DNA of 64,000 nt, from contig VJWM01000117.1 in NCBI GenBank assembly GCA_010909165.1, positions 62,001-126,000 on the forward strand. The letters run 5' to 3'. Position numbers and translations under genes: made by a program. Positions 1-64,000 of this stretch are shown piece by piece (position 1 is the first letter of the stretch; each line of letters opens with the position of its first letter). The stretch is from Anthoceros angustus. Its lineage: Eukaryota > Plantae > Anthocerotophyta. The notes beneath the pieces are model-generated. The model did not search any database. It was given only the letters and a program-made list of their open reading frames with translations, and was not told the DNA's origin.

Positions 1-113
1 TAAAAAATGACCAATAGGTTAATTCTCTCTCTAGAATTTCACCCCGTTCCCAGTAAGCAACGAAGCGTCGAGGCCCTGTGAAGGCAGCGCGTGTCGGATG
101 ACCACATAATCCA

Positions 114-2805
114 TTAGATAGGAATGGTTCCAACGATCGTTAACACTGTCGTTCTCCCTCTGGCACCATTCGGACATATCATAAGCAAAACCTTGCCTGT
201 ATGCTCAATTTCCAACCCCAATTTTCTGGCCGTTTCCTCCGTCATGATATTCACACCTGACCCCGTATCGAGAGGTACCCCTTTTATGATGCATCCCGCG
301 ATCTCTACCTGGAGTTCCGCTGGCCCTTGGTCAACCATGGATACTAGGTTGACAGCAAGTGGTCTTGGTCCGGTTTAGGAAGGCGTTGCTTTTCTTGGGC
401 TGGGCTTCCTTCAATGCCCTCCTGATCTGCTGCCTATCTGTGGTTGTCTCGAAGGAGTTGTCCAGAATGATCATCTTGATCCATGATGGCCTCTGCCAAG
501 TTAAAAAACACCTTCGTTTTTCCTCCGAGTTTACGTTGGTTGTAGATTCCAACTTAGGCTTCGACAGTGGCTTCCTCGGTGGGGTGGCGGACTGTGGTGG
601 GGTAGCATTGGAAACCGGCATCTCCGCCTCGACCACCTTGGCCTTCTTGCCCAGTTCCTCCTGGATCATATCCATAACCTCTTCCCGTCTGGTGGAAATC
701 CTAACCCATCTTTTTTTCACCGAATTCTGGGTAGCTTGTAAAGTGTCTTCAATTATGTCCGTTCAATTCCTTTCCACTGCTTTGAATTTGCACCCTCGTC
801 CACTGGAACACTCATCTCACCTCGTACCTTCCTCACCTTCCCATTGGTTCGTCGCCAAAATTGATGCGCTTGGGTCCGTTCCACCTCACAGCGCCGTTTA
901 CGCAAATTTTGTCATTCCCTCGCGCCGAAAGCGCTCCCCTCATCCGACCACCGTGGTATCCACCTCCTTTCTTCTTTTCCTTCCCCACGCCTCTTCTCCT
1001 TAGCTTTTGAGCTGCGTTCAGCGACCATGGCGGATACCTCCCATAATAATCACTATCGTGGCATCTAAACCCTCTAAGCTCCTTAGGGTCTTAATCTCGG
1101 CGTCCTCCCATAGCCATCAACGCGTCTTCAACATGCATGGCGAGCCACGGAACCTTGGCTCGGCCGGTGAACCCCGTCGGTGGTGCGATCTGGCGTTTTG
1201 GTGTTTTGGCGGTACGCTTGCCAAATGCCCTGCTTGCTTGACCTGAGTTTATCGAAATCTCCATTGCCTTGAGTTGGATAAGGCATGCGCATAGTGTCCA
1301 AGGTTGCGGTTGTAGGGGGTGCCCATTGGATTGTTACCGCCCGGTGATTACGAACCCTACGGCGAATTTCGTAAGTTGGAGGGATACATAGTCTTTAATT
1401 TTTGTTGCATACTTCACGAATTTGGTATGTATCCTCCAGTATCTTCCTCTTCCTCCTCATATCCGAGCAGATGCACTCTTGTTGTCGGGCAGTTAGCCTT
1501 GAAATGACCCTGCTGCCCGCACGTTGAACAGAAGAGGTTAGCTCGTGGATTCGTGACAGCTCTCCTTCTCTCGTGCTCCTTTACCGCGTTAAGATGGAAT
1601 TTCTCGAATTTTGCCATTATCTCTTCCATCTTGTTGTTCCACTCTCTTGGCTGCCACCTCAGCCTCCCTCCTTGCTTGTTCCGCGTCCTTTTTCGCGTAC
1701 ATCGCCTCTTGTTTTGCCCTTGCCAGCTCCTTGTTGTCCCGTGCACGACCCTTCATTTTCTTTTTCCATTTGGCGCGCTCCTCATCTGATGACGCTTCCT
1801 CCGAACTGTCACTCGTTTCCTCCTCAGGAACTTTCACATGGAATCTTACGTGGAGCTCTCTTCACCGATGAACTTTCTTAGGAGGATGAGGATCCCTTCT
1901 CTTTTTCCGATCACAGGCTTCTTCTTCTCCTTCTTAGCCTTCCTCCTCCTTGCGGGTTGGATTCCTCATAGTTTAGCCGCCTTGATAGCCTTGCCCAAAT
2001 TCTTCTCCGCTTGCAACCTTACGTGTCTCCCCATCTTAGAACCCAGGCCTTTAGCGAACCACCGTATTGCCTGCAACTCCGAGTGAGGGCCACTTCGATC
2101 GCGTAAGCTGTGAAACCTCTCCACATACGCCTGCAAGGTTTCCTTCTTTCCTCTCTGCAGCTTTTCAAGTTTGGACAACACGTATCCCTCCACGTCAAGC
2201 CCCCTGAACCTCTCACAGAAGGCGGTTTTTAACTCTTCATAGGTTACTGGAGGTGTGGCTGACTTGAGGTATTCGCGCCTATACCACTTTGCTGGACCCC
2301 CCCGAAGAACTCCATAGAACAATGAACACTGCATCTCCCGCTTCTGGTTTGCAAATGTCAATTTTCAAAGCGCTCAACAAATTCATCGGTCTTCATACCC
2401 TTCCCTCCATACACGGGTAAGGTTGCTTGGTGGTGACCACCACGCAGTGGTGGTCATGACTATCGTTCTTGATTCGGCATGGTTGGTTCAACAACGGTTC
2501 TGCGGAGTCGATTGATCTCCAACGATGCACACTTTTGGAAGAGAGGTCAAGATGGAATTGGGGTTCCTTGGCGTGGTACCTCGTCCAAGTCGAGGTTGGG
2601 GATCTTGCTCCAACAAGATCGGACCCCCGTCCCCTGGTTGATTCCTTACTTCCCTTCTTCTCCCAACGGGTGCGTCTTCCGGTTGGATCCTCCTCAACTC
2701 GCGGTTTGCAACCCTTTTCAACCTTTCCAGTGCTTGGCGTTGTCGCTTCTCTTGTGGCCTTCCGTCCCGACTTGACTCTGAATCCTCCGACTCAACCCGT
2801 GGCAT
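114..2805 (-). mobile_element. Ty3/gypsy LTR retrotransposon gag-protease region, frameshifted; continues beyond the window start
   Basis: Gag capsid-like segment 1966-2361 (LRGGPAKWY..YEELKTAFCERF..LQRGKKETLQAYVERF), CCHC knuckle CSTCGQQGHFKANC (ORF 1414-1746) and aspartic protease LDTGSGVNIM (114-338), in gag-PR order on the minus strand. Confidence 0.85.
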
Positions 2806-2881
2806 CCATCTACCTAACTAGATACACTCCAAAACTAGACACCTAAGCTATGGTTAGTCCCCTATAACCTTGATGATTTCA

Positions 2882-2894
2882 TTCCCAAGCGCCA
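2882..2894 (-). promoter_or_regulatory. Putative primer-binding site of the gypsy element
   Basis: The minus strand reads ...ttccaCA-ttt-TGGCGCTTGGGAA, a TGG-starting PBS 3 nt after the LTR-terminal CA. The TGGCGC start is Tat/Athila-like. Confidence 0.65.
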
Positions 2895-2897
2895 AAA

Positions 2898-3215
2898 TGT
2901 GGAATGGGTTTTGCATCCGAAGGCAAAGAGGCCACATTTACCCTCTATGTCGTTATAGTCCTAGGATTCGATCCCAAGGGAATGGTTTTGTGTCAAGGTG
3001 TTCTAATCTATGGATTCTAGACCTACCCGTCGCTCACACCTTCTCCAGCTACCTACCCAAACCCACCATGGTAGACTCGGCCACCGGTGGTTCGACCAAC
3101 GTGGGTCCCCACCACGCCGCTTTATCGGGTCTATGTCATGCTTCTGGGACCTTGGGGCTATGGGCATACACACCTATATACACCTCACTTACCTTCGGAA
3201 TTTTGCGATTCCACG
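2898..3215 (-). repeat. Putative LTR of about 318 bp
   Basis: Ends form the inverted pair tgtggaat...attccacg. It is flanked by the PBS on one side and a polypurine tract (minus strand gaggggagggaagtg, 3216-3230) on the other. Confidence 0.55.
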
Positions 3216-3317
3216 CACTTCCCTCCCCTCATTTATTTTCCCCCTCACAATCCCACAGTAGCACTCATCTACCCCTTGGGGAACCTTTCCTTCCTAATGA
3301 ACTCTCCCTCTCCTCAC

Positions 3318-3446
3318 GGGCCACACAGACCCTCCTTGGGCCACAGACCCTCCTTGGGCCACACAGACCCTCCTTGGGCCACACAGACCCTCCTTGGGCC
3401 ACAGACCCTCCTTGGGCCACAGACCCTCCTTGGGCCACAGACCCCT
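3318..3446. repeat. Tandem minisatellite, 18-20 bp unit gggcca(ca)cagaccctcctt, 6-7 copies
   Basis: Directly visible in the sequence. Confidence 0.95.
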
Positions 3447-3839
3447 CTCATGGAATAAAACACACATGGTGGCGGTTGGGAAGAGGATCGGGAAAGAAAA
3501 CCCCGTGTGCTTGGGCGATTGCCTTCGGCGTTCGCCTCGGCCTTCGCGGCAATTCCTACCTCTTTTTCGTGGCGTGCCTTCCGTCACCGTGGAGCTTGGC
3601 CACTCCGCCTCGACCATCCGAGGATCTTCCGGCCTTCTTGTGAGAAGGCGGTGCATCGAACGAGTTTGATCGGTCGTCTCCAATCAACCTCGCATAGCTT
3701 CAACACACGGAAGTTCACACGAAATTATGCATTAGAGACTCTCAAGGGTCTCTTATACATTCACCGTGGATTTCCACGACTCACTCCTACCGATGTCTAG
3801 AAAATATGGCCCACTACCACGAGCGCTCCTACCAATTCA

Positions 3840-6280
3840 GAAACTACTGACTCCACGGGTCCTCAAAACATCCTATCCCTACCCCAAAAAGCCTCGGCCT
3901 ATGATGTCGCTCCCCTAAAATCAGTAGCGGCGTCCTGATTCTTTGCCTAGCCACTGCGGCGGTGGGGTTCCGTCGCTCTCGCTCTCCTGCCACGCGCCGA
4001 TCCGGCGATTCTCCCCAAAACCTCCACCTCGGCATCACTGCTGCGGTTTCTTGGCGTCTTCCCATGGGCGTCGTCGTCTATAGGCCCTATGTTATTCCGC
4101 TCCTCATGTGACAGCCACAGTGTGCTCCTCCCTCCATGCACGGCCTCGCGCTCATTTCCTCGATCACCACTTGGGGTAGGCCCCGCTCCCGTTCGGAAGA
4201 ACCAGTAGCGCCGTGGTCAAGATGTGCGCCCAATAGTTTACGCCCCTCGTCCCAACAACCACATACACATTTAGAGTGAGCACCGCCACCATGCGCAGTG
4301 TGTGACATGAGCATCCTCATCCGGGCCGTAACTGTCGCTCTTGACTACAGGTTCTTACCTCTCCTCCGTGGACAATCCACAGGCGGTGCCTTGGGAATCC
4401 GGGATCGTATCCCCACTGCGCTCAGCCGGTGACTTCCCCACCTCGGTTCCTCCTTCGGCGGTGGCGGTTTAGCCACCGTGGTGGTAGTTTCCCCGGTGGT
4501 GGCTTGACTCTGCGGTTCTTGGCTCGCCCTTCTTGGTTTGGCCACCTCTCTCTTGACTCGGCCCTCATCTCTCTCTCGCTTATATCTCTCACTTGAATTT
4601 CTCGGGCGCCATTGTTTCCATTTGTTCCTCATGAGACCTCATCTTGAAACTCCTCGATTGTGGCATCGCCCCTTGACTGATTCACTAAGGCCTCTGTTGG
4701 GTGGACATGGCCTTAGCGCTCACATGCCTTGCAGCCGCCTCGCATTCCGTCTGCGCTCCTCGCCACCTTGTTCTCGCCTTCGGGCTCTCCAACTTCTCCT
4801 TGAGCAACTTTTCACTGTTGGCACACTCGGCCGGTGAGAGCCATGGCTGCACAGTCGAGGAGATCGCTGCGTCGAGCCATGGCGAAGTCGGGCTGTGATT
4901 CAGTGGGCTGCCCGTGCCCATTCCTTCCACAACAATTCGCCTTGACGGTGTCTCCACTTGATAGGACGGGTCGGTGAAATGTCGCCAAAATGTTCGGAGC
5001 TCTGGCGGACTTGGCTATCGAAACTAACCCCTCTTCTTCTAGGGGTTGGTTTGCCACAACTTCCTCATCCGCTCCAATCTCTCCTAGCGGCGACTCCTCC
5101 CCTGCACGAGGGCACAACTTGTCGTTCCCTTTTATTTTCTCCTCCTTCACTCGTTCTATTTTCATTTGACTGGTGACCCTAGGTGTGGTTGGGTTCCTCT
5201 TCTCGGGTGTCCTTCCCTTCTTCTGACCCGTTCGGCCGTCGCCCTCGCTTCTTGCCCTTGGAAACCTCCCCACCTTCATCCGAATCTTCTAGGGCGCATT
5301 CCCAAGCTATGGAATCCTTCCGGAATCTTCCTTACACTCCTCCTCCTCTGAGTTCCACGGCCGGTTTCCGGCTATGAAGGCGGAACCTGACTTCAACTCG
5401 TTAGACACCGGAATCTGCGAACACATGAATTAGAAAAGGTGAAATCAAGGAGGGTCGAGGGAAGGGAAACAAATTCGCCCTCTCCTCACAGGCTCTTTCA
5501 AAGATCATCCGCCCCAATCGATTTGTGTACCTTTAACCACCTCATGAAGAAAGACCGAGTGGTGCGCCATATGATCCAACTTAGATTCTGCGAACACAAA
5601 ATCCACTTGGCTAATCCCACAGTGAACACGAGTTGGCGAGTCACCCATCCATTGTTCACTCTCACTTCCCGGGCTTCATGGCGCCTTGCTGACTCGGTCT
5701 TCTTTCTGGGGTCAATTACCAAGCTTCCATCCTCCGATGCTTCTCGCCCATACATCGCTCGAAAGAGTCCCAAATCCAGTTTGCGGCCTCTTCCTCGCGT
5801 CTCCCTCTTGCAACTTGGTTCTCAATTGCGGGCGCACTCTTGCACCAATCTTTGGTCGTAACACCATTTCTTCTCCATAAATTCCGGACCCGGCTCACCG
5901 CGGGCCGCTCTCACCTTCCGATGGTCCATGTTGGGCCTTGCATGAGTAAAATTTCGGCCGACTCGGGCGCCATCTCCCTTTCTCCTTGTTTCTTGAGGAA
6001 AAGAACCCGACCCTCCTGGTGAGAAAAGGACACCACCCTCGCGTCTCCTCCACTCGCCTTGCTGGCGCTCTTGCCTCAGCGTCTCTTTTCCTCCTTCCTG
6101 CCGGCCGCCTCCGCCGCCACTTCTGCCCAGCCAGCGTCGTCCACACACTGGCGAGACTCAGCGCGGTTGCATCTGTGCGCCCGGCTTCTGCGGCTCAGCT
6201 CGGCCTGGCACATTCGCGACCTCGCGGTCTTTGGGTGTGTCGTCTCTCGATTGCGCTCATGCGCGGCGCTCCGCCACTAG
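3840..6280 (-). pseudogene. Fragmented coding-like region, possibly an accessory ORF of an LTR element
   Basis: Chain of overlapping charged, W-rich minus-strand ORF pieces (5498-5773, 4812-5279, 4345-4632) upstream of the PPT/LTR. No recognisable domain. Confidence 0.3.
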
Positions 6281-6619
6281 GGTTGTAAACTCCCACAGTG
6301 CATGCGTCCGTTCTTGACCGTGGTGGGCGGCTACCTCCCGCTTGGCTGCTGGCAAGATGTAGGCACCCTAACATATATAGACACTTTCTTATTTCTAAAA
6401 TCACCAAAACCCAAGGACTCTATCTCAGAGCCTACCTACCTGTCATTCGAAAACCTAAGGGTCAAAAAAAGAAAATTATTATCCCAAGGGCCAAGGACCA
6501 TTCTCGTATAAAAGACCTTACCCAGGCGATCCTCAAAGCACTTTGCTATGCAAACACTCCCAAAACAAAAAAAATCGTTCATCCCGACACTTCAGAGAGG
6601 GGTTAGTGTATATGTGGTC

Positions 6620-7545
6620 TTCCACAGGACTCGTCCATCCCCAAGGCGGCTCGTGCACGTCTCCGCTCTTACTCAGGTAAGGGAGCAGGTTCATGGCTTC
6701 TTGCGTGGCCTTCCATCTAGGCTTTCTGAATCGCACCAGCCTCTTTTTCTACTGCGATGAGGTTTCGCCTGTGCCTGGTCTAGCCTTTGGCCTACTCTCT
6801 CCAGGCTTGCAGCTGTGGGGCACCCCTCAACGACTCGAGAACCCACCTTGCTCACTATCCCTTGGGCGGTCAGCTCATTGCTACACATGACGCTGTTCGT
6901 GGCATCATGTTTTCGTGAGCCAAGGAGGGAGGCTTCTTTCCTTACAGGGAGCGCCCTTATACTCTGCCTAACGGGATTTCCCTCCAGGCGGACCTTTTTT
7001 TGGCCGAAGGGGACCAAGTTTCACTTGCGGATGTGGTTGTCACCGACCCTACTCGGGATTCTGTCAGTGAGCATGTGATCCTCTCCACCGGGGTGGGCAG
7101 CGGAGGGATGTGCCACGGCGAAGGTTTGTAAGTACTCTCCCTTGCAGCAGGGGCACGCCTTCATCCCCCTTGCCATCGAGATCCATGGGGCTATGGGCAA
7201 GGCCTTTTCTACGTTCCTTAAGACACGGCATGCTAAGCGGTACCTGGCAGGAAGCAGGGGTTGGCTTCCCTCTTTCATGTATCGTGGCTTTCTAAGACAA
7301 CGAGTGTCCATCGCCCTGCAACGGGCATTGGCCAATGCGGTGTATAGGATAGCAGCGGTGCAGGCTTCTTGACACCAGGTGGTGGTGGGCCCTTTTGCAT
7401 CCCCGATTTTGATATCCTTGGTGCAATAGGCAATTACAAGACTAGCGACAACGGGGTTTAGTCCCCCATGGTCTGGTGCCCTCATAAGGGTTGTTCCTCT
7501 TCTCGTGGGTAGATCGGTTTCCCATCTCTTTTTCATAATAAAGTC
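6620..7545 (+). mobile_element. 5'-truncated CRE-like non-LTR retrotransposon fragment (restriction-like endonuclease region)
   Basis: Motifs HDAVRGIMF, ADVVVTDPTR, FIPLAIEIHG and RQRVSIALQRALA, followed by a 3' UTR with AATAAA. Homologous to the element at 60-63.5 kb. Confidence 0.75.
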
Positions 7546-7794
7546 TCCATTTACACACATAGGATTCAAGGCTAGGTCTATATAAGGCCAAGCCCACCTA
7601 CATGTAGGGTGAGATATGTGCAAGTGTTCTTGTATGCTTGTGTGCTAGAACCTAGTGTGCCTAGTACATATAACCCATATTGTATGGGAGTGGTATGTTC
7701 CCTTCCTATATAGGCTTAGCTCTTTTCTTGACAATTTTATTGGTGGACGCCAAATCGCAGAACCCCAGAATCCTCTGGCGGACTCTCACATTCT

Positions 7795-7980
7795 ATCGTT
7801 GAGTGCCAGTTGAGACCTTCACCACGCCTCACCTATGTTGACTTCATGCTTAACTCGGCTGAGTCCCTCATCATTCCTAACCTACGCTGACTTCACGCCG
7901 TTGAGTACCCGGCTGAGACCTTCACCACGCCTGACTTATGCTGACTTCACGCCTAACCTAGACTTCACGCTTAACCTAAA
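7795..7980. repeat. Degenerate tandem repeats (gagaccttcaccacgcct / ctgacttcacgc)
   Basis: Repeated motifs visible in the sequence. Confidence 0.65.
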
Positions 7981-9903
7981 CCGATCTGGACAGTCGGTGG
8001 CGGATTTTCTGGCTGCTTCCGATGCCAATCATCACACCACCAGCGACAGCAAGATCTTCTGCAGTGGCTCTGACGAGGAATTCGGATATTTCACATGAAA
8101 GGTAGGATATAAGTCGGAGCAATGCGACTGGCTAAGTCTAAGAACTGTCTTCCGTAGGTAGCACTTGGAAGCAAAGTTCTGGCGCAATTTATCTGTTGTT
8201 CTTGATCAATGCATGTGTGCCACTGGGTCCACTGAACTCATCAATCGTTTGATGCTCTCGATCGGAGCCTGCAGGTGAAATAAATCGATCCTACAATCCG
8301 CACAAGCAAACTTCAAAATCTCTACCTCGATTCCACAGTATCCTGAGAATACTCTGGCAGAAAGGGGTATCCAAGCTTATGGTCTCTCTGGTGAATGTCA
8401 TACAGTGGCTTGGATGCCTCTTACTAAGCTAGGTTATGGTCTCTCTCGTGAAGTCATATTGTCTGCATCTGAGTGCTGCTGAAATCGTTGTAGTATAGTG
8501 GAAAGTACGTCCCCGGTGATCCGGATTCTGAATATTGAATACTTGTCGCCAGACCTCGCACCACGGCAACCCACGGCAACCCACGGTAACAACGCTTCAA
8601 AGAAGCTCCTGTTGGATTGCGGATTGGCTTATGGGGCCAGCATGCTCCTAGGCTGACCTGTTAACCAGATAAGTAAAGACCTATCCCACAATGCATGTCA
8701 GCGGGAGGAAGAAGAGCGATTTTGTGTGTTCACTGGCGGGCTGATGTCTGCTCCGAGCTTGTTGCGCGTCTCTCTACAGAGGTGGCATTCTGTGGCCTCC
8801 TTCCTTGCACCCCAGACCCTGAACAAGTCATTCACACTTGCTGGAACATGGACGCACTTGTCGCCTGCGCGCCGCAAAAATCTCAGAGCCTCCGCCCGGG
8901 TGTTTGGAAGTGATTGGGTTGTGGCGTCAAGCGTCAAGCGAGGTCGGACACATCCGCCATGGCGCTGTCCGACCAGATGCCACTTGTCCGCCGGTTCCCG
9001 GCATCTCACCATGTCCAACCATGCCCGATGTCTCCATGTGCGAGATGGACTTCCATCCAAGATGCCCTATGTCCAACCCGGCGGTCGGGTCATGGGATGA
9101 AACGCTCTAGGGTTTTCTTTCGCATGCCGTATATCCATGGTGGTCAAGCGGTTTGTGTGCGCTTCAACCGGATTCAAAGCCGCTGGTTTCCACTAGGAAG
9201 GAGAGACATGCGAAGTTTCTCGAGCTGAAGAACCATGGAAACCAAGGTTGCCATCAGACAAGCCCCGATCCGGATCGAAGAAGTAAACTAGGCATTCACA
9301 TTTAAGCTGAAGTCTTCGCAAACCTAAACTGCTGAACAGCTCTAAACGCTTTGATTTGACGAAAGAGGGCCCAATTCCTTATCCCGAAATGTTACATACA
9401 TACGACACAAAGGCAAGAAGTGTGGGCCAAAAGACAGTTCACAGTTCAGAACCGACTCGAGCAACAAAAAATTGGCTTCCTACCGGCCTGCTCAATAAGT
9501 GAGTGATAGAACGCAACACCGAGGCAGAAAGGAAACACGAGGCACACGAGATCTGAAGCAATCAGGGCATAGTGGTGATATCCAAGCTATACCCAGATGC
9601 CCCAAAAGTTAAAAGCATAACTAATGCTAGCCCAGTAGAAGCATTTGTCTAGCCACCAGAGACAACTGACAGAACATATATACCACCCTAGCCTGCCCCG
9701 GCAGATGAAAGACTTACTTCCACATCCCTTTAGGTGTCCAGATGGATCCAGGGTTCTGCGACCTATCAAGTCAAAGTCAATACTACTTGCAGCTTGCCCG
9801 CTGAAAATACAGTTTACTCCGAAATAGTAGGCAACCCTCAGGAGAATGGTGGATATCAAGGCCTGGCCTGGAAAGCCACTAGCTCAGGTCATACAAACAC
9901 GAA

Positions 9904-10652
9904 TCAGGAGGATAACTGAGACTTCTGCACGTCGGGTCGATTATAGGTCTGCCTCCTAACCTCCGCTTCCTCTTCCGGAGTGAAGTCATTCTCGATGTTG
10001 AATGTCTTCCGAATCTCCTCAGCAGTCTTGTCACCGATCATCTCTGCCGCGGTTTGGCAGGTCAAATCCAGCAGCTTCTTGATGTCCAGGAAGTGGGCCG
10101 CCTGCTCCACAGCACAAATACAGATTTGCAATCTCGTGCAGGAAATTAAGCTCCTTCTGGTTCGCTCAAAGCAAGGCCTGATGAACCCTGACCCAAACCA
10201 AAACAACTAATATTCACAACACAACAAATGAGCCAAACTGTGGAACAACGATCATCCGCACCCAATGATACACTGCGACGACAGCGGCAAGGAAGTGTGG
10301 TGCACAATGGCCTCATTCCAACCGCCTCACATCAACCTTTACTCACCCGGATGAGGCTAAACAGGGTATCATGGTCGACCTCCATGAATTTTCGGTCCCA
10401 CTCCTTGATTTGAACGTCGGTAGCCGCCGGCTTGTCCTCATCAGATGACTTCACTGCCTTCACATGATACTTGCAATACTCAATGACCTTCTCCAAGATG
10501 TTGTTGCTCATCATATGAATAGGAATAGGTTTTTCGACGCCGATTTCTTCAATTGTGTGCTTCAACATCCGGCTCTCATGCGCGACAGCTTCGTCGACCT
10601 CGAACATCTTGTCATCCGAGCCCTTCAACCACACTTTCGCCTCCCGAGACAT
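9904..10652 (-). CDS. SKP1: SKP1/ASK-like protein, copy A (exons 10652-10347 and 10101-9904)
   Basis: [41 protein letters not shown] and [40 protein letters not shown], joined by a GT-AG phase-0 intron. Confidence 0.9.
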
Positions 10653-10871
10653 GGCTGCGAAGCTAGGCCTCCGCCTCCACCAAACCCTGGCAACAAGCAC
10701 TCAAGCCTAAGCCTCCTGTCGCCCGTGCACGGCACACCGTAATTAATTAGAGCGAGGGCAGAACGCACCTGCAGCACCAATTCCCAACACTGGAATCCTA
10801 GCAAGTCAAGTGAGAAGGCCATAAACGGAAGAGGCGCACACTCAAAGCCTACCGCACACAGAGCTCCGAAT

Positions 10872-11410
10872 TGTGATTTGGAAGAACCCGTGGCTGCTTG
10901 TGTGCTGAAATGCGATACAACGCGCGCGACATCAGTTTCTTCTTGTGTATTGGAATGTGATACAACGGCACATCAATTTCTTCCTTGAGATTTGGAAGAC
11001 GCAGTCACTGCCTGTTTGCTGTAAAACAATACAAAACGACATCAATTTCTTGCGATCGCAATTGAGATTCGAACCGCGGTTATCCGGTTCCTAGCATCCC
11101 AGGCTAGTCAAGCTCCCACGTCCCGGAGGAGGAGATCAGTTTCTTCCTTGTGGTTTGGAAGACTCGGTGGCTCCTTGTGTGTTGAAATTCGAGACAACAC
11201 GACATTACTGTCTTCCTTGTGATTTGGAAGACGGAGTGGCTGCTCGTGTTGTTGGAATCCGATACCACACGACATCAGTTGCTCATGATTTGGAAGAAGC
11301 AGTGGTTGGCTTGCTTGTGTGTTGAAATCGGATTCCAGGAGACATCAGTTTTTTTCTTGTGATTTGGAAGAAGCAGTTGTTGTTTGCTTGTGTGTTGGAA
11401 TTCGATAGCG
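10872..11410. repeat. Degenerate ~58-bp minisatellite upstream of SKP1 (second copy ~12088-12626)
   Basis: Recurring unit gtgatttggaaga..ggctgcttgtgtgttgaaattcgatacaacacgacatcagtttcttcc. Confidence 0.85.
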
Positions 11411-11563
11411 TGATTCACGGTTCTTGCAGCGAGGTGTTTCAGACTTCTGTGTGTCTGCGCTTCACAGCAGTTTTCACGAGCATGTTTCAATCTGTGTTTG
11501 GCAGACAGGAGCTGTGGTGCACAATGGCCTCATTCCAACCGCCTCACATCAACCTTTACTCAC

Positions 11564-11869
11564 CCGGATGAGGCTAAACAGGGTATCATGGTCGACCTCC
11601 ATGAATTTTCGGTCCCACTCCTTGATTTGAACGTCGGTAGCCGCCGGCTTGTCCTCATCAGATGACTTCACTGCCTTCACATGATACTTGCAATACTCAA
11701 TGACCTTCTCCAAGATGTTGTTGCTCATCATATGAATAGGAATAGGTTTTTCGACGCCGATTTCTTCAATTGTGTGCTTCAACATCCGGCTCTCATGCGC
11801 GACAGCTTCGTCGACCTCGAACATCTTGTCATCCGAGCCCTTCAACCACACTTTCGCCTCCCGAGACAT
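11564..11869 (-). pseudogene. SKP1: SKP1-like copy B, exon 1 only
   Basis: Identical to exon 1 of copy A. Its intron is cut at the duplication junction (~11513) and it has no exon 2 of its own. Confidence 0.85.
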
Positions 11870-12724
11870 GGCTGCGAAGCTAGGCCTCCGCCTCCACCAA
11901 ACCCTGGCAACAAGCACTCAAGCCTAAGCCTCCTGTCGCCCGTGCACGGCACACCGTAATTAATTAGAGCGAGGCAGAACGCACCTGCAGCACCAATTCC
12001 CAACACTGGAATCCTAGCAAGTCAAGTGAGAAGGCCATAAACGGAAGAGGCGCACACTCAAAGCCTACCGCACACAGAGCTCCGAATTGTGATTTGGAAG
12101 AACCCGTGGCTGCTTGTGTGCTGAAATGCGATACAACGCGCGCGACATCAGTTTCTTCTTGTGTATTGGAATGTGATACAACGGCACATCAATTTCTTCC
12201 TTGAGATTTGGAAGACGCAGTCACTGCCTGTTTGCTGTAAAACAATACAAAACGACATCAATTTCTTGCGATCGCAATTGAGATTCGAACCGCGGTTATC
12301 CGGTTCCTAGCATCCCAGGCTAGTCAAGCTCCCACGTCCCGGAGGAGGAGATCAGTTTCTTCCTTGTGGTTTGGAAGACTCGGTGGCTCCTTGTGTGTTG
12401 AAATTCGAGACAACACGACATTACTGTCTTCCTTGTGATTTGGAAGACGGAGTGGCTGCTCGTGTTGTTGGAATCCGATACCACACGACATCAGTTGCTC
12501 ATGATTTGGAAGAAGCAGTGGTTGGCTTGCTTGTGTGTTGAAATCGGATTCCAGGAGACATCAGTTTTTTTCTTGTGATTTGGAAGAAGCAGTTGTTGTT
12601 TGCTTGTGTGTTGGAATTCGATAGCGTGATTCACGGTTCTTGCAGCGAGGTGTTTCAGACTTCTGTGTGTCTGCGCTTCACAGCAGTTTTCACGAGCATG
12701 TTTCAATCTGTGTTTGGCAGACAG

Positions 12725-13179
12725 GGAGCTGTGGTGCTACGACAAAGCGTCCCGCGATGCATCCGAAGCGCTGCAATTTCACAGGGCCCTACGTCGTTGT
12801 GGCTGCATTCGCAACCGGATTCCGCTTCGGTGCGTTCAATCCCGAAGGATACCGCAGCACGGACGATTCTTACGACATCTTCGACGCCTTTCTGTTCGGC
12901 TGGGACAGCGTCAAGCGCAGCCATTAAACACGCGCCGTGTTGCGAAAGATGGGAGGACAATGGTGCTGCGGGCGACGACGAGCCGACGGGCTCTTAGAAA
13001 TCGGGCCTCCCAAGGCACCGGTCATGGGGGGTTTTTGCAGGGCCAGACACCAATTCCAGTGGAGGCAAGTTGCGGGAGACGAAATCGCTCCTAGGTCTGT
13101 CGTATGCGCACACAGCCGACGGGAAGGATTCAGTTCGGACATGGCAGCTATTGTAGTAGAAGTTGAGGTGTTGTGCTGA
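12725..13179 (+). pseudogene. TLDc-domain protein pseudogene fragment
   Basis: RCNFTGPYVVVA..FGAFNPEGYRSTDDSYDIFDAFLF and ADGLLEIGPPKAPVMGGF match the conserved plant TLDc protein family. Several frameshifts. Confidence 0.8.
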
Positions 13180-13639
13180 CCGGATACAGAGCTGCGCTGT
13201 GTGTATGGAGGATGGGTATGAGAAGTTTCTAAAACAACAGATCTTCCGCTACGGAAACCAAGATGCCCTCAGGACCGGCGCGGACAGAGAAAGTAAACTA
13301 AGCGTTACATTCAAGCTGAAATCTCCACAACGCCTACACGCCGTTTTACTTTCTGCGAATTCAGAGGCTGTTCGGACTTCAGAACCGACTGAAATAACAG
13401 AAAATTGACTCCCTACCAGCCTCCTCAATAGGCGAGTGACGGGACACAACATCGAAGGAAGCACATGTAGAGGACATCTGAAGCAATGGGGGCATAGTGG
13501 TGATATCCAGGCCATACCCGGATGCACCAACTATTGAAAGCGACAACTAGTGCTAGATCAGTAAAAGCATTGTCTAGCCCCAAGAGACAACTCACAAAAC
13601 ATAAGCAAGGACATGAAACCCTGTACGGGTTTAGGGTTG

Positions 13640-14432
13640 CTACCCCGAATCAGTAGCAGTAAAACTGAGACTCCCCTGAAAGTCCTTCCTAACCTCCTCT
13701 TTCTCCTCCGGAGTGAGGTCGTCCTCGATGTTGAATGCCTTCCGAATCTCCTCAGGACTCTTGCTCTCGGTCATTTCCTTGATCATCTTCGCCAGGGTTT
13801 GGCAGGTCAAATCCAGCAAATTCTTGATGTTCAGGTAATCGGCGGCCTGCTCCACAGCACAAACACAGGTTTACAACCTCCTACAAGAAAAGCTCCTGCG
13901 GGCTCGCTCAAAGAAAGGCCTGATGAACCCTTTTTCACATGACCCAAACCAAAGCAAACAACTAATGTCCGAAACAACACAGACCAGCCAAACCATGGAA
14001 CAACAATCATGCGCACCCAATGAGACACTACAACCACAGAAGCTACGAAGGAGGAGTGTGGTGCACAATGGCCTCATTCCAACCCCCTCGCATCAACTTT
14101 AACGGAGCGAGCGCAAGTTTACTTACCCGCATGAGGTCATACAGGGTTGTCTGGTCGACCTTCATGAATTCTTGGTCCCAGTGCTTGATTCCATGGTCAG
14201 CAGCTGCCAGAGACTCCTCAGACATCTTCACTGCCCCCACATGATAACTGCAATACTCAATGACCTTCACCAAGATCTTCCTGCTCACTTTTGTGAGCGG
14301 GATAGGATTTTCAACGCCCATGTCTTCAATCAGATCCTTCAACACCTGGCTCTCCTCCGCGACAGCTTTGTCGACCACAAATATCTCGTCATGATCCCAG
14401 CTCTTCAACTTCACCCTCCTCTCCCAATACAT
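13640..14432 (-). CDS. SKP1: SKP1/ASK-like protein, copy C (exons 14432-14127 and 13846-13640)
   Basis: [30 protein letters not shown] | [42 protein letters not shown]. Intron is at the same position as in copy A. Confidence 0.9.
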
Positions 14433-14948
14433 GGCTGCGACAGCTAGACCTGCAACAAGCCACAAACCTAAGCCTCCTCTCGCCCGTACACAGCACACCG
14501 GAATTGGAGTGATGGCAGAGGGCAACTCCAACACCAGTCCCCTACACTAGAACCCTCAAGCCAAGCCAGATGACCAGAAACGGAAGAGGCACACTCAAAA
14601 CCTACCACAAACAGATCCCCGAAAGACACAAAAATCCACTACGATGTAGCTATATATATGGTCCGCACCCCCGTACGAGCTTTCGGTTTCCAAACGATAA
14701 ACGATATTGTTCTACGTCATTTTTTCACCTAATAGGTACTGAAAACATGTGTTCAAAGTACTCGGCGTGTACAAATCCTGATTGGTGTCCACTATACATA
14801 TAGCCTTTGGGTTAAATTTAACCGAGAAATTAGTATTAAACCAAAACCAAGATCACGATAACAGTTTATCGCAATACGAGCTTTATAGCTTCACACCCGT
14901 GAGAAATCGCCAGACAGTGGGACCGCCAAAGGGTTCGGAAGGCTTACC

Positions 14949-15292
14949 AGCATCATGAACTGAAGAACATTGTTGCGCTGGTCCCTTTGCCGCTGAATCA
15001 CCTGACCCAGCTCCGTGTCTTGCACTAGGGTCCCATTGCAGCAAAATTCCTGCCCCACAGATTCACATCAGACGACTTTCTCGCACAGATCTCGTGGTGA
15101 GAAAGAGGAATGCGATGGGCCTAAGAGCCCCGACCACCTTCTTGGAATCCTTAAGAATTTGTTGTAATTGAACTCTTTCCTCAAACCCCGCACAGTAGTC
15201 AGGCTCTTTCGAACATTCCGCTGCTGCACGCGGACATGCACATAGTCCATAGAACCCCACCACCTTCGACATTCGCGTCAGCGAACGGATCT
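14949..15292 (-). pseudogene. SUI1: eIF1/SUI1 unprocessed pseudogene
   Basis: DPFADAN..DYVHVRVQQRNVRKSLTTVRGLRKEFNYNK | EFCCNGTLVQDTELGQVIQ..DQRNNV. Retains an intron and has frameshifts. Confidence 0.85.
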
Positions 15293-15399
15293 GCACGAGA
15301 CGAAACAAAGTCACCCATCCGAACAACGGAACATGCAAACACCGTAGAACCTCCATAAGACTCGGACATACCGTAAGCCCCCGCGATCTGAGTGGCAGG

Positions 15400-15695
15400 C
15401 GTCCTTTGACATCTGTCAGACAACTTGCGAGCATTCACCACACCCCCACATTTAGCGTACATGTAAACCAGGCTGGTCCCAATGATCCCGTTCAACTGAA
15501 CCCCCTTTCTTGGGCCTGCGCATGTATTTCCTTTGCCTTGCAAGATAGCCCCCACGCTGCCACAGGCTTCCAAAACGCTGACAAACGTGCTGTCACTGGC
15601 ACTCCAGCACCATCCTGCTGCATGCCTGTGTAGAGGCTAAGGGCATCCTGGCCCAGCGCTTCCTGGACGTATCCTGCAATCGTAGCATTCCCCAA
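15400..15695 (-). pseudogene. PLS-PPR fragment
   Basis: NATIAGYVQEALGQDALSLY..GKEIHAQ..SLVYMYAKCG, with frameshifts. Confidence 0.8.
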
Positions 15696-15870
15696 CCAGT
15701 AAACTACCCGGGACGCAAACTACACGGGCAGCTGGTGGCAGGTGGGCTTCCACTCCGCCAGGCCCAACGCAGTCACCTTGTTCAGCTACTACAGCGGGAT
15801 CTGGAGACGTGTGAGTTCGACGACTTGAAGTGATCTCCATGTCCTTCATTTGATGAGAAGGGTTCCCGTT

Positions 15871-18800
15871 TCAGACTTGCTTAATGATATCCCCGACCAG
15901 AAAACTGTGCACCAGGCCGTCCAAGTCTGTCCACCAGCTTTGTCCCGGCTGCTTCCATGCCTTAATGCTCACTCTCATTCTCTGCATGGCCTGTGCTTGC
16001 TCCCACATTCGGGCTCTGGTGTATATGTTGGACATCAACACGTAGGCTGCTGCATCTTTCTTGTCTAGCTTCACTGCTTGGTCGAAAGCATGGCGTCCAA
16101 CCTCCACGTTGCTCCACTTTTGACAAGCCCCCAACAGAGTGTGCCAAACTGTGGTGTCAGGTGGTACGTGCATGCTCCTGACCAGGCCTTGTGCCTCGTC
16201 CAGTCGGCCTGCACGGCCCAGGAGACCCACCATGCATGCGTAGTGCTCCACTGTGGGGGCGATGCCACTGTGGCTGCTCATGCTTTCGAAGTATTCCCAC
16301 CCCTTGCTCACTAGGCCTGTATGACCGCAGACTGTTAATACACCAAGGAACGTGATGCTGTCTGGTTGTATGCCGTCCCCTCTCATTCTGCGAAGCAAGT
16401 CCAAGACCTCTTCACTGTCTCCTTGGTGGCTGTATCCTGCAATCAGTCCGTTCCAGGCGACGATGTTTCTTTCAGACAATGAATCAAACACCTGCCGTGC
16501 TTCAGCCATGCTTCCGGACTTTGCATACATGTTAATCAAACTGCCAGCAATAAATACATCAGCTCCAAATCCTTGCTGTTTGATCTGCGCATGTAGCTGC
16601 CTTCCCAAATGCAAAGCTGCCACATTTGCACATGCCTGCAGGAGGCAAACAAATGTCACAGAATCGGGCACAGCTACCCCGTCCTCTTGCATAGCACTGT
16701 AAAGGCGAAGGGCTTTGAGGCCCATTCCCTGCTGTGAATATCCTGCAATCAGAGCTGTCCATGTCACTACATCTTTTCGACCTAGACCGCCAAACACCCG
16801 CTGCGCATCATCTAGACTGCCACACTTTGAGTACATGTTCACCAAACTGTTGGCTACACTCACATCAGCTTCATGCCCTTGTTCTCGGATTTGGGTGTGG
16901 AGCTGCTTCCCCATCTCCAAAGCCAGGGCACCCACACACGCACATGCCTGCAGGAGGCACGTCAGTGTCACAGAATTTGGCACAGCTATGCCCTCTTCTT
17001 GCATGGCACTGTACAGTTGAAGGGCTTCCTTGCCCATGCCCTGCTGTGCGTATCCTGAAATGAGAGCAGTCCATGTCACCACATCTTTGTGACCAAGTCC
17101 ATCAAACACTCCCTGGGCATCCTCCAGGCTGCCGCACTTTGCATACATGTTCACCAAACTGTTGGCTACAAATACATCAGCTTGGTATCCTTGTTCTCTA
17201 ATTTGCACATGAAGCTGCTTCCCCATCTCCAAAGCTGGGGATCCCACACTTGCACATGCCTGCAGGAGGCACACGAATGTTACAGCATCAGGTGCAACGA
17301 TGCCTTCCTCTTGCATTGCACCGTAAAGACAAAGGGCTTCCTGGCCCATGCCCTGCTGGGAATATCCTGCTAGTAGAGTGGTCCAAATCATCACATCTTT
17401 TCTACCGAATTCGTCAAACACCCTCTTGGCATCTTTCAAGCTGCCACACTTTGCATACATGTTGACTAAACTATTGGCCACGAATGGATCCCCTTGAAGC
17501 CCTCGTTCCCTTATCTCCACATGAAGCTTCTCTCCACTGCCCCTTGCTGGTGGGCCCAAACTTGCACACGCCTGTAGGAGGGACACAAATGTCACAGAAT
17601 TGGGTGTCACAATGCCTTCTTCCTGCATCACCCTGTAAAGATCAAGGGCTTCCTCTCCCATACATTGCTGTGAATATGCAGCTATCATGGCACTCCACGT
17701 CACAACGTTCTTTTGCACAAGTCCGTCAAATACACCCCGAGCATCTTCTAGGTTGCCACACCTTGCATACATGCTTACCAAACTATTGGCTACAGACACG
17801 TCAGCCAGATGTCCTCCTTCTCTGATTTGAGCATGAAGATGTCTCCCCTTCTCTAATCCTGGTGTGCCCACACTTGCACATGCCTGCAGGAGGCATACAA
17901 ATGTCACTGAATTCGGTACGGCAATGCCTTCTTCCTGCATAGCACTGTAGAGCTGAAGGGCTTCCTGGCCCCTGCCCTGTTGAGAATACCCTGCAATTAG
18001 AGAAGTCCATGTCACCACATCTTTCTGACCTAATCTGCAAAACAATCTGTGGGCATCCTCTAGACTGCCACACTTCGCATACATGTTCACCAAGCTATTG
18101 GCTACAGACACATCAGCCAGATGTCCTTGTGCTCTGATTTGCTCATGGAGCTGCTTCCCCTTCTCCAGAGCAGGGTAGCCCACACTTGCACACGCCTGCA
18201 GGAGGCATACATAAGTCACAGAACTGGGTACAGCCATTCCTCCTTCCAGCATAACACTGTAGAGAAGAAGTGCTTCCTGCCCCATACCCTGCTGGGAGTA
18301 CCCGGATATCATGGTAGTCCACGTCACCAAGTCCTTCTCAACGAGTCCGTCAAACACCTTTCGAGCATCTCCCAAGCTGCCACACTTCCCATACACATCC
18401 ACCAGGCAATTACAAACAAACAAATCCCGCTCAAACCCGCTGGCCAACACATCAGCATGCAGCTCCTGAGCAGCCTTCAAATCTTCTCCCTTTGCACAAG
18501 CCTGGAGAGCTGCCACGAAAACATGGCTGTCGGGCTCCGCACCCGATCTGCGCATCCGACGATACAGCTCTACGGCGTGCCTGTGGAGTCCCCGTTTCAC
18601 ATGCGCTGAAATTATGGAAGACCACATAAAGGCATCTGGACTGACAACAACGGTGAACACATCCATCGCGTCTTGCAACCTGCCGTGAGAAGCATACAAT
18701 CGCAGAAGATGGTTGCCCAGGAACGTGTCCGACTGGTACCCCTTCTGAACCGTGAAAGCATGCACACGGCGCCCTAGAAGAAGATCCTTCTGGACAACAC

Positions 18801-19227
18801 ATCCCCTGAGCACAGTATACAGGAGAGATTTGGAAATGTGCCACCCTATTTGCACCAGAACTCCCAAAGCCTCGACAGCCTCCTTGAGCCGGCCCTCCTC
18901 ACACAGCTTGCTCACTGTTTCAGGCATCACGCCCATTCCGTATCCTCCAGACCTGGGAGGGTCAAGCTCGTATGCCACAGTGCGACGCAGGGAGCAGGAG
19001 CGAGCGGGAGCCGCAGCTCCAAGGCCAACAGTGGGACGCGCCAGGTACCATCGCAGGCCTTTCCCTCTAACTCCTCCCTGTCCGTGCCAGCACAGGCGCG
19101 TGCGGGACAGCCAGTGCCTGCCCTCCACCGGAAGACGCCGGACGCCCCGTCCCGCCCCGGAGCACATCTTCAACAGCTGAGCCTGTGACACTTGCAGCCC
19201 GTCTTTCCACCATGGATCCTCAAACAC
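15871..19227 (-). CDS. Intronless PLS-class pentatricopeptide repeat protein with E/E+ extension (organellar RNA-editing factor type)
   Basis: Repeated P-L-S triplets (DVVTWTALIAGYSQQG / PNSVTFVCLLQACA / DVSVANSLVNMYAKCG), E domain EHYACMVGLLGRAG..YVLMSNIY, and KQPGQSWWTD..VHSFLVGD followed by a stop. The exact start codon is uncertain. Confidence 0.95.
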   Translation of the reverse strand: MFEDPWWKDGLQVSQAQLLKMCSGAGRGVRRLPVEGRHWLSRTRLCWHGQGGVRGKGLRWYLARPTVGLGAAAPARSCSLRRTVAYELDPPRSGGYGMGVMPETVSKLCEEGRLKEAVEALGVLVQIGWHISKSLLYTVLRGCVVQKDLLLGRRVHAFTVQKGYQSDTFLGNHLLRLYASHGRLQDAMDVFTVVVSPDAFMWSSIISAHVKRGLHRHAVELYRRMRRSGAEPDSHVFVAALQACAKGEDLKAAQELHADVLASGFERDLFVCNCLVDVYGKCGSLGDARKVFDGLVEKDLVTWTTMISGYSQQGMGQEALLLYSVMLEGGMAVPSSVTYVCLLQACASVGYPALEKGKQLHEQIRAQGHLADVSVANSLVNMYAKCGSLEDAHRLFCRLGQKDVVTWTSLIAGYSQQGRGQEALQLYSAMQEEGIAVPNSVTFVCLLQACASVGTPGLEKGRHLHAQIREGGHLADVSVANSLVSMYARCGNLEDARGVFDGLVQKNVVTWSAMIAAYSQQCMGEEALDLYRVMQEEGIVTPNSVTFVSLLQACASLGPPARGSGEKLHVEIRERGLQGDPFVANSLVNMYAKCGSLKDAKRVFDEFGRKDVMIWTTLLAGYSQQGMGQEALCLYGAMQEEGIVAPDAVTFVCLLQACASVGSPALEMGKQLHVQIREQGYQADVFVANSLVNMYAKCGSLEDAQGVFDGLGHKDVVTWTALISGYAQQGMGKEALQLYSAMQEEGIAVPNSVTLTCLLQACACVGALALEMGKQLHTQIREQGHEADVSVANSLVNMYSKCGSLDDAQRVFGGLGRKDVVTWTALIAGYSQQGMGLKALRLYSAMQEDGVAVPDSVTFVCLLQACANVAALHLGRQLHAQIKQQGFGADVFIAGSLINMYAKSGSMAEARQVFDSLSERNIVAWNGLIAGYSHQGDSEEVLDLLRRMRGDGIQPDSITFLGVLTVCGHTGLVSKGWEYFESMSSHSGIAPTVEHYACMVGLLGRAGRLDEAQGLVRSMHVPPDTTVWHTLLGACQKWSNVEVGRHAFDQAVKLDKKDAAAYVLMSNIYTRARMWEQAQAMQRMRVSIKAWKQPGQSWWTDLDGLVHSFLVGDIIKQV

Positions 19228-19267
19228 GAGTAGAGGCTACCTTTCCGTGCGGCTCCCTGCTCTTCTC

Positions 19268-19500
19268 TTAGGCACCAGAGCTTGTACAGGCCTTCAGAAA
19301 GCACGCAGAAGTGACATGGTCAGCCACAATCAGGCCCTCCTGCTCCATTCTGCCCATACAGAACAAGTGGCCAAGCCCCTGCTGTGCATACCCAGCAATC
19401 AGGGCATTCCATGTCACACATTTCCTTGTCCCCGGGCATTCCTTCGTTACCAATGTGACTACATCTAGTCACCTTCGGTTGCCCACCATACAACATTAGC
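19268..19500 (-). pseudogene. PLS-PPR fragment
   Basis: VTWNALIAGYAQQGLG..ADHVTSACFLKAC. Confidence 0.75.
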
Positions 19501-19760
19501 ATTCTTCTTCTTCAATACAACATTCCCCACCTCAGGTTCAACGTGAATTCCAGCTACCTACAGTCCCAACATGTCGCTAAAGGATATTTTGCCTTACAAA
19601 GTAAATGCGGACCCACCACTTTGAAGTGGGGTGGAGTGGTGGACCTCTCGGCCAAACCGGGTTCCCTCCGGTTCCCGGAACCCATGCTTGTCAGCAAGTG
19701 AATGTCATAGTTCCATGTCCATGCCCATGCCCATGCTTGTCAGCAAGTCGATGTCATAGT

Positions 19761-19856
19761 TCCATGTCCATGTCCATGTCCATGTCCATGTCCATGTCCA
19801 TGTCCATGTCCATGTCCATGTCCATGTCCATGTCCATGTCCATGTCCATGTCCATG
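19761..19856. repeat. (TCCATG)16 microsatellite
   Basis: Perfect hexamer run. Confidence 0.98.
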
Positions 19857-21020
19857 CCCCTGCCCGTGCCCATGTGCCCATCCTTTGTGGCGCAGCATGG
19901 CGGCTACAAAATTGGGCTACAAAATTGGGGGGAGATGGAAAAATATGCAAACATGGTGGCAACCTGCAGGTTATGGGGAGAACGGGGATATGGAAAAAAT
20001 ATATTAAGTAATAAATGAGAATAAATACGAGAAATAACACCCCCTTAACGGGGTGGGGAAAACCACGCAGTTAGAAGCAAAAACCAGGGTAATAAATCAA
20101 CACCAAACACAGCACTAGGCCCCCAAGTAGCCCTTGCCGCTGCTCTTTATTCTCAAATCACGAGTCAACAAGAACATACAGAGCTGGAGGGCTAGAGAGA
20201 ACTCCCCATCTTTCCCTGAGCTAGGAGCTTAGCTCTCTCTTCACTTGAACTCCTCCACAAAGCTCCTTCACAAGCCTCTCTTGATTGCCCCCAAGCAACA
20301 AGTGCTCTCAAGGCATAGCCCAAGCATCAAGTGCTCTCAAGGAACAGCCCAAGCATCGAGTGCTCTCAAGGCACAACTGTTGTACCGTCCTTAGCCCAAG
20401 GGCGAGGTCTCCTTTTATACTCAAGCCCTAGCTACAATCTTAGTAACTAATTACTTCAGCTTTAAGCTATTATTTAGTACCACACTTCCTAGGGCTGCAT
20501 GCTTAACATGCTCTTAGTAAGTTGCTCTTCTAAACATGCCTCTGCATGGAGCTTTCTTGCAAAGCACTCAAGCCATCTTTGTTACTTAAGAAGTATATTT
20601 TATTCAATTCTCAATTATTGTGGTGTAGTTGGTCACTACATACTAGAGGCGGTTCAAGTATGTGCTCAACATGTGTAATCCCATTCATTTTATGTGCTCT
20701 TTTTTTTTTCTAATGAAGGGTCGATTATATTGTCATCAATAATTAAATTCCATAAGTGTAAGTTGGTCATCACATACTATAGGTTCTCGATTCGAACATG
20801 TGCTCAAGATGTGTAATCCCACTCATTTTATGTGCTCCTTTTTTTTCTAATTGAGGGTGGATCATATTGTCATCAACAATTAAATTAATCAGCTTTGGGT
20901 GTACACTAAATTCTTCAAAACTCTATTGTAACAAGATTTCATCCACAAAATGTACATATGGCTTAAAGATGTCAACCATAGCATAAATTACGAAGGATAA
21001 GCAAAACTCTCACAAAACCT

Positions 21021-21175
21021 TGAGTCCCAAACTGAGGGCGTGGAATGGAATCAATCAATCAAGGACGAAGTAGAAGACAAACTCGAAGTAGGTAGTGGCA
21101 AAACACTGCCTACTTTTGTTGACGTTAACTTCCATGATTGATTGATTCCATTCCAGGCCCTCAGTTTGGGACTCA
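21021..21175. repeat. 155-bp fold-back with ~40-bp inverted arms (MITE-like or hairpin RNA)
   Basis: tgagtcccaaactgagggcgtggaatggaatcaatcaatc pairs with gattgattgattccattccaggccctcagtttgggactca. There is also an inner stem aagtaggtagtg/cactgcctactt. Confidence 0.85.
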
Positions 21176-21655
21176 GTTTGGCTTAGTGGACACTAACTTT
21201 TCTTAACGGAAAAGATTTTTTTAGATGGAATGCGCCCTTACTTGTAATATCATACATCCTAACCAATCAAATGTATTTGTAGTTAGGTGTCCGAAAAAGA
21301 GTATGTAGCGAGGTAGGTATTTTCAAATGTGTAAACTCAAAATGCGGTTAATGCGTTACGAGCTTCCCAGTGTAGCATGAATTGACAAATCGAGCAAATC
21401 GAGGAGCAGGGAAGAAGAATAGGTCAGTAAAGTCGCTAACTAAATAATATGGTGAGAGCTAGCGTTGGGAAACCCTTGCCTCCTTACTTTGAGAGCTCGC
21501 GTCTTCCTGTACTTTGTTGCTGCGGAGGCGCTGGACGTAGGTGTTTCCCAGGCTCTTTGTGCTCCGGGTGGTGTTGCCTAAGTCCGTCTGCTGGTGCTGG
21601 GCCCTGAGAGCGAGCCAAGGGGAGTGCAGCCGGGTGGTCAGAGAGGGTTTTCACC

Positions 21656-22916
21656 ATGTCTCGCGTTTATGTGGGGAATCTGGATCCGCGGGCCACGGAG
21701 CGGGAGTTGGAGGATGAATTCCGCGTATACGGTGTGCTGCGCAGGTGAACATTCGTGTAGGTGCCGGCTTTGTTGATTACGATGGGACTCGGCGTGCCGA
21801 GGCTGAGGTCTCTCTCCCGGCTTGCTTCTCGTTTGGCTGACCCCTGCTCTCATCTGGTGGCGTCTGTGTGGATGCTGCAGCGTGTGGGTGGCTCGGAAGC
21901 CTCCGGGTTTTGCTTTTATTGAGTTTGAGGATCGGAGAGACGCCGATGACGCCATCCGAGCCTTGAATGGTATGTGCGTGAGTTTTAAGCGTTTCCGGTG
22001 TGTATAGTGTTTCCTTGGTTCTGCAGATTGGTGCGGCATGCTTTCTGGTAGGTCAAGGCTGCCTTCTTGAAGGTCTCTGTTTGTGATGAGAGTGCAATGG
22101 AAGGGGAATTTTTCTAATGCGTTCTGATCTGAGTTTCTGTGATCTAGGGTTGGAGGCAAGAGGTATGTCTTAGTGTCGTATCTGGTCTGTAATTTATTCA
22201 CGGCGTTTGTGTGGTGATTGTCAGCGGGGAAGAATGGGTGGCGTGTCGAACTGTCCCGGAGCTCTGGTGGGGGCGGAGGTCCTCGAGGGAGAGGGGGTGA
22301 CGACATGAAGTGTTACGAGTGTGGAGAGCCAGGCCATTTTGCCAGAGAATGCAGACTTCGTATTGGAGCTGGGGGCTTGGGAACTGGAGGGCGTGGGAGG
22401 AGCCGTAGTCCTCGTTATCGTCGAAGCCCAAGTTACGGTCGCAGGTGAGTTCCACAGCAACTTGGACAAGTCATTAGGGTTTTGCAACGTTGCTGAATGG
22501 TTCGCTTTTTTTTGGGTCTGTCTTGTGCTGCTGCTGCTGCAGTTGTTTAGTAGAACTAAAGGGTTGTTTCTCCATTTACACGTGTTGTATTTGGTTCATT
22601 CCAGTGGCAGCCGCAGCCCCCCTCGACGGAGTCGCTCACCTCGAAGAAGAAGTGCATCCCCTGCTCGTCGTCCTGCTGCCAGGACTCCCAGCCGGACTCC
22701 TCCTCCTCGTCGTGACCGTGATCGTCGAGTTTCACCAGTTGTCAACGGGTAAGTTGCCCTCTCTTTTGGGAAGGGTCATGTTAGGCTTGGTTGGTACGCA
22801 GTGGAAGGGAAGAGGGTTGTGCCTGTTATGTCTAGATCTCATTTACACCATGTTTTTGTTTGTGTAGGAGTCCTGTTGCTCGGGATCGGCGCCGCAGTCG
22901 GAGTCGCACTCCCTAG
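21656..22916 (+). CDS. RSZ22: RSZ-subfamily SR splicing factor (RRM + zinc knuckle + RS domain), 5 coding exons
   Basis: [61 protein letters not shown] tail and GT-AG introns. The RSZ21/RSZ22 paralogue name is not resolvable. Confidence 0.93.
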
Positions 22917-24324
22917 AGTTGCTGCATGGATATACAGTTGGGGGTGGTGTAAGATGGCTGGAAGGAAACAGATGATGGGTAAACAGTGGGAGGACACTTC
23001 AGCATTTGTACTTCATCAACTGGCTCTGGATCTGCTCCAGTTGTGTAGCGCAGTTTGAGGTGGATCCCCTGTGCTTGTTTTGTAGCAGCTGTTTGTCAAG
23101 TTACGGCCACTGCAATGAAATAGGCTGTGGACTGGATAAGGCATTGGACTCCCTCTGCATACTGTCTGCTGCCTCCTTCAGTAGAATGACTTCCTGCTGA
23201 AGCTCGGGGCTACCTGCTATTGGGATAAGTTTCTTGCCTGGCGCCTTTTCATTTCGGTGAACAATTGTTTTTTAAACATAAGTGTGCTTTAGTCTTTTGA
23301 ATTGTGAAGCAGCTTAGTAGATTTCTTTGATGTATTATCCTAGATACAAACTCACAGAGGCCTTGCCTTTGTTGCTGTTTCTGAGGTGTGGTTCTGCTTA
23401 GAACGGCACGGCTCGGCACGGCACTGCACTGCACTGCCTCCCGCCTTCTGCTTCTTCATTCATTGGTCTCCCTTAACTGCGTCGTCAATGGTTTAGCGAC
23501 GCTTGCTGCCTCCTGCGAATTGATCTTCTCATCTAGGGGGTTGTTGTAATCTGCTCTTCTGCTTCATTGTGGTCTTCCGACTGTTATTTCATCATGGTAG
23601 AGAGGTATTCTGACTGGCCTGAGCGCTTCGACCACGACAAAACTGCAGCTGTGTATCCTTTCCGCCCCAGCATCCTCATCAACTGGTCTGCCTTCTTCCT
23701 TGGCATCCAAGTTGTTTTTGCATTCTGAGACCGATGCCTCTGCTCCTTGCCCTTGAATTGCCCTTGTTGCGAGAGAGCAAGAGCTAGCTGTTTTGCAGGA
23801 CCGCCAGACTTGATTTGCAGTATGTTGGCTCATGGACCTAGGCGTCTGCCTGTGGTTTCAGTATCATTTCCGCAAGACTCGCTGCTTCCTAGGATCATGC
23901 AGGTGTGTTTCTTCCTGCAAGGCGGAACACCAGAGATAAGCAGAGAACCAGATACAGCTGACTGCATCCAAGGGGGATAAATGCCTTTGTTGGCCACTTG
24001 GTCTATGTTGCCTGTATATGAGGATGAATACAATGTAGGTCGCAATCATCAAGATTTGGTTGATGCCAAGTGTCCAGATTTCAAGCTGCGAAACGCGCAT
24101 TCCTTTTGCACAGCATCTTCCTCGACCTATGATGTTGCAAGCGCCTTTGTGTCTCTAAATTATTGATTGCTGTCCTTCCGTGCTCAAGATGGCGGTGATC
24201 CATTTGGCGGAGGCTCAAAGTTGAAAAGGTGCAGACGCCTTTCAAAGGATTTGCTTCTCGTTCGTTGAACCAAAATTTACTAGATTAGATATGGCGTTGG
24301 TAGAAGCAGGGAGTCATTCGGACA

Positions 24325-24798
24325 ATGCTCTCTACGAGCTGGGCAGTGGGAAGTTGGGCGTCGCCATGGGGGACAGGAAGCGGGCGAGTTCAGGTCCCAT
24401 TAGCGGTGACGGGCGGGCGTGCGGCTAGGGCAGGCTGGAGAAGGCAGATGCGAGCTATGGCTGGAGAGCCCGAGAGGGGTCAGGAGCGCAGGCGGCTTGT
24501 GGATGTGCTGCTCATCTTGCCCAAGCTTTACGAATCGTATTTCAAGAGTGCCAGGCGGCGGGCGCTCTTCGGGGGTCTTGCCATCTTGGGGGGCTTCTAT
24601 GTTGCTCTCAGGGTTTCCATCTCATACGGCTCCTTGCCTGTCAACGATTGGCTCGCTGCGGCTGTCTTCTATCTCTTCACCGAGCTGGTCACATGGTACA
24701 ATTACTCCCGGCCCGTCATCACCTTCCCTGTCGCCATGGTCAACAACTTCAAACTGGGCTTCACCTATGGCCTATTTGTGGGAGCCTTCAAGCTCTGA
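24325..24798 (+). CDS. Ycf20-like (DUF565) plastid protein
   Basis: Transit-peptide-like N-terminus, then GGFYVA..G.L.VND..AA and NNFKLGFTYGLFVGAFKL. Confidence 0.85.
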   Translation: MLSTSWAVGSWASPWGTGSGRVQVPLAVTGGRAARAGWRRQMRAMAGEPERGQERRRLVDVLLILPKLYESYFKSARRRALFGGLAILGGFYVALRVSISYGSLPVNDWLAAAVFYLFTELVTWYNYSRPVITFPVAMVNNFKLGFTYGLFVGAFKL

Positions 24799-26539
24799 AT
24801 GGATTGGCATCTGAGCATGGATCGCAATTCCGCAGGCTACCGTGCAATCCAAGTGCGTGGCCCTGAGATCCCTCGATTCCCAGGGTCGCAGAGGGCCCGA
24901 GTTGGCTCGAGTGTGGATGTTGGGCTGTAGATCTGATTTGCCAGCGTCAGCCTCGAGGTCATTTGGATGGAAGATGTGACCGGGTCTGCGATGGGTGCGC
25001 TTTTCTCATTTCGCATCAGGTATCAGTCCGCTAGCATTCTCATGTTCCAGGTTTCGGACTACCGGTGGTCTGCTGGCGTAATATCGTGGCTGTGGTGGTT
25101 GAAATGCAGGACTGGAGGAGGAACGGAGACACGAGGAAAAGGCACGGCTGAAGAGCTGCGTTGTAACAAGAAGGTGTGTATGAGCTTATTTCAACTATCG
25201 TGAGAGCTGCTCTGTATTCACAACTCCTTTCGAACTCTACTTTATGTGCATGACACAGCTTGGAAGGGTCATCCTGACCTAGTCCAAGTGCACAATGAAT
25301 CCGTGCCTTAGTCACAATTTTATCTCAACCTGTTCGGTCCCTGGCACTTCCTCGTATACAACGTACCTTCAACAAAAACGATGAAGACGTCTTACGAGTT
25401 TGATTCGAGTGCGTGGAGCTTGCAACCGCATCCCCATGTGTGCGTTGCTGCATGGGCTGATAATTTCAAGTGCTACATGGTCTTCATCGTAAGGATGGCA
25501 AGGTTTGAAGAGAAGCCTTCCCGGACCCTTTTTTCCTTTCTGGAAGGTATGATTCCCGACCGCATGTAGCCTGTAAAGGTCTTCCGAAGGAGACTGTGGT
25601 GCAGCACTTCAGTGGTGAGCATTCACCTGGGTGGGGCATGTTGCATTTAGAGTGATGAGCATTTGCAGGAATGTACCTTCGGTATCTGGACTGTATCGCC
25701 TCTTGTTTTCATGGTGGAGAGTTTTATGAGTCCCAAGGGCGTTCTTTTATTTTTTAGCGAGTTTAGAAATTTTATATAAACATTTTAAAGTATACATGAA
25801 AGCGTGGAAATAGGGTGATGTAAGTAGAGCAGTAACTACTGGCCCCAACCCCGTAGGGTACTCTCGGTGTAACTCCTCCTAATGCGTCTTGAGAGAAATC
25901 TCGTTAGATTCGTATACGCTTTCGTTTTTAGTACTAATCCTGTAATGTATATGATGTGCAATCACATGGAAAATGAACTAAACTTCTAAATTGTGATACA
26001 TGGGAAATGAACTAAACTTCTAAATTGTGACATCCGTTGTAGTCTAGTCTCTTTATAGGTTTTACTTCCTTTTTTTTTTTCCTTTTCTTTCTCATCTTAA
26101 ATAATTTATTATTTTTCTAGTTTAGACGTACATATTGTATTATGTACATATATGTAGGTCTATATATATGTTGTATGTCCTTTTTTATGTTGTATTATCT
26201 CTGTCCCCATGATGCTCCTTTCATCCTTAGTGGACATAGATAAAGTTGCTGTCAAGTGACCAGGGTTCAAGTCCCGCGTCTTAAATTCAGTCTGAAATTG
26301 TCAATATGACCTTCTTTCTCGACTCTCATCCGAGTTTGAATTTGTCTATATGATCACCTTTTTTTACTCTCGCTTGAGCGACCTGGGTTTGAGTCTTGGA
26401 ATTAGAATCTAGTTCGTATTTGTGACCATTTTTTATGCTCAACTCTCACCCGAGCGACCCGGGTTCGAGTCCTGGCATCAGAATCCAGGTTGTATTTGTG
26501 ACCATCTTTCATGATGTTTATTGGTTTCTTCTCTTGAGA

Positions 26540-27155
26540 AATGAAGGGTAGCTTGGAATTATCAGAAGTTCTAGGCGGTCCGGTCGAACCACTGCTAGGA
26601 TGGAATGTTATGTATCCCTTATTTTATACAATCTTTTTCTGCGATGCTTTGCATAAAAAAATCTTTGCCTGCGGAATCATCAGGTTTGCCTGGGGAATGA
26701 TCAGGTTTTCCAGTAGAATTATCAGGAGTTTTAGGCGGACCGATTGAATTGCTACTACGACGGGGTGTTATGTATCTCTTCTTTTATACAATCTCGTTGG
26801 TTTGCATAAAATAATCTTTTTCTACGATGGTTTGCTATCGTTGTTCACCAGGCTGTTGTTATAGGGCTTTTGGCATACCGCTCTTGTCACCTCCCTATGG
26901 GTATGTGTGAAAATATCTTTTCCCTGTACTATATGCATCATTTCCTTGGAATCTTACAGATTTCCTGGCAATCGACCATGCCACATCAACCTGGACACAG
27001 CCATATGGCTTAAAAAGATTTCTTATCATGAGGAGGTGAACATATCTTTTTCGTGTATTATATGCATTATTCCCCTGGAATCTTATAAATTTCCTGGTAG
27101 TTGACCATGCCACATCAACCCGGACACAACCGTATGGCTTAAAAAGATTTCTTGT
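26540..27155. repeat. Two pairs of diverged direct repeats (~160 bp and ~130 bp units)
   Basis: gaattatca..tgttatgtat..ttttatacaatct occurs twice; gaccatgccacatcaacc..tggcttaaaa occurs twice. Confidence 0.75.
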
Positions 27156-27404
27156 CACACAATTAGGGCTTAGGGTTCCAATCTCATCATGAAATCTTTT
27201 TTCTCTTCGTTGGGGTTGAACATGTTTTTATTCTACACCGGTTCACACATACATGTATTGTGTGATGGTTCTGCTCCTCTAGCTATATATGTGATAGCCT
27301 GTTCATCATCGACCGATCGAGGTGCTCAACATTGAGGGTGAGTGCTTGAGAAGGGAGTATCATGATGGTTCTGGAGTGCCTAAACAGACAGCCTCGTATA
27401 TCGC

Positions 27405-27780
27405 CTTGATAGTCCACTCCCTCTTTCTGACTATAACCCTTAGCCACTAGTCTTGCCTTATAGCGAATACGAGGCTCAACCTCCTGGAATTTAGTTTTGA
27501 GAACCCACTTGCATTTGACAGTAGTTCTGCCTTTCGGCAAGTTTACTAGAGTCAAAGTATTTTTTTTTATAAGAGAAATATATTCATCATCAATAGCGAG
27601 CTTCCACTTAGCTGCATCAGGTCGCGAATATGCCTCTTGCAGAGTGAGAGGATCCCCCTCTGAAGGGGCAACACTGAAGGCGTTGAAATGACCTACAGCA
27701 GTGGTGGTGTAGCCAGCTTGATTGAACTCGAAATCAAAGGGGATCTCATTCCAGAGGTGTCTCGATTGACGATGACGCAA
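27405..27780 (-). mobile_element. Ty1/copia reverse transcriptase fragment
   Basis: WKLAIDDEYISL..LVNLPKGRTTVKCKWVLKTK..RYKARLVAKGYSQKEGVDY. Confidence 0.9.
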
Positions 27781-27829
27781 AGGATATCTTCGCTCAGGGG
27801 CTGGATCAAGTATTACATGAGAAGGTGGC

Positions 27830-28010
27830 TATGATTGAGGGTCTGATGGGGGAATGCAAAACTGGTCACAACAAATTTGGCCAAAACGCAACACAAATGG
27901 GCCCAGCTCATCACGTGCGATTCTATCACGATTGAGGATCCAATAGGGAAATGCAAAACTTGTCACAACAGATTTGACCAAAACACAACACAAATGGGCG
28001 CGTGGCTCCA
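27830..28010 (+). other. Duplicated BED-zinc-finger-like fragment
   Basis: GKCKTCHNRFDQNTTQM and a near-copy of it, in two tandem ~98-bp units. Confidence 0.4.
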
Positions 28011-29160
28011 CTTCACAAAAAAAACGGCATATTGTTTGCGCTCCCACCTCATGGTGGGAGTGCTCAAAAGACTACTTTACATCCTACATGCTACATCTTC
28101 CACGCTCCCCATCTGCCTCCATCTCTCTTCATCAGGGAAGAGCTTAAGAGCATGAGCATGACTGCCATCTTCTTGTGCTCCGAGTGTCGTAGAACTAGGC
28201 TCCTGGGCTGCAGATCTTGGAGAGTGCCTTTGTGTAGTCTGAGGGGAGGAATTGCAAACTCTGCATCTCCGGCGTGAGGCACCTGAAAACTGGAAGAGGG
28301 AGCAAAACTAAGGAATGCAAGAGTGAAGATGGTTGCATGCTTGCTCACAAGCTGCCAGCATGACCACACCTTGCGAGCAGGCGTGCAAACCCTCATGATT
28401 GCATGAAACAATCTTGGAACTTGGTGACATGCAAAACACCATCATCACAATAAGTTTTCCCACCGTAGACTACGGGAAAACTTTCAACATAACCCTCAAA
28501 CAAGCACCGAGGTAAGGTTGGTATGGTTGGTAATTCTCTAGGTACAATTAATAATTCCTTAGATACGACTAAGTAATATTAAATTATTTTTTATATTAAA
28601 AATACAAGCGTTTCTAAAAAAACAAGATACAAAGTCCTAAGGGATGGTTTTGTGGAAATTAAATTAAAGTAATTAAAATTAATACATATTTCGAACCTAG
28701 ATGCCGAACTTATGGATGGGGGTACGGTATGCAGGGTACATACCTCTCCACTGATACGGTGACCTTGATGGTCTTCCATGGATAACTAATAAAGGGAGCA
28801 TCCATCTGAAGGGCCTTTCACAATGGCAGTTTCAAGGCACTACGCCGTTTCACAGAAAGATGAGAAGTACTCCCAAAAAAAGCTTTCTTTCCAAGAGCTC
28901 ACACATCGAACTGTGCCCGCGGTGAGTCCGCAGTGTTCCATAATTAGCCATGAGGATAGCCCAAGAGGCTTACCCTGGTTCCATCATATACTCGTGATCC
29001 TATAATCATAATTAATAATCATGAATAATGATCCAACTTAGGGTTCCGCAATAGAGTGACTGGCGATGATCTCTCGCGTCGCCTTCTTTAGCGTGGCCTT
29101 CTCCCAAGACTCCTCCACAGATTCTCGAAAAACATCAAGAATCAACACTACTGCTCAATC

Positions 29161-30120
29161 ATGGATGAGGCAATCAATGTGTACGAAGACTTTACCAGAC
29201 AAGCCAAGGGAAATCTCACAGCTATGGAGAATGGAGAAGCCTTTGAAGACCAAGAGGATGACCTCGTTGCGGGCTCAGAGGAGCAACATGCCAAGGCCAG
29301 ATTAAAGCGCGACACCAACCTTATGTGGAGTGAAGGAGCAACAACGGTCCTGATAAAAGCCTATCATGAGATGCACCTCGTGCACCTCAAGCAAGGGAAC
29401 CTCACCACAAGACACTGGAATGAGGTCGCTGCTGAAGTTGGCAACAACTGTGGCCTTCCTGGTGTGACTGCCAAAAAGTGCAAGATGAAAATGGAGAATC
29501 TAAAGAAGCGATATCGAAAGGAGAAGGAGCAGAAGACAGCAACGGGGAGCGTCAATACCATATGGCCACACTTCCATGCAATGGCAGATCTTTGCGACAA
29601 GAACCCAAAGTTCCAAGGGATTCCAGGTCCCTTAGATCCTGGGAAGTCAAAGCCTAAGGAAGGTACTGCCAATTCACCTTCAAATGCTGCCAGGAGTGGA
29701 ACTTACTTAGTTGACTCTGAGCAAGCTTCTCAAGGCAATTCGCCTCATGCACCTCAGCACATGACTCCCGATGCTCATGAGACCACTGAAGGGCAGTGTG
29801 CAGAATCCCCCAGTAAGCCAAGCATTGAAGAACACGACAACATGTGCAATTCTGTACAAGGCAAAAAGGTCAAGCGTATAAGGTCTTCTACTTCAGGAGT
29901 TGGAAAGGAAATTGCGGCAGGCTTATCTTCCTTTCCAGATTGTCTGACAAAGATTGAAGCTGCCAAGATGGCCAACCAGCTCCATATTCAGTAGCTAATG
30001 CTCCAACACGAGCTACGTCGGGATGAGTTGCAGATGGAAAACCAGCTCAAAATAGCAGTGATGCTTGCAGGGTTGCCCCAAAATATAGAAGGAGGCCTTG
30101 GTGAACATAGCAAGAGTGGT
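29161..30120 (+). mobile_element. PIF/Harbinger Myb/SANT-like DNA-binding ORF, probably with a premature stop at 29992-29994
   Basis: WSEGATTVLI..WNEVA..KCKMKMENLKKRYRKEK..WPHFHAM trihelix signature. A coiled-coil-like frame continues past the TAG. Convergent with the Harbinger transposase. Confidence 0.8.
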
Positions 30121-30570
30121 AAGAAAGGCAGGACATAGAAGGAAGAAGGTCTCCCAGACAGGCCGGTTGAAGAAAGGCAGGAAGGGAAAAAAGGGCAGGA
30201 AGAAAGGCTTTACACAGGCAGGTTGAAGAAAGGCAAGAAGGGACAGGAAGGGCAGGAAGGAGGGCCACTAAACAGGCATGTTGAAGAAAGGCAGGAGGGG
30301 CTGGAAGGGCAGCCTGAAAGAGGGCCCTTAAACATGCATGTTGAAGAAAGGCAAGAAGGACAAGAAGGGCAGGAAGGAGGGCTCCGAGATAAGGAGGTTG
30401 AAGAAAGCAGGTTGAAGAAAGACAGGAAGGGCAGGAAGGAGGGCTCCGAGATAAGCAGGTTGAAGAAAGCAGGTTGAAGAAAGACAGGAAAGATAGGAAG
30501 GACAGGAAGGACAGGAAGGAAGAAGAAGAAGAAGAATTTTATTTAAGTCCACTAAGGAAGGGCAGGAATG
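30110..30570. repeat. Purine-rich degenerate tandem repeats (gttgaagaaaggcaggaagg)
   Basis: Visible in the sequence. Contains a ~40-bp SINE-like tail at 30521-30557. Confidence 0.85.
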
Positions 30571-30800
30571 ACATGAAGCTGCCAAAAGGATAGTATGCTA
30601 GGAATTGGCACGCTTCTTATTGTGTGCACTGATCTAGGAAAAGGAGTTTCACGTCAACTGCCACTCAAGGAAACAACAGGTTCTAGTATGAAAGTAATGT
30701 GGCAGTTCACTGGTAGTTATGTTTCTGTGTCCTTATTATTGTTTTTGGTGTGTACAATGCAGAAGCTCTTTCTCACAATCCTTATTCCCATATAACCATA

Positions 30801-33800
30801 TGTTAGAGTTAATTGTGTTTACCCTAACTCGGTTAGTGGTAGATTAGTTTAATTAGGGTTATCCTTGATATACTATTTAAACATGGACCAGTACTTTTTG
30901 TATTATTGCTCTTATTTTCAATATATGCTTCCGTTGTCTTTGTCATGGTATCAGAGCCATGGAATTTCTTTTTGCCACAATCCGTATTTTGTAGATGATT
31001 TGCTAGCCATTGTCTATGGGAAATTGTTGTGGAGATTTGCTGGTGTATTTATCTACTTGATAAATGCCTCATTTCTCACAATCTGATGGCGCGTCAGGGA
31101 AGATGTGTTTTGACGGATTCATTCTCGGTTTGCTGACAGGCTTGTGAATCAGCCATTGAGATCGGGCCGTGGTAGGAGATCACAACATGCTCTGTCACGG
31201 CGCGACCTGTTCTATGATGGGATGCAGGTGTCTCGGGAAGAATCCTAGCTGATTTCCTAGCCAGTTCAGATCAGAGGAGGAGAGCACCTGAATTCACGTC
31301 TCTTTCCCGGCTGGACAGCATCGAGACTCTGCTTAGGCGCATCCTGGATGAGCAGGCTAGGCAGGCGACCCGTCTCGATTGCTTCGCTGTTAGAATTGCT
31401 GGCTTACTGGAGATTTGGTGAGTCACAGGGCCGGAAATCATCTACTCAGTATTGCGACTGTGGCTGTCAATTGCGCCGAGACTTTATGGCGAAGGGAGCG
31501 CGGTGAAGATGCCGGCTTCCCTCCGCATCGCGATGCAGGATTGCTGTAACTCGGATCAGGATGGGCGCGGCACATGTGAGCGTGATCTGAAGCGGTGCTT
31601 GCCTTGCTTGGTCGCGGTGTGCGTCATCCTGTCGCGGGTGGTTTTAACGGAAACGAAATGGGTTCTTTTTAGGGCTTCGGTGCGCTTAAGTTGGCATATC
31701 GTTTCGGGTTCCTTTTTGGGGCTTTGGTGCGCTTAAGTTGGAATATCGGTTCGGGTGGCCTTTTAGGGCATTGATGCACTTAAGTTGGAATATCGTTTCG
31801 GGTTCTTTTTTAGGTCTTTGGTGCATTTAAGTTGTAATAACGTTTCGCTTTATAAGTTGAACCTGCTTTATGATGCGAAACGACTTGAGATTTCTTAGTT
31901 TCTTCTTTTAGAATAAGAACTCTTGTATAGTTTATCTTTGTAAGTCTAGAGTTTAGAGGTCATTTACCTTTCTTTCTAGATTGTGTATGTCGGACTCATC
32001 TTCCAGTAGTGAGCATGATGATGCAGTAAGACCAGATCCCTTGTACAGGGATGACTCTACTGACTCTGAAGCTGAGGAACAAGCTAGGTTAAATTCTCAA
32101 ATTGCTTCAACTTTTCAACAGTTAGCACGTTTGAATACAAATACCTCAGTTCCTCAACCTCTTCAGTCTAGACCCCCTGCTGTTCCATTCCCTCTTACCA
32201 TGACGTGCTAGTGGTGCTTTGACAACTCTTGGAGCTACCTATTGGTGAATTTAAGGAGAAGGACCGGTTTGATGGCAAAGCTTCCGTTATGAGAGCGTGC
32301 GGATGCGAGCATTCTTGGATGCCGAGATGTGGGAATATGTTGAGTTCTTTTCCTAAACACGATATCACAATTCCAGGTGTTACTCAAGACATGGTGGACA
32401 AGTGGAAAAAGGGGAACAAAATAGCTTTTGCTATTCTACTTTCAGGTCTAGATGAAACTACTGTTACGGAGGTGGAGTCCTTACCAACAACAGCTGAGGT
32501 TTGGACGCAGCTGAAAGATACATATTAGGTGCAAAATATTCTTACGCTTGTACATGCTAGGAATGAGTTTTATGGCCTGAAGCTGCGAGAAGGAGATCCA
32601 GTGGGACCACATATTGTGAAGTTCGCCATTTGCGATCTCAGCTAGCTCTTGGATCTAGTATGATCAAGTGGACGCATTGCTCAATTGCTATCCACTTACC
32701 TTTCTTTCGAACTTCGTGTCAAGCCAAAATACCTCCATTCGAGCTTCTTATCGGTGTGAGTGCTGGTAGACCTTCCCTTATAACGTTGAATGACTTGATT
32801 GGGGCTCTCAAGAGGAACAGTCGCCATAAGTCGTGGCCTTCGTCCCCGCCTCCGGGAGAAGGTGCTTTACGTTGCAAAAGGAAAAGGACCAGGCACAACA
32901 ATAAGAACAAGAAAGGAGTAGGTTTGTCCGCCGCCTCTTCGCTGACGGGGTGCTTGTAATCGTGTCAAATTGTGGCATTGGGAGCGTGATTGCAGAAGAA
33001 AAGGCAACCAAAGAAGGAAGTTCGTCCTTTGGCTCATGTTAGTACCAAGGAGCATCTTGGACAACAACATAAAAGCGTAGCCTGTGTTGTGTGTCTAATT
33101 TCGAGTAAGGAGAATTCATTTATGTGGTTTGTAGATTCCGGATCTACTTCGCACATTTGTAACAACAGGAAGCTATTTTCTAAGTTCAGCTATCAATCAC
33201 CTTTTCGTACTGTTTATGTTGGTGACTCTAGGGGACTAGAAGTGGAAGGTAGTGGTGAAGTTTGCATACCTTTGTTAGATGGTACAAGCTTGCTGCTTTC
33301 TGATGTGTTGTTTGTTCCTGCAATGAGCAAAAACTTGCTTTCTGTTAGAGCTGTTACTTCTGCTGGTGACTTTGGGTTTAGCTTTGAACATTTGCATTGT
33401 TATATGTATAGATTACAATTGCCAGGGAATTATGTTGCAAAGGCTACCTTAGTTGATGATTTGTATCAGCTTGATATTTCTCCTTGTACTTTTACTCCTA
33501 GTGCTCATGCTTTAGTAACCTCTTCTTCTCATCAAGCTAGCTTATGGCATGCACGTCTAGGTCATGTCAATAAGGCTAAGCTTAACTTGATGTCTCACTC
33601 GCTACCGAGAGAAGCTCCTTGTTTCAAGCACCTTGCTTCTGCAGGCGTGTATCTTGTCCAAGCAGAAGGAGCTTCCTTTTAAGAATCAATCGGCTACTCG
33701 AGCTAAAGCAGTTTTGGAGTTGATACATGCAGATCTAGCGGGAAAGCTTCCAGTGAAATCACTTGGTGGGTCCGAGTATTATCTTTCTCACGGATGATTT

Positions 33801-36800
33801 TTCACGCTATACATGGACCTTTCCTTGCGGTTGAAGAGTGACGCCTTTGAGCATATCTCCTCATGGATTCCTATGGTTCAAAGACAAACAGACATTTGGT
33901 CAAGTGCTTCCGACCGATAATGGTGGAGAGTTTTATCGCCATAGGTTTGATGGGCTTTTCAGATGGGATCATCGTCAACTTTCGCTTATACACAACAATG
34001 TAATGGAGTTGCTGAAAGGAAGAATCAAACCTTGATGGGAATGACTCGAGCATGTTGGCTTGGCGGTCTTCCTAAATCCTTTTGAGGCCGTAGTTGCGTT
34101 TACTTATATTTTGAATAGAGTTGTGACTTCACACTGGTTGCACGCCTTATGAAGCCTTTTGGGCGCAAGCCAAGTCTTCTTCATTTACGTGTTTTGGATC
34201 TCCGCTTTTGCATTCATTCCGAGGCCAAGAGGGGAAGTTAGATGCAAGGTCGAAGCCTCTTATTTTTCTTGGCTACTCGGAAGAATCCAAAGCATACAAG
34301 TTGTTTGATCCTCGACCTATAAGATGACGTTGGCGAGGAGTGTTACCTTTAAGGAGATCACTTCTCCACTTTCTTTCACTTTCTCGACGCTATGGATGAT
34401 GTGCAGGAGGATATGAGTGACCCTGTTCAGGTTATGTTTCCACAGACGGATGGAGCGTTGGATGGTGAACAGTTTCCTTTAGCTCCAACTGCTATGGTAG
34501 ATGATACTACCGCCATACCTGGTGTGGTTGATTCACCTGTTTCTGATGATGTGCAGTCCACTTCTTCTCATGCTTCCCTTGATGATGAGGTTGCTGGTCT
34601 TGATGAATCTTGTTCCCCTCCTGCAGCATCCCCGCCCCGATATTCATTGAGAGAGCGTCGTACTCGTGATCAGTGGATTGAACAGCCGTATCAGTCTATA
34701 GACTTTAGGAAGTCTTCAGCTAATGTAGCAGCTATTTCCATACCTGAGGTTAGACCGGATCCTCCATAGAGAAGCTTTAGATGGCCCGATGGGGAACATT
34801 GGCGGGTCTCCATAGCGAGATGAGTATAACTCTCTTGTTAAAAATAACACTTGGGAGCTTGTGGATCACACGGGAGAAAGCCTATAACTTGTAAATGGGT
34901 TTTTAAAACTAAGCTTAAAGCCGATGGCACTATTGCTAGATATAAGTCTAGATTGGTTGCTAGGGGCTTTAGTCAAATTCCGTGAATTGATTATGGAGAC
35001 ACCTTTAGTCCAGTTGTTAAGCCTCCATCATCCGCATACTTTTAGCTATGGGCTGGAGTTTAATTTAGAACTTCATCAAATGGATGTTTGTACTGCATGG
35101 TGAACTTGAGGAGGTTCTCTATATGACGCAATTTAAGGGTTTGTTAGTAAGAAGTTTCCAAAGAAGGTTTGTAAGTTGCTCAAGACTTTATATGGATTAA
35201 AGCAGTCCGAGAGCTGGTTTAAGCGGATTATGAAGTTTTGAAACGCTAGGTTCATTCATCCGGGCGATACAAATGTTTTCTATCTTTTAGCGCCTTGTTT
35301 GTAATCTTAGCTTTGTATGTGGATGATGCAATCCTACTTAGTAATAGTATGCGGATGGATGAAGTCAAGGCTATGTTGCGGTCGGAGTTCGAGATGACCA
35401 CTGTGGTCCTCTGGAGTTTTGTTTAGGAGTTCAAATCCTTAGAGAGGCAACAAGGGTTATTGTTCTTCATCAAACAAAATATTTTAAGGAAATATTAACA
35501 CGTTTCCATTTGGAGGATGCTCGACCGCAACAACTCCTTATTCGGGGGAGAAGCTTACGATAGAGCGCCTCCGATCGCGATAAGGAAGATATGTCTCCTC
35601 CTGCGTCAAGGGGTGTTTGATTTTCGTGCTAATTGGACTAGGCCGATATTTCCCGTTGTTGTTTCTCGGTTTCTTAAGAACCCGGTAAACCTCACGGAAT
35701 GTGAAGAGGATATATCGTTACCTCAAGGGTACATTGGCTTATGGTCTTCATTATACATCAAGTGGCAGAAAGATTTTACTCTTACATCCTTTGCTGCGGA
35801 TGGCATTGATGTCGACACTAGAAGGAGTTTGTCGGCTTATGCGTGCATTTTAGCTTCGAGTTAATCGGTCATGCAAGAAACAAGCGCCCTTGGCACTTTC
35901 TACGGAGGCCGAATATAAGGCACTAGCGATGCTTGTAAAGAGGTGGAATGGGAACGGCAATTTTGGATTCTATCAAGTTGACAGGAGGATGCCACTTCCT
36001 TGTTTTGTGACAATATGTCGCTATCGCTCTTGTTGCTAATCCTAGGTTTCATGCGAGAACAAAGCATATCGAGCTTTATCATCATTATATTAGGGATGTT
36101 GCGTAACGTGGTTTGGTCCGGTGCAATATGTGGCGACTTGAAAACGCGTCGATATATATTGACAAAGGGTCTTTCACAACCTAGGCATTTTAAGCATCTT
36201 GCTAGTTTGGGTTTAAGGAGTTTAAGCTCCCAACCCCTATATCAAAATCCGATTTTATATATATGAGGAGAGTGACACTTGGTTTTCTACAATATGGAAT
36301 TACTATCTAATTTTCAGCTATACTCTCCTATGTATTTTGGGATTTATGGACCGCAAAATCTGAACATAAGTGAAATGAGATTGGCGGCATGGTGGATGAA
36401 GCATCACTTTGTTATTCCCGCAGCGCAGATCGAAACACACAAATCGAAACGAAAACAACAATGCTTTAAAGGGAAACAGTCCGACCATGTGTGTTGCGAC
36501 GAAGTCTCAAGTCCCGTTGCCCTCATCTCGACTGGCTACCGCCTTTTGTATTTCTTCGTGAGTGGCTCTGGCTTGTGTTCATCCGCCTTGGACAAAGATC
36601 GCGATCGTCTTTTGTTGCGATTGAGCCTCGGAGTGCTGGTCAATCTTTTGGTTGCCGTGCACAGCAAGCCCGCCGCCGGTGGGCCATTCTCGTCACCCTT
36701 GGTGCCGACCGCATCCGGTGGCGCCTTTTTCGGGCGCGCTGAGTGTGGTGAGCGTGGCGCGATTCAGATCGCTGGAGGAGAATCGATCACGCCCACTGTG

Positions 36801-39400
36801 GTTCCCGGCGCATCGGACGCCATCGCTTGAGGTTGTCCTGTGAATCGCGTGGCATGGATTTTTCCGTCGCGATGCGGCGCCGCCAGTGGCGATCGTGGTG
36901 TTGGACGCGTGGCGACCTGCTGGTGTGCTATGGGTGTGATTTTAAGCTCTGCGGCACGCTTCGAGTGTCACGCTATCGAGAGAAATGTGTCCTTGGGCGC
37001 AGTGGAGTTAGTTTGCACGCTTGCTTGTGCTTTGTGTTTCCTCGTGTGTGGACTTGGTGTGGTGTTGTTTCGCGTGTGGCTTTAACTCCTTTTAACCTCG
37101 TTAGGTTAAGTGGGGTGTTAGAGTTAATTGTGTTTACCCTAACTCGGTTAGTGGTAGATTAGTTTAATTAGGGTTATCCTTGATATACTATTTAAACATG
37201 GACCACTTTTGTATTATTGCTCTTATTTTCAATATATGCTTCCGTTGTCTTTTGTCACCATATAGATATCATACATCCGCCATACACAATCCACCTTAAA
37301 CATCTCTAGGTCCTCTCCTTTTCCAATACTCAAACAACTTATTTCGTTTCACCATCGCTATATTGTACATCCTCGTTCTCCAAGAGCTTCCCACATATGG
37401 TTACGCCACTGTGGGGGATACGGGTCTTCATCATCTTGTTGTGCTTCTAACTCTCCAACATGTATACAAAAACTATGAAGTGCAAACAAGTTATGAGACT
37501 TGCGGGGCATACTTCAAGCGAACATTAAGATTCTTGATCACGCCATTTATTCTTCAGCAGTGCAAAGGCATTCTCCACCTTCACTCTGCCTCTTCGCAAA
37601 GACCGGTTGAAAAGTTTTTGAGTGCGGTCTTCCCCTGTTGCATGAAACGGTTTCATGAGGAAAGGCATTAATGGATATGCACTATCACCTAAAATGTAAG
37701 GAGTTATTTCAACTAATTGGACTAGGCCGGATATTTCTTATCTTTGTCGGTGTTGTTTCTCGGTTTCTTAAGAACCCGTAAACCTCACGGAATCGTGAAG
37801 AGGATATATCGTTACCTCAAGGGTACATTGGCTTATGGTCTTCATTATACATCAAGTGGCAGCAAAGATTTTACTCTTACATCCTTTGCAGACTGGATGG
37901 GCGGTGATCGACACTAGAAGGAGTTTGTCGGCTTATGCGTGCATTTTAGCCGGAGTGGCGGTCATGCAAGAAACAAGCGTCCTTGGCACTCTCTTCTACG
38001 GAGGCCGAATATAAGGCACTAAGCGATGCTTGTAAAGAGGTGGAATGGGAACGGCAATTTTGGATTCTATCAAGTTGACACGGAGGATGCCACTTCCTTG
38101 TTTTGTGACAATATCCGGCTATCGCTCTTGTTGCTAATCCTAGGTTTCATGCGAGAACAAAGCATATCGAGCTTTATCATCATTATATTAGGGATGTTGC
38201 GTAACGTGGTTTGGTCCGTGTGCAATATGTGGCGACTTGACGTTATATATTGACAAAGGGTCTTTCACAACCTAGGCATTTTAAGCATCTTGCTAGTTTG
38301 GGTTTAAGGAGTTTAAGCTCCCAACCCCTATATCAAAATCCGATTTTATATATATGAGGAGAGTGACACTTGGTTTTCTACAATATGGAATTACTATCTA
38401 ATTTTCAGCTATACTCTCCTATGTATTTTTGGGATTTATGGACCGCAAAATCGAACATAAGTGAAATGAGATTGGTCACTGGTGGATGAAGCATCACGGC
38501 TTTGTTATTGATCGCGGAGACACACAATCGAAACGAAAACAACAATGCTTTAAGGAAACAGTCCGACCAGTGTGTTGCAACGAAGTCTCAAGTCCCGTTG
38601 CCCTCATCTCTTCGACTGCTACCGCCTTTTGTATTTCTTGGCGTGAGTGGCTCGGCTTGTGTCTTCATCGGCCTGACGATCGCGATCAGTCTTTTGTTGC
38701 GATTGAGCCTCGGTGACTGGTCAATCTTTCGGCTTTGGTTGCTGCCGTGCACAAATCTGCAAGCTCGGCGGGTATGGGCCATTCTCTGGTCACCCTTGGT
38801 GCTGACTCTGCATCTGTTGCTGGTGGCGCCTCCTTTTTCTTGCTGTGGCGCTGGAGTGTGGTGAGCGTGGGGCGCGATTCAGGACTGCTTGGTGGAGAAT
38901 CGATCACGCCCGACAGTTTGTGGTTCCTGGCGCGCCATCGGACACCACTGGCTTGAGGTTGTCCCAGGAATCGGAGTGCGCGGCATGGATTTTCTGTCGC
39001 GGGACGGTGTGGCGGTATGGCGGTCGTGGTGTTGGACGGTGGTGACTGCGGTGTGCTATGGGTGTGATTTTAAGCTCGGGCGTGCTTCGTTTAGTGTCCT
39101 GCTGCTATCGCGAGAAATGTGTCCTTGGTGCGCGGTGGAGTTAGTTTGCACGCTTGCTTGTGCTTTGTGTTTCCTCGTGTGTTTACGGACTTGGTGTGGT
39201 GTTGTTTCGTTCGTGTGGCTTTAACTCCTTTTAACCTCGTTAGGTTAAGTGGGGGTGTTAGAGTTAATTGTGTTTACCCTAACTCGGTTAGTGGTAGATT
39301 AGTTTAATTAGGGTTATCCTTGATATACTATTTAAACATGGACCAGTACTTTTTGTATTATTGCTCTTATTTTCAATATATGCTTCCGTTGTCTTTGTCA
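30801..39400 (+). mobile_element. Full-length Ty1/copia LTR retrotransposon with a duplicated 3' end (LTRs 30801-30945, 37116-37257, 39256-39400)
   Basis: 145-bp TG..CA LTRs, PBS TGGTATCAGAGCC (30946-30958), TSD CCATA, protease WFVDSGSTSH, LWHARLGH, integrase TDNGGEF, RT YVDD and RNase H remnants, and a purine tract before the 3' LTR. Confidence 0.95.
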
Positions 39401-39863
39401 CCATATAGATATCATACATCTGCCATACACAATCCACCTTAAACATCTCTAGGTCCTCTCCTTTTCCAATACTCAAACAACTTATTTCGTTTCACCATCG
39501 CTATATTGTACATCCTACGTTCTCCAAGAGCTTCCCACATATGGTTACGCTCAGCTTCGTGCAGGGGATACGGGTCTTCATCATACTGTTGTGCTTCTAA
39601 CTCTCCAACATGTATACAAAAACTATGAAGTGCACAACAAGCTATGACGACTTGCGGGGCATACTTCAAACGAACATTAAGATTCTTCAGAATACGCCAT
39701 TTATTCTTCAGCAGTGCAAAGGCATTCTCCACCTTCACTCTGCCTCTTCGCAAAGACCGGTTGAAAAGTTTTTGAGTGCGGTCTTCCCCATACGTAAACG
39801 TTTCATGAGGAAAGGCATTAATGGATATGCACTATCACCTAAAATGTAAGGAGTTATTTCAAC
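35629..39863. repeat. ~2.1-kb tandem duplication (35629-37713 / 37713-39863)
   Basis: The copia RT/RH end, 3' LTR, TSD and the Harbinger 3' end each appear twice, differing by many small indels. Confidence 0.9.
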
Positions 39864-40735
39864 ATTCTCGATTTGTAGAACGGGTTCTGTTAAAATAACA
39901 CCTGCCTTCATCTTCTCCCATATGCTACTTTCCCTAAGAATTTGGGCATCATGAACTCCACTAGGATGAGTGCAACACACATCAATGAAATTTTTTGTCA
40001 GCGTCACATATGCCTTGTAAGACAACAGAATGAATATCATGGCGACGCCAGGATGCAACCGGGTTATTTGTCAACCGGGTTATTTGTCTTGTTAGGCTGT
40101 GCAGCCAGCTTGATGTGAGAACCATCTATAGCTCCAACCATATTGGGAAGACCTGTGACTTGCCTGAACTTCAATGTTGTTTGCTCTAATTCCAACCCTG
40201 TAGGCCAATGAACCAATATGGGAAATCACTTTTCCTGATTGCTTAGTATCTCCGAAATCATAATAGTATATTGAGCCCCAGTCGAAGCTCCTATCCCATA
40301 CATATATGTAACAATATGAGGTGGCAACCCCCTAGCAAGATGATGGAGGACCATGGCAACTACATGTTGGTATTGAAGAGGCTCCCTAATAGATGTGCGA
40401 AGCATGTAAGGGCATAGCATATCAACCAAAACCAGAAAGTTAGGATATGACATTCTATAAGCAAATCGCCATTGAGCATCCCGCACCTTAGCTCCATTAC
40501 TATGCCATGCTCGCATATGTATATCTCTCCATGATGTGATTTGCCGAGGAAACTTCGACCATTCCCTCTTCCGCCTCCTACATGATAATTGCTCCAAAAC
40601 TCCACTCATTGCGAGTAAAAAAACTACAATGAAAATGGAATTTGACAACAAGTCATTGTCAAATCCAAGAGGTACATGATAGTCAGGAGACCATAAGAAC
40701 AAGGTCAGAAAAATATATATAAAAAAATTATCCAT
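39439..40735 (-). mobile_element. PIF/Harbinger DDE transposase, frameshifted
   Basis: YRMSYPNF..L, GLPNMVGAIDGSHI, GVHDAQIL, YILGDSAYPL, RVKVENAFALLKNKWRIL and IACCALH. Confidence 0.92.
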
Positions 40736-41974
40736 AAATATAAAAAAAATTAGAAAGGACTCTAACTTCCCCACACTTAAGTCCACAATCGACAGATGAA
40801 AGGAGACGCAACACAAAGGAATGGACGACGAAACACGAAATGGGAGACGAGCCACTAGACACGGCCGGCCATGTAGTTCATAAATTAATAGTTAAATTAC
40901 TAAAATGTTTGCCCAAACTTTGGACCCGGCCCGCTTCTTGCGCCGACCCGGCCCGCTCCTCCCGCTCCTCCCGCTCCTCCCGCTCCTCCCGCTCCTCCTG
41001 AAAACTACGTCCGCGTGTCGAATCAACCTATCGCTACATGGACTCAAACGAGCTGCACTGCAGCCCTGACAGATGCACTCCTCGACAGCCCTGACCAAAG
41101 TTGCCAGTCGGACAAATAGTCCTCTTTATTGAACAGCTGAACTATGCGAACAAAAATCCCTTCCCATTCGGACATCCTTCACCCAAAAGCTGTTCATTCG
41201 CATGAATTTTGGGCCCCGTCCGCCGGTGAGCCCGTGTACAGCGGGCCACGGAGGGAGGGTGTGAGGCTCGCGGCCTTCTGCTTCACGGGCCCACACATAC
41301 CCAAGTCGGCGTTGGTTGAGAACAAATCGACATAAAAAGGTCGCATCTAGGTAAACTCTCCGTCGACGGCTGTCGCCAACGGAGCACCCTGAAAAAGACT
41401 GTCCCGGTCTTCACGCTACGGACGGCAACGGAAGGGAGGGGCCGCCAATCCAATGCCAACAGCACTGCAAAGACTCCTGACCTGCATAGTACCTACGTAG
41501 GTACGCAGCGTTTGGGTGCGTGGCGCACCAACACAATTGGGTGCAAGGTGGGCGGTTGTTCGAAGCATCTCTCGATAGGGCAGTATGTGCATCATGAGGA
41601 TGAGGAAGACATGATCATCCTAGCGATGGTCTACTTCCCCCAACGCAAAACGGGTGTGAAAGCGTTGAGCAACTTCCCTTGGACGTGGGGCACGACGAGG
41701 TCCTAAATGACAAGATGACCTGACTGTAGGCGCAGGCGCACAGACGAGAACGTGACTTCTTTTATTTTTCCGGGCTACCGACAGGCGGTTTGTAGCACCG
41801 GCCCACCGGGTCGGTTGACGGAACAACATAGTATTTCTTGTATTGGAGCACAGAGATATTATTGAAGGCCAGAAGGGGGCTCCGGGAGCTGAGGAGTGAG
41901 CAGTGGATGCGGCAAGAATTTGCGTCGGCCGAGCCACAACGAGGAGGGGAGAGGAGGCCGCGGCCGGGGGAAGG

Positions 41975-43485
41975 ATGGGGGCTTCCGTGAAGATGGAGGT
42001 GATCACCAGGAGGGAAACCATGGTGCCTCCTGCCCAAGAGACGCCACGAGTGGCGCTCTGGGCCTCCAATGTGGACCTCATCATCCCGCAGATCCACACC
42101 TCCAGCGTCTACTTCTACAGGCCCAGCGGCAGCCCCGATTTCTTCTCGGGCGATGTCCTGCGGGACGCCCTGGCCAAGGCCCTTGTCCCCTTCTACCCCA
42201 TGGCGGGCAGGCTGGCGCGGGACGAGGACGGCCGCATCCAGATCAACTGCAACGCCGCGGGCGTGCTGCTGGTGGAGGCCGAGGCCGACGTCGGCATCGA
42301 CGATCTTGGCGGCTTCGCGCCCCACCCCGTGCTGCAGCAGCTGGTTCCCACCGTCGTCTACTCCAAAGACATCACGGCATTCCCCCTGCTGGTCCTCCAG
42401 GTTAGCTACGCGAGACGGGGTAAATCAACTTCCTTGTTTACCTCAGCCCGAGTCCCTGTAAACCGGAGTCCTGTCCCTTCCCTGCCTGGATCCTGGATCA
42501 GCGTCTTTGTGAATTGGAGTCCTGTCCCCTCCTTGCCTCAATCAACGTCTTCGGGAATCCGAGTGTTATGTTTTGGCTCGTCTGGCAGGTGACGCGATTC
42601 AAGTGCGGCGGCGCATCCCTGGGCGTGGGGATGGAGCACCACATTGCGGACGGGATGTCCGGCATCCACTTCATCAACACCTGGTCGGACGTGGCCCGGG
42701 GGGAGGGCGTAAAGGTGCTGCCCTTCGTGGACCGGACGCTGCTGAAGGCGCGGTCGCCGCCCACGCCGCTGTTCGAGCACGTCGAGTACCAGCCGCCCTT
42801 CACGCTGCAGCCGCGGTTCCGGCCGGAGGAAGGTTCCGGGAAGGTGGAGACCGTGGTGGAGAGCTTCACCTTCTCCAGGGAGCAGCTGGGGAAGCTCAAG
42901 GCTAAGGTGGCCGACCCCGGGGCTAACCTGGCGTATAGCAGCTACGTGGCGCTGTCCGCGCACATCTGGAGGTGTGCCACCCGCGCAAGAGGACTGAGCG
43001 GGGACCAGAACAGCAAGCTCTTTGTGGCGACAGACGGGAGGGCCAGGCTGCGGCCGCCTCTTCCCCAGGGATACTTCGGGAATGTCATCTTCACCTGCAC
43101 GCCGGTGGCGGAGGCCGAGGAGCTGGTGGCCAAGCCGCTGATCCACACGGCGGGGAGGATCCACGAGGCTGTGCTGCGGATGGGGGATGAGTATCTCCGC
43201 TCTGCCCTGGACTACCTCGAGCTCTTGCCTGACATGTCTGTGTGCATCAGAGGAGCTGCCCATTTCGGGAACCCTAATTTGTGCATCACCAGCTGGTCGG
43301 GCCTGCCTGTTTACGACTGTGACTTCGGATGGGGCCGGGCTATTTACATGGGTCCCTGCCAGATTGGGTTCGAGGGCCTCTGCTTCGTGCTCCCCAGTGC
43401 CACCAAGGACGGTTCCCTGGGCCTTGCTCTCAGACTCCGGGCTGACCACATGGCTGAGTTTAGAAAGCTTGTGACTGACATTTGA
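41975..43485 (+). CDS. HCT: BAHD acyltransferase, hydroxycinnamoyl-CoA transferase-like (exons 41975-42400 and 42589-43485)
   Basis: HTSSVYFY, LVPFYPMAGRL, PLLVLQ|VTRFKCGG with the conserved Q intron, HXXXD motif (HHIADG) and DFGWG. Confidence 0.93.
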
Positions 43486-43564
43486 TGATGCTGCACCAGC
43501 AGCAGCAGCATGTAGCAGCGTTAAATGCTCTTCTGCTTTTAGATGAACCTGCTGCAAATGTAGA

Positions 43565-43725
43565 GCAGGGTTTCATGATTTCCGTCACAACAAAGAGTTC
43601 ATCACGTGGCACTTTTTTTCAGAGCAGGGTCACATGATTTGCGTCACAACAGAGTGTTCATCACGTGGCACTTTTTTTCAGAGCAGGGTCACATGATTTG
43701 CGTCACAACTAATAGTTCATCATGG
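43565..43725. repeat. ~60-bp tandem repeat, about 2.7 copies, in the HCT 3' region
   Basis: agagcagggtcacatgatttgcgtcacaac repeated. Confidence 0.9.
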
Positions 43726-43746
43726 TTATGGCATACCAAAGAGGAC

Positions 43747-46564
43747 TATGGAATACCGATCTGGTCATGCGGCATCCACATTTTTTTAGGGTTATGGACA
43801 GAAAGAAATAGTCCCACCGCATACGGCGGAACTATTTCGGCATGTCATGCATGACCACATCGGTTGTGGCTGCCCCGGTGTCGATGTGGTCAACCTACCA
43901 CATGATACACAAAATGCTCCCACGACACGTAAACTTTTCTTCTTTTGGGGTTAGGGTTGCGTTGCGGTCATTTGCGTTGCCGCGCCATTGCGGCATGCAA
44001 CATACCATGTCCGCGACCAGCATCCACAAGGTGGGTTGCCGGTTGCGTTAGCGGCGCTTCTGGTATGGAATGGCGTTGCTTGTCAAACCGCCTCTCTTTG
44101 CAACGCGGCTTAGTCGTTGCCCTTGCGTGCAAAGCAGATGTTGTTGGCGCATCGGGCGCAACATTTCTGCGCTGCGCTCACGGTGGTGCGGTTTCACATA
44201 GCACCAACTTCGAAACAAGCTTGTACCGGAAGGACCAACAAAGACGGGCTTCCATGAAAGCGATCGCACATACAATTCTTGCACCAAAAGCTGCGGGCAC
44301 AAGCGTACGGTTCAAAGGGCCTCTTGGACTACGAGCGGTGATCCCTATCACGCAGCGGTAACCCGACTTCTCCCGCTGCGAGGTACCGGGCGATTGCCTC
44401 CCCGCTCCACACCTCGCATAATGCGATGTAGTGCGGTGTACATATCGGGAGGAAGTCCATGCCTCCAAGCCCCTTCGCGCCAAAATGTCCCTCGCGACAT
44501 GCGAGTTCACCGCGCGCCATGATCGCGCAGCGTTTGAGTATCGGCGGTGCAATGCTCAAGGGATGGAACCTTACATGAGCGAAGGCTTGCTGCAACCTAC
44601 ACACAAAGACAAGTGTCTGCGGCCAAGACTCGCCCGGACAACAGCTCAATCACGCCTAGCAGTGGCATCTCGGGGCCACGTTCTGTGCATATTGAGGACC
44701 ACAGGCATCGAACTCCTCGCCATCGTCATCCGCGGTCCCATATGCGGGTGGCGAACCGCCTTGAGCCGAGCCTCTTCACGGGCAGCTAGGGCACATGGCC
44801 GGGATGTCCGTCGGCCCTTATCCTGCGCACCCTGTGCCTGTTGCACACCTGCCTCCAACGTTCCAGCTCCGCCCTCATGGTGGGCATGAAGGTGAAATGC
44901 AGGGAATGGATGTGCCAGGGGTTGGTGATGTCCAATTCGCTACTCCTCACCAAATCCATCATGTACCCCTTGTACAGGAACGCCCACTTCTCCCCCAATG
45001 ACCGCCAAAAATGCTCAATCCTCTGCAGACAGGCCGCAGTTACTACCCCGCACCATACGTCCTCGTTGACAAAGGCATCGCAAGCAACCACAGTCTGACC
45101 TGGTTGTACACGGAGGGGCTGCGGATGAAGTTGCTGCCGTGTGCCCTTGGCCTCGCACGGTTCATGTCCGCCTCTATCAGGTTGTGCTCTGCTGCATAGT
45201 CCGACCGAATCCGCTGGGGATGGCCAAACCTCCTCATTGCATCCACATAGGCGTTGAAAATGGTTGTCCCCTGCTTGTTATCTTCCAGCACCAACCATGG
45301 GATGTAGTGGGTGGCCCCATCTATTGCACCATGGACTCTGAAGTATAATTGGTACAGCTTGTCATAGGCTACACACAATCCAACCACATCCATTTCGGTG
45401 ACAACTGCAGCAATCGCTCCCATTCCAATCTAGCGCACAGCACACACCGCAGCAAACTGCTGGAACCACTCACAATCCATGTGCCACATGAACATGGGCG
45501 TCGTGTTGGTGTACTGCACGCGGTGGATGCGGACCGTCGAGCGGTGGGCCATGTCCTCCGGCTGCATCAACCGCAGCGCCTCCGTCACCTGCCTCCTTGG
45601 ACGCTACCAAAACTCCAAACCGCCTGGAAGATATCCAGGTACCACTCCTCCACCAACTCCTCCGCTTCTTCCAGCCAGGGTCCAAAGTCGGGGTATCGTT
45701 TGGTGACGATGTTGCGCTCCACCAAGCGCCAGGGCTCCCACACTTCCGCCGCCTTCTTGGCCCCATTGCTGCGTTCGCGGTGTTCGGTTGCTGAGGGTGG
45801 AGGCTTCGCCACTCTCCGTTCTCCTGCCGCTGAGTCAATTGCTCCGGTCGCCAAGGCAGGTTACTCGCAAAGATGTTCGGGCGCTTGAAGAGACAACGCC
45901 AAAGAGCAGGGTGTCTTAGCGCGAGAGACTGCGAAAACCGTCGCGAAGTGGCCTGAAAGAATGACCTTCGCTTGGGGTGGCGACGTCGAGAGTAACCGAA
46001 GCGTTGATGGGCGTCCCTTCGCTGCCAGCCGAGGAGGCATGCATGGCACTCTGTATACGCCGCTTACCTCTTCCGCCCGCTGCTCACGCTGGCGCCACAG
46101 CCGGGCGTGAATACCGCCATAACGGCAGCAACCCTACGGTCTTGGTCGCATGCCTGCCCACCTCTGATGCCCACGTGGCCCCGCCTGCCCAAAATACGCT
46201 CCCAACTCCCAAGTTACTTTACTTGGCATACTTATCCTGTCTTACTCCGGAGTGTAGTCCGGACTTACCGCAGGTACTCAAAATCGTTTCCGCCCGGTGT
46301 CGCCCCATAGCCGCCCGGAGGTCCGAGCCCCTCTGCCCACTCTGGAGTGCAGTCCAGAGTACTCCGACCTTATTTCTCCCTTTCCGCCTTATTTTCTACT
46401 CGACACCTACGAAAAAAACAAAACCTAGTTCATTTCCTACCCAAGGGAAGAGTTTGTGGCCCACAGTGAGTATCTAAAAGATTCTGTGGCATATTCTCGT
46501 AGCGTACACCGAAAAAAAAGAAAGTCACACACACACTCCCGTGTGACTAGATCGGTATTCCATA
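43747..46564 (-). mobile_element. Inner IS3EU-type DNA transposon carrying the transposase
   Basis: 21-bp TIR TATGGAATACCGATCT(G/A)GTCA with one mismatch and 6-bp TSD GAGGAC (43741-43746, 46565-46570). Confidence 0.9.
44786..45854 (-). pseudogene. Spliced IS3/integrase-core DDE transposase (introns 45473-45369 and 45099-45023)
   Basis: The spliced product reads EALRLMQPE..RIHRVQY..MWHMDSYDKL..VHGAIDG..HPQRIRSD..SVYNQRIEHFWR..LHFTFMP..CNRHRVR. There is a frameshift near 45590. Confidence 0.85.
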
Positions 46565-49124
46565 GAGGACTCCAATTCACAAAGACGCTGATCCAGGACG
46601 GGGCACAAAGACGAGAAATTGCCGAGGAATCCAATAAAGTGCCCCGAGGGGACGGGGCACTTTATTTCGCCTGCGAAACTTTTCTTCATACCACACGGTA
46701 TAAAGAAAAGTTGGTAACCCGACTGAATTGAGGTTGCTCAAAGTGGCCGCACCAAAGCGGCCACTTCGCAAGCACTCTTACACACAAACCGAACCCCTCT
46801 TTTTCAGGCATTGCGGGTCCTTTGCGCGCATGCGCAACAAAGATTTTTTTTTGCAGACGTAGAGTTGTAGATTATGAGGGCGGCAGGTGCCCGTGGCAAG
46901 CCAAGGCGGCCGATTTTAGGGTTGAGCTGGTACCAAGGTGGGAGCGGGGTAGCGGGTTGGGCTAGTTTCGGGGTGGTAGCCAAGCCGTCCCTCTCTTAGG
47001 GCTTTAGGGCAGGGGCGAGGCACGCAGGCGGCACGGGGCGAGCAGGGGTTTCAGGCTTGCCCCTCCAAAGCGCCTTGCAACGTACCACAATTTTGATTTG
47101 CATTTGTGTTTAGGCTTGCGCCCGTCAAGTACCCTTCACTTGCCATAGCTTTCCAGTACCTATGCGTTCAAGCTTGCCCATTGAGGCACCGCAGTGCACC
47201 CTGGGGCCTCCTTCAACATCAATTTTGCCATGGCTATGCGTTTAGGTTTGGCCCCGTGAGGCACCACGACACTTCCTTCTTTGCCATGCATGGTGTGGAG
47301 GGGGCTAACGCCAACAGTGTTAGCAGCAATCGCGGTGGGAGAGTAGGATTGGAGCGCGCCTGTGCGCTTGCGGAAGGCAATGTACGGGAAGAATCAGCAA
47401 TTCCAACGGTGGCGGTATCTCGACGAGAGCGTGGCAGCAGCGACGAGGCCCTGGAGAGGCTACGGAGGCGAGGAGCGGGAGGGGTCAGTGAATAGCTGTG
47501 GAGGCGTGATCTGGCACACCGGAGGAGGAGGAGCAAGGGGGGCTGACAGTGGCGGAGCGGAGGCGATGTCGGAAGGAGAGGGAGAGCGGAGTGAATATAC
47601 AAACCCAACTCCGCGAAGGGCGAGCATAAGAGGGAGAAAGCGAGACTACACGGAGTCGGACACAGTGTCAGAGGAGGAAGCGCGGTGCCCAAGGCGGGTG
47701 CCAGAAACACCGAATGCCCGAACACTGGCTTCTAGAGGCGGTGTTACGGGCGAATGGGATCTGAGGGTAACATTGCGTGGGATGCAGAGCGCCGTTTAGG
47801 CAATGGAGGCCACGCTGAATGGCCTCCGCATGAGCATGAAGGCCATGGAGGACGCGATGGAGTAGACTTGGTCCTCAACCCTAGGGCTTGGAGTTGCACC
47901 AGCAGCTCTTATATGCTTTGTGTTAGGGGAGGCGAAGGATGCGCCGTAGGAAGGCTGCGATAGGAATTAGAGTATGATGCAAGCTGTGCAATTTTACAAT
48001 GTGTGCTATTGATATCCTTTTTTTATGAATGGCATGGCTTCCCTTTGCTGTGAACTTGTGCTCGTTGCTGGCCCATGGATACGATCTTGGTCAGGCTGTA
48101 ATATAGACGCTGGTGCTGGTGTGGCTAATTGCTGCAGATGCTGGAAGTTCAGGTGCTGGAGTGCTGATAGCTGCTGATGCTAGAAGATGTGGTGCTACCC
48201 TTTGCAAATCTCGGTCTTTCTACTACAGGAGACTCAACAGGTGCCTTCTGTGTGTCAACAGCTGCCTGCAAGTCTGCTGCTTGGTTCCCTTCATCCAGGA
48301 TGTGGCGAAGGATACTGCCACAATTGCATACTTGACTGCGAGGCCATTTCCACTAGGCAAGTCAATAGCATCCATTCTTGCAGCCTGGCCGCGTCTTTGG
48401 TTGCTTGTAGCCTCAACATCTCAATAGCTTTATCTGTATTTTGAGTCTCTTCTTCTCTTTATCAAAGCATTCACGGACTGGCTGATTGCTACTGATGTTG
48501 GAAGTTCATGTAGTGCCATGGCTGAGTGCTAATGTTGGAAGTTCAGGCATTGTTGTGGCTAATTGCTGGAGGTCTGCCGTTTTCGCTTACGCTGATTGCA
48601 TTTGTGTGAAGGAGAGAAGATGTGAAACCCGCATGAAGTTGAGGGCACAGTTGGTGTTGTGACTCTCTCTGTGCATGACAGGAAGCTGTTAAGTTACGGT
48701 ATACTAGCCTGCAGACTTGTCAAGCTTCAAGGATTAGCTGATAAATAGGACGTTTGCGACCATCATGTGCAGGATGCAGTTTGGGATCAGCTGATGGCCA
48801 GCTACAATAATCTAGTGGGAATGCACGGTCTCAATTTGTCGTAGACTTGGTAGTAGGGAAGGGTTGGAAGCATGGTGTTGTTCAAAAACTTGGGCATGAT
48901 GTGGAGATTGAGTTGTTTGGACGATGTTGAGGGCACCCAAATGTATGCGGAGCTATCTCAGAAGCTGTGAAGACCCTAACTCAGAAGCTCTAAAGGTTGC
49001 TTGCATGTCCCATCACCATCCCCTTTTCCTGTTTCAAGCACGATCTTGTTTCTTTCTTCTATGTAAATCTCGGGTTCCCCAAGAAAAAGACCAATCCAAT
49101 GTCACTTGCTTAGAAGATGCGGAC

Positions 49125-49325
49125 ACGGCCGCGGCCGCGGTCGAGATAGGGTTGGAAGACCATGGCCGCGGCCGCGGCCGAGATAGGGTTGGAAGACCAT
49201 GGCCGCAGCCGCGGTCGAGATAGGGTTGGAAGACTATGGCCACGGCCACGGCCAAGATAGGGTTGGAAGACCATGGCCACAGCCAAGATAGGGTTGGAAG
49301 ACCATGGCCGCAGCCGAGGTAGGGT
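49125..49325. repeat. Tandem ~25-35-bp repeats gatagggttggaagaccatggccgc, about 6 copies
   Basis: Visible in the sequence. Subterminal within the outer IS3EU-type element. Confidence 0.92.
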
Positions 49326-49828
49326 TTGGCAACCAAATGGGGCGGCGAGCGCGGCTGCCGAGTTGGGGTTTGACGGCTATGTGATAGCATTGAAGAAAAC
49401 AGAATCGTATAGGGTAGGGCGGGAGACTCTTAAAACATAGTGTCACAGTCTCTCAGAGTGCCTCTTTGTTTTTACGTTAAAAGTGTTGAAAGGTTTTGAA
49501 GCATAGACACGTTTAGAAGAAAAAAAAGTGTGTCCCCTTGGTGCTTGGCCGCTCTTGGTTAGGGCGCCAAAGTGGACATGCCGTTTAGGGTGGTGAGGTA
49601 GCACCTCCGTACTAGATTCGGTGGTATATTCTTATAGATGCCTACGATCGACATTGTGGGCGACAGTATGAGTTTCGGCCAAAAAGTGCCCTATCCCTCT
49701 CGTCTCATGGTATGCCATACATGGTATGGTTGAGAGATGAAGTGGAGCAGCGTCACATGCACAAAAAGGTTGTATCGAATTGTCCATGACACGCCATTGG
49801 ATCAATCGGCAGCAAAGGTAGTATTGGA

Positions 49829-52800
49829 CGCAGGAGCTATTGGTACACTAAGTAATGAGGCACATAACACGAGGCGAATGGTTTTGCCTTCGGCATCCCA
49901 TATGTCATGGGGCCATGCCCACTCGCACCACTGCGCATGTCCACACCATCCCGCACACGTTACCGTTGGAGGCAACAGTGCTGCCGCGCCCGTTTGGACG
50001 CCCGCTCCCTTACACGCCGTCTCTTGTGCCAGGGTACACTTATGCCAGGGGATTAGTTTTGTTTCGAGACATGAAAGACCCTTACTTGCTATCCATTTCA
50101 GTGCTTGGGTGCTGCCAGCCCGCCTCCAGCCGACGGACTCAAGGGGCCTGGGATTGAGACAGAAAGGAGGTTTCGTGCACAATGGCAGTGTGATCCAGTT
50201 TGCAGCGCCTGCACAATGGTAGTGTATGGTTGTGCATTCACGCAGCCTTTCCACGCATTCACGCAGCCTTAACCCTTTGGGAGAAAGCTTGCTCCGTCAA
50301 ATTCTTGGCTGATGTTTGGTGTCTAGTTTCACAGCTCACTTGAAAGTGAATCTTTCAGGGTTTGTCTCGCCGAAAACGGACATCAAACTCCCCAAGAATG
50401 GGTGGAAAACGGATGCATAACAACAAGATTGCAGCAGAATGTTTCTTCCAGATCGCTTCATGCACTATTTGCAGAATGCCCTGGTCAATATCTCAAATCG
50501 AAGCCCTCTGCACGGGCTACAGAATGATATGTCTGTACTTTGGTTTGGCATCCAAATGCTTGCGGTATCATTGAAAAACGGATGCACAAGAACGAGAATG
50601 CAGCAGGAGGTTTTTGCTGATTTTTGCATGCACAGTTCACGGATTTCTGTGCCCAATATCTTGAATGGAAGGTCTATGCAGGGGTTACAGAATGATATGT
50701 CTGTATTGTGTTTTGGACCCCAAACAACGGAGTTCTGGTTGTAAGATGGATTGCGACAATCGCGTTTGCAGGTGAGTGAGCAAAGACAAAAACGTGGCCA
50801 GCCTTTGCACAATCGGCAAGGATCGGCATTTCTACATAATCGATTCACTGATGGCAGCCTTCCTCAGCTTGTTCAGCAAATGTAGGGCGCTTTGCCTTCG
50901 GAGGCAGTTTCCATGATAGACTGTTTTCCCAAAACGGTTTCTTCCTCTTCAAGCTATTGTCGGACGCTCCTATTGGCAAGAGGTATGGAATCTGCATTAG
51001 ACTATTCTCCTCAGCTTCTGCAGCCACACCTCTAACTGCTGGAACACACTGTATCAGCAACTGCATGGGGCCTCAATGCCAGGTTTCCTCTGCACTAAAC
51101 TTGATATGTTTTCCCAAACAGTTGCTAAGTTCATTTGGCGGGGACAGGAGCTCTCGTAATCCCATTTGTTCCAGCACCTTGGACAAAGGACGATGCACAA
51201 TTGTCAGCTCGTTTGAACACTACCACAAAGTTCAGCCTCCCGGCAGAAAATAGAGGTGCTTGTCTATACGATTCTTGTGAAGTAGCCACTGATGCATATA
51301 TACCCACAAGGGTTTCTGTGGGCACTACTTCCTGCAAGAGCATCATGACCTTCACTTGATGCTTACAAAGAAACCCAGATGAAATCTTGCATGTGCAGCT
51401 GCCCAAGGAGAGGCGTTAAACACATGATAAGCCTTGTCCTTCTTTGCATTCCGCTCCTCACGATAGCATATGGTTGCCCGACAAGGTAGGGATACATCGG
51501 ACTCTGGGATTTCCAATGCTTTGTTCAGGGCACTTCTGACAACCAGTTCTTGCTTATTATTCCTAATGATGCCACTCCGCTTACATTGTCTTTGGTACCA
51601 AAAATGTCTGTTCACTTCGTCCGTCAGGATATGTAAAAGCCATGAGTCGCTCACACGAAGATTCTTCTTGTGAGGAGACAACGGTACTTAAGGTGACGAT
51701 GATAAGCTTGATCAAGAGTTGCGTCTTGGCTGCATGAGGTATAGTCCTTCGCCTTTATCCACATGTCCATGACATCCCCCACCGCTGAAAATAATGCACA
51801 ACCGCTTCCGAGGCACCATACACCTCGTAAAACTCTTGAAGCTTCATCCGGGCTGATGCTAGATCATTCCTTGAGTCCATGTCCATGTACATAACATTTC
51901 CCAAGGCCTTCATCATGGCTGCCCTTACTTGGACTTGACTTTCTTCAAGAGGCCGCCACGCCACCGTACATGCCATAGACAGAGGAACACAAGAGTTGTG
52001 CTGCCAAATACTTGCATTGCTTTTATCTCCAGCGCATCGACAAGGAAAGCCGTAGGATGCCAATCTAAGCTAGTGCAATTTCCTTTGCAAAGGTAACCAC
52101 ATGGCCATGTGTTCTGAGATTGATCGTCACTACCAAAGCATCGGTATGCCATTGCGGTGATCATCGAACACCGGCAAAGTGAACAATTGAAAGAAATAAA
52201 GAGAAAGAGTTAGGAAGCCAATCCCACAATCTTGTGTTTGAAATGCAAAGAATCTAACCTTCCACTTGTTGGTGCCGAATGTGGCATCCATTGAAATGAT
52301 GGATTGATGCCCCGGTGAAGCATGCATTCCTCACGGAATCTTGTTTGAAACCCTAAAGTAAAATGTGTGCCCTCCATCAAGCACCGGTGGTGGGAAGAAA
52401 ACAATATCCTGTGGATGTCAATCCATAGCTTGACACCGACTTCATCAATGGTATGGAGTCTCCAAGTCCTTGCATCCAACTCACGCAAGTTGCGTATGTC
52501 CTTAGGCAAGAGAAAATCATCTCTATAAAGAGCGTTAGGATCCCCTTGCATCCTAACATAGACATCGTTCGTGATCACATAAAATCGGTATGGAGTGGTT
52601 TTGCACAAAAGTTTGTGCTTCACCCATTCTCTCTTGCTTCGATAAAGAAGGAGCAAGAGCACGAGGGAGCGCCGCGCTAACAATCCATGGCAAAGTCACC
52701 GAGGCATTCACATGATGCCACCGATCAAAACGGATTTGAGCAATATCTTGAAACAACTCCAATTGAGTAATAACAACCACAAACTCACAACCTACTTTCC

Positions 52801-53776
52801 TGCTCTCCCCACAAGCCACCTTGCTCCTTCGACTTCCCAGACTTTGGCCTGTTAGTCATGTCCACCAAGGGTGCATCACTTTGGAGACGGTTGTCAGATC
52901 TGGAACCATACGCACAGCAATACCTTATGTATTGTTTTGGTGTGGTTGGTGACAGGACATTATACTTACGTGCCTCCTTCTGGACGCGTCGCGTTTCACA
53001 AGCCTGGTTGGAAAAATTGGATTTTGCTCCTCACCTATCAAGAAGTCTGAAACCCTTTCCCATGGAATGTAAGCAGTCTTCACCTCTGTTACAATTTCTG
53101 AACTACATGTATGGTGTCCAGCCATTCCAAGCCGATTCTTGAAATGCACAGCGGTGGAGTCTGGATCTCATAAGGAAACCTTGCCATCTACAGAGGTAGC
53201 ATAACACCCAACGTCAAAATGCTTAACCGGCCCCGAGATTAGGCTAATTAAATGATCTCTATGAAGCAATCACAACTCTCGTGAATCAGTCGGAGGAACT
53301 GAAAACTTACACTTTACTGACGAGATGAACTACAAGCCCCCCACACCTAATCAATCCATCGCAGCACTTCCCGTACGCGCACGCCTGCCGCGCCTATAAG
53401 GACCATCATACCACTTCCCATAGCGTGATCAGCAACGCACATTGCTAGCTTGGTGTGACACACTCAAGTAATTGAGCGGGGAAGGTCCGGAGGCTTTCAG
53501 TAACATGTGTTTTGAAACCAAAGCGTTTTGCCCGCCCGTTTTCGTTTTCCTGGGATAACTATGCCCTCGCACAACTTAGGGACGGAGTTTGGCGGAACGG
53601 GCGTCCAAACGGGCGCGGCTTGCCGTCCAACGGTAACGTGTGCGGGATGGTGTGGACATGCGCAGTGGGTGCGAGTGGGCATGGCCCCATGACATATGGG
53701 ATGCCGAAGGCAAAACCATTTGCGCCGGCCTCGTGTTATGTGCCTCATTACATCGTGTGTACCAATAGCTCCTGCG
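49829..53776 (-). mobile_element. Mutator-like (MULE) DNA transposon with a decayed SWIM-containing transposase
   Basis: ~175-bp TIRs starting cgcaggagctattggtacac, TSD GTATTGGA/GTATTGGGA, and motifs SIISMDATFGTNKWK, VFDDHRNGIP, LCLWHV and SWIM CTCKISSGFLCKH. Confidence 0.9.
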
Positions 53777-53949
53777 GTATTGGGAACGAAAGGTAGAAAA
53801 CATTCTTCATGAAGTATGATGACTTTCTCAAACGCAGCACGCACGTGACGATTTTTTCCTGTCAGAGAAAAATGGTTTCCATTGGATACTGATGAGTAAG
53901 CCATCCTCTTCACGGAATCACGCACGTCGTCTGGTGTCCGGCTTTGGAA

Positions 53950-55133
53950 ATGGGGAGCTCGGAGTTTGCACTCTTGACTCTCCTGGCCCTGGCAGGACTG
54001 GGTCTCACCACCTGCACGGAGTCTTTGATGCAGCTCTGGCCGGAGTACGAGGTGCTGGAGGGAGTGGACGTTGTGTGGCAGGTTCCGCAAAACCCAAGAG
54101 CTGTGCTGCTGCTCCTGCATGGCTTCCAATCCAGCTCCACCATCTTCTGGGATCCCACTCCCAACTGCGCAAAATGCACTGGCTTGCCGGAGAATCGGGC
54201 CATCACTTTGGCTGCTCTGGACAGGGGCTTTGCAGTGATAGCTGTCTCCAGCGTCACCAATTGGATGCAATGGCCGGTGGAGGAGAATGTGGATGTGAGC
54301 AACGTGGTCACCATTCTGCGGGACTGGGGGCTGCGCTACGGCCTCACCCACTTGCCTCTCACCGCCATGGGAACCTCGCATGGCGGGCGCTTCCTGTCCG
54401 TGTTGGCCCATGCGCAGGACTTCTCCTCCATCGTGCTCATGATATCTGCAGGAAATGAGGACGCCATTGAAGCAGCTTACATCAGGGGCTCGTACCCACC
54501 CACTTTCTTCGTCCATGTAAGCACCTCCTCCTCCTCCCTCTGCCTTTCTTTCCCTTGTGCCTTCTCTCATGAAAATCAGCCAATAAATTTCAGGATAAAG
54601 ATACTGTCGGGAAGGCATGACGATGAAGCGAGCTCGTTGGATTGCAGATGCCCAGGGACAGCATCACAGAAGCATCGGTGAAGGCAAGCATGTCAAAGCT
54701 GAAGGGGAAGGGAATACCTGTTGGAAGTGTGACCTGCTCTCCCATCGCCCTTTATGCGGCTTACTTCACAGAGAGGATCCCTGGCCTTGGGCTGGAGCTC
54801 TCAACCCGGATCGTCGAGGCTCTGAGGCAGCACGGGTACCTGGACGCTCAGAGCTTCCTCACCAGCAACGTCACTGCGCCAGAGGGTTGGGGAGGCTGGT
54901 ATGATGTAGAGGATTGGGAAGGAGTGATGGCGGAGCTGCAGATTTTTCCTCTCCCGAACAACCCTTCTTCCAAGATCTTCTACGATGGAGTGTTGCAGGA
55001 GTTGAGACTAGCATATGCTTTCCACAGCACCACCAGCCTGCCGAGCCCGGCCATGCTGGACTGGCTGGATGTACATCTCGGGCTCAAAGATGACGTGGCT
55101 CAAGTCGCCACTCGTCACTCTGAAAGCATGTAG
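53950..55133 (+). CDS. Secreted or membrane-anchored alpha/beta-hydrolase-like protein (exons 53950-54516 and 54648-55133)
   Basis: Hydrophobic N-terminus, LLLHG, nucleophile elbow GTSHGG, PPTFFVH|MPRD joined by a GT-AG intron, and C-terminal AYAFH. Confidence 0.8.
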
Positions 55134-55382
55134 ACTGTTGTAATGCGTAGAAGAATGTCACAGTTGTACAGTGGCACAAATTGTCACAGGCACTGGGATG
55201 TTGTCGCTGCGTGCATAAATGTACAGCGAACGTTATTTTATTTTCGAGGGTAGCTGACAAGTCAGAGGTGAACAATGCCTCAAGCCCTACCCTGCTGTTC
55301 ACAGACTATTCTGCTTGCTTCACAGACCAGAACCATGGACGATTGACAATATTCCAGTCGAGACATACATCAACAAAAGCAT

Positions 55383-56385
55383 CTAATAGCTCCAGTCTCC
55401 GGCCTCAAGCTCCTTCCGTATCTTCTTCTCAGCTTCAGGATGCTCAGCCATGTACTCATCGACAGTTTGTGTCCTCAAATTTTCCTGCGCACACAATGCG
55501 GTTCATGAAGTTTCACGAAGAGAGACATCATAGAGCAAAATCATGTAACAAAACACATACCACCGTGAAACAACTCATCCCCTGATGGATAGTGCATACC
55601 AGCATAAACAGAAGCTAACATGCACAAACGGCCCGGCAAGACTTCCGAGGATGTCTATGCCCTAACCTTATACTTGCGAATGTCTTCAAGCTCAGCTTCA
55701 ATCTTCACCAAAGCCTGCTTCGAGCGCTCTTCAGATGCCGTTGCTTTAGCCACCTGCAACATTATATCAAAAGAAAACACTCATGACTCACAGCCCCGTG
55801 GCTTGTTTCCTACCATGCTCCCCAAGGCAGTCCTGGAATGCAAGCCAACCAGTCCCTACCAGCTCAAGATGCTTCTTCTGGTACTCAGGTGTGTAGGTAT
55901 CTTCATAATCAGGGACTTTGAGTGCTGCACGAACATAGGAATGAGATGAACTTGCACAGCCAGGGCTGCCCTAGGACTCAAGAGCCTCAGCAACCACTCA
56001 TGGATTGCAGATGCCGACTCACATTCATGTGACTTCTGGAAGATGTTGACGATGTTCGGACTCAACCTCTGCTTGTAGTAGTCCCAGTTTATAGCTGTCG
56101 GTTTCTGTCAAAACACCACTCAACACATCACCAAACCCAGCTCAACCGGACGGAGCCGAGCCCCAGGGGTTTCTCCGGAATCCACGAAACCAGGAGAAGC
56201 GTGGCACATTAGGTCAGGCTTGGGCTTACCAGATTCAGCTTGGTCTCCAGCGTGTAGGAAACATCGTCGTAGGCGAGGCGGAGCTTGGCAAGCTCGCGTC
56301 TGCCCTCCTCGGACAACACCACCTTGTTGAGAAAATCCCAGTCGATGGCACGCCCGACCTTGGTCACCACATTCTTGCCGCTCAT
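55383..56385 (-). CDS. ATPd: Mitochondrial ATP synthase subunit d, 5 exons
   Basis: RAIDWD..EEGRRELAKLR | INWDYYKQRL | VPDYEDTYTPEY | ..IEAELEDI | TVDEYMAEHPE..GDWSY*. Confidence 0.88.
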
Positions 56386-56836
56386 CCTGACGACCGGCTG
56401 GTCGCTCCCACCAACTGCCTCGCGGGCCGCAGCTGGACGCACTCGCTCGCAGATCTGTTACGCCTCCTTCGCTCCGTCCCAAGTTCAGGCCTTTGCCTTG
56501 ACGAATATGCACACCGAGTCCGCGAAACTTGCTATTGCCGGTTGCTGCCTGCCTCGGACCTATGGTCGGTAGTTAATTACATGCGTACATACGTGGTTGA
56601 ATGAGATGTAGGTATTTATACCCTGGAGAAGAAGAAAAGTCTATCATAGTCGACGCGGATGGAATGGGACTCGTATCATCATAATTCCTCGAATCGCTCG
56701 GCCCTGACGCTGGCGATGTTTCATTCAAGTTTCTGGCCTATGGTAGGATAGAGGCCCACCCTGGTGGTAATGGGTGAGAATTAGGGTTTGATTCCGGAAA
56801 AGGGAGCATGAGAAAGGGCTACCACATCCAAGGAAG

Positions 56837-57036
56837 AAGAAGAATGAAGAATTTTATTCAAGTCCACTAAGGACGGATTTCCGTGATGGGACTTGGTACT
56901 TAACAACTTGTATCATTGTGTGCCTAAGGGCATCCACTCCCTTTAAGCATCCCATCTAAGTACCGATCTAAGCTCAGGATGCTTAATCACGGCGTGCAAA
57001 TTTTTCTTTTTCACAGAATTCCGAGACTTTATAGAT
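56837..57036 (-). mobile_element. SINE/LINE-tail-like insertion with a (TTC)n end
   Basis: Interrupts 18S after CCAAGGAAG. Most of it is the reverse complement of 63706-63975. Confidence 0.75.
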
Positions 57037-57133
57037 TGCAGGCGCGCAAATTATCCAATCCCAACACGGGGTAATAGTGACAATAAATAACAATACTGTA
57101 CTTTTAGAAGTCGATACAATCTAAATCCCTTAA

Positions 57134-57777
57134 CCCCATAAGGCCGGCTGCCTTTTTGCCCCATTTTTAGCTTTTTTGCTGTTATTATGAATTATTAATT
57201 ACAGGAAAATCTTACCGCAATGTTCTCAATACCAAAATTACCGTGATGACCTCCTCTTTCCAACCATATGTTCAGACAAAAGCACCACCCCCTCAATGAA
57301 CATGCACAAATTTCCATAGCCATTTCGATCCACCTTGGGCACGAGCGTGAGGTGAGCATCTTTCTTTGCCTACCAATGTGTACATACTTTCTCGTTGAGC
57401 AAACTACACTACCAGATTCCCCACATTCAGAATAACAAGCTCGAAAAATTTGGGATGAATCCGAGTTTTTTCATTGACCAAAACAATTTTGAACAATCAA
57501 ATCCAAATGGGAGCGAAAGAGCACGGCCGGGGGTGGAGCGCGGAACGGCTTGGGCATTGTTAACATAGTTGAGCAGCATCTTCCAAGAATCTTTTGATCT
57601 TTGCATCATAGAGGGCGAAGATGGTGTCTGTTTTTTTCGAGGAAAAATGTGGCAGGTGGAAGAGGACCCGGCAATGCTCTGCTTCAAAGTCTCAGATCCG
57701 AAATCCGAGCACAAATAAATCCAGGACTCAAAACGAGGCTCTCATGACTCGGAATGAGTCGCTCCGGCCTTCTGGGG
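57134..57777. mobile_element. piggyBac-like non-autonomous TIR element, 644 bp
   Basis: 14-bp TIR CCCCATAAGGCCGG / CCGGCCTTCTGGGG (one mismatch), flanked by TTAA and TTAG. It splits the 18S sequence CCCTTAACGAG precisely. Confidence 0.75.
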
Positions 57778-59163
57778 TTAGCGAGATCCATTGGAGGGCA
57801 AGTTTGGTGCCAGCAGTAGCGGTAACTCTAGCTATATTTAAGTTGTTATAGTTAAAAAGCTCGTAGTTGGATCTTGGGGTAGGGTGACTGGTCCGCCTTC
57901 TTTGGTGTGCATTGGTGACCTCATCCTTTTGGTCTAGGATGTGCTCCTGGACTTAGCTACATGGGACGTGGATTCGACGATGTTCCTTTGAAAAAATTAG
58001 AGTGCTCGAAGCAAGCCTCATGCTCTAAATGCATTAGCATGAAATAATGGGATAGGACTCCGGTCCTATTATGTTAGTCTTCGGGATCGGAGAAATAAGA
58101 AAGCACATGCGAAGGATGTTTTCATTAATCAAGAAAAAAAATTGAGGGCTCGAAGACGATCAGTTGGAACGTGCTAAAGGAAGATGGAATGGCTCTCAAA
58201 TTGGACATGTTTCAACTCGAAAATCTCAAGCGCTATGCTCGGAAGGTCAGTAATGCAGTAGAGGAAGCAATTTGCAAGTGTTTCTAGCCTGGCATCAATA
58301 TGGATTGATGTCTTCATCAAACACAAGGCATGCATTGTGGGATACAGTCTTCTACAACCCTTGCGACATTTTGATGCAAGCAGTAAGTATTGGGGATGAA
58401 ATAATACACACTCGTATCGCAGGTAGAAGCAGCGATGCACTCATCGCAAGTAGCAAGACTCATCTGTCACTTTTGGTCTATGGAAAAGAAGTTGTTGTAT
58501 TTGAAAAAGATTTAGGACCAACAAGCGATTAGGTACAGCAACTTTGTAAGAAACTTGGGGCTTCATGAATCCTACTTACTTCTCAGATATGACGAACATG
58601 ATTTGTGTGGCCACAAACAATACTCATTTCCAAGTTTTGGCTGTAGATGGATGTAGAAAGACTTCTCTCGTGAAGAGTCTACGAGTCGAGGTCGGGTTCT
58701 TATCTTCCATTACGCAATCAGTCTCCATCAACTTCTTGTGCCTTGCATTGTCATGGGCTCCCAAGTTTGTGGATACTTCAAGGACAGTGCACCTTGAGAA
58801 AAATAGTCATGCGTATGGGCCTTTCGGGAACATAACGAGGACTATCCAAGTTTTGCCTTGTGTTGGTGTGAATAAAGAATAAATGAAGGCAACTAGATGT
58901 CTAGGCATAGCTTGATTGTGTGATAGGTATAGCAAAGTAATACCATGCTGTTCAATTTAGTGGTCCTGAAGTCGTGAAATACCGCATCGAGTACGGGTTG
59001 ACAATTGCGTAGGCTTGTATTTATCAATTTGCAGACAACGGCGTATATTCGACTGCTTTCAGGAAAGCGTGTGACATGATAGGGACGGTGAAGCAAGGGT
59101 AACAAGTACCGCCATGCCGGGCTGGCAACCATATCATATTAGCAGAACAAGTGACTCAATAAG

Positions 59164-59225
59164 GAGATATAGCTTAGTTGGTTAGAGCAGTCGGCACCCA
59201 GCTTGATAGACACCAGTTCAAGGTT
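59164..59225 (+). pseudogene. tRNA-like relic or SINE head
   Basis: A-box-like tagcttagttggttagagc and B-box-like gttcaa. No complete cloverleaf. Confidence 0.45.
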
Positions 59226-59504
59226 TGGTTACCTTCAAATTTGGTTACACCAATCTAATCCTAGTTACATTCTCATTCGCTTTACCTCCTACTATCTACT
59301 CGAACAATGCACAAGTTGAAACCATGCATTTTTCGAGCTCTTGAGGCTCTCTTGTTTTCATGACATTTGCTTGCGATTTAAACTTCTCTTGTTTTGTTGA
59401 AAAATGCTTGGGATTTAGACTTCGCTATCTCAAGGCTATCTCAGGGTCATTCCCCCAATCTTATAATAAATATTAGCTTTTGAATCTTGAAGGAGGAGGC
59501 AATT

Positions 59505-59875
59505 GACGCTAGGTTAAGTCCGAGGTCGATGTGAGGAGGATCCAATGCATATCTCAGTGGTAGTAACAAATATTCAAATGAGAACTTTGAAGAATGAAGT
59601 AGAGAAAGGTTCCATGTCAACAATAATTGGACATAGGTTAATCGTTCCTAAAAGATTGGGCAATACTGTATAAAGGCATAATGGGCACCGCATATCGCAA
59701 GGGCTTCAGGTTAATATTCCCGAACTGGGATGTGGCAGTGGACGGTAACGTGGCTGAATCTAGAGATGCTGGTGGGCCCCGGGAAGAGTTCTCTTTTCTT
59801 TTTAACAGCCTGTCTACCCTGAAATCGTATTCACCTGAAGATAGGATTCAGCAGCTGGTAAAGTACCACATGTCT
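59505..59875 (+). pseudogene. 25S rRNA: Degraded 25S/28S rRNA fragment
   Basis: gtggtagtaacaaatattcaaatgagaactttgaag, gaaaggttccatgt and gggaagagttctcttttcttttaacagcctg. Confidence 0.9.
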
Positions 59876-60027
59876 TTCTACCGTGCTACCCATCCCAACA
59901 TAGCAACCCCTTGCTACCTATCCCCAATAGAGTGACCCCTTGCTACCCATCCTCTGTTGATTCGTCCGGATGACTCTTAATTGTAGAGTTCCAATGAACT
60001 CATGTATGGAGATTACTTCTTCAAGGG

Positions 60028-63000
60028 TAATGCTTGAGTAATGTTGACAACATCATGCTTGAGCAGGCTCGCTCTCTCTGCACCGCTCCACCTATTCGCT
60101 CTCTCTGAACCTAGAGCGGGCGGGCGGGAGAGGGAGCGGGGGAGCAGTTGTGCAGCGGGCGTGGCGGGAGTGAGGGAGCGGCGGGCGGGCGGTGGGCACG
60201 AAGCGGGCGGCGGAAGGAACATGGTCCGACCAGCGAGGTGCCGATCATCCGGCGCGGAGGACCGGCGCGGCGGGAGGTGACCGGCTCGGCGCGGCGGAGT
60301 GGACGCTGCGGCGGGAGCGTGCGCGGGCGGGAGCGGACGGCAGACCGGGCGTGAGCGGGAGCAGGAGCGAGCGGGCGCTGGGCGCGCAGTGGGGCGCGGA
60401 GCGCGCCGTGCCCGGATCGCGACGAGCGGGCGGCTGCGCGGAGGTGGCGCAGTGCAGGAGCGGGCGCAGCGCGGAGTGGTGCAGAGGCGCGTGCGGTGGT
60501 AGGGGCGCGTTGCGGTGCGGCGCGTGTATGTACGGAGCGTGGCGGTGCGACGAGGTGCGGAAGTGGGCGGCCGTGCAGCCTTCCGTGGCGAGGCGGGCTC
60601 GGGCAGGTCCACTGCCAAGGGCCGGGCTGTCCGGACGAAGGTGGCCGCTTCATGGAGGTAGGGTGCGGAGGTAGGGTGGGCGGGTGGTGAGTCAGGAGGA
60701 CGGCAGGGGGCCACCCAGTTGCAGGCGGGGCCCGGCCGCGGCTGCGGCCCGGCCCGATGCGCCGCCGGGTATGCCACCGGTGCGTGTGTTTTTCTGCAGG
60801 TGTGGGAATTTATTTTTCCCGATTTTATTGAGTTTCTTTTGGTAGCTGGATTTCCCCTGTGTTTTGGTTATGAGTTCACGGGCACTAGTTTGGTGGCAGG
60901 TTCTGAGGTTGCGCCCTCTAGGCAAGGCTCTTTGGTCGGGTTTTGGGGTTCGCCATAAGGAGCTCACCTCCAGTATGTCCGGTAAAGGTGTCGTTTTGTC
61001 CCTGGCCCCTCGATACCCTCGGCCTGTCACCTGGCCTTTGCGGCTCTTTAGTACCCTACCCAATGGGGCGGTCTACACCTTCTATTACTGTCAAGGACTC
61101 TCCGTGTCCTGTCTGTGCTCAACTCTGCTACAATGTTAAGGGGGTGAAAACCCACATTGGGCATACAAACTTCGGTCGTTGAGTTGCTTGGCGGCGGTGA
61201 ATATGCTCGTCGTGGTCTTCAACCCCTCCCCCTGGCCCCCGCTTTTGAAGAGACCATTGTTGCCCTCCGTGCCCTCCATCCAGCATCTAACGATGCAATC
61301 CCCATATCGGACTATGTCCTGGAGGATCCTTCTCCCTGATGGGGCGCCTGCTCGCACTCTCACGACCCCACGCCTTTTTAGCCGGGTTGTCGAATGGTGT
61401 TTGAACACCAGGACCTTTTTCTCCCGAAGATCCATCTAGTGGCTTCCTGTAGCTCTTTTCTCGTCACGGTGGCTGGGTGAGACGCCCACCGATTTCCCAT
61501 GTTCTTGCAGCCTAGTAGGCTTGTCGCTATGGACAAGCGCCTGGGCGTGCGCCCACTCGTCGGGTTTCATGCCACTCACCAAGACTATTGCCCTTAGTGC
61601 CGCCTCTTCTCCATCAAAGACCTCAACCCCTTCAATTTGGCATTGCCACACCGGGGTGGAGTCCGTGGTGCTTGGAGTGAAGGCATGCCTTGATACCCAC
61701 CCGAGTGGTGGTCTTACAGTTGATGTCGAGAACGCTTCAATACCATCTCTAGGAGCGCCATCTTCGAGGAGCTTAGGGATGTCAAGGGCATCCCGGGAGC
61801 CTTATACCTTTTGTCCGGTGTTTTCTACGGAGGTCCTCCAACCTCTACTACCAAAGACAAGAACGCTCTTCGTGGGATTTGCCTCTGCCTTGAATCGGCC
61901 ATGGTGCAAGGCGACCCCGGGCGGTGCTCTTCGCCATTGCTCACTATAGGGCCCTATCTAGGCCGCCTTCTCGCCAAGACCGTTCTTCCCTTCACTGCAT
62001 TTACTCACATCCCTGCCTGGGACAAAGTTAAGGAGGCCTTTGAGCTCTTCTCTCATGAGCTTTGGTGGGCTTGAAGGTCAAGCCGCCCAAGGCTGCCGTC
62101 TCCGCTGGGGATTCTACCTACTTTGCGCCTCAGAGATTGCCCGCCTGGGATCATGGATTCTAGGGGTCCTCTTCGTTCCCCGACTTCACCTGGAGCTGAC
62201 CAGTTTCGCAGAGACCTCTCCCATGTCGAGGACCTCCTTTGCCGGAGGATGTGTGGCCTTTGGAATTCTTTCCTCCTGCTTTGCTAGGCGCCCGTTACCT
62301 CATCCAGACACGCCTCCGCCCCGACACTTTTGTCTCCTCTGCGGTTTGATAGGAAGATTATGGATACTTTGGGACATCCCGGGCCTGGGGCTTTTGAGTG
62401 CCCTATGGGCGATCCGCTCACGGCCTCTACTGCAATTTGAGGCACGTTCCGCTCACTGGAGGTCTCTTCCCGGCTGGGCTTCCGGCGCTGGGCCCTCTCC
62501 ATCCTCCATGACAGCCCTTTCCGAGGATCTCGATCGTGTGGAGGAGGAACCTTCTCCAAACATCCTTGAGGCAAGCTAGGACATGTTATCGTGGATGCTC
62601 AAGGACTTCCTCCTTTCTACATTTATTACTCGATGGTTTCAGGGGTTGCAGCATCTCGCCGAGAAGCACCGCCAGCTTTCCACCCGCCTCCAGACCCTCC
62701 ATCCCTGTGTCCACAAGAGCGCTGGCCCGCTCTTGTTCTCGAAGGGCAGTGCTATTGGCCCGCCCCATGCATACGGGTTTTCACATCGCACCAACCACCT
62801 TCACCATCGCGATGCGATTCCATCTGGCCTCGCCCACCGTGGCTTCTTCGCCCTTACTTGAAAGCGGCTCGCCTCGATGATTATGGTACACCTTGCGTTG
62901 TCCCAGGGGTCATCGCACTCACGACGCCATCCGCGATGTCATGTTCGCCATCGCCGCGAAAGCGGCTACATGGCCCGGAGGGAGCGGATGTATACCTCGC

Positions 63001-63543
63001 ATGTGTCGCTCAATCGTGGCGACTCGTCCGTGGCGCACTGTGTTTCGTGGCGTATGTGGTGGTTACCGATCCTACACGAGACACCATCTCCGCCAGTCAT
63101 CACTAACCTGTCCAGTCGTCACGAGCAGCGCTCAAGGTCCGCAATATAGTGTGATGCAAGTGGCCACCTCTTTATTCCGCTTGCACTAGAACGATAATGG
63201 TCGAGGACTTTGACAAATTTGTCAAGTCCTCGTGCCAAAGCTTACCATGCACGTAGACACTGCGGGCTATCCTCTCGTGATTACAAAGATACTTCCGAAC
63301 GGGTTTCAATTGCCCTTCAACGCGCCTAACTATGATCCTCCACAAGGCGGCGAGGGTGACGATCTTCCTCTACCTCCATGGTTTGCAGCCGCTTATTCTT
63401 CCCGTGACATGACATTGTGGGTGTGAGGTGACTTTAGGTAGGAGCTTAGTTGCTCCTCTCCACCTCGACCCCCTAGTCCCCTTTGGTTGTCCCCTCCTGG
63501 ATGGGCTTTCCCCATCAGTTTTTTCACCTCAATAAAAACCTTT
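60028..63543 (+). mobile_element. Near full-length CRE-like RLE-type non-LTR retrotransposon, frameshifted
   Basis: 12-bp TSD CTTCTTCAAGGG (60016-60027, 63544-63555), GC-rich 5' UTR, C2H2-like finger CPVCAQLCYNVKGVKTHIGH, RT pieces (GVESVV, LTVDVENA, VQGDP), HDAIRDVMF, VVVTDPTRD and a 3' AATAAA. Confidence 0.82.
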
Positions 63544-63705
63544 CTTCTTCAAGGGAGGACAATATCAATATTATGACTATCTTTTATTGAAATTCCCAAT
63601 TTTTCTGAAGTGGAAATGCTATTCCGAAGTGAGAATGCCAGGAGCCATCATTGTGTGTCCAAATGGCTTAGGCCAAATGGACACACATTTATAAGAACGT
63701 CGTTA

Positions 63706-63975
63706 TTAAATATTAAACATCCTGCACTTGGATCGGTACTTAGATGGGGTGCCTAAAGGGAATGGACGCCCTTGGTGCAAGTAGCTTAGGCAGACTATGG
63801 TACAAGTTTTTAAGTACCAAGTCCCATGGATGTCCTTGTGCAAGTAGCTTAGGCATACCATGGTACAAGTTGTTAATGCAAGTAGCTTAGGCATACCACG
63901 GTACAAGTTGTTAAGTACCAAGTCCATGATGGAAATTCGTCCTTATTGGACTTAAATAAAATTCATTCTTCTTCT
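63706..63975 (+). mobile_element. SINE-like repeat with internal ~40-bp tandem units and an AATAAA-(TTC)n tail
   Basis: Matches 56837-56990 in reverse orientation and the tail at 30521-30557. Confidence 0.75.
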
Positions 63976-64000
63976 TTATCACCGGGATGTCACGCGCGAT

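Follow-up and report, generated by a model that had tools for sequence, protein, structure and literature searches.

A 2818-bp segment at positions 43747-46564 of the window (the 64,000-nt stretch of an Anthoceros angustus contig that was analysed) is very likely a structurally complete copy of an IS3EU/GingerRoot DNA transposon in a hornwort, with a transposase gene that is probably defective. The superfamily label was assigned because of the termini, the target site duplication (TSD), the Pfam family of the transposase, the host range of its relatives and the literature. An earlier note, made from the sequence alone, had classified the element as IS3EU, and the TAYGG..CCRTA termini, the 6-bp TSD and the DD35E transposase of Pfam family rva_4 agreed with that classification. 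The same note had placed such an element outside the land-plant transposon repertoire, a view that is out of date, as the superfamily is already catalogued in plants (PMC6839031, PMC9804982). The 2019 description of GingerRoot came from Selaginella lepidophylla and also recorded it in mosses and lycophytes (PMC6839031). It counts as one of the eight DNA-transposon superfamilies of plants (PMC9804982), and IS3EU and GingerRoot fall together in a single lineage with a bootstrap of 99% (PMC10045372). A literature search found no paper naming IS3EU or GingerRoot in hornworts. The occurrence of IS3EU/GingerRoot in plants is known; the hornwort would be a new host.

Element ends and insertion site

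The element had TATGG..CCATA inverted ends. The left-end 21-mer (43747-43767, TATGGAATACCGATCTGGTCA) recurred with one mismatch on the minus strand at the right end (46544-46564), and the inverted repeat reached approximately 26-27 nt at 89%. Two matches to the left-end 21-mer were obtained in 0 of 100 shuffles. The length of 2818 bp, the 21-bp terminal inverted repeats (TIRs) and the perfect 6-bp TSD reported in the earlier note were thus confirmed, with one TIR mismatch and GAGGAC at both flanks. The features of the ends and of a second element that encloses the first were as follows.

43747-43772, plus strand: left TIR, TATGGAATACCGATCTGGTCATGCGG; 21 nt with one mismatch, approximately 26 nt at 89%
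46539-46564, minus strand: right TIR, from the repeat and shuffle analysis
43741-43746, no strand: left TSD copy GAGGAC, identical to 46565-46570
46565-46570, no strand: right TSD copy GAGGAC, a perfect 6-bp match to the left copy
43849-43864, minus strand: subterminal inverted copy of the 16-mer TIR core with one mismatch, from the repeat search
43727-49719, no strand: enclosing element with TATGG..CCATA ends, TATGGCATACCA..TGGTATGCCATA, and 12-nt TIRs (TATGGCATACCA)

The studied element was located 20 bp inside the left end of the enclosing element, which measured approximately 3.17 kb without its insert. The TSD of the enclosing element, CATGGT (43721-43726 and 49720-49725), could be read solely as 6 bp; for GAGGAC, a length of 7 or 8 bp was possible too, since both flanks were aGAGGACt. 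IS3EU elements have TA..TA termini and 6-bp TSDs (PMC10045372), and those of rust fungi end in TAYGG..CCRTA (PMC12730594). Duplications of 6 bp were found at both nested elements, and TATGG..CCATA termini at both and at a Selaginella relative. No transposase gene was recognisable in the enclosing element, which belongs to the same superfamily as its insert. A paralogous 32-nt fragment at 42491-42522 spanned the insertion point of the studied element without a break. The subterminal inverted 16-mer at 43849-43864 is a possible additional transposase-binding site.

Repeated TATGGAATTACT... sites at 36293 and 38384 were discarded as candidates, as they belong to an unrelated 2.1-kb tandem duplication. 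A TIR census by 16-mer scan of metagenome contigs yielded 120 loci, all of them chance matches in which the bases past the 16-mer agreed at the random rate; four loci labelled as human-gut metagenome (L024, L028, L046 and L084) were left out of this reading.

Transposase gene

The minus strand of the element encoded an integrase-core DD35E gene (Pfam rva_4). Its exons were searched one by one, not as a joined spliced protein, with Pfam, phmmer and a local profile built from 26 homologues. The following parts were recognised.

45474-45603, minus strand: exon 2, to the limit of homology, RPRRQVTEALRLM...MFMWHMD, with catalytic D1
45369-45473, minus strand: intron 1, 105 bp, GTGAGT..TAG, phase 1, splitting a Ser codon directly after catalytic D1
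45100-45368, minus strand: exon 3, YDKLYQ...SVYNQ, with the IDG strand and a catalytic D (in RSD)
45023-45099, minus strand: intron 2, 77 bp, GTCAGA..CAG, phase 0, between NQ and RIE
44789-45022, minus strand: exon 4, RIEHFW...NRHRVR, with the catalytic E

Exon 3 matched rva_4 (3e-14) and the local profile (positions 230-317, E 2e-28) and had 335 phmmer matches. Exon 4 matched rva_4 at 4.6e-10 (profile 103-170) and the local profile at positions 317-385 (E 8e-13). Exon 2 matched the local profile at positions 187-229 (E 2e-9) and, in phmmer searches with moss and Selaginella exons, gave E values of 4e-8 to 3e-6. The three profile matches (187-229, 230-317 and 317-385) were collinear with zero gap at either junction, which confirmed both GT-AG introns; their lengths of 105 and 77 bp agreed with the earlier note, and the rva_4 matches of the two flanking exons supported them. 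The motifs WHMD, IDG, RSD and NQ/RIE that the note had listed were all present in the core. The catalytic triad was intact, with D (WHMD) and D (RSD) separated by 56 residues and D (RSD) and E (RIE) by 35. A search of solved structures by sequence returned no relevant match.

An integrase fragment of an LTR retrotransposon, a Ginger element or a Polinton, lying between chance inverted repeats, would likewise carry this fold, which all these integrases share, and exon 3 did match rve (PF00665) weakly (2.4e-4). This match was below the rve cut-off and far weaker than the 3e-14 to rva_4, the family carried by all homologues tested. The best match of an LTR-retrotransposon or Ginger integrase would be rve, with HHCC and GPY/F modules, or LTRs and pol domains would accompany it; no LTRs, reverse transcriptase or other pol domains were found within 43747-46564. 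The TIRs and TSD far exceeded chance, the same termini surrounded the Selaginella relative, and 2.8 kb is too small for a Polinton. We consider it almost certain that the element is not such a fragment but a TIR transposon.

The structure suggests how this transposon would have arrived. A transposase of the DD35E integrase (RNase H-like) fold would have inserted the DNA between the short TATGG..CCATA inverted repeats; a 6-bp staggered cut of the target and subsequent repair would have produced the GAGGAC duplication. The landing site was the interior of another element of the same superfamily, one with no recognisable transposase gene. Cut-and-paste chemistry, and a transposase supplied in trans by another copy, are both presumed here.

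Frame lesions and autonomy

The intact spliced open reading frame (ORF) implied by the earlier note was not recovered: the frame was continuous over the catalytic core alone, from 45603 to 44789, and was bounded by two lesions.

45588-45607, minus strand: frame break; a TAG at 45604-45606 closes the homologous frame
44786-44788, minus strand: terminal TAG, at which the homologous frame stops within a motif that relatives conserve

The homologous frame opened right after the first TAG, with no upstream Met in the same frame, and the sole protein-like upstream ORF (45588-45860) was in another frame. Upstream of 45603, no N-terminal domain was detected with Pfam, NCBIfam or the 26-sequence profile, or by phmmer searches that used exons of moss and Selaginella. 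At the second stop, the hornwort sequence read GHVP*, compared with SHVPARYF in moss and SHVPANLF in Selaginella, and the moss C-terminal exon had no counterpart in the hornwort element. An autonomous element should encode a DNA-binding N-terminus, the catalytic core and a C-terminal part in one unbroken coding sequence, and no such sequence was present. Two explanations of the upstream break were rejected. A frame shift at the TGA at 45588-45590 conflicted with the moss sequences, in which the homologous frame is already running from 45603, and programmed -1 frameshifting of the IS3 type was dismissed, as no slippery heptamer occurred at the break.

Because the frame opens after a stop with no detectable N-terminal domain and ends at a stop in a conserved motif, the transposase gene of this copy is probably defective, provided that the assembly is correct at the two lesion sites. 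Most likely, the copy cannot move alone and would rely on the transposase of another copy. The element could instead be intact and autonomous, the lesions being assembly indels or missed introns and a divergent N-terminal DNA-binding domain being encoded around 45600-46130. The perfect TSD and nearly perfect TIRs would fit this, as would the protein-like ORF directly upstream and a frame that is almost open from 46133 to 45588. However, the upstream ORFs had no significant similarity to the moss and Selaginella N-terminal exons or to the 26-sequence profile, and candidate introns bridging the break measured only 17-41 nt. Three relatives conserve the motif that the stop at 44786-44788 interrupts, and the element had no equivalent of the C-terminal exon seen in moss. 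Adjacent host ORFs were unbroken: an HCT gene with 94% identity to its Anthoceros agrestis counterpart, which also marks the host as a hornwort, and a nearby PPR gene of the PLS type that has an E motif and a reading frame of 1118 aa. We regard an intact element as unlikely and a defective copy as the better description.

Relatives and shared introns

The nearest named relatives of the hornwort transposase were four rva_4 proteins of Selaginella moellendorffii, one of which is located in an element of 4.4 kb whose TATGG..CCATA inverted repeats are 54 nt long. Close relatives were also present on contigs from one ENA assembly, among them a contig (L004) recognised as moss by its uL4 gene, which had 92-94% identity to the Ceratodon gene. 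The best identity of the hornwort transposase to any sequence was 47-53%. Trees were constructed separately for exon 3 and exon 4 with FastTree (87 and 69 columns, SH-like supports only) and covered homologues from plants, cnidarians, hemichordates and yeast, with none of the reference groups (IS3EU from Repbase, GingerRoot from S. lepidophylla, Ginger, IS3, LTR integrases) among them. In both, the hornwort sequence grouped with those of moss and Selaginella (SH-like 0.88/0.94 and 0.92), and the cnidarian, hemichordate and yeast homologues fell outside the plant group. Searches for the element ends of moss loci L003 and L004 and of the acorn-worm and yeast elements gave AT-rich noise only.

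The position and phase of intron 1 were identical in all five plant loci. They were shared with Selaginella, two moss loci, locus L002 and a basidiomycete yeast; the intron of the acorn worm was 3 nt away from the shared position. Intron 2 had the same position in the Selaginella element L001, moss L003 and L002. Intron lengths varied by host: the two introns of the Selaginella copy measured 59 and 65 nt, and intron 1 was 105-107 nt long in both hornwort and moss. Since the two introns have the same positions and phases in the moss and Selaginella relatives, a long stay in land plants is favoured over recent transfer, and the lineage has probably been in land plants since before the hornwort, moss and Selaginella groups split. 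The earlier note had left retention from an ancestor and horizontal acquisition side by side; the grouping with moss and Selaginella and the two shared introns supported retention and did not favour acquisition. Its view that host-sized introns suggest long residence held in a narrower form, in which the intron positions are inherited and the lengths differ between hosts.

A recent horizontal transfer into the hornwort from a fungus or an animal would be compatible with the patchy distribution of IS3EU among eukaryotes (PMC10045372) and with fungi and animals being the groups in which it is best known. The neighbours just outside the plants in the exon-4 tree also included the basidiomycete yeast, which shares intron 1. 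Nevertheless, the moss and Selaginella sequences were closest and had both introns in common, the branching of hornwort with moss and then lycophyte was compatible with the host phylogeny, and a top identity of just 47-53% left no recent donor visible. Recent transfer is accordingly very improbable, and long residence is preferred. We offer more tentatively, as a possibility that we would not yet call probable, that intron 1 is ancestral to eukaryotic IS3EU/GingerRoot genes, which would mean one old eukaryotic origin and vertical passage through land plants from a time before hornworts, mosses and lycophytes diverged, with hornworts as a previously unreported host.

Significance and comparison with known systems

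The addition of hornworts to the hosts of IS3EU/GingerRoot would extend the group to hornworts, mosses and lycophytes, a distribution that fits an early land-plant origin and a later loss from seed plants. The positions of the shared introns provide a simple marker, apart from protein trees, for vertical descent versus horizontal transfer in the superfamily. For genome annotation, TATGG..CCATA elements with 6-bp duplications can be recognised as a known family, whose core gene structure is visible in this compact copy. The general understanding of DDE transposons is unchanged by the hornwort find.

Among more distant systems, prokaryotic IS3 elements share the DD35E RNase H-fold transposase, short TIRs and short TSDs with the hornwort element. 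They differ in their TG..CA ends, 3-5-bp TSDs, two ORFs joined by programmed -1 frameshifting and lack of introns. The integrases of Ginger1, Ginger2/TDD and LTR retrotransposons have the integrase fold and DDE chemistry in common with the hornwort protein. They contain an HHCC zinc finger and GPY/F modules and match rve best; the best match of the hornwort protein was rva_4, and no HHCC or GPY/F modules were detected in its readable part.

IS3EU elements (Repbase; Kojima 2023, PMC10045372; Kojima 2025, PMC12730594) resemble the hornwort element in their TAYGG..CCRTA-type ends, 6-bp TSDs and IS3/IS481-related core. The Repbase families discussed in these two papers are from animals and fungi, whereas the present host is a hornwort. 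Rust IS3EU elements have TIRs of >30 bp and often carry cargo (TET/JBP and alpha-kinase genes), while the hornwort element has none.

GingerRoot of S. lepidophylla (PMC6839031) is likewise from a non-seed land plant and has a 6-bp TSD, TA..TA termini and an integrase-type DDE transposase; its relatives occur in mosses, lycophytes and aquatic animals (Cerbin et al. 2019, PMC6839031). Hornworts are not mentioned in that paper, nor are transposase introns described. The S. lepidophylla elements are larger (3.9-12.9 kb versus 2.8 kb) and have TIRs of 100-150 bp, in contrast to the 21-26 nt found here; such long TIRs are a family-level trait of these elements and not a trait of the superfamily. The S. 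moellendorffii element (L001; GL377582.1, 8744-13159, encoding EFJ27351.1) has longer TIRs (54 nt), a greater length (4.4 kb), shorter introns (59 and 65 nt) and a flank match of 5 bp (GAGAG) rather than 6. It is also decayed, with an in-frame TGA and AT replacing a GT donor. It shares with the hornwort element the TATGG..CCATA termini, an rva_4 transposase approximately 50% identical over exon 3, and both introns at the same position and phase.

Termini, target-site duplications and nesting

The element under study (inner element, 43747–46564; 2818 bp, 56% GC) began with TATGGAATACCGATCTGGTCA and ended with the reverse complement of this 21-mer, with one mismatch. In the shuffled window, no shuffle contained two such 21-mer terminal inverted repeat (TIR) matches. 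The inverted repeat stretched to approximately 26 nt at 89% identity, and a single further inverted copy of its inner 16 nt, with one mismatch, was located at 43849–43864. Two other sites from the TIR scan, beginning TATGGAATTACT, were due to a tandem duplication of approximately 2.1 kb (35629–39863; copies 89% identical) unrelated to the transposon.

GAGGAC was present immediately outside both ends. Taken alone, this target-site duplication (TSD) could be read as 6, 7 or 8 bp, with aGAGGACt on each flank. The inner element was inserted into an outer element (43727–49719), 20 bp in from its left end; this outer element had the termini TATGGCATACCA..TGGTATGCCATA and 12-nt TIRs (TATGGCATACCA). 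CATGGT was found on either side of the outer element, where the surrounding bases allowed only a 6-bp match, which settled the length ambiguity of the inner TSD. The 21-bp TIRs and 6-bp TSD described in the earlier note were upheld. No recognisable transposase gene was found in the outer element, whose target was a 59-bp tandem repeat (43562–43722) approximately 240 bp downstream of a host gene. This gene (42514–43485) encoded a BAHD hydroxycinnamoyltransferase (HCT) orthologue with 94% identity to the cloned Anthoceros agrestis enzyme (next-best matches, ≤68%). The host is accordingly a hornwort that is near to A. agrestis but distinct from it. The outer element also held 37–39-nt tandem repeat arrays (48110–48196, 48495–48567 and 49127–49320).

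Subterminal sequence of the outer element recurred as a 32-nt fragment at 42491–42522, unbroken across the target site of the inner element. It offers an internal 'empty site' control, albeit a small one, for the inner insertion. The fragment lay in what is presumably the intron immediately preceding the HCT exon, lacked the terminal TATGG and was adjoined by a short GGGACAGGACTCC direct repeat.

Transposase gene structure

The Pfam integrase core domain rva_4 (PF24764) matched two minus-strand ORF pieces of the inner element (profile positions 18–109, E 3e-14; positions 103–170, E 4.6e-10), while the classical rve model reached only E 2.4e-4. Homology searches were run with each exon as a separate query, and a profile was made from 26 full-length homologues.

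Exons and introns of the transposase gene, with profile positions from the 26 homologues; intron junctions were read from the sequence
45603–45474, minus strand: exon 2, positions 187–229, E 2e-9
45369–45473, minus strand: intron 1, 105 bp, phase 1, ATG GAT T|GTGAGT ... TGTAG|CC TAT GAC
45368–45100, minus strand: exon 3, positions 230–317, E 2e-28
45023–45099, minus strand: intron 2, 77 bp, phase 0, AAC CAG|GTCAGA ... CTGCAG|AGG ATT GAG
45022–44789, minus strand: exon 4, positions 317–385, E 8e-13

The three exons were collinear on the profile, and no profile positions were skipped at either junction. This gap-free match confirmed by homology both GT-AG introns (105 and 77 bp) that the earlier note had proposed. 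The WHMD, IDG, RSD and NQRIE motifs it had named were likewise present, the catalytic triad consisting of the D in WHMD, the D in IRSD and the E in RIE, with 56 and 35 residues between them (DD35E).

Relatives and phylogeny

Used as a phmmer query, exon 3 retrieved 335 hits from 1.84 billion cluster representatives. Identity reached 47–53% at best, so no close relative was on record. The nearest named matches were four Selaginella moellendorffii proteins; more distant ones came from a jellyfish, an acorn worm and the basidiomycete yeast Sporobolomyces. All long hits scanned, named relatives and others, contained rva_4 (9/9). Several further matches lay on long contigs of a single ENA assembly (ERZ25073694), including loci L003 and L004. 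A uL4 gene on the L004 contig shared 92–94% identity with its counterpart in the moss Ceratodon purpureus, which identified the contig as moss.

The gene of one Selaginella protein (EFJ27351.1) was located inside a 4.4-kb element (GL377582.1; L001 8744–13159) with 54-nt inverted repeats that started with TATGG and ended with CCATA. Its flanks shared GAGAG, that is 5 bp and not 6. This transposase copy had an in-frame TGA and AT in place of the GT donor of intron 2, and was annotated as a truncated protein.

Separate trees of exon 3 (87 columns, 154 sequences) and exon 4 (69 columns, 59 sequences) both joined the hornwort sequence first to a group of moss and metagenome sequences and then to Selaginella. 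Support for this placement in these short trees, as SH-like values only, was 0.88 and 0.94 for exon 3 and 0.92 for exon 4. Labelled animal and fungal sequences fell outside the plant grouping in both trees, which were built from sequences other than reference IS3EU, GingerRoot, Ginger, IS3 or LTR integrases.

Intron conservation

Intron 1 occupied the identical nucleotide position in 5/5 plant loci, with the pattern GAY T|GTRAG ... AG|CN and a split Ser codon.

Length of intron 1 in the plant loci
Selaginella (L001): 59 nt
Hornwort (this window): 105 nt
Moss (L004): 106 nt
L003 (same assembly as L004): 107 nt
L002 (metagenome): 158 nt

The Sporobolomyces pararoseus gene (L006 1060–1180) had a 65-nt intron that matched plant intron 1 exactly in position and phase (GAC G|GTAAGT ... 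CAG|GT), and the annotated gene model of the acorn worm Ptychodera flava (L005 5740–7320) had an intron of approximately 1.5 kb located 3 nt upstream. Either the superfamily has had this intron since ancient times, or introns were gained in parallel at a GAY|G site. Intron 2, a phase-0 intron that directly precedes RIE, was present in the hornwort, Selaginella, L003 and L002, and missing in the acorn worm and in moss L004, which has lost it. The yeast gene was interrupted at positions other than intron 2. Many metagenomic homologues were single long ORFs and so lacked both introns.

Coding state of the hornwort copy

The homologous frame started at 45603 ('RPRRQVTEALRLM'), directly behind a TAG; the moss counterparts read 'RPPRRTVARAL' and 'VPRRKVAFPL'. 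In moss and Selaginella, an N-terminal helix-turn-helix region was encoded in the same exon as WHxD. The sole protein-like upstream ORF of the inner element (45588–45860) was in a different frame from the transposase core and had no significant similarity to this region of the relatives. Candidate introns across the frame break were only 17–41 nt. The core frame terminated at a TAG (44786–44788) after 'GHVP', where moss reads on as 'SHVPARYF' and Selaginella as 'SHVPANLF'. Two moss loci shared a C-terminal exon (E 2.6e-16) that was not matched anywhere in the 1 kb left of the inner element. This exon (L003 6724–7179, L004 6630–7007) had no Pfam match.

Host ORFs within the window were uninterrupted, namely the second exon of HCT and a 1118-codon ORF (15874–19227) for a PPR protein of the PLS type that contains an E motif. 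This makes real lesions likelier than assembly errors, and, judged from its sequence, the inner element is probably defective, although its ends are intact. Elsewhere in the window, Copia-type Pol beta-barrel and GAG-pre-integrase domains encoded by one ORF (32990–33682) point to an LTR retrotransposon remnant.

Comparison with known superfamilies

IS3EU has been in Repbase since 2013 and has TA..TA termini and TSDs of usually 6 bp (PMC10045372; PMC6839031); in rusts the ends are TAYGG..CCRTA (PMC12730594). The first description of GingerRoot, in 2019, was based on Selaginella lepidophylla, with mosses and lycophytes reported as hosts. GingerRoot TSDs are 6 bp long, the termini are TA..TA, and the group forms one lineage with IS3EU (99% bootstrap) (PMC10045372; PMC6839031). 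It was listed among eight plant DNA-transposon superfamilies in 2022 (PMC9804982). The earlier view that this group lies outside the plant repertoire is superseded. The 2019 GingerRoot paper (PMC6839031) mentions neither hornworts nor transposase introns, and no report of IS3EU or GingerRoot as a hornwort transposable element was found in the literature searched. The conserved intron positions may be the sole new item. The assignment to IS3EU was correct: the inner element agreed with IS3EU/GingerRoot in TSD, termini and transposase. The hornwort is a new host lineage of this known superfamily, here represented by a decayed copy, with shorter TIRs and a smaller size than the S. lepidophylla GingerRoot families.
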